A DNA stretch of 64,000 bases. Source: an uncultured Acidobacteriota bacterium. GTDB taxonomy: Bacteria; Acidobacteriota; Thermoanaerobaculia; Multivoradales; UBA5704. Made by a program: the position numbers and the translations under genes. The DNA lies in the NCBI GenBank assembly GCA_963792575.1, contig CAWBWZ010000010.1:285703-349702 (forward strand), read 5' to 3'. Numbering within the stretch: position 1 is the first letter of the stretch; every line of letters starts with the position of its first letter. Shown in pieces: positions 1-64,000 of this stretch. The notes under the pieces were generated by a model that did not search any database, had not been told where the DNA came from, and worked only from the letters and a program-made list of their open reading frames with translations.

Positions 1-599
1 CGCGGCACGGCCACGGCGGCCGGCGCTCGCGGCTCCTCCTCCCGCTTCGATTCCGGCAGCCATCTCCAGGCGGCCAGGGCGTTCAACGTGCAGAAAATGG
101 CGGCGAGGAAGCCCGGACCCGAGGCGCCGATATGCTTGGCGGCGAGAGATCCAAGGGCGGGGCCGATCATCACGCCCGCGTTGGTGGCGGCGCTGATCCA
201 GCCGAGCGCCTCGGCCCGTTTCTCCGGCGGCACGGAATCGCTGACATAGGCCTGGACGACCCCGGTGGTGCCCCCCCCGGCGCCCTGGATCAGCCGGAAG
301 ACGAACAGCAGGAGGATCGAGTTGGCGAGCCCGAAGAGGGCGAAGGCCACCGCCGACGAGGCCAGCCCCACCAGAAGCGCCGGCCGCCGGCCGTAGCGGT
401 CCGAGAAGCGCCCCCAGAACGGCGCCGACAGCAGTTGGGCGAGGGAGAACGCCGAGAGGATCATGGTGACCACGAGCGGCCGCGCTCCCAGGTTGGTGGC
501 GTAGAACGGCAGCAACGGCGTGACGAGGAGGAATCCGATCATGTCCACGAAGACGATGGCCATGAGGACCCAGAGCTGCTTGAGCGAGCTGGACTGCAT
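1..599 (-). CDS. MFS transporter, TetA/DHA1-like (partial, runs off window start)
   Basis: Manual translation MQSSSLKQLWVLMAIVFVDMIGFLLVTPLLPFYA...; MFS motif A (GRFSDRYGRRP) and RLIQG; not in ORF track because truncated. Confidence 0.85.
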   Translation of the reverse strand, partial: MQSSSLKQLWVLMAIVFVDMIGFLLVTPLLPFYATNLGARPLVVTMILSAFSLAQLLSAPFWGRFSDRYGRRPALLVGLASSAVAFALFGLANSILLLFVFRLIQGAGGGTTGVVQAYVSDSVPPEKRAEALGWISAATNAGVMIGPALGSLAAKHIGASGPGFLAAIFCTLNALAAWRWLPESKREEEPRAPAAVAVP

Positions 600-616
600 A
601 CGATTTTCCGGCGGGC

Positions 617-2260
617 CTATCTGGCTTCCCCCTGCCCCCAGAGCAGGAACGCCGCGGCGCTCGCGGCCATCAGGAGGACGCCGTAAGCCGCCGCCATCCC
701 GAGATCCTGGAGGCGCAGGCTCGAAAGGATCTCGATCGAGATGGGGCGGGTATCGAAGGTGTAGAGCACGATGGAGACGATGAAGTCGCCGAGCGCGGTG
801 ATGAAGGCGAGCCCGGCGCCGGCGGCGAGCGCCGGCCGCAGCAGCGGCAGCGTCACCCGGGCGAGCCGGCGCCAGCGCCCGGCCCCCAGCGAGGCCGCCG
901 CCTCTTCGAGCGCGGGGTCGAGCTGGCGCAGTCCCGCGAGCGCCGCCCGGCCGGTCAGCGGCAGATTGCGCACCAGGTAGGCGAGCGGCAGGATCCACGG
1001 GGTGCCGATCAGCACGAAACGGCCGATCCAGGGCTGGCGGACGCTGAAGGTGGTGGCGAGGGCGATGGCGAAGACGGTGCCCGGCACTGCCCAGGGGATG
1101 GCGATCATCCCTTCGAGCACTCCGCCCAGCCGGTCGCGGCGGACGGACGCCAGCCGGGCCGCGGCAAACCCGAGCGCCAGGGCGAGAGCGGTGGCGGCGA
1201 TCGCCATCCAGAGCGAGTTGACGATCGGCCGCAGATGCTCGCCTTGAGTGAACAGCGAGGTCCAGTTGCCGAAGTTGAGCACCGGCGGGAAGGGCTCGGC
1301 CGTCCAGGTGAAGGCCGGCACCAGGGAGACCAGCAGGAGCACGGCGTGCGGCAGGAGCAGGAGGATGGCGAGCAGCCAGCCGAAGAGGCCGGCGGCGCCG
1401 CGGGCGAGCGGGCTTCTCAAGGTCCGGCGGGCCGGAGCGATCCCCCGCACGCCGGTACCCACGGAGACCGCCCGGTCCGCGCGCCGCATCGCTCTCAGGC
1501 CCAGCAGGGCCAGCAGCGCCAGCATCACCGTCTCCACCTGGGCGAGGGCGAGCTCGCCGTTGAGCTTGGAGGCGACGATCTGGGTGGTCATCACCCGGAA
1601 GCCGCCGCCGAAGAGGTAGGGAGCGGAGAACGAGGCGAGCGCCGTCATGAAGGTGAGCAGCGCCGCCCCGGCGAGCGCCGGCCGCAGCAGCGGCAGGGTC
1701 ACCCGGAAGAGGGTCCGCCAGCGGCTGGCCCCCAGCGAGGCCGCGGCCTCCAGCAGCGCCGCGTCGAGCCGGGCGAGGCCGGCGCGCGTGAAGAGATAGA
1801 AGTAGACGTACATCGAGTAGGCGTGCACCAGCAGGATCGCCCCCGGCCCCACCAGCCGCCAGGGGGGCTCGTTCAGCCGCAGCAGCGCCTGCACCGCCCG
1901 CGAGGCGAAGCCGCTCTCGCCATAGAGGAAGAGGAAGGCGATCACTCCCACCAGGGGCGGCAGGGCGACCGGCAGGGCCACGATCGCCCCCAGGATCCGC
2001 CGGCCGGGGAAGTCGGTGCGCTCGAAGAGGAAGGCGAGCGGCACTCCCACCAGCGCCGCGAGCCCCACCGAGGCGGTCGAGATCCACAGGCTGCGCCAGA
2101 GCGCCAGCCATTCGTCGCGGCGGCTGAAGAACTCGGCGAAGTAGCTGAGCGTCCACGCCTTCGGCCCGCCGAGCGACTCCATCAGCGTGATCAGCAGCGG
2201 ATAGCCCACCAGCCAGGCGAGCAGGGCCACGATGGCGAGGGCTGGGAGGCGGGCTTTCAC
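617..2260 (-). CDS. Fe3+/thiamine-type ABC transporter permease (FbpB-like, duplicated TM domain)
   Basis: Two EAA motifs (LEAAASLGA, EEAAASLGA), many TM segments, operon with ATPase and binding protein. Confidence 0.9.
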   Translation of the reverse strand: MKARLPALAIVALLAWLVGYPLLITLMESLGGPKAWTLSYFAEFFSRRDEWLALWRSLWISTASVGLAALVGVPLAFLFERTDFPGRRILGAIVALPVALPPLVGVIAFLFLYGESGFASRAVQALLRLNEPPWRLVGPGAILLVHAYSMYVYFYLFTRAGLARLDAALLEAAASLGASRWRTLFRVTLPLLRPALAGAALLTFMTALASFSAPYLFGGGFRVMTTQIVASKLNGELALAQVETVMLALLALLGLRAMRRADRAVSVGTGVRGIAPARRTLRSPLARGAAGLFGWLLAILLLLPHAVLLLVSLVPAFTWTAEPFPPVLNFGNWTSLFTQGEHLRPIVNSLWMAIAATALALALGFAAARLASVRRDRLGGVLEGMIAIPWAVPGTVFAIALATTFSVRQPWIGRFVLIGTPWILPLAYLVRNLPLTGRAALAGLRQLDPALEEAAASLGAGRWRRLARVTLPLLRPALAAGAGLAFITALGDFIVSIVLYTFDTRPISIEILSSLRLQDLGMAAAYGVLLMAASAAAFLLWGQGEAR

Positions 2261-2329
2261 GGCGTTCCCTTCTACGCCGCCGGCGAGGTCAAGGTTCTGG
2301 CCTTCCCGTAAAGCGCCCGTAAATCTTTC

Positions 2330-3415
2330 TCAACGGCTTCTCCGGAAAATCCGCGGCGCCGGGCCTCGGGGCTCAGGCGCCACCCGCACCGCATCCCCCA
2401 CCGCCGCCGCTCCCGGCGGCGCGAGCACCTCCAGCTCTCCTCCCGCCGCCAGGGCCACCTGGTAATAGGTCACCGGGCCGGCGTAGCGCCGCTCGGTGAC
2501 CCGGCCGGAGAGCGCTCGCGGATCGCTGCCGGCCACGAACGCCAGCGACTCGGGGCGGACGACGAGATCCACCTCCTCGCCGGGGCTTGAATCCTCCGCC
2601 TCGGGGGAGCGGACAGCGGACCAGCGCACCGGGCCGGCCGACCCGCCGCCGAGAGCGGGGTGAGGCACCCAGACGGCGCCGTCCCCTTCGAGCACGCCGG
2701 GGAGCACGCTCGCCCGCCCCACGAAGGTGGCGACGAAACGGGTGTCCGGCCGCTCGTAGAGGTCCTCTGGCGCTCCCACCTGGTGGAGCACCCCGCCGTG
2801 GAGCACCGCGACCCGGTCGCCCAGGTGGAAGGCTTCCTCCTGCTCGTGGGTGACGAGCACGGTGGTGATGCCCACCCGCCGGATCGCCGCCCGGAGCTCG
2901 CGGCGGGTGCGCTCGCGCAGGGTCGGATCGAGGTTCGAGAGCGGCTCGTCGAGCAGCAGCACCCGCGGCTCGGGAGCCAGGGCGCGGGCGAGCGCCACCC
3001 GCTGCTGCTGGCCGCCCGAGATCTCCCCCACCCGCCGGTTCTCGAAGCCGGGGAGGTCGACCAGGGCGAGCGCCTCGGCGATCCGGCGAATCGGCCGTCT
3101 TCTTTTTTGCCGGCGAGGCCGAAGGCGACGTTCTCGCCCACCGTGAGATGGGGAAAGAGAGCGTAGTGCTGGAAGACCATGCCGAAGTGGCGGCGCTCGG
3201 GAGGGAGGGCGGTGACGTCGCTCTCCTCGACCAGGATGCGTCCGCGGTCCGGGGTCTCGAACCCGGCGATCAGCCGCAGGGCGGTGGTCTTGCCGCTGCC
3301 CGAGGGGCCGAGGAGGGCGATGATCTCCCCCTTCTCCACGGCGAGCGACAAGCTCCCTCAGAACCGATTGGGCGCCGAAGCTCTTGTCGAGCCGGTCGAG
3401 GACGAGGAAGGGCAT
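2330..3415 (-). CDS. ABC transporter ATP-binding protein (FbpC/PotA-like), split by apparent frameshifts
   Basis: Walker A GPSGSGKT in one frame (ORF 2470..3351); signature ISGGQQQRV and Walker B LLLDEP in another; C-terminal TOBE-like region. Confidence 0.88.
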
Positions 3416-3431
3416 GGTCAGAGAGCGATTT

Positions 3432-3673
3432 CGTAGGGGCGGGGCTTGTCCCCGCCCTCGCCCTGTAAGGGCGAAATTTGAATAGCCTGGGGTTTCAACC
3501 CCAGGTAGGGAGCCCCCCGAAAATCAAACCCTGTAAGGGTGGCCGATTCCGGCCTGACAGGCCACCCCTGCGGGGTTTGGGGTTGGTTGGGCCGACCCAC
3601 CTGGGGTTGAAACCCCAGGCTATTCAAATTTCGCCCCTGCGGGGCGAGGGCGGGGACAAGCCCCGCCCCTACG
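3432..3673. repeat. Composite REP/REPIN-like palindromic element
   Basis: Outer arms CGTAGGGGCGGGGCTTGTCCCCGCCCTCGCCC / GGGCGAGGGCGGGGACAAGCCCCGCCCCTACG; inner arms GGGCGAAATTTGAATAGCCTGGGGTTTCAACCCCAGGT / ACCTGGGGTTGAAACCCCAGGCTATTCAAATTTCGCCC. Confidence 0.85.
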
Positions 3674-3726
3674 TTCCATCCGGCCGGACTGATGGGGGTT
3701 GCGAGCATAGATCCACTGGCAAACGG

Positions 3727-4752
3727 TTACGGGGCAGACGCGCCGTGGCTGCGCACCTTGCGATCCCAGTCGGTCATCCACGGCTGGCCGTTTCTGGCGA
3801 TCATCTCCCAGTCGACGTCGGCCGGAACGAGATCCCGCAGCACCTCCCGCGCCCATTGCGGCAGGCGCTCGGCAGGGATGTCGGTGCGCGCCGGCAGGCG
3901 GAAGGCCTCGCGGGCCGCGAGCTCCTGCGCCTCGACGCTCCCCACGTACTCGATGAACGCCTTCGCCTCGGCCGGGTGCTTCGCCCCCTTGACCAGGCCG
4001 ACCGAGTCGTCGATCACCGGCGTGCCGCTGGTCGCGAAGCGGTAGCCGAGCGGGGCGCCGCGCTTCGCCTGCCAGAGCATGTCGGTGAGCTCCCAGACGG
4101 TGATCAGCCCCTCCTTGCGGTTGAGCTTCTCCATCAGCAGCGCGGGGTTCTGCACGTACTCCTTGGTCTGGGCGTCGAAGCGGCGGAGCCACTCCCAGCC
4201 GCGGTCGGGGCTGCCGGTCTCCTTCACCGAGCGGGACAGGATCATGCCGAAGAGCGTGCGCATGGTGCCGCTCGCCAGCGGATCGCGGATCAGGATCTTC
4301 CCCTTCCAGCGCGGATCGAGGAGGTCGTCCCAATCGGCCGGGGCCTCGTCGCGCTTCACCGCCTGCGAGTTGTAGACCAGCACCGGCGCGGTGCGGTAGG
4401 AGCCGAAGTAGAGATCGCCGGCGGCGCGGCTGGTCGCCGGCACGGCATCGGCCCAGCCCGGACGGAAGGGGGCCAGGAGCCCCTCGGAGGCGCCGCGGGC
4501 GAAGATCGTCTGCGGCCCGCCGAACCAGATGTCCGCCTGCGGGTTGGCGGCCTCGGAGCGGACCCGGTCGTAGACCTCCTGCGAGCCCATGTCGAGCCAG
4601 CGGACGTCGATGTCCGGGTGCTTCGCCTCGAAGCTCTTCTCCATCAGCGTCAGGAGGTCGCGCCCATGGGGCGAGTAGACGACCAGCGGCTTGCGGCCGT
4701 CGCCGCAGCTCGCGGCGAGGAGGGCGAGGGCGAGCAGGCAGATCTTTTTCAT
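3727..4752 (-). CDS. ABC transporter substrate-binding lipoprotein (Fe3+/SBP_bac_6-like)
   Basis: Lipobox LAASC; ADIWFGG, WDDLLDPRWKGK and DPLASGT motifs. Confidence 0.88.
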   Translation of the reverse strand: MKKICLLALALLAASCGDGRKPLVVYSPHGRDLLTLMEKSFEAKHPDIDVRWLDMGSQEVYDRVRSEAANPQADIWFGGPQTIFARGASEGLLAPFRPGWADAVPATSRAAGDLYFGSYRTAPVLVYNSQAVKRDEAPADWDDLLDPRWKGKILIRDPLASGTMRTLFGMILSRSVKETGSPDRGWEWLRRFDAQTKEYVQNPALLMEKLNRKEGLITVWELTDMLWQAKRGAPLGYRFATSGTPVIDDSVGLVKGAKHPAEAKAFIEYVGSVEAQELAAREAFRLPARTDIPAERLPQWAREVLRDLVPADVDWEMIARNGQPWMTDWDRKVRSHGASAP

Positions 4753-4770
4753 GGTTTTTGGGATCTTATC

Positions 4771-7380
4771 TCAGGGGCTCCCCTTGAGCCCCAGCAGGTT
4801 GGCGAACAGCCGGTAGGCTCCCGGCACCCCGGCCGGGAGCTGGCGGAAGATGGCGAGCCCGGTGTAGACGTAGACGCCCTTGCCGTAGCCGGCCACCAGC
4901 AGGCTGCCCTGGAGGTCCGGGGTGTCGGGATCCTTCATCGAGAGCAGTGGCTTGAAGGCCGGGTCCCAGGCATGGGCGAAGTAAAGCCCCCGCTCCTGGA
5001 TCCACCCCTCCCAGTCCGCGGCGCCGATCTTGTTGGGCGTGTTGAAGACCGGGCTCGCCGGATCGAGGAGCGTCACCGGCGCCGTCTCGTCCGTCACCCG
5101 GTCGGCTTGCCGGGCCAGCTCGAGCGGATACGGAGCGTACTTCCCATCGAAGTACGCGGCCTGCTGGTACTGGACGATCACCAGCCCGCCGTTATGGGCG
5201 TAGTCGAGCAGCCGGCGGTTGGCGCGCAGGAGGGCCGGGGTGGTCTCGTAGGCGCGGCTGCCGATCACGATCGCTTCGTAGCGCCCGAGATCCGCCGATT
5301 GCAGCTGTTCGGGGCCCAGCATCTCGATCGGCACCCCGACCTGGCGCAGGAATTCAGGAACGCGGTCCGAAGCGCCGCGCACGTAGCCGACCCGCTTCAG
5401 CGCCGGCAGGCGGAGGTCGGCGGTCCGCACCGCCACCTCGGCGGCCACCGGCCGGGGGGTCGGGCGGATGTGGGGGTAGTCGACCACTGGCACGGCGAGG
5501 TCGAACCGGCGGCCATCCTCCAGCACCGCCGCGAGCCGCAGAGCGGTGCGTCCGGGTTTGAGCTCCTTCGGCGGCTTGAGGGTCAATTCGAGCTCGAGCG
5601 GCTCGTTCGCCCCCTCCAGGGTGAACGGCTGGGGCGCGATGGTAAACCCAGTCCCCTCCGCGCTGGCTTCGAGCCGGCCGCGCAACGGCGACGTGCCGTG
5701 CGAGGTGAGCGTCACCTTGAGCCGCCGGGGCTCGCGGCTCTGGACCGGCCAGACCTCGAGGCTCTCGGCCGCCGCCACCTCCATCTCGGGCACGATCCGC
5801 AGCGGCCGGCGCACCTCGCCCAGCGCCTGGTCCCGGTGCAAATGGACCACCTCGCGCTCCAGGGTGACCGGCACGCCATCCAGGGTGAAGCTGATCTGGG
5901 CGGTGAGCGGCGGCGGCCCGAACGGCTCTCCACGCTCCGACGGCAGGGCCGCAGACCAGTCGTAGAGCGCCCCGGTTAGCGGCTTGCGCAGGAAGTAGGG
6001 GATCGTCGGCGGCGCCTCGGCCGGCACGGCGGGCTTGAGCTCCCAGGTGCCGAGCGCGCCCGCCGCCAGGTCCTTGCTCTCGCCGTGGAGGACCTCGCCG
6101 CCCTCCGGCAGCAACGAGACCGCCGCCCCGGAGACCGCGTGCGCGCCGCCGTTCCAGAGCGAGACCTGGACAGTAAAGGTCTCCCCCGCCGTCAGCTCCT
6201 CCTCGGCGGTGGTGGCGTCGAGCGCGAGGCCGGCCGCGGCGGCGAGACCCGCCGCGGCGACGTCGATCTTCTCGTCGAGCAGATCGCGGACCGGGCGGTC
6301 CTCCGCCGCGAGCGCCGCGCGCGCCGCCTGGAGATCCTTCAGGATGTCGAGGAAGGCTGGCACCGCCGCGTCGAGGTGCGCCGGGTTGAGAGCGCTCCGC
6401 GTCTTCTCGGCCGTCGCCTGCACCGCGTCGAGGCGCTCCTGGACGCGCTTCCGGCGGCCGTCGTCGGCGACCGTCGCCGCCAGCGAGGAGAGGCGGGTGT
6501 CGATGCCGTCGAAGAGGCTCTTCGCCTCCTTGCCCTTGCCCCCCTGCACCCAGGCGACCCGGGTCTGCTGGGGTCCGAGGCGCTGGATCTGCCCCATGTC
6601 CTGCGAGCGGTGCATGCTGCGGCTCGCCATCGCGAGCTGGAAGATCGATTTGCCCGCCAGCGGGTCGATGCCGCCGGTCGGCAGGGTCATCGTGCTGGCG
6701 TTGGGATCGAAGTAGGTCGAGCGGTAGAGCGCCTGGGGGGTCCACGGCGGGAGCCCCTCGGTGGTGAGCTGCGGCAGGGCGTTGGGATCTCCCGCCAGGG
6801 GGAAGGCGGCGTAGGCGGTCACCCCGGCGGCCTGGTGCTGTCCGTGGTTGGGGTGGGGGACGCCCGGGAAGACCGAGACCACCACCTGCGGCTTGAAGCG
6901 GCGGATCACCCGCACGGCGTCCTCCACCAGCACGTCCTTCGGCCAGAGGCGGAGGGTCTCTTCGAGCGAGCGGGTGTAGCCGAAATCGTAGGCGCGGGAG
7001 AAGAACTGCCGGCCGCCGTCGACCGCGCGGGCCGCCAGCAGCTCGCGGGTGCGCAGCAGCCCGAGCGCCACCCCCAGCTCCGGACCGATGACGTTCTGCC
7101 CCCCCTCGCCGCGGCTGAGCGACAGGTAGGCGGCCTCGCCGCCGAGGCCGCGCGAGACGAAGCCGATCAGCGACGTGTCCTCGTCGTCCGGGTGGGCGCC
7201 GATCACCAGCAGCCGCTGGTTCGCCGACAGCTTGGCGAGCGCCCGGTCGACCGCCGGCAGTCCGCCCGCGGCGGCCGGCTCCAGCGGGTTCGGCACCGGG
7301 GCGACCTGCGCCGCGGCGGGCAGCAGCCAGAGAAGGAAAAGGAGGAAGATGGGGAACGGCTTCGCGAATCGTCGCGTCAT
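4771..7380 (-). CDS. Secreted PIG-L/LmbE family deacetylase with Ig-like middle and GATase-like C-terminal domains
   Basis: Signal peptide from MTRRFAKP; AHPDDED metal motif, HGQH, LSRGEGGQN. Confidence 0.88.
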   Translation of the reverse strand: MTRRFAKPFPIFLLFLLWLLPAAAQVAPVPNPLEPAAAGGLPAVDRALAKLSANQRLLVIGAHPDDEDTSLIGFVSRGLGGEAAYLSLSRGEGGQNVIGPELGVALGLLRTRELLAARAVDGGRQFFSRAYDFGYTRSLEETLRLWPKDVLVEDAVRVIRRFKPQVVVSVFPGVPHPNHGQHQAAGVTAYAAFPLAGDPNALPQLTTEGLPPWTPQALYRSTYFDPNASTMTLPTGGIDPLAGKSIFQLAMASRSMHRSQDMGQIQRLGPQQTRVAWVQGGKGKEAKSLFDGIDTRLSSLAATVADDGRRKRVQERLDAVQATAEKTRSALNPAHLDAAVPAFLDILKDLQAARAALAAEDRPVRDLLDEKIDVAAAGLAAAAGLALDATTAEEELTAGETFTVQVSLWNGGAHAVSGAAVSLLPEGGEVLHGESKDLAAGALGTWELKPAVPAEAPPTIPYFLRKPLTGALYDWSAALPSERGEPFGPPPLTAQISFTLDGVPVTLEREVVHLHRDQALGEVRRPLRIVPEMEVAAAESLEVWPVQSREPRRLKVTLTSHGTSPLRGRLEASAEGTGFTIAPQPFTLEGANEPLELELTLKPPKELKPGRTALRLAAVLEDGRRFDLAVPVVDYPHIRPTPRPVAAEVAVRTADLRLPALKRVGYVRGASDRVPEFLRQVGVPIEMLGPEQLQSADLGRYEAIVIGSRAYETTPALLRANRRLLDYAHNGGLVIVQYQQAAYFDGKYAPYPLELARQADRVTDETAPVTLLDPASPVFNTPNKIGAADWEGWIQERGLYFAHAWDPAFKPLLSMKDPDTPDLQGSLLVAGYGKGVYVYTGLAIFRQLPAGVPGAYRLFANLLGLKGSP

Positions 7381-7591
7381 CGTGTCGGGCTCCGGAGAAG
7401 CGAGCCGGCCGGCTGGCCGGACCGCCGGGCAGTCTAGCACCGGGCGGAAAGAAGCTTCCTAGACACTCCCCGCCGGGCCTGCGTACTACTTGTTGGAACA
7501 CGGCAACAGACCGGCTTCGAAGCCCAACACGCGCGGCAGCCCGGGATTCCGCGCAGATCGAATCGATGAAGTTATCGAAGGAGCAACCATC

Positions 7592-9072
7592 ATGATTTCT
7601 TCTGTCAGTCGTCTAGCTTCAACGCTGCTGCTCGCGCTGGCCCTGCCCGCCGCGGTCCAGGCGGCGGTCTACACCCCCACCAAGGGGACCGACACCAACG
7701 ACGGCGCCTGCGACGCCGACTGCTCGCTGCGCGAGGCGATCGGCGCGGCGAACCAGCACCCCGGCGAGGACGCCGTCCTGCTGCGCGCCGGAACCTACAC
7801 CCTCTCCGCTCCCGGTCCCGCCACCGGCAATCTCGAGATCCAGGGCAACCTCGTCCTGATCGGCGACGGCGCCGAGCGCACCATCATCGACGGCGGCGGC
7901 GTCGACGGGATCTTCTACATCCCGGGCGGCGTGACGGTACAGATCCAGGACGTGACGCTGCGCAACGGCCGGTCGCCCGGAGCGGGCGGCGCGATCCGCA
8001 ACAGCGGCGACCTCACGCTCCTGCGCACGATCCTCACCGGCAACGCCAGCGTCGCGGGAGCCGCCGGCGCCGGTCTCGGCGGCGCCATCGTCACCGACGG
8101 CCACGACGCCTCGCTCACCATCCGCGACAGCACGATCGCGAACAACACCGCCCAGAGCGCCGGCGGCGGCATCGCCGCCGGGGGGACCTGACCCTCGCCA
8201 ACGTCACGATCTCGGGCAACCGCTCCACGGCCGACTTCGGCGGCGGCCTCTATCTGTTCTCCGACGTCCGCGCGACGGCGAACAACATCACCGTCGTCGG
8301 CAATACCGCGGCGTTGAAGGGGGGCGGTCTGTTCGTCGAGAACTCCGCCTTCATCGGGATCTCGCCCAGGATCACCAACTCCCTGTTCTTCAACTCCGGC
8401 TCGGATCCGGACTGCTCCGGCGCCATCGACTCCGCCTACAACCTGATCAGCAACAACATGGGGTGCTTCGGCCCCTCGGCGGCCAATCACGACAAGGTGG
8501 GCACGCCGGCCTCGCCGCTCCTCGCCAGGACCGGCGCCCTCGCCAATTACGGCGGCCCGACGCCGACGATCCAGCTCGTCGCTGGCAGCCCGGCGATCGA
8601 CGCCGGCAACCCCGCCGCGCCCGGCTCGGGCAACGGCGCCTGCGAGGCCACCGATCAGCGTGGGGTCAGGCGGCCCGGCGGCACCACCTGCGACATCGGA
8701 GCCTTCGAGGTGACGACCGATTGCGTGGCCGGCGGCAACACTCTCTGTCTCGCCGGTGGCCGCTTCCGGGTGACCGCCAACTGGCAGACGTCGACCGCCA
8801 GCGGCAGCGGCACGGCGGTGACCCTGACGCCGGACAGCGGCTACTTCTGGTTCTTCGATCCAGGCAACGTGGAGGTGGTCGTCAAGGTTCTGAACGGCTG
8901 CGGGATCAACAGCCGCTACTGGCTCTTCGCGGCCGGCCTGACCAACGTCCGCGTCGACCTGACGGTGACCGATACCCGGACGGGCCAGACCAAGATCTAT
9001 GTCAACCCGCTGGGCCGGACCTACGTCAGCATCCTCGATACGAACGCTTTCAATACCTGCTCCGCCAACTAG
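7592..9072 (+). CDS. Secreted CSLREA-domain / beta-helix protein with lineage-typical C-terminal domain (one frameshift near 8185)
   Basis: Signal peptide; CDADCSLREAI motif; GGAI beta-helix repeats; choice-of-anchor Q-like SPAIDAG...DQRG...CDIGAFE; frame change at G run 8180-8186. Confidence 0.82.
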
Positions 9073-9087
9073 GAGCGGGCCTCTGAT

Positions 9088-9129
9088 CGAGGCGGCGCGG
9101 TCCGGAGAACCCGGGCCGCGCCGCCTCGC
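9088..9129. terminator. Hairpin between convergent genes (probable bidirectional terminator)
   Basis: GAGGCGGCGCGG...CCGCGCCGCCTC inverted repeat. Confidence 0.55.
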
Positions 9130-9130
9130 C

Positions 9131-9895
9131 TCACTTTTGCACTTTGAAGTTGACCGTCAGCACGTAATAGACCGCCACCGGCTTGCCGTCCAGCTTCGCG
9201 GGCTCGAAGCGCCACTGTCGCAGGGTATCGAGGGCGACATACTTCAGCGCCGGGCCGCCCCCATGGGCGTCGAGGACCACGGGCTGGCGGGGCCGGCCGT
9301 CGCTCCCGATGATCGACGAAACGACGACCGCTCCTCCCGATTCCAGCAGGCGCAAGGCCTTGGGATAGTCCGGCTTCGGCTGGCGAATGATCCGGGGGGG
9401 CGCGATGTTCTTGCCGCGCGGATTCAATACGACCTCCCCCTCTCCTCCCGGCCGCAGCGCTGGATCGCTGTCGAACCCGACGGTCCGCAGGGTCCGCTTG
9501 CGGAGCTCGGCCGCCGCCGGACCGTAGGGCGCCACGCTGGTCTTCGCGATGTCCGGAAAGAGATTGAGCGCGCTGTCCCAGAGCCATTCCGCGTCGTCCT
9601 GATGCCCGAGCCCCGCTTCCGCGATGGCCCGGAAGACGGCGGCAACCGCCAAGCTGTAGGCCGGCGACTCCCCCGTGCCGGCCAGATCGACGATCTCATC
9701 GCCGGCCTTCCGGCCCCGCTTCGCGGCCGCTTCCCACTGCTGCGCCCGAAGCTTCTGGTCGGTCTCCCTGAGGCCCGCGAGCCACTTGTCCACCAACGGC
9801 TGCCCCTGGGAGAAGAGCGGCAGGACGCTCGCCAGGAAAAGAACGGAAGCTGTGAGTCTGGAAACAAACTTCAGCGGCATGGCGGCCTCCATCAA
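9131..9895 (-). CDS. TonB C-terminal domain protein with helical N-terminal region
   Basis: PDYPKALR...GAVVVSSIIGSDG...QWRFEPAKLDGKPVAVYYVLTVNF TonB_C signature; signal peptide. Confidence 0.8.
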   Translation of the reverse strand: MMEAAMPLKFVSRLTASVLFLASVLPLFSQGQPLVDKWLAGLRETDQKLRAQQWEAAAKRGRKAGDEIVDLAGTGESPAYSLAVAAVFRAIAEAGLGHQDDAEWLWDSALNLFPDIAKTSVAPYGPAAAELRKRTLRTVGFDSDPALRPGGEGEVVLNPRGKNIAPPRIIRQPKPDYPKALRLLESGGAVVVSSIIGSDGRPRQPVVLDAHGGGPALKYVALDTLRQWRFEPAKLDGKPVAVYYVLTVNFKVQK

Positions 9896-9981
9896 TATGT
9901 TTCGATCTCATAATACTATCAGAGCCCATCCTCCCGATTCCGATCCGCCCCCCTTGCCAGTTGCGGTATCCTGACTGTGTT

Positions 9982-12482
9982 ATGGAGACCATAGCCACTA
10001 CCCCGACCGTTGCGTCCGAGCGCCCCGCCGCGCTGGACGAGAAGACTTTGGACGCCTACCGCCGCCTGGGCTATCTGCTGGCGGATCTGGACCCGATGAA
10101 CCGCATCGAGCCCGAGGCGCAGCCCGGCCTCGAGAGCGCCGATCCCGCGACCGCCGAGTACTGCCGGCGGCACTACTGCGGCACGATCGGCGTCGAGTTC
10201 ATGCACATCCCCGATCCGGAGCGCCGGCGCTGGATCGAGGAGCGCATGGAGGCCGAGGCCGCCGCCGGTTCGACCAGCGAGCGCATCCTCGACCTGCTCA
10301 TCCGCGCCGAGATCTTCGAGCAGGTCCTCCAGTCCCGCTACCTCGGCACCAAGCGCTTCTCGCTCGAGGGGGTCGACGGCGCTGCATCCCGCTCCTCGAC
10401 CAGATGCTCCAGGGCGCCGCCGAGCACCGCGCGCCAGCAGGTGGTCATCGCGATGAGCCATCGCGGCCGCCTGAACGTGATGGTGCACACCGTCGGCCGG
10501 CACGCCCGCCGAGATCTTCGCCGGCTTCGAGGACGTCGATCCGCGCAGCACCTTCGGCGGCGGCGACGTCAAGTACCACATGGGCGCGACCGGCGACTTC
10601 ACCGGCCGCGACGGCCGCAAGGTCAACATCCACCTGGTCTCGAACCCCAGCCACCTGGAGGCGGTCGATCCGGTGGCGCTCGGCCGCGCGCGGGCCAAGC
10701 AGGTGCGGCTCGGCGACGAGCGGAGCCACGACAAGGTGTTGCCGATCGTCCTCCACGGCGACGCCGCCTTCGCCGGCCAGGGCATCCTCGCCGAGACGCT
10801 GAACATGTCCGAGCTCCCCGGCTACGACGTGGGCGGCACGGTCCACGTCATCGTCAACAACCTGATCGGCTTCACCGCCGAGCCCAAGGCCGTCCACTCC
10901 TCGCGCTTCGCCTCGGACGTGGCGCAGCGGCTGCCGGTGCCGATCTTCCACGTCAACGGCGAGGACCCGGACGCCGTGGTCGCGGGTGGCGCAGCTCGCG
11001 GTCGACTACCGCTACGCCTTCGAGAGCGACGTCGTGGTCGACCTGATCGGCTACCGCCGGCACGGCCACAGCGAGGTGGACGACCCGACGATCACCCAGC
11101 CGCTGCTCTACAAGAAGATCAAGGCCCACCCGCCGCTCTGGAAGCTCTACGCCCGCGCCATCGGCGTCGCCGAGGCGGAGGCGCAGCGCCGGGAGGAGGC
11201 GCATCCGCGCCGAGCTGGACGCCGCGCACAAGACGGCCTCGGCAGCTCGAGAAGAAGCCGACGCTGCGCACCCTGCCGGCCTACTGGGACCCCTACCAGG
11301 GCGGCTGGTGGAAGCCGGAGTACGAGGTGCCGACCGGGCTCGCGGCCGGCGAGATCGCCGAGCTGACGGCGCCGCTCACCACCGCGCCCGAGGGGTTCCA
11401 CGTCCACACGAAGATCCAGGAGCTGCTCGCCCAGCGGGCCGAGATGGGCACCGGCAAGCGCCCGGTCGACTACGGCATGGCCGAGGCGCTCGCCTTCGGC
11501 TCGCTGGTCAAGGCGGGCACGCCCGTCCGCCTCACCGGGCAGGACAGCCGGCGCGGCACCTTCAACCAGCGCCACTCGGTGCTGATCGACATCGAGAACG
11601 CCGCCGAGTACATGCCGCTCGCAGCACATCGCCCCCGGCCAGGCGCGCTTCGAGGTCTACGACTCGATGCTCTCCGAGGCCGCCGTGCTCGGCTTCGAGT
11701 ACGGCTATCAGCCGCGACTACCCCGAGGCGCTCGTGCTCTGGGAGGCGCAGTTCGGCGACTTCGCCAACGGCGCGCAGATCATCATCGACCAGTTCATCG
11801 CCGCCGGCGAGGACAAGTGGGGCCTGCTCTCCGGCGTCGTCATGCTGCTGCCCCACGGCTACGAAGGGCAGGGGCCGGAGCACTCGAGCGCGCGCATCGA
11901 GCGCTACCTGCAGCTCTGCCGCCGAGGACAACATCCAGGTCTGCCAGCCCTCGACCGCGGCCCAGTACTTCCACCTGCTGCGCCGCCAGGCGCTGCGCCC
12001 CTGGCGCAAGCCGCTGGTCGTCTTCACGCCCAAGAGCATGCTGCGCCACAAGGACTCCGCCTCGACGCTCGAGGACTTCGCGCGCGACCGCTTCCTGCGG
12101 GTCATCGACGACGGCCAGGTCGCAGGACGCCCAGCGCGTCCTCCTCTGCTCCGGCAAGATCGGCCACGAGCTGCGGCGGGAGCGCGAGAAGCGGCAGGAC
12201 TCCTCGACGGCGATCCTCGTCCTCGACCAGCTCTACCCCTTCCCGAGGAGGAGCTGGCGGCGGCGCTGGCGAAGCATCCCGAACGCCCGCAACATCGTCT
12301 GGGTGCAGGAGGAGCCGGCCAACATGGGGGCCCTCTTCTTCGTCCAGCCCCGCATCGAGCGCCTCACCGGCAAGCCGATCCGCTCGGTCAAGCGCTCGGC
12401 GAGCGGCAGCCCGGCCACCGGCTCGGCCAAGGCCCACGGCATCGAGCAGCAGACGCTGCTGACGCTGGCGTTTACGGTTTAG
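9982..12482 (+). CDS. sucA: 2-oxoglutarate dehydrogenase E1 component (multiple apparent frameshifts)
   Basis: [69 protein letters not shown] spread over several frames. Confidence 0.92.
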
Positions 12483-12614
12483 GGAAACCCTCCACTGAGC
12501 AGCAAGGGCGGCCCTGGGGCCGCCCTGCCTTGTTACCTGCCATCGTCACGTAATATCGAAATCAAGCACCTTTCTTTGCAGGGAACCATCCCTACCTGTA
12601 AAGGAGGCTCCGAG

Positions 12615-13055
12615 ATGAGATCCGTGATCTTCGTCCTCGTGCTCATCCTCTGTACGTGTACCCTCGCCGCCAGCGCTCAGGTTCCGCCAGCCGAAGGAGC
12701 CGTGCCGGGCACTGCGGCCTTCCTGGAGTCCCTGCGGACTCCGGACCCCGTGATGGCCAAGAGCGGCGGCTTGGCCACGAAGTCTTCGTGCACCGTGAAC
12801 CTGACCTGCGATGTCGGCGGTTACCGGCTCTCCTGCACCAGCGCGAGCGGAAACTGCCATTCCGGTTCGACCTGGGTGAGCTGCGACGATGTCCAGCAGA
12901 ATTGCCCGGTCTGTTACCGGAGCAAGACCTGCTGCGATGGCTCGGTCATCGAGTGCTGGGGCTGGTCCTCCTGCAGTCCTGGCGGGATCAGGAACGTAGT
13001 CTGCGACGGTATGATCCAGGGCACTTGCCCACCCATCTCGCAATGCGGGCCTTAG
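12615..13055 (+). CDS. Secreted cysteine-rich small protein with two tandem Cys modules
   Basis: RBS AAGGAGG; signal peptide MRSVIFVLVLILCTCTLAASA; 14 Cys in the mature region. Confidence 0.75.
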   Translation: MRSVIFVLVLILCTCTLAASAQVPPAEGAVPGTAAFLESLRTPDPVMAKSGGLATKSSCTVNLTCDVGGYRLSCTSASGNCHSGSTWVSCDDVQQNCPVCYRSKTCCDGSVIECWGWSSCSPGGIRNVVCDGMIQGTCPPISQCGP

Positions 13056-13067
13056 CCTGAAGGTTCT

Positions 13068-13093
13068 GTAGGGGCGGCCCTGCGTGGCCGCCC
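13068..13093. repeat. GTAG-type REP palindrome (GTAGGGGCGGCCCTGCGTGGCCGCCC)
   Basis: Near-identical copy at 16214-16239; related hairpin at ~12505-12526. Confidence 0.65.
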
Positions 13094-13380
13094 CGGAATT
13101 CACCGCCCTTCCAACTCCCTCAGCTAATGCCACCCGCGTCTGCCAGTACTTCTCGCGCTCTGGGCCGGGGCGAGCCGGCCATGGCCTGAGGCGCGGCGGC
13201 GAGGGTCCAGGCGCGTCCTCCGCGGAGGACGGCGGCGAGCCAGAACGTACGAGAGCAGCCACGGCCCGTGGGTTCCCACGCGGTGGTTCTGTTCTTGCTT
13301 GACCCCGAGTCAGATTCCGGTCCGGCGGTGGCGGTGTGGTAGGGTACGGACCCAAAACTCTTCGCCAGAAAGGTCCCTGC

Positions 13381-15777
<2,397 letters not shown>

Positions 15778-15805
15778 GCCAGGCAAAGACAGAGGTGAGC
15801 CGGGG

Positions 15806-15832
15806 AAGGGGCGCGGGAGACCGCGCCCCTTT
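15806..15832. terminator. Hairpin between convergent genes
   Basis: AAGGGGCGCGG-gaga-CCGCGCCCCTTT. Confidence 0.6.
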
Positions 15833-15847
15833 GTCGTTCCAGGCCTT

Positions 15848-16153
15848 TCACCCTACCTGGCGGTAGCGGATCACGCGGGGGGCCGAGCTCAGCAAGCCCT
15901 GGATCCGGGCGCGCAGACCCTTGAGGTGCTCCGACTGGCCGTGCGCGTCCAGCGTCTCCTCCGAAGCCCACTCCTCGACGAAGACGAACTCGGCGCCGTC
16001 CTCCCCCTTGAGCGAGCGCAGCAGGTCGTAGCGGGTGCACCCGGCCTCGCGGCGGGTGGGCTCGATCAGCTCCCGGAGGATGCTCTCCACCTCGTCTTCC
16101 TTGCCCACCCCGGCGTGGAAGATCGCGATCACGTGAACGGTGTCCTGCGGCAT
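15848..16153 (-). CDS. Putative quinol monooxygenase (ABM domain)
   Basis: TRREAGCTRYDL...FVFVEEW...LDAH pattern, 101 aa. Confidence 0.85.
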   Translation of the reverse strand: MPQDTVHVIAIFHAGVGKEDEVESILRELIEPTRREAGCTRYDLLRSLKGEDGAEFVFVEEWASEETLDAHGQSEHLKGLRARIQGLLSSAPRVIRYRQVG

Positions 16154-16213
16154 GAAATCCCCTCTCCGGTTTGGGTCAAGTCCGGCGCGGGAGTATATAG
16201 CGGGCGTAAAACC

Positions 16214-16239
16214 GCAGGGGCGGCCCTGTGTGGCCGCCC
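16214..16239. repeat. REP palindrome, same family as 13068
   Basis: GCAGGGGCGGCCCTGTGTGGCCGCCC. Confidence 0.6.
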
Positions 16240-16245
16240 TGTTCC

Positions 16246-18727
16246 TCAGCCCGCGGGTACCAGACGCAGCGTATGCACCGCCGGCCCCGGCAGGAACGGC
16301 GCCGGCTTCCCCTCCTCCCAGGCCTTGTGCCCCTTCCGGTAGTACGGCGAGAGCGGATGCCCGCTCTGCCCCACCGGCATCTCGAACAGGCCGGCCTCCT
16401 CGTGGCCGGGGGAGACCACCATCCGCTCCGAGGCGCCGAAGGTCGGGCCCTGCACGCGCGGCATGTTCTCGTCCCCCGGGAGCTGGCGCGTCGGCACGTC
16501 GAGCCAGCGGCCCAGGAACGGCAGCGCGAGGCTCAGCGGGTGCTGGATGCGCGCCGTGTTGCGCTCCCCCCAGGTGCGGTCTGCCAGTTTGACGCCCTGG
16601 CGCTCGCCGCTCTCCAGCAGGGCGTCCACGGCGGCGAGGATCTCCTGATCCCAGCTCTTGTACTGGGGATCCAGCAGGTGGACCGGCCGCTCAGTGACGA
16701 TCCTCCAGAGCGGCCCCTCGAACTGCGAGGGGGGCTGGACGCGGCCTTCCTCGGGCATGTTCCCCTGGCCGGTCAGGGACACGAAGACCGCTTCCTCCAG
16801 ATGGAGACGGAACCCCCGCACGGCGCGGTAGGCGGCCGAGTCGACGGCGGCGCGGCCGGCCCAGCGGGTCTCCACCAGCCGGCGCAGCTCGCCGCGCCCG
16901 GGGTGCCCCTGGACCGCCTCGGGGCTCAAGATCCGCAGCAGCAGGTCGCGCCAGCGCTCCAGGAACAGGGCGCGGTCGTCGAGCTGGATCGCCAGCAGGT
17001 CGCGCGGCGTCGCGCGCTCCAGCTTCATCAGGCCGTCGCGGATCTGCCGCGCCCGGGCCCCGAGGTCGTAGCCGCCGTTGCCGATCGCCCGCAGGCTCTC
17101 GCCGTCCATCACCCGGGCGTTGGCCGTCCAGATCCTTCCAGAAGCGGGATTGATCACGCGCGGATACTCCTGCGGAGAGAGCCACCCGTCCCAGCGGTGG
17201 GAGCCGTCGGCCCAGGAGGTCGGGGTCCGCCCGTCGAAGCCGACGCGGCGGGGGATCCTGCCGATGATCGTCCAGCCCACCCGCCCCGTCTCGTCCGCCA
17301 CCGTGAAGTTCTGCGGCGGGATGCCGGAGCGGTTGGCGATCGCCATCGCCTCCTCCAGGGTGCGCGCCGTCTGGAGCTCGTCGAGCCCGAGATTCACCGC
17401 TTCCGGATAGTGGGCGGTCCAGGCCAGCGCGCGCGGGCGGCCGATGCGGTCCTCGTCGACCACCGGGCCCCAGATCGTCTCCTGGACCTGCAGGAGGTTG
17501 TCCGCTCCCCCCTTGACCCGGATGTGCTCCTTCACCATCGCGAAGCGCCGCCACCCGTCCGGCGCGCGATAGCGGTTCGCATCTCTGGGATCGATCATCA
17601 GCTCCACGAGATCGGTCCAGTCGCCGTAGCTGTTGGTGAACCCCCAGGCCACGTGGCCGTTGCTCCCCACCGAGAGCGAAGGCGTCCCCGGCAGCGTCAC
17701 GCCGGTGACGCGCAGAGTCCCGCCGGCGGGGTCCGGCCGCACCATGGACGCCCGGTACCAGGTGTTCGGCACCCGGAGTCCCAGATGCATGTCGTTGGCG
17801 AGCAGGGCGTGGCCGTCCGCCGTGTGCGCGCCCGCCACCGCCCAGTTGTTGCTGCCAGCCGCCATGGCCGCCAGCTCCTCCTCCCCATCAAGATCCCGTG
17901 AATCCAGGGAGGCCGCCTTCGGCAGCGCCGGCCGGTCGGCCGCCCGCTTGCGCAGATCGAAGACCTCCGGCCCGGGGATCGGCGGCGTCGCATAGGCCGG
18001 GCCCACCAGCGGGGCGTCCCACTCCGTGCCTGGAGAGGCCAGCAGATCGAACATCGGACCCGGGAGCGTGTCGCGGAGCACGCCCAGGGCGGATTCCCGC
18101 TCCCCGATCGTCGTGCAGATCGAAGAACATGGCGTAGACCGCCAGGATCGAGTCCTCCGGCCGCCACGGCGCGGGATCGACGCGCAGGGCGAGGTATTCG
18201 AACGGGACCTCGCCGAGAGAGGAGAGCCCGGCGTTCACCCCATCGGCGTACGCCGCGAGGAGGTTCTGCTCCTGTAGCGGGGACGCTGCCAGGACCTGCC
18301 GCGCCCGGGCCCGGAAACGATGGACCCGGTGCCGGCGGTCCACCTTCACCACGGCCGGACCGATGATCTCCGCCAACTCGCCCGCCGCCTGCCGCCGCAG
18401 CAGGTCCATCTGGAAGAAGCGATCCTGGGCGTGGAGGAACCCGAGCGCCCGCGCCATGTCCAGCCGGTTTGCCGCCCGGATCGTCGGCACCCCGAGAGCA
18501 TCCCGCTCGACCTCGACCGGCGCCGAAAGCCCGGCGATCCGCCGCTCGCCGTCGAGCCGCGGCAGGCTCGCCGTCAGCCGGTCGTTGAGCCAGATTCCGC
18601 CGGCCACGATCAGCAGGCCGATCAGCACCACGAGCGCCAGCAGAACGCGGAGCAGGGGGCGCCGGCGGCGGCGGGGTGGCGGACCGGGACGGGCGGCATA
18701 GGTGGGGGCTGACGTAGGTTCAGACAC
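16246..18727 (-). CDS. Penicillin acylase family Ntn-hydrolase (frameshift near 18095)
   Basis: N-terminal TM; RDALGVPTI, HAQDRFFQMDL; catalytic GSNNW; ANDMHL; GQSGHP. Confidence 0.9.
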
Positions 18728-18895
18728 GGGGTCTCCTCTCGGATTCAGGCGGCTTGCGGAACTCTGTCAAGTTTCCCGGACCAGCGCTCTGGGTGCAAGC
18801 CCGGCGTCACCGTGCCCGGTTTACCGCAAAGATTCCGCCTCGGTATCCCGCTCGGTCATGCTTAATTCGGTATTTGTGAAATCAAAATTTAATCG

Positions 18896-18924
18896 TTGAC
18901 ATAGCGATGTTTAAAATCTAAAGT
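18896..18924 (+). promoter_or_regulatory. sigma70-like promoter for the 19022 gene
   Basis: TTGACA-17bp-TAAAGT in an AT-rich intergenic region. Confidence 0.55.
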
Positions 18925-19021
18925 CTTTCTAGCCAATCGCTAGAAGTTGAGTACCTCAACTCTCTGGTTGTCTGTTCGTCGAGCATTAAGCCCGGCGATT
19001 CTTGTAGGAGTTTGTCTGAAG

Positions 19022-20074
19022 ATGTCGACGAAAAAGTTTCTTGTGACCCTTCTGCTGTCCCTCGCCCTCGTGTCTAGCACGCGTCCGACTCTGGCTCAGG
19101 AAGTCCAGAAGGCTTCGAACGACGATGTTCTGACCCAACTCCAGAGCGAGGGGTGGCGGATCGTGAAGATCGGGGTGCTTCAGCGCGAGCTGCGGGCTGG
19201 CGAGGTGGAAAGCTTCGTCTTCGGTCCCGAAGGGTTCACCTGGAAGCTCCAGGATCTGCGGCAGCAGCTCAGCAAGGTGCAGCGTGAGTTCCAGGCCCGG
19301 CCAACCCCCGAGTTGCAGAAGGCCGTAGCCGGCTTCCGGAAAGAGATCGCGAGCACCCAGAAAATGATCGAGCGCGCCCGGACCGCTGAAGCCCTGGGTG
19401 AGACGGCGACTGACAAAGTGAGCTGTGCCCTCAACTTCGCTTATGACGCCAGCGCCTCCTATGGGACCTCGGTCCAGGGCACTTGGGGAAACGCCAGCGC
19501 CAACTTCACCGGCAACTGCGGCTTCACCGGCGAGGTCTATGCTACCGCCTACGCCAAGGTCACCGTCAGCGGTGCCCCGACGACCAAGACCGTGACGGAT
19601 GGCCCCAGGAGCGGAGCGAACGTCAGCGCCAGTGCATACGCCAGCCTGAACGGCGGATCTGTCTGCGAATCCACCGCTTACGCGAGCATGACGAGCAGCT
19701 CGCTGAATCCCTCGTCGTATACGATCTCGGCGACGAACACCAGTTGCCCGTCGGTGGCGGTAAATCCCGTGCCGACGATCAATGGAACCAGCTACATCGG
19801 CGTGAGCTCGTGCACCACCACCACCTGGACCTCGTCCGTTGCCTATGGTACGTCGCCCTACACCTACCAGTGGACCTGGAACGGAGTCGCCGTTGGTACG
19901 GGGAGCAGCTACTCCCGGACGATCTGCGGCGGCATTAACTACAATTACACCAGCAACACGCTGGGCTTGACGGTGACCGACAGCGTCTACCTTACGGGTA
20001 GCACCGCGATCACCGTCGATGTCGAAAAGTACGGTAATGGTGGCGGTGGTTGCGGTCCATACCCCTGCAACTAA
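19022..20074 (+). CDS. Secreted hypothetical protein (helical N-region, Ser/Thr/Cys beta-rich core, PKD-like C-terminal domain)
   Basis: Signal peptide MSTKKFLVTLLLSLALVSSTRPTLA; GTSPYTYQWTWNG and LTVTDS PKD-like motifs. Confidence 0.7.
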   Translation: MSTKKFLVTLLLSLALVSSTRPTLAQEVQKASNDDVLTQLQSEGWRIVKIGVLQRELRAGEVESFVFGPEGFTWKLQDLRQQLSKVQREFQARPTPELQKAVAGFRKEIASTQKMIERARTAEALGETATDKVSCALNFAYDASASYGTSVQGTWGNASANFTGNCGFTGEVYATAYAKVTVSGAPTTKTVTDGPRSGANVSASAYASLNGGSVCESTAYASMTSSSLNPSSYTISATNTSCPSVAVNPVPTINGTSYIGVSSCTTTTWTSSVAYGTSPYTYQWTWNGVAVGTGSSYSRTICGGINYNYTSNTLGLTVTDSVYLTGSTAITVDVEKYGNGGGGCGPYPCN

Positions 20075-20085
20075 ACTCTTCCCTG

Positions 20086-20122
20086 AAGGCGGGACCGCTC
20101 CGGCGGCCCCGCCTTGTCTTTT
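20086..20122 (+). terminator. Rho-independent terminator
   Basis: AAGGCGGGACCGC-tccg-GCGGCCCCGCCTT followed by TCTTTTT. Confidence 0.65.
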
Positions 20123-20161
20123 CTGGGGGAGCTTTCCGGGAACGGATAGACTCTCCGCGTC

Positions 20162-21988
20162 ATGGCCGACTCGACCTATCCCGATCTCCGCGCCTTCCTC
20201 GACCAGCTCCGCCGCGACGGCGACCTCGTCACCGTGGAGGCGCCGGTCGACGCTCGTCTGGAGGCGGCGGAGATCCACCGGCGGGTGATCGCGGCCGGCG
20301 GGCCGGCCCTGCTGTTCACCAACGTCCGGGACCGCGACTTTCCGCTCGTCACCAACCTCTTCGGCACCGCGCGCCGGGCCGAGCTGGCCTTCGGCACCCG
20401 CCCGCTGCGGCTCATCAAGCGGCTCGTCCATCTCGCCGAGACGCTCCTGCCGCCCACGCCGGCCAAGCTCTGGGGCGCCCGCGACATCGGCCGCGAGGCG
20501 CTGCGGATCGGCTCCTACCGGCGCGGCTCGGGCCCGGTCGCCGAGGTCGTCACCGTCGGACGTCCGGCTCGACCGCCTGCCCGTGCTCACCACCTGGCCG
20601 GAGGACGGCGGCCCGTTCGTCACCCTGCCGCTGGTCTACACCGAGCACCCGGATGGCAAGGGGCACAACCTCGGCATGTACCGCCTCCACGTCCACGACG
20701 CGCGGACGACCGGCATGCACTGGCAGATCGGCAAGGGGGGCGGCTTCCACTACGCGGTCGCCGAGGCGCGGGGCGAGGCCCTGCCGGTGACGGTCTTCCT
20801 CGGCGGCCCGCCGGCGCTGATCCTCGCGGCCATCGCGCCGCTGCCCGAGAACGTCCCCGAGCTGATGCTCGCCTCGCTGATCGCCGGCGAGCGGCTGACG
20901 CTCGGTCTCCCCCGGTCCGGGCACCGCATCCGCTCGTCGCCACCGCCGAGTTCGCGCTGATCGGCAAGGTGCCGCCGCGCGTCCGCCGGCCGGAGGGCCC
21001 GTTCGGCGATCACTACGGCTACTACTCGCTGCAGCACGACTACCCGGTCTTCGAGGTCGAGCAGATCGCCCACCGCAAGCGACGCGATCTATCCGGCGAC
21101 CGTGGTCGGCAAGCCGCGGCAGGAGGACTTCTTCATCGGCGACCTCCTGCAGGAGCTGCTCTCGCCGCTCTTCCCGCTGGTGATGCCGGCCGTCGAGCAG
21201 CTCTGGTCCTACGGCGAGACCGGCTACCACTCGCTGGCCGCCGCCGTGGTCAAGCAGCGCTACAAGCGCGAGGCGATGGCCTCGCGCCTTCCGCATCCTC
21301 GGCGAGGGGCAGCTCTCGCTCACCAAGTTCCTGCTGGTGACCGACCGCGCCGTCGACCTCAAGGACTTCCGCGCCACGCTCGACGCACATCCTCGCGCGC
21401 ACCCATCCCGAGACCGACCTCTACGTCTTCTCGAACCTCTCGATGGACACGCTCGACTACACCGGCCCGGTGGTCAACGAGGGCTCGAAGGGGGTCTGGC
21501 TCGGCCTCGGCGATCCGGTGCGCGAGCTGCCGCGGCGCTTCACCGCGCCCGAGATCCCGCAGGGGATCGACGGACGTCCACGTCTTCTGCCCCGGCTGCC
21601 TGGTGGTCGGCGGCCCCGCCTACGCGGACGATCCCGGCGCCGCCGCCCGCTTCGCCGCCCACCCGGCCTTCGCCGGCTGGCCGCTGGTCGTCCTCACCGA
21701 CGAGCCGCGCCGCGCCGCCGCCAGCCCGATCAACTTCCTCTGGACCACCTTCACCCGCTTCGAGCCCGCGGCCGACATCCACGCCGCCGCCACCGGCGCT
21801 GGTCCGCCACCACGTCTCCTACACGCCGCCGATCCTGATCGACGCCCGCATGAAGCCCTGGTACCCCAAGGAGCTGTTCGCGGACGAGGAGACGGCGGCC
21901 ACCGTGACGCGGCGCTGGAAGGAGTATTTCCCGGGCGGCAAGGTCGAGATGGGGGATTCGGGGACGGGGCACCTGCACTTCCCCATGA
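20162..21988 (+). CDS. UbiD family (prFMN-dependent) decarboxylase, multiple apparent frameshifts
   Basis: GGPALLF, TNLFGT, WPEDGGPFVTLP, NLGMYR, EGPFGDHYGYY, VGKPRQED, DTLDY motifs across frames. Confidence 0.85.
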
Positions 21989-23793
21989 CTCCCCACCTCC
22001 TCATCACCCTGATCATCGCCGGCGCCGCCATCGCGCTCCTGCTCACGGAGCGGCTGCGCGCCGATCTGGTGGCGCTTCTGGTGGTGGTCGCGCTCGGCAC
22101 GACGGGGGTTCTCACCTCGCAGGAGACGTTCTCCGGGTTCAGCCGCTCGGCGGTGATCACGCTGCTGGCGATCTTCATCCTCGCCGCGGGGCTGGAGCGG
22201 GCGGGCGTCACTCATAGTGTCGGAGACCTCCTCGTACGGGTCGCGGGCAGGAGCGAGCAGCGGCTGGTCGTGGTGGTGATGCTCTCCGCCGCCCTGCTCT
22301 CCCTGTTCATGAACAACATCGCTGCCGCGGCCGTGCTGCTGCCCGCCGTCTCGGGGGCGGCGAAACGCTCGGGCGTGAACCCCTCCCGGCTGCTGATGCC
22401 GCTCGCCTTCGGCACCATCCTCGGCGGCATGGCGACCCTCCTGACCACCACCAACATCGTGGTGAGCAGCCTGTTGCAGGACCGCAGGATGGCCGGCTTC
22501 GGCCTCCTCGATTTCGCGCCGCTCGGCCTGCCGATCATCGCGGTCGGGGTCGCCTACATGGCGCTCTGGGGACGGCGCCAGCTCCCCGCGCGCTCGCCCG
22601 TCCAGCTCTACGAGGATCTGCAGCGCCAGGAGGCCAATCTCGCCGAGGTCTACCATCTGGGCGAGACCCTCTCTCGCGCCGGCGTGCCCGCGGGATCGCC
22701 ATTGGTTGGCCAGACCCTCGCCGGCAGCCGCCTGCGCGAGACCTACGGCGTCAACGTGCTCGCCATCGAGCGCGAGAGCCGGATCGTCCGCGCCCCCTCC
22801 CCGGACGAGGAGCTCCAGGCCGAGGACGTCCTCATCCTCGCCGGCGAGCCGGAAGGGCCGGGGTTCGCGGCCGACCTCGATCCCCTGCCGCCGCGCCACT
22901 GGCGCGACCGCGACCTCGAATCCCGCTCCGTGGTGCTGGTGGAGGCCGTCCTCTCGCCGCGCTCCGACCTCATCGGCCGCACTCTCCGCGAGACCCGCTT
23001 CCGCGACCGCTACGGCATGGCGGTGCTCGCGATCTGGCGCGCCGGCCGCTCGCTCCGCACCGGGCTCACCGATCTCCCCCTTCAACTCGGCGACGGGCTC
23101 CTGCTCCAGGGAGACCGCGGGCGGCTGCCGGTCCTGCGCGCCGAGTCCGACCTCATCCTCCTCGACCGCGGGGTCGACGAGCCGCCACCGTCGCGCCGCC
23201 GGAGCCGGCTGGCGCTGACGATCATGATCGTCACCCTCGCGATCGCCGCCAGCAATCGTTTCGGCGTCGGCGAGATCATGCTCGGGGGCGCGCTGGTGAT
23301 GATCCTCACCCGTGTACTCTCGATGGACGACGCCTACCAGGCCGTCGAGTGGCGGAGCGTCTTCCTGGTCGCCGGCATGCTGCCGCTGGGGACCGCCATG
23401 ACCAAGACCGGTGCCGCCGATCTGATCACCCACGGGCTGCTCTCCGTGCTGGGGGGCGCGGGTCCGCTGGCGATCCTCGCCGGGCTGGTCGCCCTCGCCA
23501 TCCTGCTCACCCAGGCGATGAACGGCGCGGCGGTCGCGGCTATCGTGGCCCCCATCGCCATTCAGACCGCGCAGAGGATCGGCGCCGACCCGCACGCCTT
23601 CGCGATGGGCGTCGCGCTCGCCACCTCCGTCGCGTTCCTGACGCCGCTCGGCAGCCCCGTCAACGTTCTGGTGATGGGCCCCGGCGGCTACACCTTCCGC
23701 GACTACTTCCGCGCCGGCCTGCCGCTCACCGTGCTGCTCTTCGCGCTGATCGTGGGGTTGCTGCCGCTGATCTGGCCGCTGGTGCCGCGCTAG
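21985..23793 (+). CDS. SLC13 family permease with two TrkA-C (RCK_C) domains
   Basis: FMNNIAA, LLMPLAFGTILGG, FLTPLGSPVNVLVMGPGGYTFRDY; likely start MTPHLLIT at 21985. Confidence 0.88.
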   Translation: MTPHLLITLIIAGAAIALLLTERLRADLVALLVVVALGTTGVLTSQETFSGFSRSAVITLLAIFILAAGLERAGVTHSVGDLLVRVAGRSEQRLVVVVMLSAALLSLFMNNIAAAAVLLPAVSGAAKRSGVNPSRLLMPLAFGTILGGMATLLTTTNIVVSSLLQDRRMAGFGLLDFAPLGLPIIAVGVAYMALWGRRQLPARSPVQLYEDLQRQEANLAEVYHLGETLSRAGVPAGSPLVGQTLAGSRLRETYGVNVLAIERESRIVRAPSPDEELQAEDVLILAGEPEGPGFAADLDPLPPRHWRDRDLESRSVVLVEAVLSPRSDLIGRTLRETRFRDRYGMAVLAIWRAGRSLRTGLTDLPLQLGDGLLLQGDRGRLPVLRAESDLILLDRGVDEPPPSRRRSRLALTIMIVTLAIAASNRFGVGEIMLGGALVMILTRVLSMDDAYQAVEWRSVFLVAGMLPLGTAMTKTGAADLITHGLLSVLGGAGPLAILAGLVALAILLTQAMNGAAVAAIVAPIAIQTAQRIGADPHAFAMGVALATSVAFLTPLGSPVNVLVMGPGGYTFRDYFRAGLPLTVLLFALIVGLLPLIWPLVPR

Positions 23794-23886
23794 GAACAAG
23801 GACGTAAAAGACAACAAGGACTGCAAGGACAAACAAGCCTTGGCTTTCGTCCTTGTCGTCCCTGTCGTCCTTTACGTCCTTGTTTT
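23794..23886. repeat. Hairpin built of 9-bp periodic units (CAAGGACNN x4 / GTCCTTGNN x4)
   Basis: Direct reading; sibling at 63224-63324. Confidence 0.75.
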
Positions 23887-24723
23887 TTCTGTAGACCGCC
23901 CTCGCGCCGCGCGCCGCCGGAAGGCCCGCGCCGTTTTCCGGTTGACATTCACCGCGATCTCCGGATTGAGCCGGGTGAGCCACCAGAGCAGCTTGGCGTA
24001 GAAGGGAAAAACGATCATCGCCCGGTTGCGCTCGACGCCCCTCAGTATCTTTCGAACCGCGACGTCGACATCCACGAACTTGAAGGGGATCAGCGAACGG
24101 ATCCCCTGCTGGCTCGTGCCGGCGTAGACGCCGTTCTCGAAGATGCGGCTCTGGATATACGCCGGGCAGACGGCGCTCACCTTGACGCCGAGATCCTCTC
24201 CCTCCGCCCTCAGACTGAGCGAGAGCCCCACGACGCCAAACTTGGTCGTGGCGTAAGGGAGGCCCAGGGCCATGCCGCCAATTCCGGCCAGGGAGGAGAT
24301 GTTGACGATGTGGCCCGAACCCTGTTGGATCATCCGGGCATAGCCTGCCATGGCGCCGTGGATCACCCCCCAGAGATTGACGTCCATCACCTTGCGCCAG
24401 ATCTCGAGAGGGATCTTCTGGGCTTCTCCGGCGGCGGCGAGCCCGGCATTATTGAACAGGTAGTCGAGGCGCCCATGATTGGCGATCGTCTCGTCGAGAA
24501 GCCGCTCGAACGCCGCCGCGTCCCGCACGTCGAGCGCCGCGCCGGAAGCCCGCCCGCCGGCATCCGTGATTCCCGCCGCTACGGTCCGGGCGCCCTCCTC
24601 CTGAACGTCCGTCACCACCACGACCGCCCCGCGCCGTCCAAGCTCCTCGCAAAGCGCCCGGCCGATCCCGGAAGCGCCGCCGGTCACCACCACCACGGCG
24701 TTCTGAAACGGGATCGCCGCCAT
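23872..24723 (-). CDS. SDR family oxidoreductase
   Basis: TGGASGIG, NNAG, YATTK (YxxxK). Confidence 0.92.
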   Translation of the reverse strand: MAAIPFQNAVVVVTGGASGIGRALCEELGRRGAVVVVTDVQEEGARTVAAGITDAGGRASGAALDVRDAAAFERLLDETIANHGRLDYLFNNAGLAAAGEAQKIPLEIWRKVMDVNLWGVIHGAMAGYARMIQQGSGHIVNISSLAGIGGMALGLPYATTKFGVVGLSLSLRAEGEDLGVKVSAVCPAYIQSRIFENGVYAGTSQQGIRSLIPFKFVDVDVAVRKILRGVERNRAMIVFPFYAKLLWWLTRLNPEIAVNVNRKTARAFRRRAARGRSTEKTRT

Positions 24724-24776
24724 CGCCAGTTCTCCCTTTAGAATGAAGGGAAGGATAGCACCAGCGGGAGACATCG

Positions 24777-24901
24777 GCGGCCTGCGACCTCACCCTCGGT
24801 CCCTCTCCTGAAGGAGAGGGAGGGCCTGACGGGCAACCTGTCGCGAAGTCGTCCCCCTTCTCCTTCAGGAGAAGGGGATAGGGGTTGAGGTCGCAGGCCA
24901 C
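24777..24901. repeat. 125-bp REP-doublet palindrome (copy 1)
   Basis: GGCCTGCGACCTCA...TGAGGTCGCAGGCC ends with internal CCCTCTCC-tgaa-GGAGAGGG hairpins; near-identical copy at 28486-28610. Confidence 0.85.
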
Positions 24902-25010
24902 CAACGCCCGAGATCGCGCTATAACGGTAACGCACACCCGTTTTTGACGCCTGTGTTTTCAGGAATACCTGTCGCCGGGCCGCGGCTCGGCGGTTTGAAG
25001 GAGGGTGTAG

Positions 25011-28000
25011 ATGTCGTCCATGCCGACCCGAAGCGACGATAGCCAGAGCTCTTCGCCCAATCCATCCCGCTCCCTCCCCAGACCCTTCTGGTTCGGAGCG
25101 GCCCTCCTCCTGTTCCTGATCAGCTCGTGGATCGCCTTCCGCCAGGAGCCCGCCCTCGACGCCTACCGGCAGACGAGCCCTCTGCATGCGGACTGGTGGC
25201 TGACCCCCGTCGAATTCAACGCGCCTCAACGCCTGCCGCAGGTCTGGGCCGACTTCAACGACGTCTTCGCGCTCGCGGGGACGGGTCACGTCTGGGCGGT
25301 GGGGAGCGGCGGCCTCATTCTGCACAGCGCGGACTCCGGGAAGCACTGGAGCCGGCAATATCTGGTTGATCCCAATGATCCGGTGGCCGATAGACCGATC
25401 AATGCCCCGCCAACGGCTCCTTCCAAGGGACCAACGGCCGCCGGGCTCAGGACGGAGCCCACGCCTTTGTGGCGCCGCATGACACCGACACCGCTGGAGA
25501 GCGCCGCTCTGCTTGGATTGATAATCAAGGCCGGACCGCCAGCCGATCAGCTCAACCCATCCCAGATGCCAATCGATCCCAAGCTCCAGGCCACCCCGCC
25601 AAACAGAGAGATCTCCCCTAACTCCGGCGTGTCGCCCGAGAATATGAATCCGGCCGGCGTCAACTCCCCTGGAGTTTCTCCTGAAAACGCGCAGGCGCAG
25701 AAGCCGACAGGGAGCACTGGCAAACGGGCGCCGAACAGGACCAACCGGCCCGCCAACCCAGCCCAGGCACCACTCCCAACCTATCCCCCCTCACCTCCGC
25801 CGACCACACCCAAGGAACCCGAGCTGACCTTGCGGGAGCTCGCGAGCTCGGATCTCTACAGCGTACATTTCGTCAATGCCCAGTACGGTTGGGTTGCGGG
25901 AGACAACGGGGCATTGTTTCTCACCCAAGACGGGGGGCTAAGGTGGGAGCGTAGAGATGCGGGAGTAGGCAAGCAAACTATTGATACAATCTTTTTTAGC
26001 GGTGCTTCAGAAGGTTGGGCATCGACAAGCCCTCCAAGAGAAGCGCTTGAGCCAGCAATAGCTGGGTATTATCAGATATTTGGTTCTTATTTTACCCACG
26101 ATCGCGGAAATCACTGGACCCGCACTGATTCAACCAAAATTAAATATCGCCTAAAATTGATTAAACACTACAAGCCGAACAATCAAACCTCCTGTCTCTT
26201 TTATGACAACAACACTGTGTGTCGTGGAGAGCGCATAGACCGTGGTGGCTACAGCGTAGAACCCCCGATGCCACCAACCTCTTGGGGCTCTTATAGTGCG
26301 ATCAGCGTATCCGGCGATCGAATCTGGATTGCAGATGCTCACGGCACTTTACGAATTAGCGATGATAGGGGTCAGACCTGGGGGCGCGCGACGCGGGACC
26401 TCGCGAATGCGACCGGTTCGTCCGGGAGCCATCACGTCTTACCCGCCCCCTGGTACTACCTAAGCCTGCTCGTCGTCGGCTTTCTGTTCGTTCCCGCGCT
26501 CAAATCCCCCGCACCCAAGGTGGTCTCCGAATCGGCGGCGGATCTGCTCGTTTCGGACAGTCCGATCAATTCGGACAAGGCCGACGTCTTCGACTTTAGC
26601 GCGGTCGCCCTCGGCCTGTCGCGCTTCCTGCGCAACGAGAAGACTGCGCCACCTCTCACTATTGCCGTCACCGGCGAGTGGGGGAGCGGCAAGAGCTCGC
26701 TGATGAACCTGCTGCGGGTGGACCTCGGACGCTATGGTTTCCGGCCGGTCTGGTTCAACGCCTGGCATCATCAGAAAGAAGAGAACCTCCTGGCGTCGCT
26801 GCTGGAGATGGTCCGCTCGCAGGCGATCCCGCCCTGGTGGCGGCCGGAGGGAGCCATCTTCCGGTTCAAGTTGCTCGGCATCCGGTGGGCGCGTTTATGG
26901 CCACTGATCGCCGCTCTCCTGATCGTCTCCTCCTTCTCGCTGGGTTATCTCCGGGCTCATCCCGGCCAGATCGACAAGGCCTGGGATTTCGTCAAGAGCT
27001 TCCCTCTCGATCCGGCGAAGTGGTTCGCCGACGAATCAAAAAAGATGGCGACGGGGAAGGAAGGAGACGCGAAGGTTCCCTGGTTCGTCTTCCTGCTCAG
27101 CTCCACCGGGCTCCTCATCTCGCTCTGGAAGGGTCTCAAGGGGTTCGGCGTCAATCCCGCGAATCTCCTTGCCAGAGACTCGGGCCGCGCAAAAGTGCGG
27201 GATCTCGAAAACCTGACCGGTTTCCGCCACCGCTTCGCGGCCGAGTTCCGCGACATCACGGCGGCACTCAATCCCCGGACCATGCTGATCCTGATCGACG
27301 ACCTCGACCGCTGCCGGCCCGAGATGGTCCTGGAGGTCCTCGAATCGGTCAACTTCCTGGTCTCTTCCGGGGACTGCTTCGTCGTGCTGGGGATGGCCCG
27401 CGAGCGCGTGGTGCGGTGCGTGGGCCTGGGGTTCAAGGACGTGGCGAGCGAGCTGCTCACGACCGATCCGCGCCCGGAGGAGAAGGATCTCCCCGCGGAA
27501 GAGCTGGCGCGGCGGCGGCGGATCGAGTTCGCCCAGCAGTACCTGGAAAAACTGATCAATATCGAGGTCCCGGTGCCCTCTCCCACGGATGCGCAGTCGC
27601 GGCGGCTGATGCTCGCCGGCGGCCCGCCGGAGGAAGAGCCGCGCGAGAGCCGCGGCCTCCGGCTCTGGCGCGAGGTCTGGCCGGTGATCCGGAAGGCCCT
27701 TCCGGCGGCCAGCGTCGTCCTCCTCCTGTTCCTCGGATATTGGCTCGGAGCGGCACGCACCGGCCGTCCAGGGGACGAGCCGAAGACCGCCACCGCATCC
27801 ACCGCGCCCAGCCAGCCCTCGGCGACACCGGCGATGTCTGTCCCGGGGTCGATCCCGGCGTCCTCCGGCGGGACACTCCCCAAGGGGCCGGCGCGGATGG
27901 AGGAAGGGGAGGAGGCCCGCCTGCCCCTGTGGCTCGTCGCCCTGCTCCTGATCGTCATCGTGGGGCTCGGGGTCTGGCGGCTCTCGATCCCACCCGGCGT

Positions 28001-28448
28001 GGTGCTCCGCGATTCCCAGGAGTTCGAGACCGCGCTCGCGACCTGGCACCCGCTGGTCTTCTCGTTCCGCAATACCCCGCGCTCAATCAAGCGGTTCCTC
28101 AACCGGGTGCGCTATCTCGCCATGCTGCAACGGGGACAGAGCGCGGAGCCGGTCGGCTGGCGGGCGGTCCTCGCGTGGCTGCTCCGGCGTCTGGCAGGCC
28201 GTCTGGAACAGACCGCGGCGGGCAACGGGCATCACACCACCATCCCCGAGGACGTCCTGGTGGCCCTGGCCGCCATCGATCACTGCCACCCCGAGTGGCT
28301 CGGGAACAACGAATTTTTTCTCGCGCCCCAGCTCGTTCTCGCCGGTCAGCCGATTCCGGACGAGATCCGGGCCGCCCTCCTGCGGACGCCTCTCGCGCCC
28401 TACCGCGAGGCCTACTCCCGGATGTCCAAGGGTATCCACATGAGCTGA
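25011..28448 (+). CDS. KAP family P-loop NTPase with N-terminal YCF48/BNR-repeat propeller region and TM segments
   Basis: WAVGSGGLILHSADSGKHW and TQDGGLRW Asp-boxes; Walker A GEWGSGKS; FNAW; Walker B ILIDDLDRC; YLEKLINI; TPRSIKRFLN. Confidence 0.88.
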   Translation: MSSMPTRSDDSQSSSPNPSRSLPRPFWFGAALLLFLISSWIAFRQEPALDAYRQTSPLHADWWLTPVEFNAPQRLPQVWADFNDVFALAGTGHVWAVGSGGLILHSADSGKHWSRQYLVDPNDPVADRPINAPPTAPSKGPTAAGLRTEPTPLWRRMTPTPLESAALLGLIIKAGPPADQLNPSQMPIDPKLQATPPNREISPNSGVSPENMNPAGVNSPGVSPENAQAQKPTGSTGKRAPNRTNRPANPAQAPLPTYPPSPPPTTPKEPELTLRELASSDLYSVHFVNAQYGWVAGDNGALFLTQDGGLRWERRDAGVGKQTIDTIFFSGASEGWASTSPPREALEPAIAGYYQIFGSYFTHDRGNHWTRTDSTKIKYRLKLIKHYKPNNQTSCLFYDNNTVCRGERIDRGGYSVEPPMPPTSWGSYSAISVSGDRIWIADAHGTLRISDDRGQTWGRATRDLANATGSSGSHHVLPAPWYYLSLLVVGFLFVPALKSPAPKVVSESAADLLVSDSPINSDKADVFDFSAVALGLSRFLRNEKTAPPLTIAVTGEWGSGKSSLMNLLRVDLGRYGFRPVWFNAWHHQKEENLLASLLEMVRSQAIPPWWRPEGAIFRFKLLGIRWARLWPLIAALLIVSSFSLGYLRAHPGQIDKAWDFVKSFPLDPAKWFADESKKMATGKEGDAKVPWFVFLLSSTGLLISLWKGLKGFGVNPANLLARDSGRAKVRDLENLTGFRHRFAAEFRDITAALNPRTMLILIDDLDRCRPEMVLEVLESVNFLVSSGDCFVVLGMARERVVRCVGLGFKDVASELLTTDPRPEEKDLPAEELARRRRIEFAQQYLEKLINIEVPVPSPTDAQSRRLMLAGGPPEEEPRESRGLRLWREVWPVIRKALPAASVVLLLFLGYWLGAARTGRPGDEPKTATASTAPSQPSATPAMSVPGSIPASSGGTLPKGPARMEEGEEARLPLWLVALLLIVIVGLGVWRLSIPPGVVLRDSQEFETALATWHPLVFSFRNTPRSIKRFLNRVRYLAMLQRGQSAEPVGWRAVLAWLLRRLAGRLEQTAAGNGHHTTIPEDVLVALAAIDHCHPEWLGNNEFFLAPQLVLAGQPIPDEIRAALLRTPLAPYREAYSRMSKGIHMS

Positions 28449-28485
28449 GGGGGAGCGACAGACAAAGCGCTTTGCTTCGGCCTCA

Positions 28486-28610
28486 GCGGCCTGCGACCTC
28501 ACCCTCTGTCCCTCTCCTGAAGGAGAGGGAGGACCTGACGGGCAATCCGTCTCGCAGTCGTCCCCCTTCTCCTTCAGGAGAAGGGGATAGGGGATGAGGT
28601 CGCAGGCCAC
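28486..28610. repeat. 125-bp REP-doublet palindrome (copy 2)
   Basis: About 7 mismatches to 24777-24901 by manual alignment, same orientation. Confidence 0.85.
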
Positions 28611-28670
28611 GGACGTCCCCTCCCTCTACTTGTGTCAGGATAGGCGCCGCGCGGTGGAAGGAGGTGTTGA

Positions 28671-31100
28671 ATGCCTGAAGGACCGCTCTCCCCTGAAATC
28701 CTGCGGAAGATCGACGCCTGGTGGCGTGCGGCGAACTATCTCTCCGTGGGGCAGATCTATCTCTACAAGAACCCGCTGCTCAAAGAGCCGCTGACGATCG
28801 AGCACATCAAGCCCCGGCTCCTCGGCCACTGGGGGACGACCCCCGGGCTCAACTTCCTCTGGGTCCACCTGAACCGGATCATCCGGCAGCGCGATCTCAG
28901 CATGATCTACATCACCGGTCCCGGCCACGGCGGCCCGGGGATCGTGGCCAACGCCTATCTCGAGGGGACCTACAGCGAGGTTTACCCCGACGTCTCCCGG
29001 GACGAGAACGGGATGCGCCGCCTGTTCAAGCAGTTCTCCTTCCCCGGCGGCATTCCGAGCCACGCGGCGCCCGAGACCCCGGGCTCGATCCACGAGGGGG
29101 GCGAGCTCGGCTATGCCCTCTCTCACGCCTATGGCGCGGTGTTCGACAACCCGGACCTGATCGCCGCCTGCGTCATCGGCGACGGCGAGGCCGAGACCGG
29201 CCCGCTCGCCACCAGCTGGCACTCGAACAAGTTCCTCAACCCGGTCCACGACGGCGCCGTGCTCCCCGTTCTTCACCTCAACGGCTACAAGATCGCCGGC
29301 CCCACCGTGCTCGCCCGCATCCCGCACGAGGAGCTGGACAGCCTGATGCGGGGCTACGGCCACAAGCCCTACTTCGTCGAAGGGGACGACCCCGCGGCCA
29401 TGCACGAGCGCATGGCCGCGGTGATGGACGAGGTGTTCGACGAGATCCGCCGCATCCAGTCCGAGGCGCGGACGAACGGCTTCAAGGAGCGCCCCTGCTG
29501 GCCGATGATCGTGCTGCGTTCTCCCAAGGGGTGGACCGGTCCCAGGGTGGTGGACGGCAAGCCGGTCGAGGGGACCTGGCGCGCCCATCAGGTGCCGCTG
29601 TCCGAGATGGCCGCGAACCCCGGGCACGTCAAGATGCTCGAGGAGTGGATGCGCGGCTACCGCCCGGACGAGCTGTTCGACGACAACGGCCGGCTCCGTC
29701 CGGAGATCGCGGAGCTCGCCCCCGAGGGGGAGCGGCGGATGAGCGCCAACCCGCATACCAACGGCGGCGCCGTGCTGCGCAACCTGCGGCTGCCCGACTT
29801 CCGCGACTACGCGGTGGAGGTCGCCTTCCCCGGCGCGACCCTGGGCGAGGCCACCCGCGTGCAGGGCAAGCTCCTGCGCGACGTGCTCCGGCTCAACGCC
29901 GAGTCCCGCAACTTCCGCATCTTCAGCCCGGACGAGACGGCCTCCAACCGCTGGAACGACGTCTTCGAGGCCACCGACCGCGAGTCCACGGCCGAGCTCC
30001 TCCCCACCGACGAGAACGTCGGCCCCGACGGCCGCGTCATGGAGGTGCTCTCCGAGCACCAGTGCGAGGGGTGGCTGGAGGGGTACCTGCTGACCGGCCG
30101 GCACGGCATCTTTTCCTGCTACGAGGCGTTCATCCACATCATCGACTCGATGTTCAACCAGCACGCGAAGTGGCTGAAGACGATCCGCGAGATCCCCTGG
30201 CGGCGCCCGATCGCCTCGCTCAACTACATGCTGACCTCCCACGTCTGGCGGCAGGACCACAACGGCTTCAGCCACCAGGACCCGGGGTTCATCGATCACG
30301 TCGCCAACAAGAAGGCCGAGGTGGTGCGCATCTACCTGCCGCCGGACGCCAACTGCCTGCTCTCGGTGACCGATCACTGCCTGCGCAGCCGCAACTACGT
30401 CAACGTGATCGTCTGCGGCAAGCAGCCGGCCCCGCAGTGGCTGGACATGGACGCCGCCGTCAAGCACTGCACGGCCGGCGTCGGCATCTGGGAGTGGGCG
30501 AGCAACGACCAGGGGGGCGAGCCCGACGTGGTGATGGCCTGCGCCGGCGACGTCCCCACCCTGGAGACCCTGGCCGCCGTCGACCTGATGCGGCGCGAGC
30601 TGCCGGACCTCAAGATCCGCGTCGTCAACGTCGTCGACCTGATGACGCTGCAGCCGCCCGGCGAGCACCCGCACGGCCTGTCGGACAAGGAGTTCGACAT
30701 CCTGTTCACCGAGGACAAGCCGGTCATCTTCGCCTTCCACGGCTACCCCTGGCTGATCCACCGCCTCACCTACCGGCGGAAGAACCACGACAACCTCCAC
30801 GTCCGCGGTTACAAGGAGGAGGGCACGACCACCACCCCCTTCGACATGGTGGTGCGCAACGACCTCGACCGCTTCCACCTGGTGGCCGACGTCATCGACC
30901 GCGTCCCCAAGCTCGGCTCCCGCGCCGCCTATCTCAACCAGATGACGCGCGACAAGCTGATCGAGCACCAGGAGTACATCCGCAAACATGGTGACGACAT
31001 GCCCGAGATCCGCGACTGGGCCTGGCAGAACAAGGGCGCGCCCTCAGGCGGCGGCAAGGAGACGGGCGAGGATGCGGATGGGAAGCGGGTGGAGGGGTAG
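28671..31100 (+). CDS. xfp: Phosphoketolase (XFP family)
   Basis: [52 protein letters not shown]. Confidence 0.96.
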
Positions 31101-31257
31101 GCCCTCATCACCCCGGCCCTCTTCTCCCAGCCTCCCCCCCTTCCTGACGGGAGAAGAGGGAGAAGTTAGTCAAAAACCCCAGATCCTTCTTCTTTAAGCC
31201 CCTCTCTCCCGGCGGGAAGGGGGGAGGCTGGGAGAGAGGGGTTGGGGAGTGAGGGCC
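31100..31257. repeat. REP-doublet palindrome between convergent xfp and ackA
   Basis: GGCCCTCA...TGAGGGCC ends; CTCCCAGCCTCCCCCC / GGGGGGAGGCTGGGAG arms. Confidence 0.75.
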
Positions 31258-31299
31258 GCGGCGGCGGAAATGATCCGATTCCCCGGAGACCGCCCGGCG

Positions 31300-32544
31300 T
31301 CAGTTCTTTTTGCCGCTGCCCTTCGCGTCCCCCACAATCCCCACCGCATCCCGAGCAATCATCAGCTCCTCATTCGTCGGCACCACGAACACCCGCGACC
31401 GCGCCCCCTCCGGCGAGATCTCGGCCTCGGTCCCCTTCGCCTCCGCATTGCGCGCCGAATCGAGGGTGAGCCCGAGGGCGTCGAGGCCGCGCATCGTCCT
31501 CTCGCGCACCGCCGGGGAGTTCTCGCCGATGCCGCCGGCGAAGGCGATGGCGTCCACCCCGCCCAGCGCAGCCACATAGGAGCCGATGTACTTGCGCAGC
31601 CGGTAGCAGAAGATGTCGATCGCCAGGCGGGCCCGATCGCTCCCCTTCTCCTCGGCTTCCAGCAGCGCGCGCATGTCGGACGACAGCCCGGAGATCCCCA
31701 GCAGGCCGCTGTGCTTGTTCATCAGCGCGCTCGCCTCGGCGGCGCCGAGCTCGTCGCGCCCCATGATAAACAGCAGCGCCGCCGGATCGAGATCGCCGCA
31801 GCGGGTGCCCATCACCAGCCCCTCCAGCGGGGTGAAGCCCATCGAGGTGTCGACCGACTTGCCACCCAGCACGGCGCAGGCCGAGGCGCCGTTGCCGAGA
31901 TGGCAGGTGATGAGCCGCAGCCCGGGGTCCCCCTCGCGGCCGAGCAGCGCGGCGAGGCGCCCGGAGACGAAACGGTGCGACGTGCCGTGGAAGCCGAACC
32001 GCCGCATGCCGAAGCGCTGGTAGAGGCTGTAGGGGAGCGCGTAGAGATAGGCCGCCTCCGGCATGGTGTGGTGGAACGCGGTGTCGAACACCGCCACCTG
32101 GGGAGCGTTCGGCAGCACGGCCTTGGCGGCCTGGTAGCCCTGGAGGTTGGCGGGATTGTGCAGCGGCGCGAGCGCGATGTTGGCCTCGATCCCCTCGATC
32201 ACCTCCTCGTCGATCAGCACCGAGGACTGGAACCGCTCGCCGCCATGGACGACCCGGTGCCCGACGGCGCCGATCTCGTCCTTGTGGGGGATGACGCCGG
32301 TCTTCGGGTCGGTCATCACCGCCAGCGCCCGCTCGACCGCCGTCCGGTGCTGAAATGCCCCGATCGCGTCGCGGACCGGCTTCTTCCCCTCCGCCTCGTA
32401 GTGGAGGACCGCCGTCCCGCCGGCGTCCTCGACGAGCCCCTTGGCCAGCGTCCGGTCGCGCCCGTCGCGGGCCATCGCCTCGTCGGTTTCGATGAGCTGG
32501 AACTTGAGCGTCGAGCTGCCGCAGTTGAGAACCAGGACCTTCAT
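31300..32544 (-). CDS. ackA: Acetate kinase
   Basis: MKVLVLNCGSSTLK, GHRVVHGG, APLHNP, FDTAFH, GFHGTSH, HLGNGAS, GGIGENS. Confidence 0.96.
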   Translation of the reverse strand: MKVLVLNCGSSTLKFQLIETDEAMARDGRDRTLAKGLVEDAGGTAVLHYEAEGKKPVRDAIGAFQHRTAVERALAVMTDPKTGVIPHKDEIGAVGHRVVHGGERFQSSVLIDEEVIEGIEANIALAPLHNPANLQGYQAAKAVLPNAPQVAVFDTAFHHTMPEAAYLYALPYSLYQRFGMRRFGFHGTSHRFVSGRLAALLGREGDPGLRLITCHLGNGASACAVLGGKSVDTSMGFTPLEGLVMGTRCGDLDPAALLFIMGRDELGAAEASALMNKHSGLLGISGLSSDMRALLEAEEKGSDRARLAIDIFCYRLRKYIGSYVAALGGVDAIAFAGGIGENSPAVRERTMRGLDALGLTLDSARNAEAKGTEAEISPEGARSRVFVVPTNEELMIARDAVGIVGDAKGSGKKN

Positions 32545-32668
32545 GGGTGGAGCGCCCCTCCTTCCTGCCGGGTTGGATGGTATACAACTCTCACGCCGAG
32601 TGTGGTAAATGCTGGTGCGCCACCGGTCCGGACGGCCGCGTGAGCTTTGATCCAAGGAGAGGAACGCG

Positions 32669-33067
32669 ATGGAGATCCGGCAGTTCAGGGTGATGATCCG
32701 CGCCTCGAACTTCGAGCGCGCGACGAAATTCTATGGCGGCGCCCTGGCGCTGCCGCAGCTCCAGAGCTGGAACCGCGAGGACGAGCGGGGGGTGGTCTAC
32801 CAGGCCGGCTCGGCCGTGGTCGAGGTGGTCGGCCCGCCGGTCAACGAGGATCCCCGCTCCAACGACGAGCGCTTCAAGGCCCAGGGACCGCGCATCCAGG
32901 CGGCCCTGGTCTTCGATGTCGCCTCCGCGGAGGCCGCCTTCCGCGACATCTCCTTCCGCGAGAAGAACATCCCCGGCGGCCTGGAGAAGGACGATCAGGG
33001 GCGGCTGACCTTCGTCACCCACGACCCGGACAACATCCGGGTCATCTTCCGGGAAACGGGCGCCTGA
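32669..33067 (+). CDS. VOC/glyoxalase family protein
   Basis: FERATKFYGGALAL...HDPDNIRVIF pattern; RBS AAGGAG. Confidence 0.75.
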   Translation: MEIRQFRVMIRASNFERATKFYGGALALPQLQSWNREDERGVVYQAGSAVVEVVGPPVNEDPRSNDERFKAQGPRIQAALVFDVASAEAAFRDISFREKNIPGGLEKDDQGRLTFVTHDPDNIRVIFRETGA

Positions 33068-33068
33068 G

Positions 33069-35553
33069 TTAGACCGGAGCGGGAGCCCGTCCGTCCAGCA
33101 GGCGACGGGCCTTGCCGGCGATCAGGAGGAAGCCGCGAATTCGAGCCTCCTGCTCGACCCCCTGGAGACGGGAGCGGTCGCCTTGCCGGGCTTCGATTCC
33201 TCCCAGGATCAGGCGAGCCTCCAGAGCCTGGGAGGCGAGTCCTGCCTGCTGAGCTCTGACAAGTGCCTCCTGGAGGATCTGGATCGCCGCGTCCCGCTCG
33301 CCCAACCGGTCGCGCACTCGCGCTTCCGCCAGGGACACCTCGATGTGAAGATCGGGACGCTCGCTGGGGCCGGCGAGCTCGCGAGCCTTTTCAATGGCGC
33401 TCTTGGCATCTGCCGGCCGGTCCTGCGCGAGGAGAGCGCGCGCCAGCAGCGCCTCGGCTTGAGCCTCTTGGTCTCGCATCCGTTCGCCACGGAACAGCGT
33501 GAGAGCCTCTTCGAGCTGATCGGCGGCATCTTCCGGGCGTAATTTCTCGAGGAGAACCGCTGCCAGCTTCAACCGGCTTTCAGCCACCGTCCGGTCCGTT
33601 TTGAGCCTGCGGCGCTGATCCAAAGCTTCCTGATAACTCTTCTCGGCCTTCTCTAGGTTCCCTTGGGCGATGGCTACATCCCCCAATCCCATGTAGGCCA
33701 GGGCGATCTCCTGTGGGGCTTTTGCCGCTTCCGCCATCTGCTGGAACTGCTCGAAACTATCCTCTGCCCATTTCAGCTCCATCCCCTGGAGCCGAACCTG
33801 CGCCAGGTTGGCGTAGAGCTGCCTCGCCTGTTCTTCCCCCCCTTCCAGATCCTGCGCCAGCGTGATTGCCTGCCTGCAACGCTGGACGGCCTCCGCGAGC
33901 TTCCCTTGCCTTTGCAGGAACAGGCCGAGATCGCCGAGGGCCTGCGCTTTGCCGGAGTCGTCCTCGATCGCTCCGAACTCCCGGACAGCGAGTTCGCCCG
34001 TGCGTTGCGCCTCCGCGAGCTTCCCTTGTTCGGAGAGGACCTGGGCAAGCCGGAGGTGCTGGGAAGCGAGCCCTCTCGGATTCTGCAGATCCTGATACAC
34101 CGCGATCAGTCTCCGGCGGGTCCGCTCCGCGCTCGCGAGCTTGCCTTGATCGAACAGGGCTTGGGCGAGCGCGTCCAGCGCCTGCGCTTCTCCGCGCCGG
34201 TCGTAAGCCTGCGCATAGTACTGGCGGGCTTTGTCGAAGTCGGGAATGGCCTCTTCCAGATCGTTGGACCTCGCTTGAGCGATTCCCCGGAAGAGCCGAG
34301 CCTTGGCTTCGAATAGCCGGTAGCCTTTTTTGCCTTCGACCGCCGCGATGGCCTTCGTGGCGGCCTCTCGCTGCAGCTGGTAATCCTGGACCGCATTCGC
34401 GGCCCAAGACTCCCACAGATGGAACCGAGGGTTTTCCTTCGCTTCGCTTTGCAGACTTTTCAGATCCCGCAGGGCTTCCCTGCCCTGCTCAGCTCCGATC
34501 CGGGACTCGACAAGCCCAAATCCATATTCGAGATGTCTGGAGCTTCCTGGATAGCCGGCCAGGAGTTGCTGGTACGCCTGGATCGCGGCATCCGATTCAC
34601 CGCGGATTCGCAGCAGGCGTGCCTTGATTTGAAGCCGTTCTTCCGGCGGGAACTGGGAGCTGCCATCGAACGCCCGCTGAGCTTCCTTTCCCGGATCGCC
34701 CAGACCGAGCCGTGCCAGCGCCTCGGCCCAGACGGAGCGAGCCGGAGGAAAGTCCTGGATTTTGAGCACCCTCTCGAAGGAGCGCCGGGCCAGAGGAGCG
34801 TCGAACCGGGCTAGAGACTCCAGGCCTTCAAGGTAACGCTCCCGGGCCTCCGGGGCCGACGGCAGACTATCGGGGGGCCCCGGACCGCGGCGGAGCCAGA
34901 GGCCACCGACCAGAATTAGGACGAGCAGCAGAGAAGAGAGGCCAGGCACCGGCGACAACCACCGCCGGCGCCTCGCTCTTGCGGGCGGTCGGTTCTTCAT
35001 CCCCGGTCGGCTTAGGGCTCCCGGCAAGGAGCACCGTGGCAGTAGCGGGAGAGTCCGCGCGCGGCAGTACTGGCAGGGGTCCCAACTCCGGCTTGACGAT
35101 CCTGGGCTGGCCAGTGAGATGACGCAGGAGACCGTCATACCCCTCCTCGGTATCAACCCGATAGCGAGTGTAGGCGCGAAGAGGGCGCAGGATCTGCTGC
35201 GGGTCCAGGTCCTCGAAAAGGATTGGGATAAACCTCTCGTTCTGCATCCCCGCGTCATAAAGATCCTGCACGATCAGTACGCTTTCGAAGGTTACGCCGT
35301 GGCCGACACCCGGCCGTTCCTCTCCCCGGGCCCGCCGGTAATAGATGGGAGTGCAGACGATCAGGACGAAATCGGCCTCTTCGACCTCGCGGTCCATCCA
35401 GCGCGGCCAACCTTCCACCGGAGCCGGATGGTACTGGTCGATCATGCAGTCCACGCCGTCACCGCGCAGGCGATCGGCCAGCAACCAGACCCTCTCGGAG
35501 TGAACCGGAGAGTCATGGCTATAGCTGATAAAAACCTTCGGCCTACGGACCAT
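33069..35553 (-). CDS. SEFIR/TIR domain - TM - TPR repeat protein (two ORFs probably joined by a frameshift near 35030)
   Basis: N-terminal VFISYSHDS...DQY...GWPRWM...ADFVLIVCT...GVTFES (SEFIR); TM LLLVLILVGGLWL and many TPRs in the overlapping ORF. Confidence 0.75.
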
Positions 35554-35706
35554 GGCTCTCCCTCGCGGACAGAGTGTCTGACGACCTCATACCCTTCCCG
35601 GGTTGGCGTGTTATTCTTTATTGTAACGGTTAACAAGCTCGCATCTCGACAGGCGCCTCAGGAAACAGGGGTGTCCGCCGCGTTTGCAGACCCGGGAGGT
35701 CCTTTC

Positions 35707-37050
35707 ATGACTCGAAGGCCGATGCTTCTTCTCTGGCTGGTGTTCACCTGTCTTCTGGGCCTGCCCCCGCGCGCGGCTGCCGTGATCCAGACCATCGACG
35801 ACGTTCCCGCCGCTACCCTGCTGCTCCCATACTTCGAGGTGGACCTCGACGACCCGAACGGGCAAACCACGCTACTCTCGGTCAACAACGCTTCAGCGAC
35901 CGCGGTCCTCGCTCATGTGGTGATCTGGTCTGATCTCTCGGTCCCGGTGCTCGATTTCAACCTGTACCTGACCGGCTTCGACGTGCAAACGATTAATCTG
36001 CGTGACATCCTGGTCAACGGTGTGCTGCCGCGGACTGCGTCCGACGGGCAAGATCCGAACGACACGGTCAGCCCGCAGGGTTCTCTCTCTCAGGACATCA
36101 ACTTCGCCAGTTGCGGTGGCCTGCTTCCCCCGCCACCCTTGCCGCAGTTTTTCCTCGCCCATCTGCAAAGCTCGCTGACCGGCAAGGCGTCCGCCATTCT
36201 GGGCAACCGTTGCGCCGGACGGAACCTGGGGGACAACGTCGCGCGCGGCTACGCCACCGTCGACACGGTCAATAACTGCACGCTCCGCTTCCCTGGAGAC
36301 TCTGGCTACTTCGCACCCGGTGGCACGGGGGACGCCACAAACCAGAACGTGCTGTGGGGCGACTATTTCTTCGTCAATCCTGGCCGCAACTTCGCCGAAG
36401 GCGAGACACTGGTGCACATCGAGGCGTCGGCGACCGACTGCGAGACCTCAATCTCGGGCCAGTACACTTTTTATGGCCGGTACGTGGGTTGGACGGCAGC
36501 CGACAATCGCGAGCCGCTGGCTTCCGGCTTCGAAGCGCGATACGTGAACGGCGGTGCCTTCAATGGCGGCACCGAGCTTCTGGTCTGGCGCGACTCGAAG
36601 GTCAACCAGGGCGCGTTCACCTGCCCGGCCGCCGCCGGGGTCAACCCCTCGTGGTATCCGCTCGGGCAGGAAGAGATCGTCATCTTCGACGAGGCAGAAA
36701 ACCCGTCGGTGCAGGAGACCTTCCCGGTTTCACCTCAGCCGCCGGGACAGAGCTTCATTCCTTTTCCCGCCGAAGCCCAGCGTGTAACTGTAGGCGGTCC
36801 TACGTTCCCAGTCCCGTTCGACTTCGGTTGGCTAGATCTCAACTTGAACACCACCGTCACGAGTAATCCCAACCCGCCCGAAGATCCGGCGGCGGCTCAG
36901 GCCTGGGTAACGATCCGGATGAAGGCCGAGGTGGTGGGAGTGGCCCAGACTAAAGACGGCGGCAGTGGCCGTTACAGCGTCGGCTACGATGCAGTAAAGC
37001 CTGATTGTGCCTGCAAAGCCCGGCATAAGATGCCACGCAGTAACAGGTAG
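35707..37050 (+). CDS. Secreted hypothetical protein (TIDDVPAATLLLPYFEVDL family)
   Basis: RBS GGAGG; signal peptide MTRRPMLLLWLVFTCLLGLPPRAAA; codon usage consistent with coding. Confidence 0.75.
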   Translation: MTRRPMLLLWLVFTCLLGLPPRAAAVIQTIDDVPAATLLLPYFEVDLDDPNGQTTLLSVNNASATAVLAHVVIWSDLSVPVLDFNLYLTGFDVQTINLRDILVNGVLPRTASDGQDPNDTVSPQGSLSQDINFASCGGLLPPPPLPQFFLAHLQSSLTGKASAILGNRCAGRNLGDNVARGYATVDTVNNCTLRFPGDSGYFAPGGTGDATNQNVLWGDYFFVNPGRNFAEGETLVHIEASATDCETSISGQYTFYGRYVGWTAADNREPLASGFEARYVNGGAFNGGTELLVWRDSKVNQGAFTCPAAAGVNPSWYPLGQEEIVIFDEAENPSVQETFPVSPQPPGQSFIPFPAEAQRVTVGGPTFPVPFDFGWLDLNLNTTVTSNPNPPEDPAAAQAWVTIRMKAEVVGVAQTKDGGSGRYSVGYDAVKPDCACKARHKMPRSNR

Positions 37051-37089
37051 ACGAATCAGCGGAAACCGACCGGCCGGTCAAGGAGGCCT

Positions 37090-40000
37090 TTGGAGAAGCC
37101 TAGGTACGACGCCTTCCTGTCGCACGCGACTCCGGACAAGCCGGCGGTCGAGGAGCTGGCGCGCCTTCTCAAGAAGCGGGGATTCGAGCCCTGGCTCGAC
37201 AAGTGGAACCTCATCCCCGGCGAGCCCTGGCAGGAGGCGATCGAAAAAGCCCTGGAGAACTGCGCGGCCTGCGCGGTCTGCCTCGGCCCGAGCGGCACCG
37301 GCCCCTGGCAGAACGAGGAGATGCGCGCGGCGATCGATAGCCGGGTCTCCGGAGAGCGGGGGCCATTTCGAGTCATCCCCGTCCTGCTCCCTGGGGCCGA
37401 ACGCGGGGAGCCAAGCCGGCTCCCGGCCTTCCTCCGCGCCACCACCTGGGTCGAGTTCCGGGAAACTCTGGACGACGAGAAGGCCCTGCACCGCCTCGAT
37501 TGCGGCATCCGGGGCATTCCACCCGGCTCCGATCCCGGCGAGGCCGTTGCCGAGGGCGCCTGTCCCTACCGCGGCCTGCAGGTCTTCGACATCGGTGACG
37601 CCCTCTTCTTCTTCGGCCGCGAGGCCCTGACCGGGTGGCTCCTCGACAAGCTCCGGACGGATCGCACCGGCAACCGCTTCCTCGCCATCGTCGGCCCCTC
37701 GGGCAGCGGCAAGTCCTCCCTGGCCCGCGCCGGTCTCGTCGCCAATCTGAAACGAGGGGAGATCCCCGGCAGCGACGCTTGGCCGGTCGCGATCTGCAAG
37801 CCCGGCGCGCAGCCGCTCGAAAGCCTCGCCGTCGCCCTCGCCGGCGCGGCCCGCCTGGGCGACTCGCCATCCGCCGTCCGCGAGCTGATCCGCGATCTCG
37901 GCACGGACCCGCGCATGCTCCACCTGACGACCCGCGTCTCCCTGCGGGACGCACCGGCGGACCGGCGGCTCGTCATATTCGTGGACCAGTTCGAGGAGAT
38001 CTTCACCCTCTGCCCCGACGAGGCCCAGCGCAAGTCGATCATCGCCAACCTCCTCCACGCCGCCACGGCGGCCGACGGCCAGACCATCGTCGTCGTCACG
38101 CTCCGCGCCGACTTCTACGGCCGTTGCGCCGCCTATCCGGATCTAGCGGCGGCCGTCTCGGATCGCCAATCCCTCGTGGGCCCGATGACCCGCGACGAGC
38201 TCCGGAGCGCTGTCGAGCGCCCGGCCTATCTCACCGGCTGCGAGTTGGAGGGGGGTCTCGCCGATCTCCTGCTGAATGAGGTCGCGGCCCAGCCGGGCTC
38301 CCTGCCTCTGCTCGAGCACGCCCTGCTCCAGATCTGGCAGCGCCGCGAAGGAGGCCGGCGCCTCACTGTCGCCGCCTACCACGAGATCGGCGGCGTGGCC
38401 GGGGCCCTGGAAAAACACGCCGAGGAGGTCTACTCGGATTTTGCTGAGGAGGAGAAAGAGACCTGCCGCCGCGTCTTCCTCCGATTGGTCCAAGTGGACG
38501 AGCAGGAAAAGGCGACGAAGCGTCGCCAGGGCCTCGACGATCTCGCACCGGCGTCCGAGGTGGACGGTAGAGTAATGGCGACCGTCATCAGCCGGCTCAC
38601 GAATGCCCGCCTGCTGACGACCGATCAGGAAAAACGCCCCACGATCGAGTTGGCGCATGAAGCGCTCTTCAGCAACTGGGACCGCCTAAAACAATGGATC
38701 GAGCAGGATAGAGAGGCCCTTCAGATTCGGCGCCGACTGGACCAGTCTGCCGCAGACTGGATTGGTGCCGGCCGTGACAGAGGCATTCTCTATCGAGGAG
38801 ATCGATTGGCTCGAGCTAAAGACTGGGCTGATAGCCATCCAGGAGAGCTGAGCGCGGATACATGGGAATTCCTCACGACAAGCGTCTCCGCTCGGGATGA
38901 AGAGCGTATACGAGAGTTGGCTCAGGCCAGGCGACAAAAAGCTTTGACTCTCGCTTTTGCTACTATGGCGGCGATAACCACGATTGTCGCGATATTCGCC
39001 ATCGGTATGTCGCGCGTCGCGAGAACTCAAAAAAAGATGGCTCTCGCTAGCGAACTCACCGTACGCTCCCAGAGTGCTCTGCCGTCGGATGATCCTCAAC
39101 TCGAGCTTCTGCTTGCGGTCCAATCGCTCAACATGGCCCAGGAGTTTAAAAAACCTTATTGGTCGAGGGCTCAATCCGCGCTGAGACAGACACTCTCTCA
39201 ATCCGGCGGCATCCCCATTCCTGTCGGGCTGGCTACTTCGTCCTTCCTAACTCTAGACCGGCGTTGGCTAGCCACCGTGGGAAAGGATCTCCACCTTCGG
39301 CTTTGGGACTTAACCGCAGAAGCCCCTTGGTCCTTTAGCCGGGATCTCGGCACGCTACCGACCACTAATTCTGCGTCACCGACAGTTTCAATATACGCAA
39401 AGAATAGCTGGCTCATGATAGCTGGACTACAACGCTCATGGCTTTTGGATCTGAAAAACCCTAGCGCGAAACTCTCTACGTCGACCCCCCTCAAAGGAGA
39501 GGATTGGCCCTTTGAGGGCGACCCATTTAGCCCCGACGGTCATTGGCTAGTGACTAGGCAAGGCGCTGACTTGTTGCTGAGAAATATGGACAATATAAAA
39601 AAGAGGCCCCAACTTCTGAGCGAGTGGACAGGAGGCCCTCTCTGCTTCAGCCAAGATAGCCTTACTTTGGCCGAGGGTTCAAGAAAAGCAGTACAAATCT
39701 GGAATCTGACATCACCTTCTTCTTTACCTCGCTTAGTCAACCTTCCTCTTCCGGAGTCCAATCTACCCAAAGATGCGGAGCCGCTGAAAAAGCTTCGTAG
39801 GCTGTCAGACCCCGAGCGCGATACGTATGGCACTGAGTCTCTTATACGGACTCTTACTTTCGATACTGACAAAGGCGTCTTTATCGCGACCGCAAAGTTG
39901 CCGCTGTCTCAAAGTATCGGCTTTTGGACGATTCGCGCGGACGGCAACCTCAAGGGCCCCAGCCTGCTTGACGGATGCACAAATGAAAGAGCTATTACGC

Positions 40001-41373
40001 ATTCAAAGGCTGCTCTCTTCTTCTGCCACGCTGAGGGAAAAAGCGGGCTCTGGATGACAAGACCAACGAAAGGCAACAGTGTCTCTTCATCCGCTACCTG
40101 GAAGTTTGACGCCTCCCGAGCTGATCTAAGCCCTGATGAAATTTGGGTTGCGGCCGAAGACAGCAGGGGAAATATTTATCTAGGAAAGAAATCTGACCAA
40201 GGATTTAAAGAGCCTGTTCTCATGAAACAAGCGACGCCGGTGACTATGGTCGGGTTCTCGGCCACGAGCCGTTGGCTGATAACCCAGGGCGGCAGCGAGG
40301 CTCCACGGCTCTGGGACCTGGGCCGAGGCGTAGATATTCCGTATTTCGAGCCTCGTATACTTCCAATCAATCCCGAATCGATTCTTAGAGTCGATGCGAG
40401 CGGAAATTTATTACGCCGAGATCAACGCTCAAAGCGGCTGCGCTTGTGGAAGCTGACGGGGGAACCAAAGACTCAGGAATTCCCAGGCTCCGAAGCTTCC
40501 ACCTCTCCTTTGGCATTGAGCTCCGATGGTCGCTCGTTTGTAGCCGGTCGAAAAGACGGAACTTTGTTGCTTTGGCGAATTCACTTCGACGGCAGAGTAC
40601 TTCAGCCGACAGTGCTACCGGTAAGACTGCGGCTCGGTACACTAGCCCTTAGTCCGAGTGGACGCTGGCTCGCTGCAGTTGATCTGGATGGCAAGGCGTC
40701 CTTGTGGAATTTACAGGGAACAATGATGGCTACCTATTTGCTCCCAGACGTTGAATCCACCCAAGCGTTATCTTTCTCCGCTCGCGATGACCTGCTCGCA
40801 GCCATCGAACCTGCGCAATCACACGCAACTATCTATAAGATAGTTTTAGGCGAAGAAGGAATTAGCTTAAGAGACAAGAAATCCTTCTCTATTTCCTTGA
40901 ACTCGCCTCAAGCTATTGCGTTTAGCCCCAGTGATAACTGGCTCGCGATCGGGGGTGAGGACCGCAGCATCCAGATCCTGACACCCTCTGGCGAAGAGGT
41001 CTTGCTCGAGAGTCATGTATCCAGCGTCAGATCTTTATCCTTCAGCTCTGACGGCCGGTGGCTAGCCGCCGGGGGACGCGACGGTACGATTCAACTCTGG
41101 AGATGGGATGGTAAAGAAACCGAAACGAAACCAATTATTTTGGCAGGTCACTCAGGGACGATATCCTCGCTGGCGTTCACTCCACAAGGGCTGGTATCGT
41201 CGGCAGGCGACGGAACCGTACGCCTGTGGGAGTTGAGCACCCAAGGGCTCATCCAACGCGGGTGCCAGAGCGCTGGGCGAAACCTTACCCTGAAGGAGTG
41301 GAAGACCTACATCCCCTCTGAGCCTTACCAAGAAAGCGAACCCTGCCCTGGGCTCCCCAGAGCGCCCGATTAG
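37090..41373 (+). CDS. TIR - nSTAND1 NTPase - TM - WD40 repeat protein (NLR-like)
   Basis: YDAFLSH...WLDKW...WQNEE TIR; CPYRGL, FFGRE; Walker A GPSGSGKSS; VDQFEE; LPLL; HEAL; C-terminal WD40s (FSSDGRWLAAGGRDGTIQLW). Confidence 0.9.
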   Translation: MEKPRYDAFLSHATPDKPAVEELARLLKKRGFEPWLDKWNLIPGEPWQEAIEKALENCAACAVCLGPSGTGPWQNEEMRAAIDSRVSGERGPFRVIPVLLPGAERGEPSRLPAFLRATTWVEFRETLDDEKALHRLDCGIRGIPPGSDPGEAVAEGACPYRGLQVFDIGDALFFFGREALTGWLLDKLRTDRTGNRFLAIVGPSGSGKSSLARAGLVANLKRGEIPGSDAWPVAICKPGAQPLESLAVALAGAARLGDSPSAVRELIRDLGTDPRMLHLTTRVSLRDAPADRRLVIFVDQFEEIFTLCPDEAQRKSIIANLLHAATAADGQTIVVVTLRADFYGRCAAYPDLAAAVSDRQSLVGPMTRDELRSAVERPAYLTGCELEGGLADLLLNEVAAQPGSLPLLEHALLQIWQRREGGRRLTVAAYHEIGGVAGALEKHAEEVYSDFAEEEKETCRRVFLRLVQVDEQEKATKRRQGLDDLAPASEVDGRVMATVISRLTNARLLTTDQEKRPTIELAHEALFSNWDRLKQWIEQDREALQIRRRLDQSAADWIGAGRDRGILYRGDRLARAKDWADSHPGELSADTWEFLTTSVSARDEERIRELAQARRQKALTLAFATMAAITTIVAIFAIGMSRVARTQKKMALASELTVRSQSALPSDDPQLELLLAVQSLNMAQEFKKPYWSRAQSALRQTLSQSGGIPIPVGLATSSFLTLDRRWLATVGKDLHLRLWDLTAEAPWSFSRDLGTLPTTNSASPTVSIYAKNSWLMIAGLQRSWLLDLKNPSAKLSTSTPLKGEDWPFEGDPFSPDGHWLVTRQGADLLLRNMDNIKKRPQLLSEWTGGPLCFSQDSLTLAEGSRKAVQIWNLTSPSSLPRLVNLPLPESNLPKDAEPLKKLRRLSDPERDTYGTESLIRTLTFDTDKGVFIATAKLPLSQSIGFWTIRADGNLKGPSLLDGCTNERAITHSKAALFFCHAEGKSGLWMTRPTKGNSVSSSATWKFDASRADLSPDEIWVAAEDSRGNIYLGKKSDQGFKEPVLMKQATPVTMVGFSATSRWLITQGGSEAPRLWDLGRGVDIPYFEPRILPINPESILRVDASGNLLRRDQRSKRLRLWKLTGEPKTQEFPGSEASTSPLALSSDGRSFVAGRKDGTLLLWRIHFDGRVLQPTVLPVRLRLGTLALSPSGRWLAAVDLDGKASLWNLQGTMMATYLLPDVESTQALSFSARDDLLAAIEPAQSHATIYKIVLGEEGISLRDKKSFSISLNSPQAIAFSPSDNWLAIGGEDRSIQILTPSGEEVLLESHVSSVRSLSFSSDGRWLAAGGRDGTIQLWRWDGKETETKPIILAGHSGTISSLAFTPQGLVSSAGDGTVRLWELSTQGLIQRGCQSAGRNLTLKEWKTYIPSEPYQESEPCPGLPRAPD

Positions 41374-41389
41374 TCTCTGCCTTTCCCGC

Positions 41390-42400
41390 CTACCCATAGC
41401 TCTCATGATGCTCCCGGTCCGGGGGCACGCCGATCGTCTTGAGGGCGGCGAGCGTGGTCTCCAGGAAGCGGGGCTGGGGCTCCTCGCCGCGCTCGCGGGC
41501 TCCGGCTTTGTCGAAGTTCGAGAGGCCGGGGCCGCAGGTGTAGACCTCGACGGCCGTGGGGTCCGGGATGAACTCCCGCAGCAGCTCCTCGCTCACCCGG
41601 CCCTGGCGGATGTCCAGCCCGGGGAAGGTCCGCCGCTCCCGCGAGATGGCGTGGACGATCCGGAATTTGTCCGGGAAGCGATCCGCGAGCGCCTGGAGCT
41701 GGTGGCGGTAGATGATGTCGTCCCAGGTCTTGTTGCCGTAGATCAGGGTGTGCCGCAGGTTCATCCCCGTCTCCAGACAGAACTTGAGGAGGGCATAGTT
41801 CGGCACGATCCCCGAGCCGGCGCAGACGTGGATGAGGTGGTCGGTGCGCGTCTCGACGTCGGGGGAGAGGACGTACGGACCGCCGATGCCGGTCGCCTTC
41901 ATGCTCATCCCCGGCTGCACGCTGTAGGTCAGGAACGGCGAGAGCAGCGGCGGGTACTTGGTCTGCCCCTTGACGTAAGTCTCCGCCTTGATCGTGATCG
42001 CCAGCTGCTTCTCGTGCGGCGCCGAGGTCAGGGAGTAGGCGCGCCCCGGCTCCTTCTTCCCCTTCATGACCTCGAAGTAGTCGCAGAGGCTCGCCAGCGC
42101 CGGGAACTGCTGCGGCCGGATGGTGATGAACTGCCCCGCCTGGTACTCCAGCCGCTCGCCGCCGGCGAAGAGGTTCAGCGTCACGGTGTCCGCCGTCTCC
42201 CAGATCACCTCGGTGATGATCAGCTCCATCTCGCGGATCTTCTGCCGCGGCGCCTTCGCCGGCGCGGCCTGTGTGGCCGCCATGGAAGGAAGGTGGTTGT
42301 CCGGCACGGCGATGGATGGGACCTCAGGCTCGGCCATTCTCTGCTCTCCCTTCAGCGGTTCATCGGGGCGGATCGGCGGCGTTTTTTGAGTGGCGATCAT
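41390..42400 (-). CDS. Ferredoxin-NADP reductase-like FAD/NAD-binding oxidoreductase
   Basis: YQAGQF, RAYSLTS, CAGSGIVP, YTCGP motifs; start 42400 (overlapping upstream stop) or 42337. Confidence 0.82.
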   Translation of the reverse strand: MIATQKTPPIRPDEPLKGEQRMAEPEVPSIAVPDNHLPSMAATQAAPAKAPRQKIREMELIITEVIWETADTVTLNLFAGGERLEYQAGQFITIRPQQFPALASLCDYFEVMKGKKEPGRAYSLTSAPHEKQLAITIKAETYVKGQTKYPPLLSPFLTYSVQPGMSMKATGIGGPYVLSPDVETRTDHLIHVCAGSGIVPNYALLKFCLETGMNLRHTLIYGNKTWDDIIYRHQLQALADRFPDKFRIVHAISRERRTFPGLDIRQGRVSEELLREFIPDPTAVEVYTCGPGLSNFDKAGARERGEEPQPRFLETTLAALKTIGVPPDREHHESYG

Positions 42401-44045
42401 TCTAAGCCCATTCCCTGGGTCTTGATCACCGGCCGTTTGCCGGTGGCCTCGTCGTCGATCGCCACGCCCTCCCACTCGATCCGGTAGACCGGCACCGGCC
42501 GCGCCTTCCCTCGCAACGGCCAGGGGGTGAGCGCCGACACCGGCGGCGGCTGGCCGAGGGCGGCGTAGAACGGCTCGGCGATCAGGATCTCCCCCGGCCC
42601 GGCCTCCGAGCAGAGGCGCGCGGCGGTGTTCACCGCGTCGCCGATCACCGTGTACTCCAGCCGCCGCTGACTGCCGATGTTGCCGGCGAAGACCTCGCCG
42701 GCGTTAATGCCGATGCCGATCGACAGCTCCGGCCGCCCCAGGAGCGCCCAGCGCGCGTTGAGCCGCCCGAGCACCTGCTGCATGGCGATCGCCGCCCGGT
42801 TGGCGCGGTCGGCGTCGTCGACGTGGGCGATCGGCGCCCCCCAGAGCGCCATCAGCGCGTCGCCCATGAACTTGTCGAGGGTGCCGCCGTAGCGGAAGAC
42901 GATCTCCACCATCTCGGTGAAGTAGTCGGTCAGCAGGCTGGCGATCGCGTCCGGGTTCATCCGCTCCGACAGCGAGGTGAAGCCGCGGATGTCGGAGAAG
43001 AGCACGACGACCTGCCGCTTGGCGCCGCCGAGCTGGATCTCCCCCTCCTGGCCGGCGATCTGGCGGGCGAGGTCGGGCGCGAAGTAGCGCTGGAAGTTGG
43101 AGAGCACCACCGCCTCGCGCCGCATGCGCTCGATCAGCTGGCCGTTCTCGATCCCCACCGCCGCCATGCCGGCGAAGGCGGTGAAGAACTCGAGGTCCTC
43201 CTCGGTGAACGAGTGGCCGATCCCCACGCTGTCGAGATAGATGATGCCGAGCACCGTCCCCTGGCTCCCCAGCAGCGGCGCGCAGAGGGCGCTCTCGATC
43301 TCCGCCCCGGCATCCTCCTCGGCCGGCACGTTCTCCGAGAGCACCGCCACCCGCTCCTCCACCGCCTTGCGGGCGATCGCCCGCGGCACCCGCCAGCTGC
43401 CGGCCGGCGCCTCGACCCGGCTGCGCCAGACCCGCGGCACCAGCTCGCCGCCGTCCTCGGAGGTCATCACGGCCACGCGGTCGACGTTCATCACCTGGAA
43501 GATGAGCCCTACGACCTTGTCGAGCAGCCGGTCGACCTCGGTCTGCCGCGAGAGCTCCTTGGCGATGTCGAGCAGAAGGTTGAGCTTGCGCGCCTGGCGG
43601 TCTTCGAGGGATTGGCCGGCGATCCGGAGCAGCGAGGAGCCGGGGGGGCCTCGGCGAGCTGCGAGGCGATGTCCGACCGGCCGCTCACCGGCACCTGGCG
43701 GAGGATCGTGGCGTCGAGCGACCCCTCCCCCTCGAACCTCTCCTCCTCCAGCGCCGGCGGCTGGACCACCTGCACCTCGAAGTCCACCTTGCCGAAGGCG
43801 ACCCGCGAGCCGGGGGTGGCGAGCGCGTCGATGATCCGCACGCCGTCGAGATAGGTGCCGTTGGTCGACCCCACGTCGCGCACCCGCACCCCGGCCCCGG
43901 CGAGCTCCAGCTCGGCGTGGCGGCGCGAGACCGTCGGGTCCTGGATCGGCAGGTCGCACGACGCCACGCGGCCCACGGTGAACGGACGACCGCCCGTGAT
44001 CAGGACCGAGGGGCTTCCAGTGGCGGCGACCAGCTTCAAGATCAA
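42397..44045 (-). CDS. FHA - GAF - class III adenylate/guanylate cyclase (frameshift near 43645)
   Basis: GR...VSRRHA...GSTNGT FHA; ALCAPL...GIIYLDS GAF; FSDIRGFT, DKFMGDA, YTVIGDAVNTAARL cyclase. Confidence 0.88.
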
Positions 44046-44212
44046 AGAAGGGCCTCTTCTCCAGGGACCGCGATGGCACGAGTCCGGATCGAATAAAGGT
44101 ACTACAAACGCGTGGCGGGGCCGGGGAAATCGCCCCCTCATTTTACGGTTGAACACCCCGGAACGTCTGTGGTACCCTTCGCGGGTCCGATGGCGGTTCT
44201 TATTGGACATAT

Positions 44213-44288
44213 GGCGCATTCGTCTAGGGGTCCAGGACGTCGCCCTCTCACGGCGGTAACACGGGTTCGAATCCCGTATGCGCTACCA
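44213..44288 (+). tRNA. tRNA-Glu (CTC)
   Basis: Acceptor GGCGCAT/ATGCGCT, anticodon loop CTCTCAC, GGTTCGAATCC T-arm, encoded CCA. Confidence 0.95.
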
Positions 44289-44402
44289 GACGTTCCCCAG
44301 GGGCGGTTAGGTACTGTAATGTCCTCGTAGAATGAGGTACTTACGGTAGTTTAGCCTGTCTATCCCTGACCTCCAGGTTGCGGGGAGGCTCTGGGGGCTG
44401 AG

Positions 44403-47400
44403 TCACCACGATCTCCCAACTACCTGGAACACAGCCCAAGCCCGAGGTGAGCGCAGCTCTTCATCGCTGCTCCTCAGCATCGCAATCTGCGCCTCTCGTA
44501 GTGCCTCAGCGGCGTCGCCGCGGGCGAGATAGCGCCGGTGAAATTCAGGGATCAGTTGCGAGGCCACCTCGTCCCCGACGTTCCAAAGAGAGCCGACCAC
44601 CTCTTCAACACCAGCATCCAGGAAGGGCCGTGCCAGACCGGAGACCCCCAGGATGCGTGTATCTTGCGCACCCAGAGACCTGCACGAAGAGAGCACCACC
44701 AGGCGTAGGTTACCGAACCGCCGGCCTGTGATCTCGCGCAGGAAGATCACCCCCCCGCCGGAGGATGAAGCGACGACAAAATAGGAGTTCTCCGGATGTC
44801 GCTCGTTGAAGGTGGAGTGACCGGCCAGATGGAAGATCTCATGACGGTCCAACTCGGCCAGTATACGATCCCGGGTTGCGTCTTTGCCTTGCAGGACCAC
44901 CGGTGAGGTGTAGAGTGGAGCGACACTGCGGATCTCATCTTCCGCGCCAGGTAACGGCAGCAGATCCGGAAAGGCGTTCCGGTCGAAAACCGTCGCCGCA
45001 ACCAGAAAAGCCGAGGGTATCCTTGGATGCCGCTTCTTCACAACTCCAGACTGCGCCAGCCCCGGGGTGATGCGTATCGTTCTCTCTTCGATCAGGAACC
45101 GCCCCGTGTGAGGGTTCCGCAGGGCCGCAAAAGGCAGTATGTTGAGAATCTTATCGGGGATTAGACAGAGCTCTACGTTGCCGGGCAGGGCCGCCACAGT
45201 GGACGGAATCAACATCGAGTAGAGATCCCTCGCCAGCTTGTCGATGCTGTCCGGGTCCTCGCGTCGCTCAATCTCCCCTACGAACCTCCGGATACTGGTC
45301 TCGAAGCGCTCGTCCGTCACGACTTGGGAGTGGCTCTCAATGCGTCCTTGCCAGAGGACCCAGGTTAGTAACCGGTCCTGGACGCGGGCGTACTCGATCA
45401 CAGCCCGATTGCCTGGAAGCTGGCGAGACAGATCCGGGAGCCGCTGCGGAGAGACCGGAGTCAGGCCCCCGAGAGCCAGGGAGCGAGCCCGTTCGGAATA
45501 GCCCAGAGCAGATTCCCGGTCCTGCCTGGCCTCCGCCTGCAGAAGAATCATGCCGTCGTAGAGGCCCTGGGCCACTTCGGAATAGGTGACCTTCGAACCA
45601 ATGTCCGTCAGGAGATCCCTCTGGCTTTCGAAGAGCTCAATGGCCTCGGAGAAGCCGGCCTCCGCCTCGTCGGTCTGTCCAGCTGCCGCGGCTGCCTGGG
45701 CTCGGCCTGAAAGAGCGCCGGCGAGATCGAGATACAATTTCCGATTCTTGTAGAAGTCGATGGCCTGTGCGTAGGCCGGCAATGCCGATGCCGGATCGAT
45801 CTGTCTACGCACCTCTCCTTCAACGTAGGCCAGGTCGGCGCCAAGCCTTTCGCGGAGCGTCACCTCGGCGACGGTTGCATTGATGCGCTGCGCCTTCTCA
45901 AGGTCATAGAGCGCCTTGCGGGGAGCGCGCAAGGCCAGGTGGATCTTGCTCCTCCACAAAAGGGATTCCGCGATGAGCTGCGGCAGCCCCGAGCGCGTTG
46001 TAACCTCGACGTCTTCATCCGCGAACGCGAGCCCGGCCGTTGGCCTGCCATCCTCGATGGCGGCCCACCCACCTTCCCAGAGCACATTGTGGAGCCGGAC
46101 GGAAGATCGGTACGGATGCAGGGCTTTCGCGGCCTGAAACCGGTAACGCCAAGCCGCGCCGCGCTGACCAAGAAAGCGGAGATTCTCCGCGATCAGCTCC
46201 TGGGTGACGCCAACGTTGAAGTCCTCGCCGGCCTTTTCGAATGCGGTAGCCGCCAGGTGGTAGTGGGCCAGAGCCTGGGAGTAGTGCCCTTGACGGATAT
46301 GCGAGACTCCAATCCCTGAGTGAGCCTTTCCCTGCAAAGCCCAGGACCCTCCAGTCTCTCCATCGCGCACAAGGGTTTCGTATCGCTCGATCGCCTCGTC
46401 GTACCGTGCTGATCGAAGATTGACTCCGGCCAACCCGAGCCGGGCCCATTCCTCTGCCGGGCTGCCGCCGCGGCGCAGGTTCTCCCAAGCCGCCTTCAGC
46501 AGCGCCGCGGGTTTATCGGTCTGCTGTTGATTCAGAGCTGCGTATCCCTCCTTATAAGCTACGTGGCCTCTAGCGAGAGCAAGCAAGTCAATCTCCCTGC
46601 CTCTGGACACGGCACGGTCAATAGCAAGCACGGCCCTGGCAACCGAAGTCTCACCGGTTTCGGCGAGCAGCGCTTCTCCCAGGCCGCGGGCGATTGCCAG
46701 GAACTCCGCCGCATCTTGCTTCCTGCTTTCGAGCAGGAGTGTCCCCCAGGCTGGCAAAAGCCTGTCCATGGCTTCCTCTCTGGCATCCTGAGGGGAAAAG
46801 GAGACGATTTCGCGGAGGCTCGCGTTATCACCTCGGAGAATGGCGGCTCGCAACTCCGGCTGCTTTCGTTTCCAGAGTTCCGGCGAGAGAGACCGCCGCA
46901 AGTGCCGCAGGTGGACCCTGGCCTCTTCGGCCCATATGGATTGGTCATCAACCTGTTTTATATAGCTGTCCCAGGCGGTTGTCGCTTGATCGACAAGATA
47001 GAGACGCTCCAGGATCAGTGCGTGATTGAATCGGGCCTCGGGTAGCGCGGGAGCGAGCCTGAGAGCCTCTCTGACATCCGCAAGGGCAAGGACCAGGCCA
47101 GCGGGATCGTCCCTCTCCTCGGCCAACGCAACGTGGGCAGCCGCGAGGTCACTGAAGGCGCGCGCATTCCCCGGCCTCGTTCGGGCGGTCTTCTCAAACG
47201 ACTCGACGACCTGTTCCAGAGTTTTTTCGTTCCTCCCATGGGCCAGGAGGAGATTCAAGCCATCTGCATACCAATCCTCGTCCAGCTCTCCGCGCTGGGC
47301 TTCCTTTGCTTTAGCGATCTTGCGGAGGGTCTTGGCCTCAGTCCGATCAGCAGGGGGCGAGCACCGCATCCGGGGCAACAGACGCTCCGGCTCGTCCAAC

Positions 47401-47582
47401 CGCTCACAGCGCGCGTGTCCGCCCCCCACCAGCCGGGCTTCCAGCGGCCGGCGCTTCCCGAGCACTACAGCCAACTCTGCCCTTCCGGATCCCCGTTCGG
47501 AGTCGTAAGCGCGGATGACTCTCCAAGAGACGAAACCCGAAATACCGAGCAGGAGCGCCACAAACCACCAGAAACGCCTCAT
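44403..47582 (-). CDS. TM - TPR - CHAT (caspase-like) protease
   Basis: N-terminal TM; TPRs; LPFAAL, LPGAEDE, catalytic FHLAGHS and VVLSSC, VVGSLWNV, ALREAQ, WAVF. Confidence 0.9.
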   Translation of the reverse strand: MRRFWWFVALLLGISGFVSWRVIRAYDSERGSGRAELAVVLGKRRPLEARLVGGGHARCERLDEPERLLPRMRCSPPADRTEAKTLRKIAKAKEAQRGELDEDWYADGLNLLLAHGRNEKTLEQVVESFEKTARTRPGNARAFSDLAAAHVALAEERDDPAGLVLALADVREALRLAPALPEARFNHALILERLYLVDQATTAWDSYIKQVDDQSIWAEEARVHLRHLRRSLSPELWKRKQPELRAAILRGDNASLREIVSFSPQDAREEAMDRLLPAWGTLLLESRKQDAAEFLAIARGLGEALLAETGETSVARAVLAIDRAVSRGREIDLLALARGHVAYKEGYAALNQQQTDKPAALLKAAWENLRRGGSPAEEWARLGLAGVNLRSARYDEAIERYETLVRDGETGGSWALQGKAHSGIGVSHIRQGHYSQALAHYHLAATAFEKAGEDFNVGVTQELIAENLRFLGQRGAAWRYRFQAAKALHPYRSSVRLHNVLWEGGWAAIEDGRPTAGLAFADEDVEVTTRSGLPQLIAESLLWRSKIHLALRAPRKALYDLEKAQRINATVAEVTLRERLGADLAYVEGEVRRQIDPASALPAYAQAIDFYKNRKLYLDLAGALSGRAQAAAAAGQTDEAEAGFSEAIELFESQRDLLTDIGSKVTYSEVAQGLYDGMILLQAEARQDRESALGYSERARSLALGGLTPVSPQRLPDLSRQLPGNRAVIEYARVQDRLLTWVLWQGRIESHSQVVTDERFETSIRRFVGEIERREDPDSIDKLARDLYSMLIPSTVAALPGNVELCLIPDKILNILPFAALRNPHTGRFLIEERTIRITPGLAQSGVVKKRHPRIPSAFLVAATVFDRNAFPDLLPLPGAEDEIRSVAPLYTSPVVLQGKDATRDRILAELDRHEIFHLAGHSTFNERHPENSYFVVASSSGGGVIFLREITGRRFGNLRLVVLSSCRSLGAQDTRILGVSGLARPFLDAGVEEVVGSLWNVGDEVASQLIPEFHRRYLARGDAAEALREAQIAMLRSSDEELRSPRAWAVFQVVGRSW

Positions 47583-47713
47583 CAGACCGGCAAACCCTCC
47601 TTCCCGACGCAGAAGCGGGAAGCCTTTGGGATCTCGTATTGACCTTCATACTATCACGGAGGGAGGGAGCGGCAACGGGCCCGCCCAGGCGTGCCGGGCG
47701 GGCCAATGCAGGG

Positions 47714-48883
47714 TCAAACGACTATGGAAGGAATGCAGCATGCATTGCCGGTGGGAACTAAAGCCGGGTTCCTCGCTCGGCGGCAATTGTTCAGTGTGTT
47801 CCGGCTCGGATTGGGAGAACTCGGCGAGTTGCTCGGGTCGAGCACGGTTCCAGGATCGGCGGTCCATAGAGGCGAAACAGTGGACGCACCGGGATGCCGC
47901 CCAGCCAGGACGTGTCCCAATTCGTGCGCCAAGAGATTGGGATTGCCGGAGTTTCGATTCGTCATGACCACCTTGGCTTGCAGGTGCCCTGGGCTCGAGG
48001 TCGATCCACCTCCGTCGGAAGGAATACCATTCACCAGAAAGACTTCGATGCCGGCGAGGTCCGACCCGGTGGGCAGTGCCTGACGAATCCTCTCAGGGTC
48101 CGAGCTGTCCTTTAGATCGGCATCGTCGATAAAACGGAGCGGCTCGGATTCCAACTGAAGGCAGCAAGAGCCCCAGATCGCTTTGGCTGCGTTGAGTTGC
48201 CCGTTCCATGAGGTTCCGGAGTGCAGAGCATCGTTAGGACCGTCTCGGAAAGCGAACGGCCTGAGCGTCAGCACACGCCGTTCAGATTTCCGCCCCATAG
48301 GACAACTTGGAGCCGGAGCCTGACTGAGAGCCGCAAGCGGCGGAATCGCCGAAGACGGCAGCCGGATGTCAGAAATCCAACCCAGGCCTCCCTCTATATA
48401 AGAGAGCTCCAGATCTGAGGACAGAACGATCAATCCAGGCCTCCGAGGATCGGCCTGGCCGTCTTCTTCTGCGAGGCTCGCTCTCAGCCGTCCACGGAAA
48501 CGCTCTGTCGGCGGCTCAAACAGACCAGGATCAGTTTCTTCAAGCCCCAAGACGTTCTCGATGGCGTCATAGAGCACGTCCGCCCTGAAGTCCATGTCCA
48601 GCGACCACTTTCCTCCGGGTAGAGGCAGAAATTCACCCACTCCTGAGATCCCGCTGATGCTGAGCCTGCCGGTCTGTCCGTGAGTCGTAGAAATGCTCTT
48701 ACTTGCCATCCCGAACCATGTCAAATCGAACTGCACTCTATGACTTTCTAATTCCATGGGCCAGACCGAGAAATCACCCCGAAAGTTCTGTTGGCCTGAG
48801 CCAGAAACGCCGGAGCTTTGACTCCCAAGTCTCAAAAGGAGACTTCGCCCTTCGGAAAGTCTCTCGACCAGGTCCCCGCTCAT
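47714..48883 (-). CDS. Hypothetical protein with C-terminal zincin motif (HELGHVLAGRH)
   Basis: LAHELGH HExxH motif with third His; 4-bp overlap with upstream gene. Confidence 0.65.
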   Translation of the reverse strand: MSGDLVERLSEGRSLLLRLGSQSSGVSGSGQQNFRGDFSVWPMELESHRVQFDLTWFGMASKSISTTHGQTGRLSISGISGVGEFLPLPGGKWSLDMDFRADVLYDAIENVLGLEETDPGLFEPPTERFRGRLRASLAEEDGQADPRRPGLIVLSSDLELSYIEGGLGWISDIRLPSSAIPPLAALSQAPAPSCPMGRKSERRVLTLRPFAFRDGPNDALHSGTSWNGQLNAAKAIWGSCCLQLESEPLRFIDDADLKDSSDPERIRQALPTGSDLAGIEVFLVNGIPSDGGGSTSSPGHLQAKVVMTNRNSGNPNLLAHELGHVLAGRHPGASTVSPLWTADPGTVLDPSNSPSSPNPSRNTLNNCRRARNPALVPTGNACCIPSIVV

Positions 48884-49863
48884 CGCTGGCTCCTCCTCTC
48901 CTCGGTCCGGGAGGATTGAGCAGGGAACTTCTGGGACGATCGGAGAACAAGCCCATCCGGGAGGAAGCGATCCAAGTCGAAAAAGGCGTTCGCCCCCTGA
49001 GCCGGAATACAGTTGATGGCTTGCCCGTTTCCGCTCTCGATCTCATCAGGAATCGGCTGGGGGACCGGAAAAGGGAGTCCCCTCAATTGGGTCCGCAAGT
49101 CCATCTGCACCTCGTCGCTGAGCAGCCTGTAGTACCAACGGAAATCATTGTCGACTGAGCGTTCATTACCCGTCGTCTCCCAGCGCAGAGGATTATCGTC
49201 ACAGAGGTTGGCGATGGTTATCGTCACCTCTCCATTCTGGCTGCGGTCGAAGACCCATCTCACCGGCTCACCACCGTCGAAAGGCGTGGCGATCACATCG
49301 ACTTGCTCGAGATCGGGAAGCTCCAGGATCACTTCGTGGCTCAAGGCAGGATCCAAAACACGACCGGAGAGTGTCGGAGGGAAGACCCATTTGACAGTCT
49401 TCGGATTGTGCGAGAGAACTCCCTCATGCAGAAGAATCTGGGCCAGGACCGTCTTCGGTGGATATTCCCCCAGGATACTGGGGTCCACCTCGGAATGCTT
49501 TGGGACAATCATGTCGAGCTTCGCAATACGGTTGATCCCGGTATTGACGAGCGGAAAGGTCTCCCGCCTGCGGTCGACAGGCACGGCCTGGAAAGTCACA
49601 CGATGACGATCCAGGTACCAGATAGCGTCCGCATCGTTAGGCAGCAAAGTGTTGGGTTCCACCGCGGCGAGTTGATTGACCTTGAATTGCATGAAGCCGC
49701 GATGGCGTTTCAAAGGTTGGCCATCAAGGCTTTCTCCAAGTCTTAAGAGATTGTTACTCCTGCCGTCGGGCAGGACAATACATATGCGCCCTCTCTTGCT
49801 TTCATCCGCGTTGCGGATGAGAGCACAAACTCCGGTAAAAACAACACGCAGCTTGAATGCCAT
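48880..49863 (-). CDS. Hypothetical beta-rich protein upstream of the CHAT gene
   Basis: Long ORF; RBS AAAGGA before MAFKLRVVFTGVCALI; no recognisable domain. Confidence 0.65.
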   Translation of the reverse strand: MAFKLRVVFTGVCALIRNADESKRGRICIVLPDGRSNNLLRLGESLDGQPLKRHRGFMQFKVNQLAAVEPNTLLPNDADAIWYLDRHRVTFQAVPVDRRRETFPLVNTGINRIAKLDMIVPKHSEVDPSILGEYPPKTVLAQILLHEGVLSHNPKTVKWVFPPTLSGRVLDPALSHEVILELPDLEQVDVIATPFDGGEPVRWVFDRSQNGEVTITIANLCDDNPLRWETTGNERSVDNDFRWYYRLLSDEVQMDLRTQLRGLPFPVPQPIPDEIESGNGQAINCIPAQGANAFFDLDRFLPDGLVLRSSQKFPAQSSRTEERRSQR

Positions 49864-50077
49864 AGCGCAATCCTTTCTGAGAGTGTCTTGATGGATCATC
49901 GTCAATGCGTTCATCTATCAATTGCTACTCCGCGAAACGGGATGAAGCTTGTTTCGGTCACTCTTTTAGACGGACAGAGCAGGAGGGATTCCGCGGGTTA
50001 GGGGAGAGTCGTCGGCGGGCGCGGTTGACCGTAGTTGAAGAAAACTTTGTTATGTCCATTTCTCTCTGAAACCGACA

Positions 50078-50223
50078 GCTCCCGCAGCGCCCCCTGGGTC
50101 GCCCGCACCCAGGCCCCGTTCCGCGCCTGCCCCGACTGCGGCCGCGTCTACTGGCGCGGCACCCACGTCCGGCGCATGCTGGCGCAGCTGGACGAGATGA
50201 CCCGGCCCGGAGAATCCGGATAG
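50078..50223 (+). pseudogene. 3' remnant of a Mut7-C (DUF82) RNase-domain gene
   Basis: PWVARTQAPFRACPDCGRVYWRGTHVRRM matches the Mut7-C C-terminal zinc-ribbon half; the N-terminal part is absent. Confidence 0.65.
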
Positions 50224-50326
50224 AATGGCCAGACAGCGACATATATTTCTATCGATCGACAATATGGATATGGACCGCCGCCGAATCCGAAACTCCCCTC
50301 CGCCTGACCGTTCCTAGATAGCCTGT

Positions 50327-51573
<1,247 letters not shown>

Positions 51574-51577
<4 letters not shown>

Positions 51578-52392
51578 TTCACCCACGGCCCCTTGCGCAC
51601 GTTCGGGCCGCCGCCCCGATTGTCCCCCTGGATCACCGTGAACCCCCGCTTCCGCCGCGCGCGGTCGAGCTTGCGCTGGATCCACCATTTCTCCAGGCGC
51701 AGCCGCATCTCGCGCAGCGTCCGCTTGCCGCCGCGCATCGAGCCGCTCGAACGGACGTAGAGGTAGGAGAGCCCGACCGCCGTGCAGATCCCCAGGAAGC
51801 CCGGGAGGTCGCGCGAGAAGAGGAAGGCCATGAAGGCGAAGAGGATCTCGACCGCCAGCATCCAGCGCGCCGGGACCGGCAGGACGAAGAAGAGGTAGAT
51901 CGTGGCGTCGCGGTGAGCGGTGCCGAAGGCGGCGATGAAGATCGCCGTCATCATCCACTGCCCCTGCATGATCGAGAACGCGGTGGGGACCGCCAGCGTC
52001 CCCGTGAGCGTGAGCAGCGCGTGGACGCCGACCGCCACCAGCGCCGCCCCGATCGAGCTCCACAGGATCAGCTGCCAGAAGTGCCGCCGGTAGAGCCCCA
52101 TATACGCGTCGCGGGCGAACATGTAGAGGATCAGCAGGTTGAGCAGGAACCAGATCCCCGATCCCGCGGCGCCGATGAACGGATAGGTGACGATCTGCCA
52201 GACCCACCCCCACCGCCAGACCGCGGGCGTGAGCTCCAGCAGCCTCGGCACGATCGCCGTCGACTCGAAGAAGCGCAGCGAGAAGGTAACGAACAGGACG
52301 GCGAGGATGACCAGCACGTCCCGGGGAGCGGGCCCCCCCAGGCCGAAGCTGCCCATGTCCAGCCGCGCGGGGGGCGGATTGCGGGTTACCAC
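51574..52392 (-). CDS. Rhomboid-like / DUF1751 membrane protein (probably inactive)
   Basis: WVWQIVTYPF, multiple TMs, FFVLPV; GxS catalytic motif not evident. Confidence 0.65.
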
Positions 52393-52440
52393 GGCGTTGT
52401 TCCTCTCACCCGGTCATCTTACTCCAGGGGTGTTTCCGGC

Positions 52441-53754
52441 CTACGCCGGCAAAAACGCGTAGCGCAGCACGAACAGCACCGCCAGCGCGTACATCAGCCA
52501 ATGCACCTCGCGCCCGCGCCGGGCGGCCAGCTTGGTTAGCGCGTAGACGATGATCCCCGCCGCCAGGCCGTGCGAGATGTTGAAGGTCAGCGGCATCAGA
52601 AGAGCGGTGAAGAAGGCCGGCGCCGCTTCCGTCATGTCCGACCAGTCGATCTCCTTGACGGCGCGCACCATCAGCGTCCCCACCAGGATCAGGGCCGGCG
52701 CCGTGATCGGCGTCAGGCCGGCCGCGTCGGCGTGGCTGATCAGGCCGACCAGCGGCGTGAGGAAAAGCGAGAGGAGCAGGAGCGCCCCGGTGACCAGGCT
52801 GGCGAGCCCGGTCCGCGCTCCCACCCCGATCCCCGAGCCGCTCTCGATGTAGGCGGTCACCGGCGAGGTGCCGAACAGCGCGCCGCCTACCATCCCCAGG
52901 GCGTCGACGGTGAGCGCCCGGCCGATCCGCGGCAGTTCGCCGCCGCGCAGCAGGCCCGCCTGGTGCGCCAGCCCCATCAGCGTCCCCAGAGTGTCGAAGA
53001 GCGCGAAGAAAAGGAGCACCAGCATCAGCGGCAGGTACTGGACCCGCAGCGCTCCCAGAATATCGATCTGCAGCCCCGGCAGCGCGAAATCCGGCGCCGA
53101 GACGAGCGCGGCCGGCATTGCCATCTGGCCTGTGGCAAGGGCGGCGATCAGGGTCGCTGCGAGCCCCCAGAAGATCGCGGTGCTCACTCCGGCCGCCATC
53201 AGGATCAGCGATACCGCGAGGCCGAACAGCGTCAGCAGAGCGGCCGGCGACCGCAGATCCCCGAGCGCGACCAGGGTGTTCTTGTCCGCGCGCACGAGGC
53301 CGCCGTGCTGGAGACCGATGAAGGCGATGAACAGGCCGATCCCCACCGCCCCCGCGAGCTTGATCACCTCCGGCACCGCCCCCACCAGCACCCTCCGGGC
53401 GCCGGTCGCGGTGAGCAGAAGGAAGACGATCCCCGCCCAGAACACCAGCCCCAGCGCCACCTGCCACGGCACTCCCGCTCCGATACAGATGCCATAGGCG
53501 AAAAAGGCGTTCATCCCCATCCCCGGAGCCAGCGCGATCGGGTAGTTGGCCACGAAGGCCATGAGCAGCGTCGCGAAGGCGGCGGAGAGGGCGGTCGCCA
53601 GGATCGCTCCCTGCAGCGGCATCCCGGCGGCGACGAGGAAGACCGGGTTCACCGCCAGGATGTAGGCCATGGTGAGAAACGTCGTCACTCCGCCGAGGAT
53701 CTCCCTCCCTGGCGTCGACCCGGCCGCGCGGACGTGGAAGATGCGTTCGAGCAT
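52441..53754 (-). CDS. NCS2/AzgA family purine permease
   Basis: TTFLTMAYILAVNP, APGMGMNAFF, FDTLGT, TAYIES, GARTGL. Confidence 0.92.
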   Translation of the reverse strand: MLERIFHVRAAGSTPGREILGGVTTFLTMAYILAVNPVFLVAAGMPLQGAILATALSAAFATLLMAFVANYPIALAPGMGMNAFFAYGICIGAGVPWQVALGLVFWAGIVFLLLTATGARRVLVGAVPEVIKLAGAVGIGLFIAFIGLQHGGLVRADKNTLVALGDLRSPAALLTLFGLAVSLILMAAGVSTAIFWGLAATLIAALATGQMAMPAALVSAPDFALPGLQIDILGALRVQYLPLMLVLLFFALFDTLGTLMGLAHQAGLLRGGELPRIGRALTVDALGMVGGALFGTSPVTAYIESGSGIGVGARTGLASLVTGALLLLSLFLTPLVGLISHADAAGLTPITAPALILVGTLMVRAVKEIDWSDMTEAAPAFFTALLMPLTFNISHGLAAGIIVYALTKLAARRGREVHWLMYALAVLFVLRYAFLPA

Positions 53755-53799
53755 GTGGGGGATAGTTTACGCCGGAGCGTGACGTAGTGATTCCCCCGG

Positions 53800-53941
53800 C
53801 CCCGCCCGGGCATCAATGACCGGGCTACATCTCAAACGAAAAGCCGGGTGAACCCGGCTCAAAGGCCGCCCGCAAGGTTTGAGCCGGCTTCAGCCGGCTT
53901 TTTGGTTCCTGCGTAGCCCGGGCATTGATGCCCGGGCGGGG
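53800..53941. repeat. REP-doublet palindrome
   Basis: CCCGCCCGGGCATCAATGACCGGGCTAC ... GTAGCCCGGGCATTGATGCCCGGGCGGG with inner AGCCGG hairpins. Confidence 0.8.
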
Positions 53942-53993
53942 GTGAGGACCCAACCTGTGCTAGCGTTCCCCCCTCGGAGGGCTAAAACGCCTA

Positions 53994-54764
53994 ATGAGCA
54001 CCTTCGACGAATCGAAGCACCCCGAAACCGGCGATCCCTACTTCCTCTCCACCAAGACCATCGCTCCGGAAGATCGGCTGATCTTCGCCCTCGACGTGCC
54101 GACGATCGAGGAGGCCAAGCGTCTGGTCGAGACCCTGTCCGACGCGGTCCAGTTCTACAAGGTCGGGCTCGAGCTGCTGGGCACCGGCGGCTACTTCGAG
54201 CTGATCGAGTGGCTGGTCGAGCGGGAGAAGAAGGTCTTCGCCGACCTCAAGCTGTTCGACGTCCCCGAGACCGTGCGCTCCGCCGTGCGCCGGCTGCGCG
54301 AGTGGCCGATCACGCTCACCACCGTGCACGCCGGCAGCGCCGCCATCCTGGAGGCCGCCTGCCGGGAGAAGGGGAACCTTCAGATCCTCGCCGTCACCGT
54401 GCTGACCAGCCTGAGCCAGGAAGACCTGCGGGATATGGGGATCCAGACCGAGGTCCACGATCTGGTACTCGCACGCGCCCGGCAGGCGGTCGAGCTCGGC
54501 TGCGACGGCGTGGTCGCCTCGGGGCTGGAGGCGCACGCCCTGCGCGCGAGCCTGGGACCGCAGCCGCTGATCGTCACCCCCGGCATCCGCCCCGCCGAGA
54601 ACCGGCCGGCGGACGATCAGAAGCGGGTGGTCACTGTCGAGCAGGCCCTCCGCAACGGCGCCGACTACATCGTCGTCGGCCGCCCGATCCGCAACGCCGC
54701 CGACCCCTACGAGGCGGCGCTGCAGATCCAGGGGACGATCGAGGGGCTGTTCCTCTCCGGCTAG
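53994..54764 (+). CDS. pyrF: Orotidine 5'-phosphate decarboxylase
   Basis: FALD, KVGLEL, DLKLFDVPETV, VTVLTS, TPGIR, DDQKR, VVGRPI. Confidence 0.95.
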   Translation: MSTFDESKHPETGDPYFLSTKTIAPEDRLIFALDVPTIEEAKRLVETLSDAVQFYKVGLELLGTGGYFELIEWLVEREKKVFADLKLFDVPETVRSAVRRLREWPITLTTVHAGSAAILEAACREKGNLQILAVTVLTSLSQEDLRDMGIQTEVHDLVLARARQAVELGCDGVVASGLEAHALRASLGPQPLIVTPGIRPAENRPADDQKRVVTVEQALRNGADYIVVGRPIRNAADPYEAALQIQGTIEGLFLSG

Positions 54765-54779
54765 ACCCGCGATGAAAAG

Positions 54780-54812
54780 AGCCACGGGCCCTCCCGCCAG
54801 AGGGCTTGTGGC
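54780..54812. terminator. Hairpin between convergent genes
   Basis: GCCACGGGCCCTC-ccgcca-GAGGGCTTGTGGC, preceded by an A-run (U-tail on minus strand). Confidence 0.6.
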
Positions 54813-54858
54813 GGATATGGTCATTCAGTTGTCAAAGAGCGCACAACTCCCGGCCTGA

Positions 54859-55260
54859 CTACACGCCGGGCTTCGCGACCGGGCCGGTTCCCGGCGGCCC
54901 ACCTCCCTCCGGCGGCTTCACCACCGGATCCTTCTTGCTGCGGCGCCGGAAGGGGGGGATGCCGAACTCCACCAGCTTGTCGCTGCGGTTCCCGTAGTGC
55001 TCCCGGAGGCCGGTGCGCAGGAAGGTCGTCAGCTTCTTGCCATTCGCCAGCGCCAGCCGGAGACCCTGAGAGGCGATCTGCTTGTTGGCGGCATGGAGGT
55101 CCTGCTGCATGGCGAGAGAGCGCACCTGTTCCAGGAACCCCTGGAGCTTCGCCCGCGGCGCCTCCAGATGGGGAAGCTCGGCGGTGTTGACCGCCAGCGT
55201 GTTGAGAAGGTGCTCCCACTCGGTGACGAAATCGGAATAACGCTTCTGCTGCTTGGCCAT
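54859..55260 (-). CDS. Small all-alpha hypothetical protein with basic C-terminal tail (133 aa)
   Basis: RBS AAGGAGA; amphipathic helices; ...HYGNRSDKLVEFGIPPFRRRSKK. Confidence 0.75.
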   Translation of the reverse strand: MAKQQKRYSDFVTEWEHLLNTLAVNTAELPHLEAPRAKLQGFLEQVRSLAMQQDLHAANKQIASQGLRLALANGKKLTTFLRTGLREHYGNRSDKLVEFGIPPFRRRSKKDPVVKPPEGGGPPGTGPVAKPGV

Positions 55261-55526
55261 GATCTTTCTCCTTGAAAGGCCCAACTTGGTTGACCCGGAT
55301 TCCCGTCCGGGCAGTCCGGCGCGCGGCGCGCCCGGGGAACACCCCCAGGATCAGCGCTCGAGCCGGTAAATGCGATACTGCGTGCAAACATCCTCCTGAT
55401 GGGACTCGTCCCCGGGTCCTGTACACCTTCCTTTCCTGGCGGATTGTTTAGACAGCTAGCTGTTAATTCCGCCTAACTTTTCTGCTGCACCTTGGTTAGT
55501 GTGGCTGTTTACGTCATGATGGTGCT

Positions 55527-55557
55527 ATTATAGGCACCAGCCGGCGCGCCCTGTCAA
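55527..55557 (-). promoter_or_regulatory. Consensus sigma70 promoter, TTGACA-19bp-TATAAT
   Basis: Plus strand ATTATA at 55527-55532 and TGTCAA at 55552-55557. Confidence 0.7.
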
Positions 55558-55915
55558 GTCCTTGTTTACCCGCATAGAAGCTTGCCATGGGAGCGGGTGA
55601 GCTTGAGACGGGTGGAGCCGAACTTGGACGGTCGAGGGGAGATTCGTGACGAGACCACGCGAGCTTGAAGCGGAGCGGCCAGGGTTTGGGCGCCGCGCTC
55701 CAGGCTTGGGCGGCTCCGGCGCAAGTCCGGTCGGCCTCGCGCGAGCTTGGAACCGTTCATCCCAAGCCCGAGCGCGACGCCTCGAAGCCTGGACGCCGTG
55801 AATCGGGCTACGCCGGGGACGGCTGGACTTTGAAGGGAAGCGCGCAAGCCGGCGACGGCTCGCCGCAAGCACGTTCTTTGACAACTGAAGCATCGGGTGC
55901 CAGCCCGCAAACCTG
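55558..55915. repeat. Degenerate periodic array of ~18 RAGCTTG-like boxes at 20-21 bp spacing
   Basis: Box cores at 55561, 581, 602, 623, (643), 664, 685, 705, 726, 746, 767, 788, 808, 829, 849, 870, 891, 912. Confidence 0.7.
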
Positions 55916-55967
55916 CCGGCGGCGAGAGAAGGGGGATCTCCGCCGTGCCGGCTGGCACCCACCCTGT

Positions 55968-56459
55968 TCAGGGTTTCTTCGGCCGCTTCCTGGCTTTCCC
56001 GGGCTTCGCCTCTTCGGCCTCCGGCTCCGCCCGAGCCTGGGCGAGATGGCCCGAGATCTCGCTGAGAACGTTGCCGAGCGTCCGCCGGAGGGCGCGCTCC
56101 AGCTCCTCGTCGGTCACGCTCTGCTTGTGGACGTTGCGGATCACGAACGTCCCGACCGGCGGCTGCCCCCCGACCCGCTGCCAGAGCTCATAGGCGGCCG
56201 GGCTGGCCGGGTCCTTGAGCGTGGGATAGACGAACGCGAGCAGCTCCTCGGGCTCGACCTCCAGCGCCTTGGCGATGTCGATGACGTGCTCCATCTTGAG
56301 CTCGATCGTCCCCGCGAACACGCGGCTCAGGTAGCCATGGCTGTACCGCAGCTTGTTCTCGATGTCACGGACGGTATACCCGAGGATCCTGATCGCGCTC
56401 TTCAGCGCGTCGAGGACGTATCGCACCTCGGAGCGGATGGGGGGCTTGGCGGGGCTCAT
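55968..56459 (-). CDS. XRE-family helix-turn-helix protein
   Basis: LGYTVRDIENKLRYSHGYLSRVFAGTIELKMEHVIDIAKALEV HTH pattern. Confidence 0.8.
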   Translation of the reverse strand: MSPAKPPIRSEVRYVLDALKSAIRILGYTVRDIENKLRYSHGYLSRVFAGTIELKMEHVIDIAKALEVEPEELLAFVYPTLKDPASPAAYELWQRVGGQPPVGTFVIRNVHKQSVTDEELERALRRTLGNVLSEISGHLAQARAEPEAEEAKPGKARKRPKKP

Positions 56460-56563
56460 GGAAGTACTGTATCGCAGCGCTTCGATTCCTTTGACGCTCC
56501 GGGGCGAGCACCCGATCAAGCCGGTGGCGTGAGATGGGTTATCCTGGATGTGGAGGTTTCCAG

Positions 56564-56875
56564 ATGCACTCCATCGTCCAGGACAACATCGAAGCGCTCA
56601 GGGAGCTCGCCATCAAGCACCGGGTCGAGCGGCTGGACCTCTTCGGCTCCGCCGCCCGCGAGGATTTCAATCCGGAGACGAGCGATCTCGATTTCCTGGT
56701 GACCTTCGAGCCGATGCCTCCTATTGAGCACGCCAACAGCTTCTTCGGCCTGCTCGAGGATCTCAAGCGCCTGTTCGCGAGACGCATCGATCTCTTGGAA
56801 TCGGAGCCGATCGAGAACCCCTACATCCGTGAATCCATCGCGCTGTCTCGCAAGGTCCTCTATGAAGCGGCCTGA
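56564..56875 (+). CDS. MNT nucleotidyltransferase antitoxin (MntA-like)
   Basis: LFGSAARED...SDLD (GSx10DxD) motif; overlaps HEPN gene. Confidence 0.88.
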   Translation: MHSIVQDNIEALRELAIKHRVERLDLFGSAAREDFNPETSDLDFLVTFEPMPPIEHANSFFGLLEDLKRLFARRIDLLESEPIENPYIRESIALSRKVLYEAA

Positions 56876-57206
56876 CGCCCGCGCCTTCCTCTTCGACATT
56901 CAGCGAGCCTGTCAGCTCATCACGCAGTTCATCTCCGGAACGACTCTCCCGGACTATGCGGCGGACCCGAAGACGCGGTCCGCGGTGGAGCGACAACTGG
57001 AAATCATTGGCGAAGCTCTCGGCCAGATGCTCAGACTGTTTCCCGAAATGGAACACCAATTCCCCGAAGCACCACGGATCATCTCCTTCCGGAACTACCT
57101 CATCCATGGATACGCCTCGGTTTCGAATCAGGTCGTATGGGGAATCCTGGAAGGCAATCTGCCCGAGTTGTCCGCCAAGGTTGAAGAGCTCCTGAAAGAG
57201 AGCTAA
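56862..57206 (+). CDS. HEPN (DUF86/HepT-like) RNase toxin
   Basis: AVERQLEIIGEA and RNYLIHGY (Rx4H-x-Y) motifs. Confidence 0.88.
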   Translation: MKRPDARAFLFDIQRACQLITQFISGTTLPDYAADPKTRSAVERQLEIIGEALGQMLRLFPEMEHQFPEAPRIISFRNYLIHGYASVSNQVVWGILEGNLPELSAKVEELLKES

Positions 57207-57433
57207 GGGTTTGATCTACAGGTGGCGAGGCTACACTCCTTTGATGCAGAAGATGTAACGGAATGTCCAGACCCTTCTTCAATTTCCGAATTTCAGAGCT
57301 CGAGCCAAAGAACGGCTCTACGTCGTGGGCAATCGCAAACTTCAGCGGGAGGCCATGGGGGCAAGGTGGCCTGACTTCCACTGTAGAATGATGACCGACT
57401 CCATCACGCCAGATCTTCAAAGGAGATCCAGCC

Positions 57434-57814
57434 ATGTATTGCCCTGAATGCAGCGGCGAGTACCGGGAAGGATTCACCCATTGCGCGGACTGCGACGTCG
57501 ATCTCGTGGAGAGCCTTCCGGCGTCTCACGAGGACGCTCCGGCCGGGGATCTCGTCACGGTACTGGAGACGAGCGATCCCGGCGAGCTCGCCTTCGTGGA
57601 ATCGCTGCTGCGGAGTGCGGATATCCCCTTTTCCACGAAGGGGGATCACCTGCAGAGCTTGTTCGCCCTGGGGGCGATCGGCGGTTATAACGCCGTGGCC
57701 GGTCCGGTGAGCATCCAGGTCTCAGAGGAGCACGCGGAGGCTGCGGCTCAGATCCTCGAAGCGGCCATGCCGGACGAGGTGGAGGATCCTGATCTCGCCG
57801 CGACGCCCCAATGA
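57434..57814 (+). CDS. Zinc-ribbon + DUF2007 (putative signal transducing) protein
   Basis: MYCPEC...EYREGFTHCADCDVDLV; SLLRSADIP; RBS AAGGAG. Confidence 0.78.
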   Translation: MYCPECSGEYREGFTHCADCDVDLVESLPASHEDAPAGDLVTVLETSDPGELAFVESLLRSADIPFSTKGDHLQSLFALGAIGGYNAVAGPVSIQVSEEHAEAAAQILEAAMPDEVEDPDLAATPQ

Positions 57815-58554
57815 ATGGCGAGACGATGAACGGCGAGACGAGCGCCGAGCAGGTCTTTCTCACGCCCGGAGAGGAGCCGGCTGCGGCGGTCTCCGCATTG
57901 CCGTCGGAATTGACACCAGAGGCCCGGAAGCTTCGTCTCTACGAGATGGCGCTGGTGATGGGCGTCGCCTTCCTGTCGCCCACGATCCACTCGTTATTGG
58001 ACTGGTGGACCGACGCTCCCCTATTCCCCGAGACCGCTTTCAGCGGTCTGAGCCGCATCATTAGCTCCATCGTCCCGCTCTCGGTGCTCGCGTATGTCCT
58101 CTACCGGCAGGGCCGAAGCCTGCGGACGATCGGGCTTACGGCCAAAGCCTCGGACATTCCCTGGACCCTGGCCGTCATCTTCTGCTCCAAGCTGCTGGCC
58201 AGCAGCATCGAAAACCTCTTCATCGTCTACCACGTTACGGCATTCAAGGCCCACCCCCCGGAATGGGGCGGCTTCCTGACCTGGCTGGCGGTCGTGCCCT
58301 CCGCCGCTCGGGAAGAGCTGATCGTCCGGGCCTATCTGATGACCGAGGTCGCCGCGCTGTCGGGCAGCATGACGCTCGCCGTCATCGCGAGCGCCGGTTT
58401 CCAGTGCTTCTATCACTTGTACCAGGGGGTGCCGGCGGTCCTGCTCCACATGGGGACGTTCTTCACCTACGCGGTCTTCTACGCCTACACGCGGCGGGCG
58501 ACGCCAGTGATCCTCGCCCACGCCCTGGAGAACTTCCTGATCATCGCCAGGTAG
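57811..58554 (+). CDS. CPBP/Abi family intramembrane glutamic endopeptidase
   Basis: EELIVR, HLYQG, AHALEN motifs; multiple TMs. Confidence 0.85.
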   Translation: MNGETMNGETSAEQVFLTPGEEPAAAVSALPSELTPEARKLRLYEMALVMGVAFLSPTIHSLLDWWTDAPLFPETAFSGLSRIISSIVPLSVLAYVLYRQGRSLRTIGLTAKASDIPWTLAVIFCSKLLASSIENLFIVYHVTAFKAHPPEWGGFLTWLAVVPSAAREELIVRAYLMTEVAALSGSMTLAVIASAGFQCFYHLYQGVPAVLLHMGTFFTYAVFYAYTRRATPVILAHALENFLIIAR

Positions 58555-58570
58555 CGGCGCGAGTGGGCCG

Positions 58571-59710
58571 TCAACTCCGGTCCTCTATCGCCTCCAGGAT
58601 CGGACGCGCGAGGTAGATCCGGCGCCAGGAACGGCCGGTCATCTCCGCGAGCAGGCCCTCTCCCTGGAGAAGGGCGATGGCCTGCCGGGCGGTCGGATTG
58701 GAGACGTTCAGGACCTGAGCGGCCCGCGCGGCGGTCAGGTAGGGGTTCACGAAGAGCTCGTCCAGGAGCCGCAGGGCGTTCGGTTTCCGGCTGAGCCGCT
58801 GGCGGTAGGACTCCCGCAGATCCATCAGCCGGCTCGCCTGGCGGATCGCCGACCGCGCCGTCTCCTCCACTCCGGCCAGGAAGAAGCGGAGCCAGCCGGC
58901 CCAGTCCCCCTCCGTCCTCACCCGCTGGAGACGGTCGTAATACTCCTGGCGGTGGGCCTCGATGTAGTCGGAGAGGTAGAGCAGCGGCTGGGAGAGGCGG
59001 CCACGCTCCACGAGGAAGAGCGTGATCAGGAGGCGGCCCACCCGCCCGTTGCCGTCCAGGAAGGGGTGGATCGCCTCGAACTGCTCGTGCATGAGAGCGC
59101 ACTGGACCAGGTCCGGAAACCGCTCGTGGTCATGGAGGAACTCTTCCCAGCTCGCCAGGCAGTCCATCATCGCGTCCGGGGGCGGCGGCACGTAGGGGGC
59201 GGTCGCCGGAGTGCTGCCGGCCGGCCCGATCCAGTTCTGGGAACGGCGGAACTCCCCCGGAGTGGCCTGATCCCCGCGCACCCCCTGCATCAGATGCTCG
59301 TGCAACTCGCGGACGAGACGCAGCGACAGGGGGAGGTCCCGCAGGCGCTCCAGCCCGTGCTCCAGGGCCGCGACGTAGTTCCGCACCTCCCGCACGTCGC
59401 CGTCTCCGGACCGTTCCGGCTCGGCCTCGTCCAGCAGCAGGTCCGAGAGACTGGCCCGGGTCCCCTCGATACGCGAGGAGAGCACCGCCTCACGACGGAC
59501 GTAGGGAGCGATCAGCAAATGGGGATTCGGGAGCTGCCGGCCCAGGCCCGACAGCTCGCTGAGGGCGGCGTCGGCCCGGGAGAGCAGGCGGACCAGAGCG
59601 GAGTCGTACACCAGATCCGGAGGCAGGGGAGCCGGAACAAAGGCCACGTACCCTCCGGGCGCCTGGATCACGCGACCGGCGCTGGGGTCTCGAAAGTCGG
59701 AGGGATTCAT
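58571..59710 (-). CDS. Fic family protein (class II-type inhibitory helix, C-terminal HTH)
   Basis: SSRIEG inhibitory motif; HPFLDGNGRVGR catalytic motif. Confidence 0.92.
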   Translation of the reverse strand: MNPSDFRDPSAGRVIQAPGGYVAFVPAPLPPDLVYDSALVRLLSRADAALSELSGLGRQLPNPHLLIAPYVRREAVLSSRIEGTRASLSDLLLDEAEPERSGDGDVREVRNYVAALEHGLERLRDLPLSLRLVRELHEHLMQGVRGDQATPGEFRRSQNWIGPAGSTPATAPYVPPPPDAMMDCLASWEEFLHDHERFPDLVQCALMHEQFEAIHPFLDGNGRVGRLLITLFLVERGRLSQPLLYLSDYIEAHRQEYYDRLQRVRTEGDWAGWLRFFLAGVEETARSAIRQASRLMDLRESYRQRLSRKPNALRLLDELFVNPYLTAARAAQVLNVSNPTARQAIALLQGEGLLAEMTGRSWRRIYLARPILEAIEDRS

Positions 59711-59725
59711 GGCGGGCTCTGGTGG

Positions 59726-59866
59726 CTTTGAAAGAAATCGGCCTGATTCTTTCAAAGCGCGGCCCACTTTGAAAGGGGGCTTTCAAAGCTCGGGGAGCTT
59801 TTAAAGAAAACGGCCTATTTCTTTCAAAGCTCGGTCTACTTTGAAAGGGAGCTTTCAAAGCCCGGG
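59726..59866. repeat. Two 72-bp tandem units containing eight CTTT(G/C)AAAG palindromic boxes
   Basis: Boxes start at 59726, 59749, 59767, 59780, 59798, 59821, 59839, 59852 (offset 72 between units). Confidence 0.85.
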
Positions 59867-59893
59867 AGGACGGACGGCGCCCATCCTCCCGGA
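59861..59893 (-). terminator. Hairpin downstream of the RiPP precursors
   Basis: CCGGGAGGATGG...CGTCCTCCCGG on minus strand followed by CTTT. Confidence 0.5.
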
Positions 59894-59909
59894 CATGGAA
59901 GCCGGCGGG

Positions 59910-60074
59910 CTACTCGTGGTCGCCGTCGCGGACGAAGTCGGAGCCGGTCGAGGTGGCGGTCTCGTAGATGGTGACCGCGGTGTAGGTGGTGAACGCTCCC
60001 TGGATCCGCCGCTGCTCGGCGTCGGTCAGCGGGCGGAACAGCTCGTTGTCGAGTCTCTCCATCTTCTTCTTCAT
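59910..60074 (-). CDS. RiPP precursor peptide 2 (54 aa, GA-type leader)
   Basis: Manual translation MKKKMERLDNELFRPLTDAEQRRIQGA-FTTYTAVTIYETATSTGSDFVRDGDHE; RBS AAAGGAGA. Confidence 0.85.
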   Translation of the reverse strand: MKKKMERLDNELFRPLTDAEQRRIQGAFTTYTAVTIYETATSTGSDFVRDGDHE

Positions 60075-60091
60075 CGGGATCTCCTTTCCGG

Positions 60092-60268
60092 CTACTCGTT
60101 ATCGCCGTCGCGGGTCCAGTCGGGGGCCGGATCGTAGGTCTCGAAGATCGTGATCGCGGTGTAGGTCTGGGGTGGGTCCTTGACCAGGCCGCCGGTGATC
60201 CGGCTCTGCTCGGCGTCGGCGAGCGGCTGGAACAGCTTGTCGTCGAGCTTCTCCATTCTCTTCTTCAT
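60092..60268 (-). CDS. RiPP precursor peptide 1 (58 aa, GG-type leader)
   Basis: MKKRMEKLDDKLFQPLADAEQSRITGG-LVKDPPQTYTAITIFETYDPAPDWTRDGDNE; RBS AAAGGAG; ATGA overlap with SPASM gene. Confidence 0.85.
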   Translation of the reverse strand: MKKRMEKLDDKLFQPLADAEQSRITGGLVKDPPQTYTAITIFETYDPAPDWTRDGDNE

Positions 60269-61341
60269 TCGGGTGCTCCTTTCGGGATGCCGGCCGGGGC
60301 CGGCCGTTCCGCCGGTGATCGCCACTCGGCGGTGTAAGGGTCGTAGGTGCATTTGGACGGTTTGGAGTAGAGGTCCCGCTCGTCCTTCAGGTAGGCGCGG
60401 CAGTCGATGCAGAGGTAGCGGAACTCGCAGTCCTTGCAGATCTCGATCTGGTCCTTGTTGATCGACCAGAGGGCGGCGAAGTCCCGGTGCGCCAGAGCGC
60501 TGTGGAGGGACGTCTCGCGCAGGTTGCCGAACGACCGCGCCATCGACGGGCAGTTGCGGATCTCGCCGCGGGCGTCGACCGAGATCTTGCGGTTCAGGCA
60601 GGTGTTGTGCCGCTGCCCCTCGGCGAAGGTCTCGAGGTCGACCACGAAGTAGCCGGGATGGACCTTGCCGCAGCAGGAGGGGGAGTCGATCCTCTCGGTC
60701 CGGTACTCCACCACGACGCCGGTGCGCGAGGGGGGGAGCCGCCGCGTCTCGGGAGCGGAGTGGACCACGATGCCGCTGATCCGCCCGTGTTCCGAGAGGA
60801 GGTTCGCCAGGGCTTCGGGAGTGAGCTCGGGGCCATCGCCAACCAGCAGGTCGATCGACCGCAGCCGGCCGTACCGCGCGGCCTCGAGGATCGCGCGCAG
60901 CTCCGCCAGGGTGCAGCCGTGGAAGCAGCGGACCTCCAGCGCCTTGCAACCGAGATCGTCGAGCTCGGCCAGGATCCGGGCGTAGTCGTGGTCCGACCGC
61001 GCGTCGACGTCGAGGATGGCGTTGGTGATCCGCTCCGGCGCCTCCCAGGCGAGGTCGAGGGGAGGGAACTTCGCGGGATCGTCGCACCAGAAGCCGAACT
61101 CGTGGCGCAGCAGGAACTCCAGGTACTCGTCGATCTCCTCGTCGTACTCGTGATCGTAGGCGGCCTTGATCTCGGCGGCCGTCTTGCCGGCGTGCTCGGT
61201 CAGGATCTCGTAGAGGCCGTTGGGGATGAACTGGAACGACCCCCGCTGCACGTCGCAGAGAGTGCTCCGGCGCGCCCCCTTGACCGGGATGCAGCACGCG
61301 AAGAGGGCGAAGACGGGGTCGCCGCCGGCTTCAGGGCTCAT
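60265..61341 (-). CDS. gwsS: Grasp-with-SPASM system SPASM-domain peptide maturase
   Basis: FALFACCIPVKGARRSTLCDVQR N-terminus; NTCLNRKISVD..GEIRNCP; CKDCEFRYLCIDC; KPSKCTYDPY; no radical-SAM CxxxCxxC. Confidence 0.85.
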   Translation of the reverse strand: MSPEAGGDPVFALFACCIPVKGARRSTLCDVQRGSFQFIPNGLYEILTEHAGKTAAEIKAAYDHEYDEEIDEYLEFLLRHEFGFWCDDPAKFPPLDLAWEAPERITNAILDVDARSDHDYARILAELDDLGCKALEVRCFHGCTLAELRAILEAARYGRLRSIDLLVGDGPELTPEALANLLSEHGRISGIVVHSAPETRRLPPSRTGVVVEYRTERIDSPSCCGKVHPGYFVVDLETFAEGQRHNTCLNRKISVDARGEIRNCPSMARSFGNLRETSLHSALAHRDFAALWSINKDQIEICKDCEFRYLCIDCRAYLKDERDLYSKPSKCTYDPYTAEWRSPAERPAPAGIPKGAPE

Positions 61342-61537
61342 CAGGACCGCAGCACCTGGAGATCGGCTTGCGGAAGCTCCCGCAGACGTAGCCGGTGGCC
61401 CGGTAGGGCCGGCTCTCGACCATCCGCAGCACGGTCGCGCGGGTGACCCGCGGATGCAGGTGGCGGTAGATCACCGGCGAGAGCTCCTGCCCCTCGGGGG
61501 AGAGGCGCGCGAAGAGGCCTTCAGGGTCTTTTTCCAT
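61331..61537 (-). CDS. Small hypothetical protein inside the RiPP operon (68 aa)
   Basis: Overlaps both neighbours; RBS AAGGAAG. Confidence 0.5.
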   Translation of the reverse strand: MEKDPEGLFARLSPEGQELSPVIYRHLHPRVTRATVLRMVESRPYRATGYVCGSFRKPISRCCGPDEP

Positions 61538-62534
61538 CGTCTTCCTTGCGCAGCAGCAGCTCCGCCACCTTGCGCTCCAGTTGATAGTTGCACGGCCGCG
61601 ACACCATCCCGAACTGGCCGACCGGATTGATCTCCAGGAAGACCTCGCGGCCGTCCTGCGCCACCATCAGATCGATCGAACCGGTCTCGAGGCCGAGGTC
61701 GTCCATCAGGCCGCGGAGGCGCGCCGCGAGCTCGGGGGCGAGGCGGTAGGGGACGTTGCGGTTCGGCCGCTGCCGGTTGTACTGCCGGAAGTCGACGCGG
61801 GTCTGCTCGTCGTTCTGGGAAAAGATGGCCATGGCGTGGAATTCGCCCGCCAGATAGAACACTCGCAGCTCGTAGACCTTGTCCACCATTTCCTGGAAGA
61901 GCGAGGGGGCGAAGCGCTCCGGCAGGGCGTCGATCTCGGGGAGGCCGAGGGCGGTGGTGAACAGGAAGTGGGAGACCTCCCCCTCGACGAAGGCGTCGAC
62001 CTCGCCGATCGGCTTGGTGATGACCGTGCCGCGCTCGGCGCAGAAGCGGCGCAGCGCCTCGCGCTCGGTGGTCACCAGGGTGGCCGGGGTGGCGATGCCG
62101 GCCCGCGCGGCGCGCTGGAGCACGTCGAGCTTGTTGAGGCTCGAACGGCGCGGATGGCTCAGCCAGGGGAGAGGGTCGAAGCGCGAGTAGAGGAAGTCGC
62201 TCAGGCGCCTGGACTCCAGGCTGAGATGGCGCCGCAGCTCGTGGTGCAGGGTGTGATTGTCGGCCGTGGGGTCGAGCAGGTCCACCCGCTCGTGGCGCCG
62301 CTCGTAGAGCCAGCGCCGGAACCAGACGGCGCCGATCTCGGAAAGGGGGAGCTCGAACCCGCCGGCCGTGAAGCCGAGGGAGACCTCGCCGTCCGCGACC
62401 TCGAAGCAAAGGGCGGCGCGCCCCTCGATGTCGTCGCCGTTGAGGCGGACGCAACGGCCGCCGAGCGCCTCCAGCCAGTCCATGACCTCCTCGGTCGTGG
62501 ACTCCAACGAAGACTGGCTGAAAATCAGGATCAC
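61521..62534 (-). CDS. gwsG: Grasp-with-SPASM system ATP-grasp peptide maturase (graspetide synthetase)
   Basis: MILIFSQ..ESTTEEVMDWL; WFRR; NK; ITKPI; SLFQE..DKVYELRVFYL; MAIFSQ..VDFR; GSID; FLEINPVGQFG. Confidence 0.88.
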   Translation of the reverse strand: MILIFSQSSLESTTEEVMDWLEALGGRCVRLNGDDIEGRAALCFEVADGEVSLGFTAGGFELPLSEIGAVWFRRWLYERRHERVDLLDPTADNHTLHHELRRHLSLESRRLSDFLYSRFDPLPWLSHPRRSSLNKLDVLQRAARAGIATPATLVTTEREALRRFCAERGTVITKPIGEVDAFVEGEVSHFLFTTALGLPEIDALPERFAPSLFQEMVDKVYELRVFYLAGEFHAMAIFSQNDEQTRVDFRQYNRQRPNRNVPYRLAPELAARLRGLMDDLGLETGSIDLMVAQDGREVFLEINPVGQFGMVSRPCNYQLERKVAELLLRKEDDGKRP

Positions 62535-62636
62535 GGCATGCCCTCAAAAGCTCAGTGCCCGCCGGATGGGGTATTGGGACATTGACGCCGGCCGCGGGTT
62601 GGCTTAGCGTGGAGGCCCAACTCCCGAAAGGCGAAG

Positions 62637-63215
62637 ATGAGCGAGATCGAGAAGGCGGAAGAATCGCGCGACACCCTCAACAACGTGATCGCCATCTTCG
62701 TGGCGGTCTTCGCCACCTTCATGGCGCTGGGCAACATCAAGGACGGCAACATCGTGCAGGCGATGTCGCAGGACCAGTCGAAGGCGGTCGACCAGTGGTC
62801 CTATTACCAGGCGAAGGGGATGAAGCAGAACCTCGCCGAGAGCGTGCTCGACCAGCTCCAGATCCGCAAGGCGGAGCCGGGACTCGCGCCGCAGGCCGTG
62901 GCCCTGCTCGACAAGGAGATCGCCATCTACACCGCGAGCGTCCAGAAATACACGCGGGAGAAGGAGGAGATCAAGCGCGCGGCGGAAGCGGCGGAGAAGG
63001 ACTACGACCGCCTGAACGTGCACGACGACCAGTTCGACATGTCGGAGGCCCTGCTCAGCATCGCGATCGCCCTGCTCGGCGTCAGCGCCCTGACGCGCAG
63101 CCGGTGGCTGGTGGGGTTCGCGTTCCTGGTCGCCGCGTTCGGGGTGGTGCTGGGGCTCGCCGGCTTCCTGGGGTGGAACATCCACCCGGACGCGTTCGCG
63201 AAGTTCCTGACGTAG
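62637..63215 (+). CDS. DUF4337 family membrane protein
   Basis: AVDQWSYYQAKGMKQ motif; N- and C-terminal TMs flanking a coiled coil. Confidence 0.8.
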   Translation: MSEIEKAEESRDTLNNVIAIFVAVFATFMALGNIKDGNIVQAMSQDQSKAVDQWSYYQAKGMKQNLAESVLDQLQIRKAEPGLAPQAVALLDKEIAIYTASVQKYTREKEEIKRAAEAAEKDYDRLNVHDDQFDMSEALLSIAIALLGVSALTRSRWLVGFAFLVAAFGVVLGLAGFLGWNIHPDAFAKFLT

Positions 63216-63223
63216 CGGAGGCA

Positions 63224-63324
63224 GGAACAAGGACGCAAAGGACGGCAAGGACGTAAAGGACACCAGGACACCGGCGTTTTCCTTGTCCTTGCCGTCCTTG
63301 ATGTCCTTTACGTCCTTGGTTTCC
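63224..63324. repeat. Hairpin of 9-bp periodic AAGGAC units (sibling of 23794-23886)
   Basis: CAAGGACGC AAAGGACGG CAAGGACGT AAAGGACAC ... GTCCTTGCC GTCCTTGAT GTCCTTTAC GTCCTTGGT. Confidence 0.75.
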
Positions 63325-64000
63325 CTGCCCGCTCGCCTCGCCAGGCGGCCCAGATCCAGATCAGGCCGGCGACGCCGAAGGCGGCGGGGAGGATCAGCAG
63401 GGCGCGGGCGAGCGAGGAGTGCTCGGAGACGAGGCCGACCAGCGGCGGTGAAGGGATGTCCCCGAGCACGTGAATGGCGAGAATCGAGAGCGCTACCGCC
63501 GTCGCCCGCCGGTCCGGCGCCACCACGTTGAGGATCGCCGAATTGATCGGCCCGGTCGAAATGAAGATCAGCAGCTCGGCGATCACCATCGCCGTCGTGT
63601 AGGCCCAGCGGTCGGGAGCGGTGAAGACCATCCAGGCGAACGGCACGGCGGCGAGCGTGGCGATCCCCGAGACCCAGAGATAGGACTCCCGGAAGCGGGG
63701 CAGCAGGCGATCGCCGAGCCAGCCGCCGAGGAAGGTGCCGAGGAACCCCGTCACCACGATGATGGCCCCGAACTGCACCGTGGCGTCGGTGGGCGAGAGA
63801 TGCCGCTCGCGCTGGAGGAAGGCCGGAACCCACCAGGCCAGGGCGCCGAGGGCGAAGGTGTAAGCGGCGTAGCCGAGGACGATCAAGGTGTAAGGGGTGT
63901 TGCGGAGCAGCGAGGCATAAACCGCGAGCGCCTGCCGGCTCCCCACCGGCCCCGCCACCGCATGGGACGCCACACCGTCCTGGGCACCCCGGGGCGGGTC
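63308..64000 (-). CDS. MFS transporter, spinster-like (partial, 5' end outside window)
   Basis: WWVPAFL, GGWLGDRL, GPINSAILNVV, IHVLGDIPSP. Confidence 0.82.
   Translation of the reverse strand, partial: DPPRGAQDGVASHAVAGPVGSRQALAVYASLLRNTPYTLIVLGYAAYTFALGALAWWVPAFLQRERHLSPTDATVQFGAIIVVTGFLGTFLGGWLGDRLLPRFRESYLWVSGIATLAAVPFAWMVFTAPDRWAYTTAMVIAELLIFISTGPINSAILNVVAPDRRATAVALSILAIHVLGDIPSPPLVGLVSEHSSLARALLILPAAFGVAGLIWIWAAWRGERAGKPRT

Follow-up and report, generated by a model that had tools for sequence, protein, structure and literature searches.

Within the window, i.e., the whole 64,000-nt stretch of DNA that was analysed, a unit of approximately 1.07 kb with ends formed by 18-nt inverted arms encloses a single gene, its promoter, and a row of short, evenly spaced boxes (Table 1). 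The array of boxes occupies the stretch from the outer end of the unit to the promoter of its sole gene. The left arm was 94% complementary to positions 55872–55889. A GC-rich hairpin was found 5' of the arm motif at nearly all of the 32 motif occurrences; the hairpin outside the right arm, compared by eye, varied in sequence among orthologues, while its potential to form a hairpin was kept. The explanation of these hairpin-and-arm ends as plain terminators of the flanking genes was rejected because in 3 of 11 pairs both neighbouring genes are directed away from the unit. A sigma-54 reading of the word TGGCAC near the right hairpin was also discarded, the GG–GC spacing (counted by hand) being 2 nt shorter than in the consensus.

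Table 1. Coordinates of the inverted-arm unit and its surroundings (positions of the window)
Feature	Position	Strand	Description
GC-rich hairpin region outside left arm	54784–54823	.	minus-strand terminator-like site; stem 54797–54784, tail GGCTCTTTTC
Left inverted arm	54824–54841	-	reads CGCTCTTTGACAACTGAA in gene sense; boxA-like; ~20 nt past the stop codon
133-aa orphan protein gene	54859–55260	-	helix 2–24, long helix 30–89, short helix 94–99
5' leader, ~260 nt, conserved	55261–55520	-	SD-like GGAAAGGAGGTG word and two conserved hairpins
Sigma-70-type promoter of the 133-aa gene	55527–55557	-	-35 TTGACA 55552–55557; 19-nt spacer; -10 TATAAT 55527–55532
Array	55578–55873	.	~15 phased positions, 13 recognisable boxes; core AAGCTT flanked C..G; 20/21-bp steps
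Right inverted arm	55872–55889	+	reads CGTTCTTTGACAACTGAA; boxA-like, facing outward
Hairpin outside right arm	55895–55960	.	15-nt arms 55895–55909 and 55946–55960
XRE-family HTH gene	55968–56462	-	outside the unit; first gene of a variable island (MNT/HepT, DUF2007, CPBP, Fic)

The promoter that the earlier note had placed in front of the 133-aa gene is present and was kept in the orthologues; our consensus scan considered spacers of 16–18 nt only and hence did not list it. The last clear box lies 20 bp from the -35 element, and one degenerate phased box overlaps this element. However, direct abutment of the array on the promoter, also described in that note, did not hold as a general rule: the distance from the array to the -35 element varied among orthologues from ~20 to ~100 bp (~100 bp in locus L015), and of the 12 arrays neighbouring a paralogue, 8 were located downstream of the gene. 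Both observations count against the DNA-binding reading considered below. Each of the four downstream arrays inspected followed a terminator. In the leader, one base pair of the hairpin at columns 155–173 was kept by two-sided changes in 3 of 10 sequences. Contigs from three soil metatranscriptome studies (X1–X3) covered the gene together with a portion of the leader, with X1 spanning 55279–55415 of the leader and beyond; none lay on 55427–55768 or on the remaining array, and such contigs cannot show absence.

The small helical product supposed earlier agrees with the AF2 model of the 133-aa protein, which consisted of helices only (mean pLDDT 80.9) and ended in a disordered, Pro-rich, basic tail. 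All 57 homologues were named “hypothetical,” and no family matches were obtained in Pfam, PHROGs, PADLOC, or NCBIfam. No recognisable DNA-binding fold emerged, which counts against DNA binding by this protein: a Foldseek comparison of the model with the PDB returned nothing at E ≤ 0.001, the VIA wide structure search yielded generic helical hairpins only (best Z 8.4), and the best value of a sequence profile search of the PDB was E 0.11. In the ESM Atlas, the protein was matched only by Acidobacteriota clusters, and tblastn against plasmids and phages gave no match. The protein was predicted to form a symmetric homodimer (ipSAE 0.66, versus 0.01 for the best of three controls). Among proteins with solved structures, 20 of 30 pairs and 1 of 23 single chains scored at least this high. 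The runs agreed in at least 98% of contacts, the partner pLDDT was at least 87, and the predicted dimer is antiparallel because residue 56 contacts residue 56. A symmetric homodimer, as modelled, would fit palindromic boxes.

Periodicity and symmetry of the boxes

RAGCYYG-like words start at 55578, 55599, 55620, 55640, 55661, 55682, 55702, 55723, 55743, 55764, 55785, 55846, 55867, 55888, and 55909, with weak in-phase positions near 55805 and 55826; the mean step over 55578–55873 was ~20.6 bp. A phased-chain search linked 17 boxes by steps of 21 (ten times), 20 (four times), 22 (once), and 19 bp (once). None of 500 dinucleotide shuffles (mean 1.8, maximum 4.7) reached the chain score of 12.9, a test that is biased because the motif was picked after the data had been seen. 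The motif-free spectrum showed raised power at 20.6–20.7 nt and at the harmonics 10.35, 6.9, and 5.17. Its strongest peak, 4.39 at 6.9, was not reached by any of 300 shuffles, whereas the fundamental alone (2.43) lay ~4 sd above the shuffle mean and was exceeded by the highest value among the shuffles (2.48). A four-harmonic comb score amounted to 14.4–14.8; for 300-nt windows across the genome, the 99th percentile was 6.96. The helical phasing of ~20.6 bp proposed in the earlier note was therefore confirmed by both the shuffles and the motif-free spectrum. Of the ~18 boxes counted there, the phased row stood, but the number decreased to ~15, as 55888 and 55909 fall in the boxA-like arm and the hairpin. 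The view that the array is not CRISPR was also upheld: the entire period is 20–21 bp, and no Cas family was found by Pfam among the seven neighbouring proteins. A 62-nt super-period was absent from the AAGCTT array (power 0.79 at 62). Such a super-period was present in two other arrays, C4:151376 and C23:37826.

The box consensus was symmetric to ~9 bp on either side of the dyad, with only the central 8 bp well kept; consequently, the spacers, initially considered unrelated to each other, are not wholly so. Apart from a single position (d=4, z=4.6, pooled), the box arms showed no covariation, and G.T and A.C mismatches were equally frequent (18 vs. 20 at d=2; 21 vs. 23 at d=3). A symmetric consensus combined with little covariation and equal mismatches is the pattern of sites for a symmetric dimer and not that of a hairpin. 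Since the dyad centres recur every two helical turns, all boxes lie on one side of the helix. The AT-rich core is kept in a genome of 68% GC. Among the 744 genomic AAGCTT sites, 74 were inside arrays, whose share of the genome is 0.76%. Avoidance of AAGCTT as a restriction site was rejected, the ratio of 0.76 being ordinary for palindromes.

Conservation and distribution of the arrays

In the orthologues, core, box spacing, promoter, and structured leader were all retained; the spacers differed between species. At the pyrF-linked locus, the AT-rich core and the spacing persisted across species with a protein identity of 62–67%, and the spacers were randomised. In six orthologous arrays, the same 6–8 positions were best conserved (core 0.70–0.89 vs. 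0.47–0.61 in the 13 other columns), a contrast that is inflated because the box picker favours the core. In a trio of close relatives, the variation of the core (9.9%) did not differ significantly from that of the spacers (14.3%, p=0.30), which counts against DNA binding.

The genome, which the names of homologues place with the soil acidobacteria of class Thermoanaerobaculia, contained ~123 array loci with a comb score above 11. An array was located within 310 bp of 12 of the 17 genomic copies of the 133-aa family, and linkage was found at 29 of the 37 fetched loci; in unbiased samples of three other genomes, five of eight family genes had an array within ~230 bp. The tie between the array and the 133-aa gene suggested in the earlier note was thus supported both by the paralogues and by the orthologues, in which the array was kept beside the gene. 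The enrichment of arrays beside the family was ~20-fold. Conversely, only 12 of the 123 arrays had a family gene within 310 bp, which again counts against the DNA-binding reading. Array densities of 10, 8, and 11 per 400 kb corresponded to 11, 41, and 19 family copies, with no trend, which tells against that reading as well. The family was found in all 24 genomes of the genus (7–41 copies per genome) and in none of 16 genomes of other genera; arrays numbered 11 per 400 kb in genome G015, in comparison with none in 760 kb from three other genera. Among the genomes sampled, both the family and the arrays were found only in this genus.

Analysis of the gene context of the arrays, based on crude gene calls, revealed a preference for convergent gaps and avoidance of divergent ones (31/49/11 observed vs. 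17.9/55.3/17.8 expected, p=0.0016); this pattern is odd for promoter-control sites and counts against the DNA-binding reading. Among the non-redundant tandem repeats of the genome with at least four copies and at least 80 bp, 66 of 75 had a period of 20, 21, 40–42, or 60. The array class is defined by unit length (20–21 bp or its multiples) and not by sequence. Grouping the arrays by shared 8-mers was abandoned, as 64 of them fell into one cluster. A full-text literature search, including tandem repeats in Thermoanaerobaculia, found no description of these arrays. The quantised length represents a genome-scale regularity with no described cause.

Possible functions of the array

Our tentative interpretation is that a symmetric dimer binds the array as a row of phased sites on duplex DNA; the 133-aa protein, predicted to be a homodimer, is a possible binder. 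The element would comprise ~15 tandem operators of ~18–20 bp with a symmetric consensus and the core C-AAGCTT-G. Each box would be bound by a two-fold symmetric protein, and cooperative binding may cover one face of the DNA with it. The strongest candidate for this role is the product of the unit itself, whose predicted antiparallel homodimer is rod-like and bears a basic tail at either end. Such a protein–DNA complex might determine or buffer how active the neighbouring promoter is, e.g., by autoregulation or titration. Whole units are gained and lost by the arrays, which are also replaced between close relatives.

The main alternative, somewhat less probable, is that the array acts as RNA. 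The plus-strand sequence TGcTATTAT (55523–55531) could be an overlapping divergent extended -10 element, and from this symmetric region a plus-strand transcript of ~350 nt would run through the array as far as the outward-facing boxA-like arm with its hairpin. An RNA-binding protein, perhaps the 133-aa dimer, would be scaffolded or sequestered by the AAGCUU boxes of this transcript, spaced by 20–21 nt. Seven aligned gene-less units with the same ends point in this direction. In these, an invariant promoter-like site TGGACA-N17-TAnnnT leads into ~350 nt with GGGAATG/CGTTCCC boxes spaced 21, 42, 63, or 168 nt apart, followed by the outward arm and hairpin; the box counts were 11 and 17, versus 0.8–0.9 expected. 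The sense arm of these boxes was mostly GGGAATG with CGTTCCC as its partner, which would permit U.G wobble on the promoter strand only. The gene-less sister units favour transcription into RNA for at least that subclass. In addition, both arms of the unit face outward and match boxA, an RNA signal; a TG one base before a -10-like hexamer opposite the gene was noted by eye in 7 of 10 orthologues (including L012, where the TG abuts it); and the convergent-gap bias suits independent RNA genes. Two studies describe prokaryotic promoters as often bidirectional through sequence symmetry (PMC12825309, PMC10268837), which agrees with such a start. The gene-antisense strand folded more stably locally in five of seven orthologous arrays, by 15–37 kcal/mol; however, this excess could be explained by the G-richness of that strand, and the strand preference relative to the gene over 29 loci was 14 vs. 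15. Folding of the whole array also argued against this reading: the plus-strand RNA was no better than the shuffles (z -0.79), and we graded the minus-strand RNA (z -2.54) in the same way. No Rfam 15 covariance model matched at E ≤ 10 over 54500–57000. The AAGCTT array type showed neither covariation nor a G.U excess, its palindromic core with a symmetric consensus is unexpected for a single-stranded RNA motif, and no -35 element was found for the plus-strand start, for which the promoter scan listed nothing.

A still less likely explanation is that the arrays are self-propagating structural minisatellites without a dedicated binder. Their origin and turnover would be due to slippage or unequal exchange, and they would persist through the DNA curvature of the two-turn unit or be tolerated as the phase of the flanking sites is kept; the link with the 133-aa family would reflect shared mobility or shared insertion sites. 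Insertions and deletions of whole units correspond to this picture (L010 and L011 contain 82 nt, i.e., four units, more than the window), as does one syntenic site at which genome G000 carries an array with the gene and G021, with flanks 90–96% identical, carries a different array and no gene. Several multi-copy array families have conserved flanks, e.g., 6 of 10 CCAAGCG arrays. Similar rates of divergence of core and spacer positions in close relatives, the independence of array density from family copy number, and a context like that of extragenic repeats are also consistent with minisatellites. However, at the pyrF-linked locus the spacers have been randomised over the same span in which core and spacing remain, and length is strictly quantised over unrelated unit sequences, so that a ruler or selection is needed. 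Neutrality alone also leaves the enrichment beside one gene family unexplained.

An extension of the DNA-binding reading to a genus-wide, undescribed nucleoprotein system, with dimer paralogues on two-turn arrays, boxA-bracketed units, and gene-less periodic RNAs, seems improbable to us. In such a system, rod-shaped dimers (7–41 per genome) would each polymerise on cognate arrays (~120 per genome), with the length of the dimer as the ruler fixing the 20–21-nt unit. Each gene–array pair would move within a unit that has outward-facing copies of the ribosomal boxA on both sides, and the gene-less version of the architecture would encode periodic RNAs, so that the system might act at both the DNA and RNA levels as a bacterial satellite chromatin or insulator.

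Binding of the array by the neighbouring XRE repressor, which the earlier note considered as a partner, is very unlikely. The protein has an HTH_3 domain (Pfam), and the gene ends 40–95 bp from the end of the array in the window and in L010, L011, L012, and L018. Nevertheless, an XRE homologue adjoined the array at only 5 of the 37 loci searched (L002, L010, L011, L012, and L018), all among the 10 orthologous loci; the gene was missing at the other five (L013–L017), which keep the array or a weaker trace of it. It also lies outside the inverted-arm unit, in the variable island. The half-sites of HTH dimers are ~10 bp apart, and by this geometry the 8-bp palindromic core is short for such a dimer. 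A decayed coding repeat of 7-aa units, or chance, is hardly credible: open frames of 130–345 aa span the array region, as is usual for DNA of 68% GC, but the mixed 19–22-nt steps disrupt every frame, 3-nt power is absent (0.89 at period 3.0), Pfam found nothing at E ≤ 1 in any of the four overlapping frames, and no shuffle equalled the chain score, in accordance with the earlier rejection of a coding heptad repeat.

If the arrays are protein-coated, they provide dozens of sequence-distinct arrays of equal length that can be matched to paralogues of one protein, and thereby a test bed for the evolution of one-face cooperative binding and for specificity diversification. If they are structural or selfish DNA, they illustrate clearly how helical geometry shapes the evolution of minisatellites.

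Comparison with known systems

Iterons of the R6K, P1, F, and pPS10 origins are direct repeats of ~17–22 bp, located ~two turns apart on one helix face, to which a small dedicated protein encoded by an adjacent gene binds cooperatively. The array shares the two-turn direct-repeat spacing (steps 19–22, period 20.6). Unlike iterons, it has no Rep-type initiator among its neighbours, there are ~120 arrays per chromosome, the unit sequence differs from array to array, and the units are dyad-symmetric. In type II/Ib centromeres (parC-ParR), tandem 20-bp repeats, four in pSK41, are situated at the promoter of the adaptor, which coats them. Tandem repeats of ~20 bp at the promoter of a small-protein gene are common to both; the differences are the absence of a ParM/ParA NTPase gene nearby (ORFs and Pfam), the all-helical 133-aa model without the N-terminal strand of a ribbon-helix-helix protein, and the 7–41 copies per genome.

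ARG boxes, 18-bp palindromes placed 2–3 bp apart, are bound by hexameric ArgR. A palindrome of ~18 bp plus 2–3 bp would give the 20–21-bp period observed here. The array consensus is symmetric to ~9 bp, but just its central 8 bp are well kept; the C1 array fits the ARG-box geometry well. The ArgR-like genes of the genome stay under the equivalog cut-offs in score, and four of the five lie divergently beside 133-aa paralogues that have an array or a short array. In contrast to ARG boxes, no ArgR-like gene was found at the locus or on its contig, C10, and the units number 15–22, not 2–3. The ArgR link was rejected: only 3 of 37 loci hold an ArgR-like gene, all of them in the source genome, and inspection by eye revealed no obvious repeat of the array unit in the intergenic regions between the ArgR-like and 133-aa genes.

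Pairs of a repeat RNA and a protein include the CsrB/RsmZ sponges and ToxI-ToxN of the type III toxin-antitoxin systems. With these, the array shares ~17–22 short motifs beside, or acting on, a small protein, and the likeness to CsrB/RsmZ and ToxI fits the RNA alternative and the gene-less GGGAAUG units. The boxes lack the constant GGA of CsrB/RsmZ; there was no ToxN-like match in Pfam or PADLOC, the 133-aa model being all-helical; and, unlike in these pairs, the AAGCTT array lies upstream of the promoter of the gene. The genome, at 75.67% completeness, yielded no CsrA (PF02599). An Argonaute was also considered and discarded, as a Piwi domain was not found.

REP/BIME palindromes are associated with RAYT transposases (PMC3333891, PMC8266576, PMC3733652) and carry a GTAG or CGTC tag at one end (PMC3733652). 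Like these, the arrays consist of short palindromic extragenic units that are clustered, high in copy number, and located after genes; however, they are strictly head-to-tail with a fixed 20–21-bp unit, and the box windows contain no GTAG/CGTC tag. The RAYT link was weak, with 3 of the 19 Y1_Tnp matches in the genome lying within 700 bp of an array.

The arms resemble boxA, the rrn antitermination element, for which the consensus GYTCTTTAANA is given in PMC5725501. Read outward, both arms match this consensus at 10 of 11 positions. The arm 14–18-mer sits between the tRNAs and the 23S gene in 4 of 5 loci of other genera, and the arm word with one change also occurs in the rRNA operon of the source genome itself. 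Unlike rrn boxA, the arms form inverted pairs around non-ribosomal units (11 pairs in the genome) and are located on the 3' side of the would-be transcripts, not near the 5' end. The boxA-bracketed units and the gene-less, 21-nt-phased ones suggest a connection, open to testing, of antitermination signals from ribosomal operons with non-ribosomal cassettes.

The phased array and its unit

The stretch between the XRE-family gene and the 133-aa gene contains a real, non-coding, and conserved array of symmetric AAGCTT-core boxes. Its motif-free spectrum showed raised power at 20.6–20.7 nt and the harmonics, and the top peak (4.39) was not reached in any of 300 dinucleotide shuffles; the fundamental by itself (2.43) lay below the largest shuffle value (2.48). 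The phased-chain score on the AAGCTT core was 12.9 against a maximum of 4.7 in 500 shuffles, a comparison biased by the motif having been picked post hoc from the same data. The ~20.6-bp periodicity claimed in an earlier note was thus confirmed. Of the ~18 boxes placed there over 55527–55915, the phased row stood, with weak in-phase positions near 55805 and 55826; however, the last two boxes lie in the right arm and the outer hairpin (55895–55960), so that the array proper spans 55578–55873.

The TTGACA-19-TATAAT promoter described as facing the 133-aa gene is present, being omitted by a consensus scan allowing 16–18-nt spacers, and is kept in orthologues, the spacers of which appear to be 16–17 nt by hand count. 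The conserved leader carries an SD-like word, GGAAAGGAGGTG, and two hairpins that are likewise conserved, GGGCTCG-N5-CGAGCCC (with compensatory changes) and GGGGG-N5-CCCCC; in one of them, one pair is maintained despite two-sided changes in 3 of 10 sequences. In the paralogues on contig C1 and at C23:930k, a tiny upstream ORF (MKAQD or MKAPD) replaces this leader. An 18-nt inverted repeat, 94% complementary and stronger than any other in this region, forms two arms, which enclose gene, leader, promoter, and array in one ~1.07-kb unit.

Six pyrF-adjacent orthologous loci (L010, L011, L012, L014, L015, and L017), from relatives that are kin rather than independent, retain the hairpin, arm, 16–22 boxes, promoter, leader, and gene; L013, L016, and L018 show a weaker form of the locus. 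The AAGCTT core and its C..G flank were the best-kept columns in six arrays (0.70–0.89 versus 0.47–0.61 elsewhere), a contrast inflated by the bias of the box picker toward the core, and the spacers were dissimilar from species to species. Turnover is seen at another syntenic site, with flanks 90–96% identical: the source genome has an array and a family gene, and in genome G021 a different array stands without the gene. The unit class of the G021 array is that found beside the C1-type paralogue.

The sequence past the array also differs by species, with the XRE gene and an MNT/HepT-Fic island in the window, a permease in L013, and an integrase in L017. In the variable island (56534–59767), a toxin-antitoxin pair of MNT nucleotidyltransferase and HepT ribonuclease is accompanied by genes for a DUF2007 protein, a CPBP/Rce1-like protease, and a Fic/DOC protein whose N terminus is a Fic_N domain. 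The tyrosine recombinase gene of L017 (2664–3368, genome G004; Phage_int_SAM_4 and Phage_integrase) starts ~60 nt beyond the orthologous unit, on the outer side of its distal arm.

Coordinates of the array, its unit, and related loci (bare numbers, window positions; C, contigs of the source genome unless stated)
Feature	Position	Strand	Remark
XRE-family gene	55968–56462	minus	one border of array region
133-aa gene	54859–55260	minus	other border of array region
RAGCYYG-like boxes (starts)	55578, 55599, 55620, 55640, 55661, 55682, 55702, 55723, 55743, 55764, 55785, 55846, 55867, 55888, 55909
Promoter of 133-aa gene	−35 TTGACA 55552–55557; −10 TATAAT 55527–55532	minus	19-nt spacer
5' leader	55261–55520	minus	~260 nt in window; ~190–260 nt over L010–L018
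Arm pair, window	54824–54841 / 55872–55889
Other arm pairs	C2:548822/549438, C2:817079/817770, C2:874311/874786, C7:228043/228679, C14:2253/2860, C15:43389/44071, C20:584128/584644, C20:757343/757833, C22:642295/643381, C22:652484/653551
Array-swap site	C6:229257–232616 (L004); G021 C9:54703–58998 (L155)
Six CCAAGCG-unit arrays	C5:27940, C20:606857, C23:174123, C24:18355, C21:287270, C1:78326
ArgR-like genes by 133-aa paralogues	C1:214622–215152, C4:150032–150550, C23:36589–37137, C23:930728–931210
Gene-less units (L161–L165, L168, L170)	C2:548700–549600, C15:43300–44200, C7:227950–228800, C2:817000–817900, C14:2150–2950, C6:61400–62250, C2:874200–874900

Arrays and the 133-aa family across the genus

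The array belongs to an undescribed class. A four-harmonic comb scan restricted to periods of 19–22.5 found 123 loci scoring above 11 in the source genome (75.67% complete by markers), where the 99th percentile was 6.96, and TRF assigned a period of 20, 21, 40–42, or 60 to 66 of 75 non-redundant tandem repeats (at least four copies and 80 bp). The unit sequence changes from array to array, and many units have 12–18-bp palindromes. The arrays are mostly intergenic; on crude GC3-based gene calls, convergent gaps were over-represented and divergent ones under-represented (31/49/11 observed versus 17.9/55.3/17.8 expected, convergent first and divergent last; p = 0.0016). Three further genomes of the genus had densities of 11, 10, and 8 arrays per 400 kb, and 760 kb from three other genera had none.

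Six arrays with CCAAGCG units share a conserved left flank of ~90 nt, in which units of opposite sense precede a small hairpin; this suggests a dispersed composite element carrying an array. Beside a C1 array lies a ~160-nt repeat (L006:755–924) with dozens of copies at 75–87% identity in genomes G021 and G001, where copies are often paired in inverted orientation, ~50 bp apart. PF01797 (Y1/HUH transposase) had 19 matches in the source genome, ten of them of RAYT/IS200 size and three in tandem at C6:135236–137409; only 3 of the 19 lie near an array.

The 133-aa family has 17 members in the source genome, and arrays lie within 310 bp of 12. The array is upstream of the gene in 4 of the 12 and downstream in 8, and an intrinsic terminator precedes the array in the four downstream-array loci inspected. 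Among 37 loci fetched for their homologue, 29 have an array scoring above 11. Unbiased sampling of 400-kb stretches from three other genomes placed 5 of 8 family genes within ~230 bp of an array. A family gene is near only 12 of the 123 arrays, and family copy number showed no correspondence with array density. The family occurs in all 24 genomes of the genus (7–41 copies) and in none of 16 from the order's other genera. Database homologues number 57, every one annotated "hypothetical," and their named sources are Acidobacteriota or Thermoanaerobaculia only. Four of the five ArgR-like genes of the source genome, all below equivalog cut-offs, are divergent neighbours of paralogues; the nearby array has 18-bp palindromic units on C1, and those at C4 and C23:37826 have 61–62-nt super-periods of three units.

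Duplex DNA or periodic RNA

We tentatively favour a phased duplex-DNA array putatively bound by a symmetric dimer, for which the 133-aa product of the unit is a possible candidate, each step of the binding being a proposal. The box consensus is symmetric to ~9 bp, yet its arms covary at one position only; G.T and A.C mismatches are equally frequent, and one period spans two turns of the helix. As RNA, the array showed no fold stability beyond that of shuffled sequence (plus strand, z = −0.79; minus strand, z = −2.54), Rfam gave no match in the array region, and local folding showed no strand preference relative to the gene (14 versus 15 of 29 loci).

The 133-aa protein matched no family in Pfam, PHROGs, PADLOC, or NCBIfam, and structure comparison gave no informative neighbour and no Atlas lead. 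The AF2 model (mean pLDDT 80.9) is all-helical, with helices 2–24, 30–89 (60 residues), and 94–99, followed by a disordered Pro-rich basic tail; EHYGNR..KLVEFG..PFR is the most conserved motif. The homodimer prediction passed with a score of 0.66 (best of three controls, 0.01), a mark that 20 of 30 proteins with a structure solved as a pair attain, and 1 of 23 with one solved as a single chain; these counts are only rough here because a custom alignment was the input. Contacts agreed to at least 98%, and the pLDDT of the partner was no lower than 87. The predicted dimer is antiparallel (residue 56 against 56), which would place the conserved C-terminal motifs and the tails at opposite ends of a rod of ~80–100 Å (at 1.5 Å per helical residue), or about two to three DNA turns.

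Divergent transcription of the array as a periodic RNA is somewhat less likely. At least seven gene-less units, 65–80% identical and with the same ends as the window unit, have an invariant TGGACA-N17-TAnnnT promoter-like site directed into ~350 nt with GGGAATG/CGTTCCC boxes at 21, 42, 63, or 168 nt (multiples of 21), followed by the outward arm. They had no match in Rfam and are candidates for an undescribed periodic small RNA. The window layout would match theirs if the symmetric −10 also fired on the plus strand (TGcTATTAT, 55523–55531), and the bidirectional promoters through symmetric sequence of this sort that PMC12825309 and PMC10268837 describe count for such an RNA. Five of seven orthologous arrays fold more stably on the plus-equivalent strand, for which G-richness may account. 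RNA-library contigs fell on gene and leader and none on the array, adding weight to neither possibility.

A structural or selfish minisatellite without any binder is unlikely. In its favour are the signs of turnover: core and spacer variation were alike in a close trio (9.9% versus 14.3%, p = 0.30), L010 and L011 are longer than the window by 82 nt, or four units, and the arrays differ at the syntenic site shared with G021. The XRE protein, whose gene borders the array in the window, is a highly improbable binder. Coding decay or chance can practically be set aside: the steps between boxes (21 nt ten times, 20 four times, 22 and 19 once each) break the reading frame throughout, period-3 power is absent, and four open frames overlapping the array had no Pfam match, in agreement with the earlier view that this is not a coding heptad repeat.

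Inverted arms and boxA

The arm 14-mer has 11 exact copies in the source genome (0.005 expected) and 32 with up to two mismatches (7.7 expected), nearly all with a GC-rich hairpin on the outer side. The copies form 11 inward-facing inverted pairs 300–1500 bp apart, and no outward-facing or same-strand pairs; these enclose units of 0.5–1.1 kb, three of which hold a 133-aa family gene. An arm lies at the 3' end of 6 of 17 family genes and near only 2 of 123 arrays. Since the flanking genes are directed away on both sides in three of the 11 pairs, the unit ends are not simply terminators of neighbouring genes. Within the genus, 21 of 24 genomes contain the exact 14-mer (1–19 copies each); 10 of 16 from other genera do so, most with just one copy.

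Read outward, both window arms fit the boxA consensus GYTCTTTAANA, as given in a passage of PMC5725501, at 10 of 11 positions. The arm word lies between spacer tRNAs and 23S rRNA in four of five loci fetched from other genera and, with one change, in the tRNA-23S spacer of the source genome's own rRNA operon. Judged by sequence and position, the arm word is the boxA that the rRNA operons of this order have in their tRNA-23S spacer.
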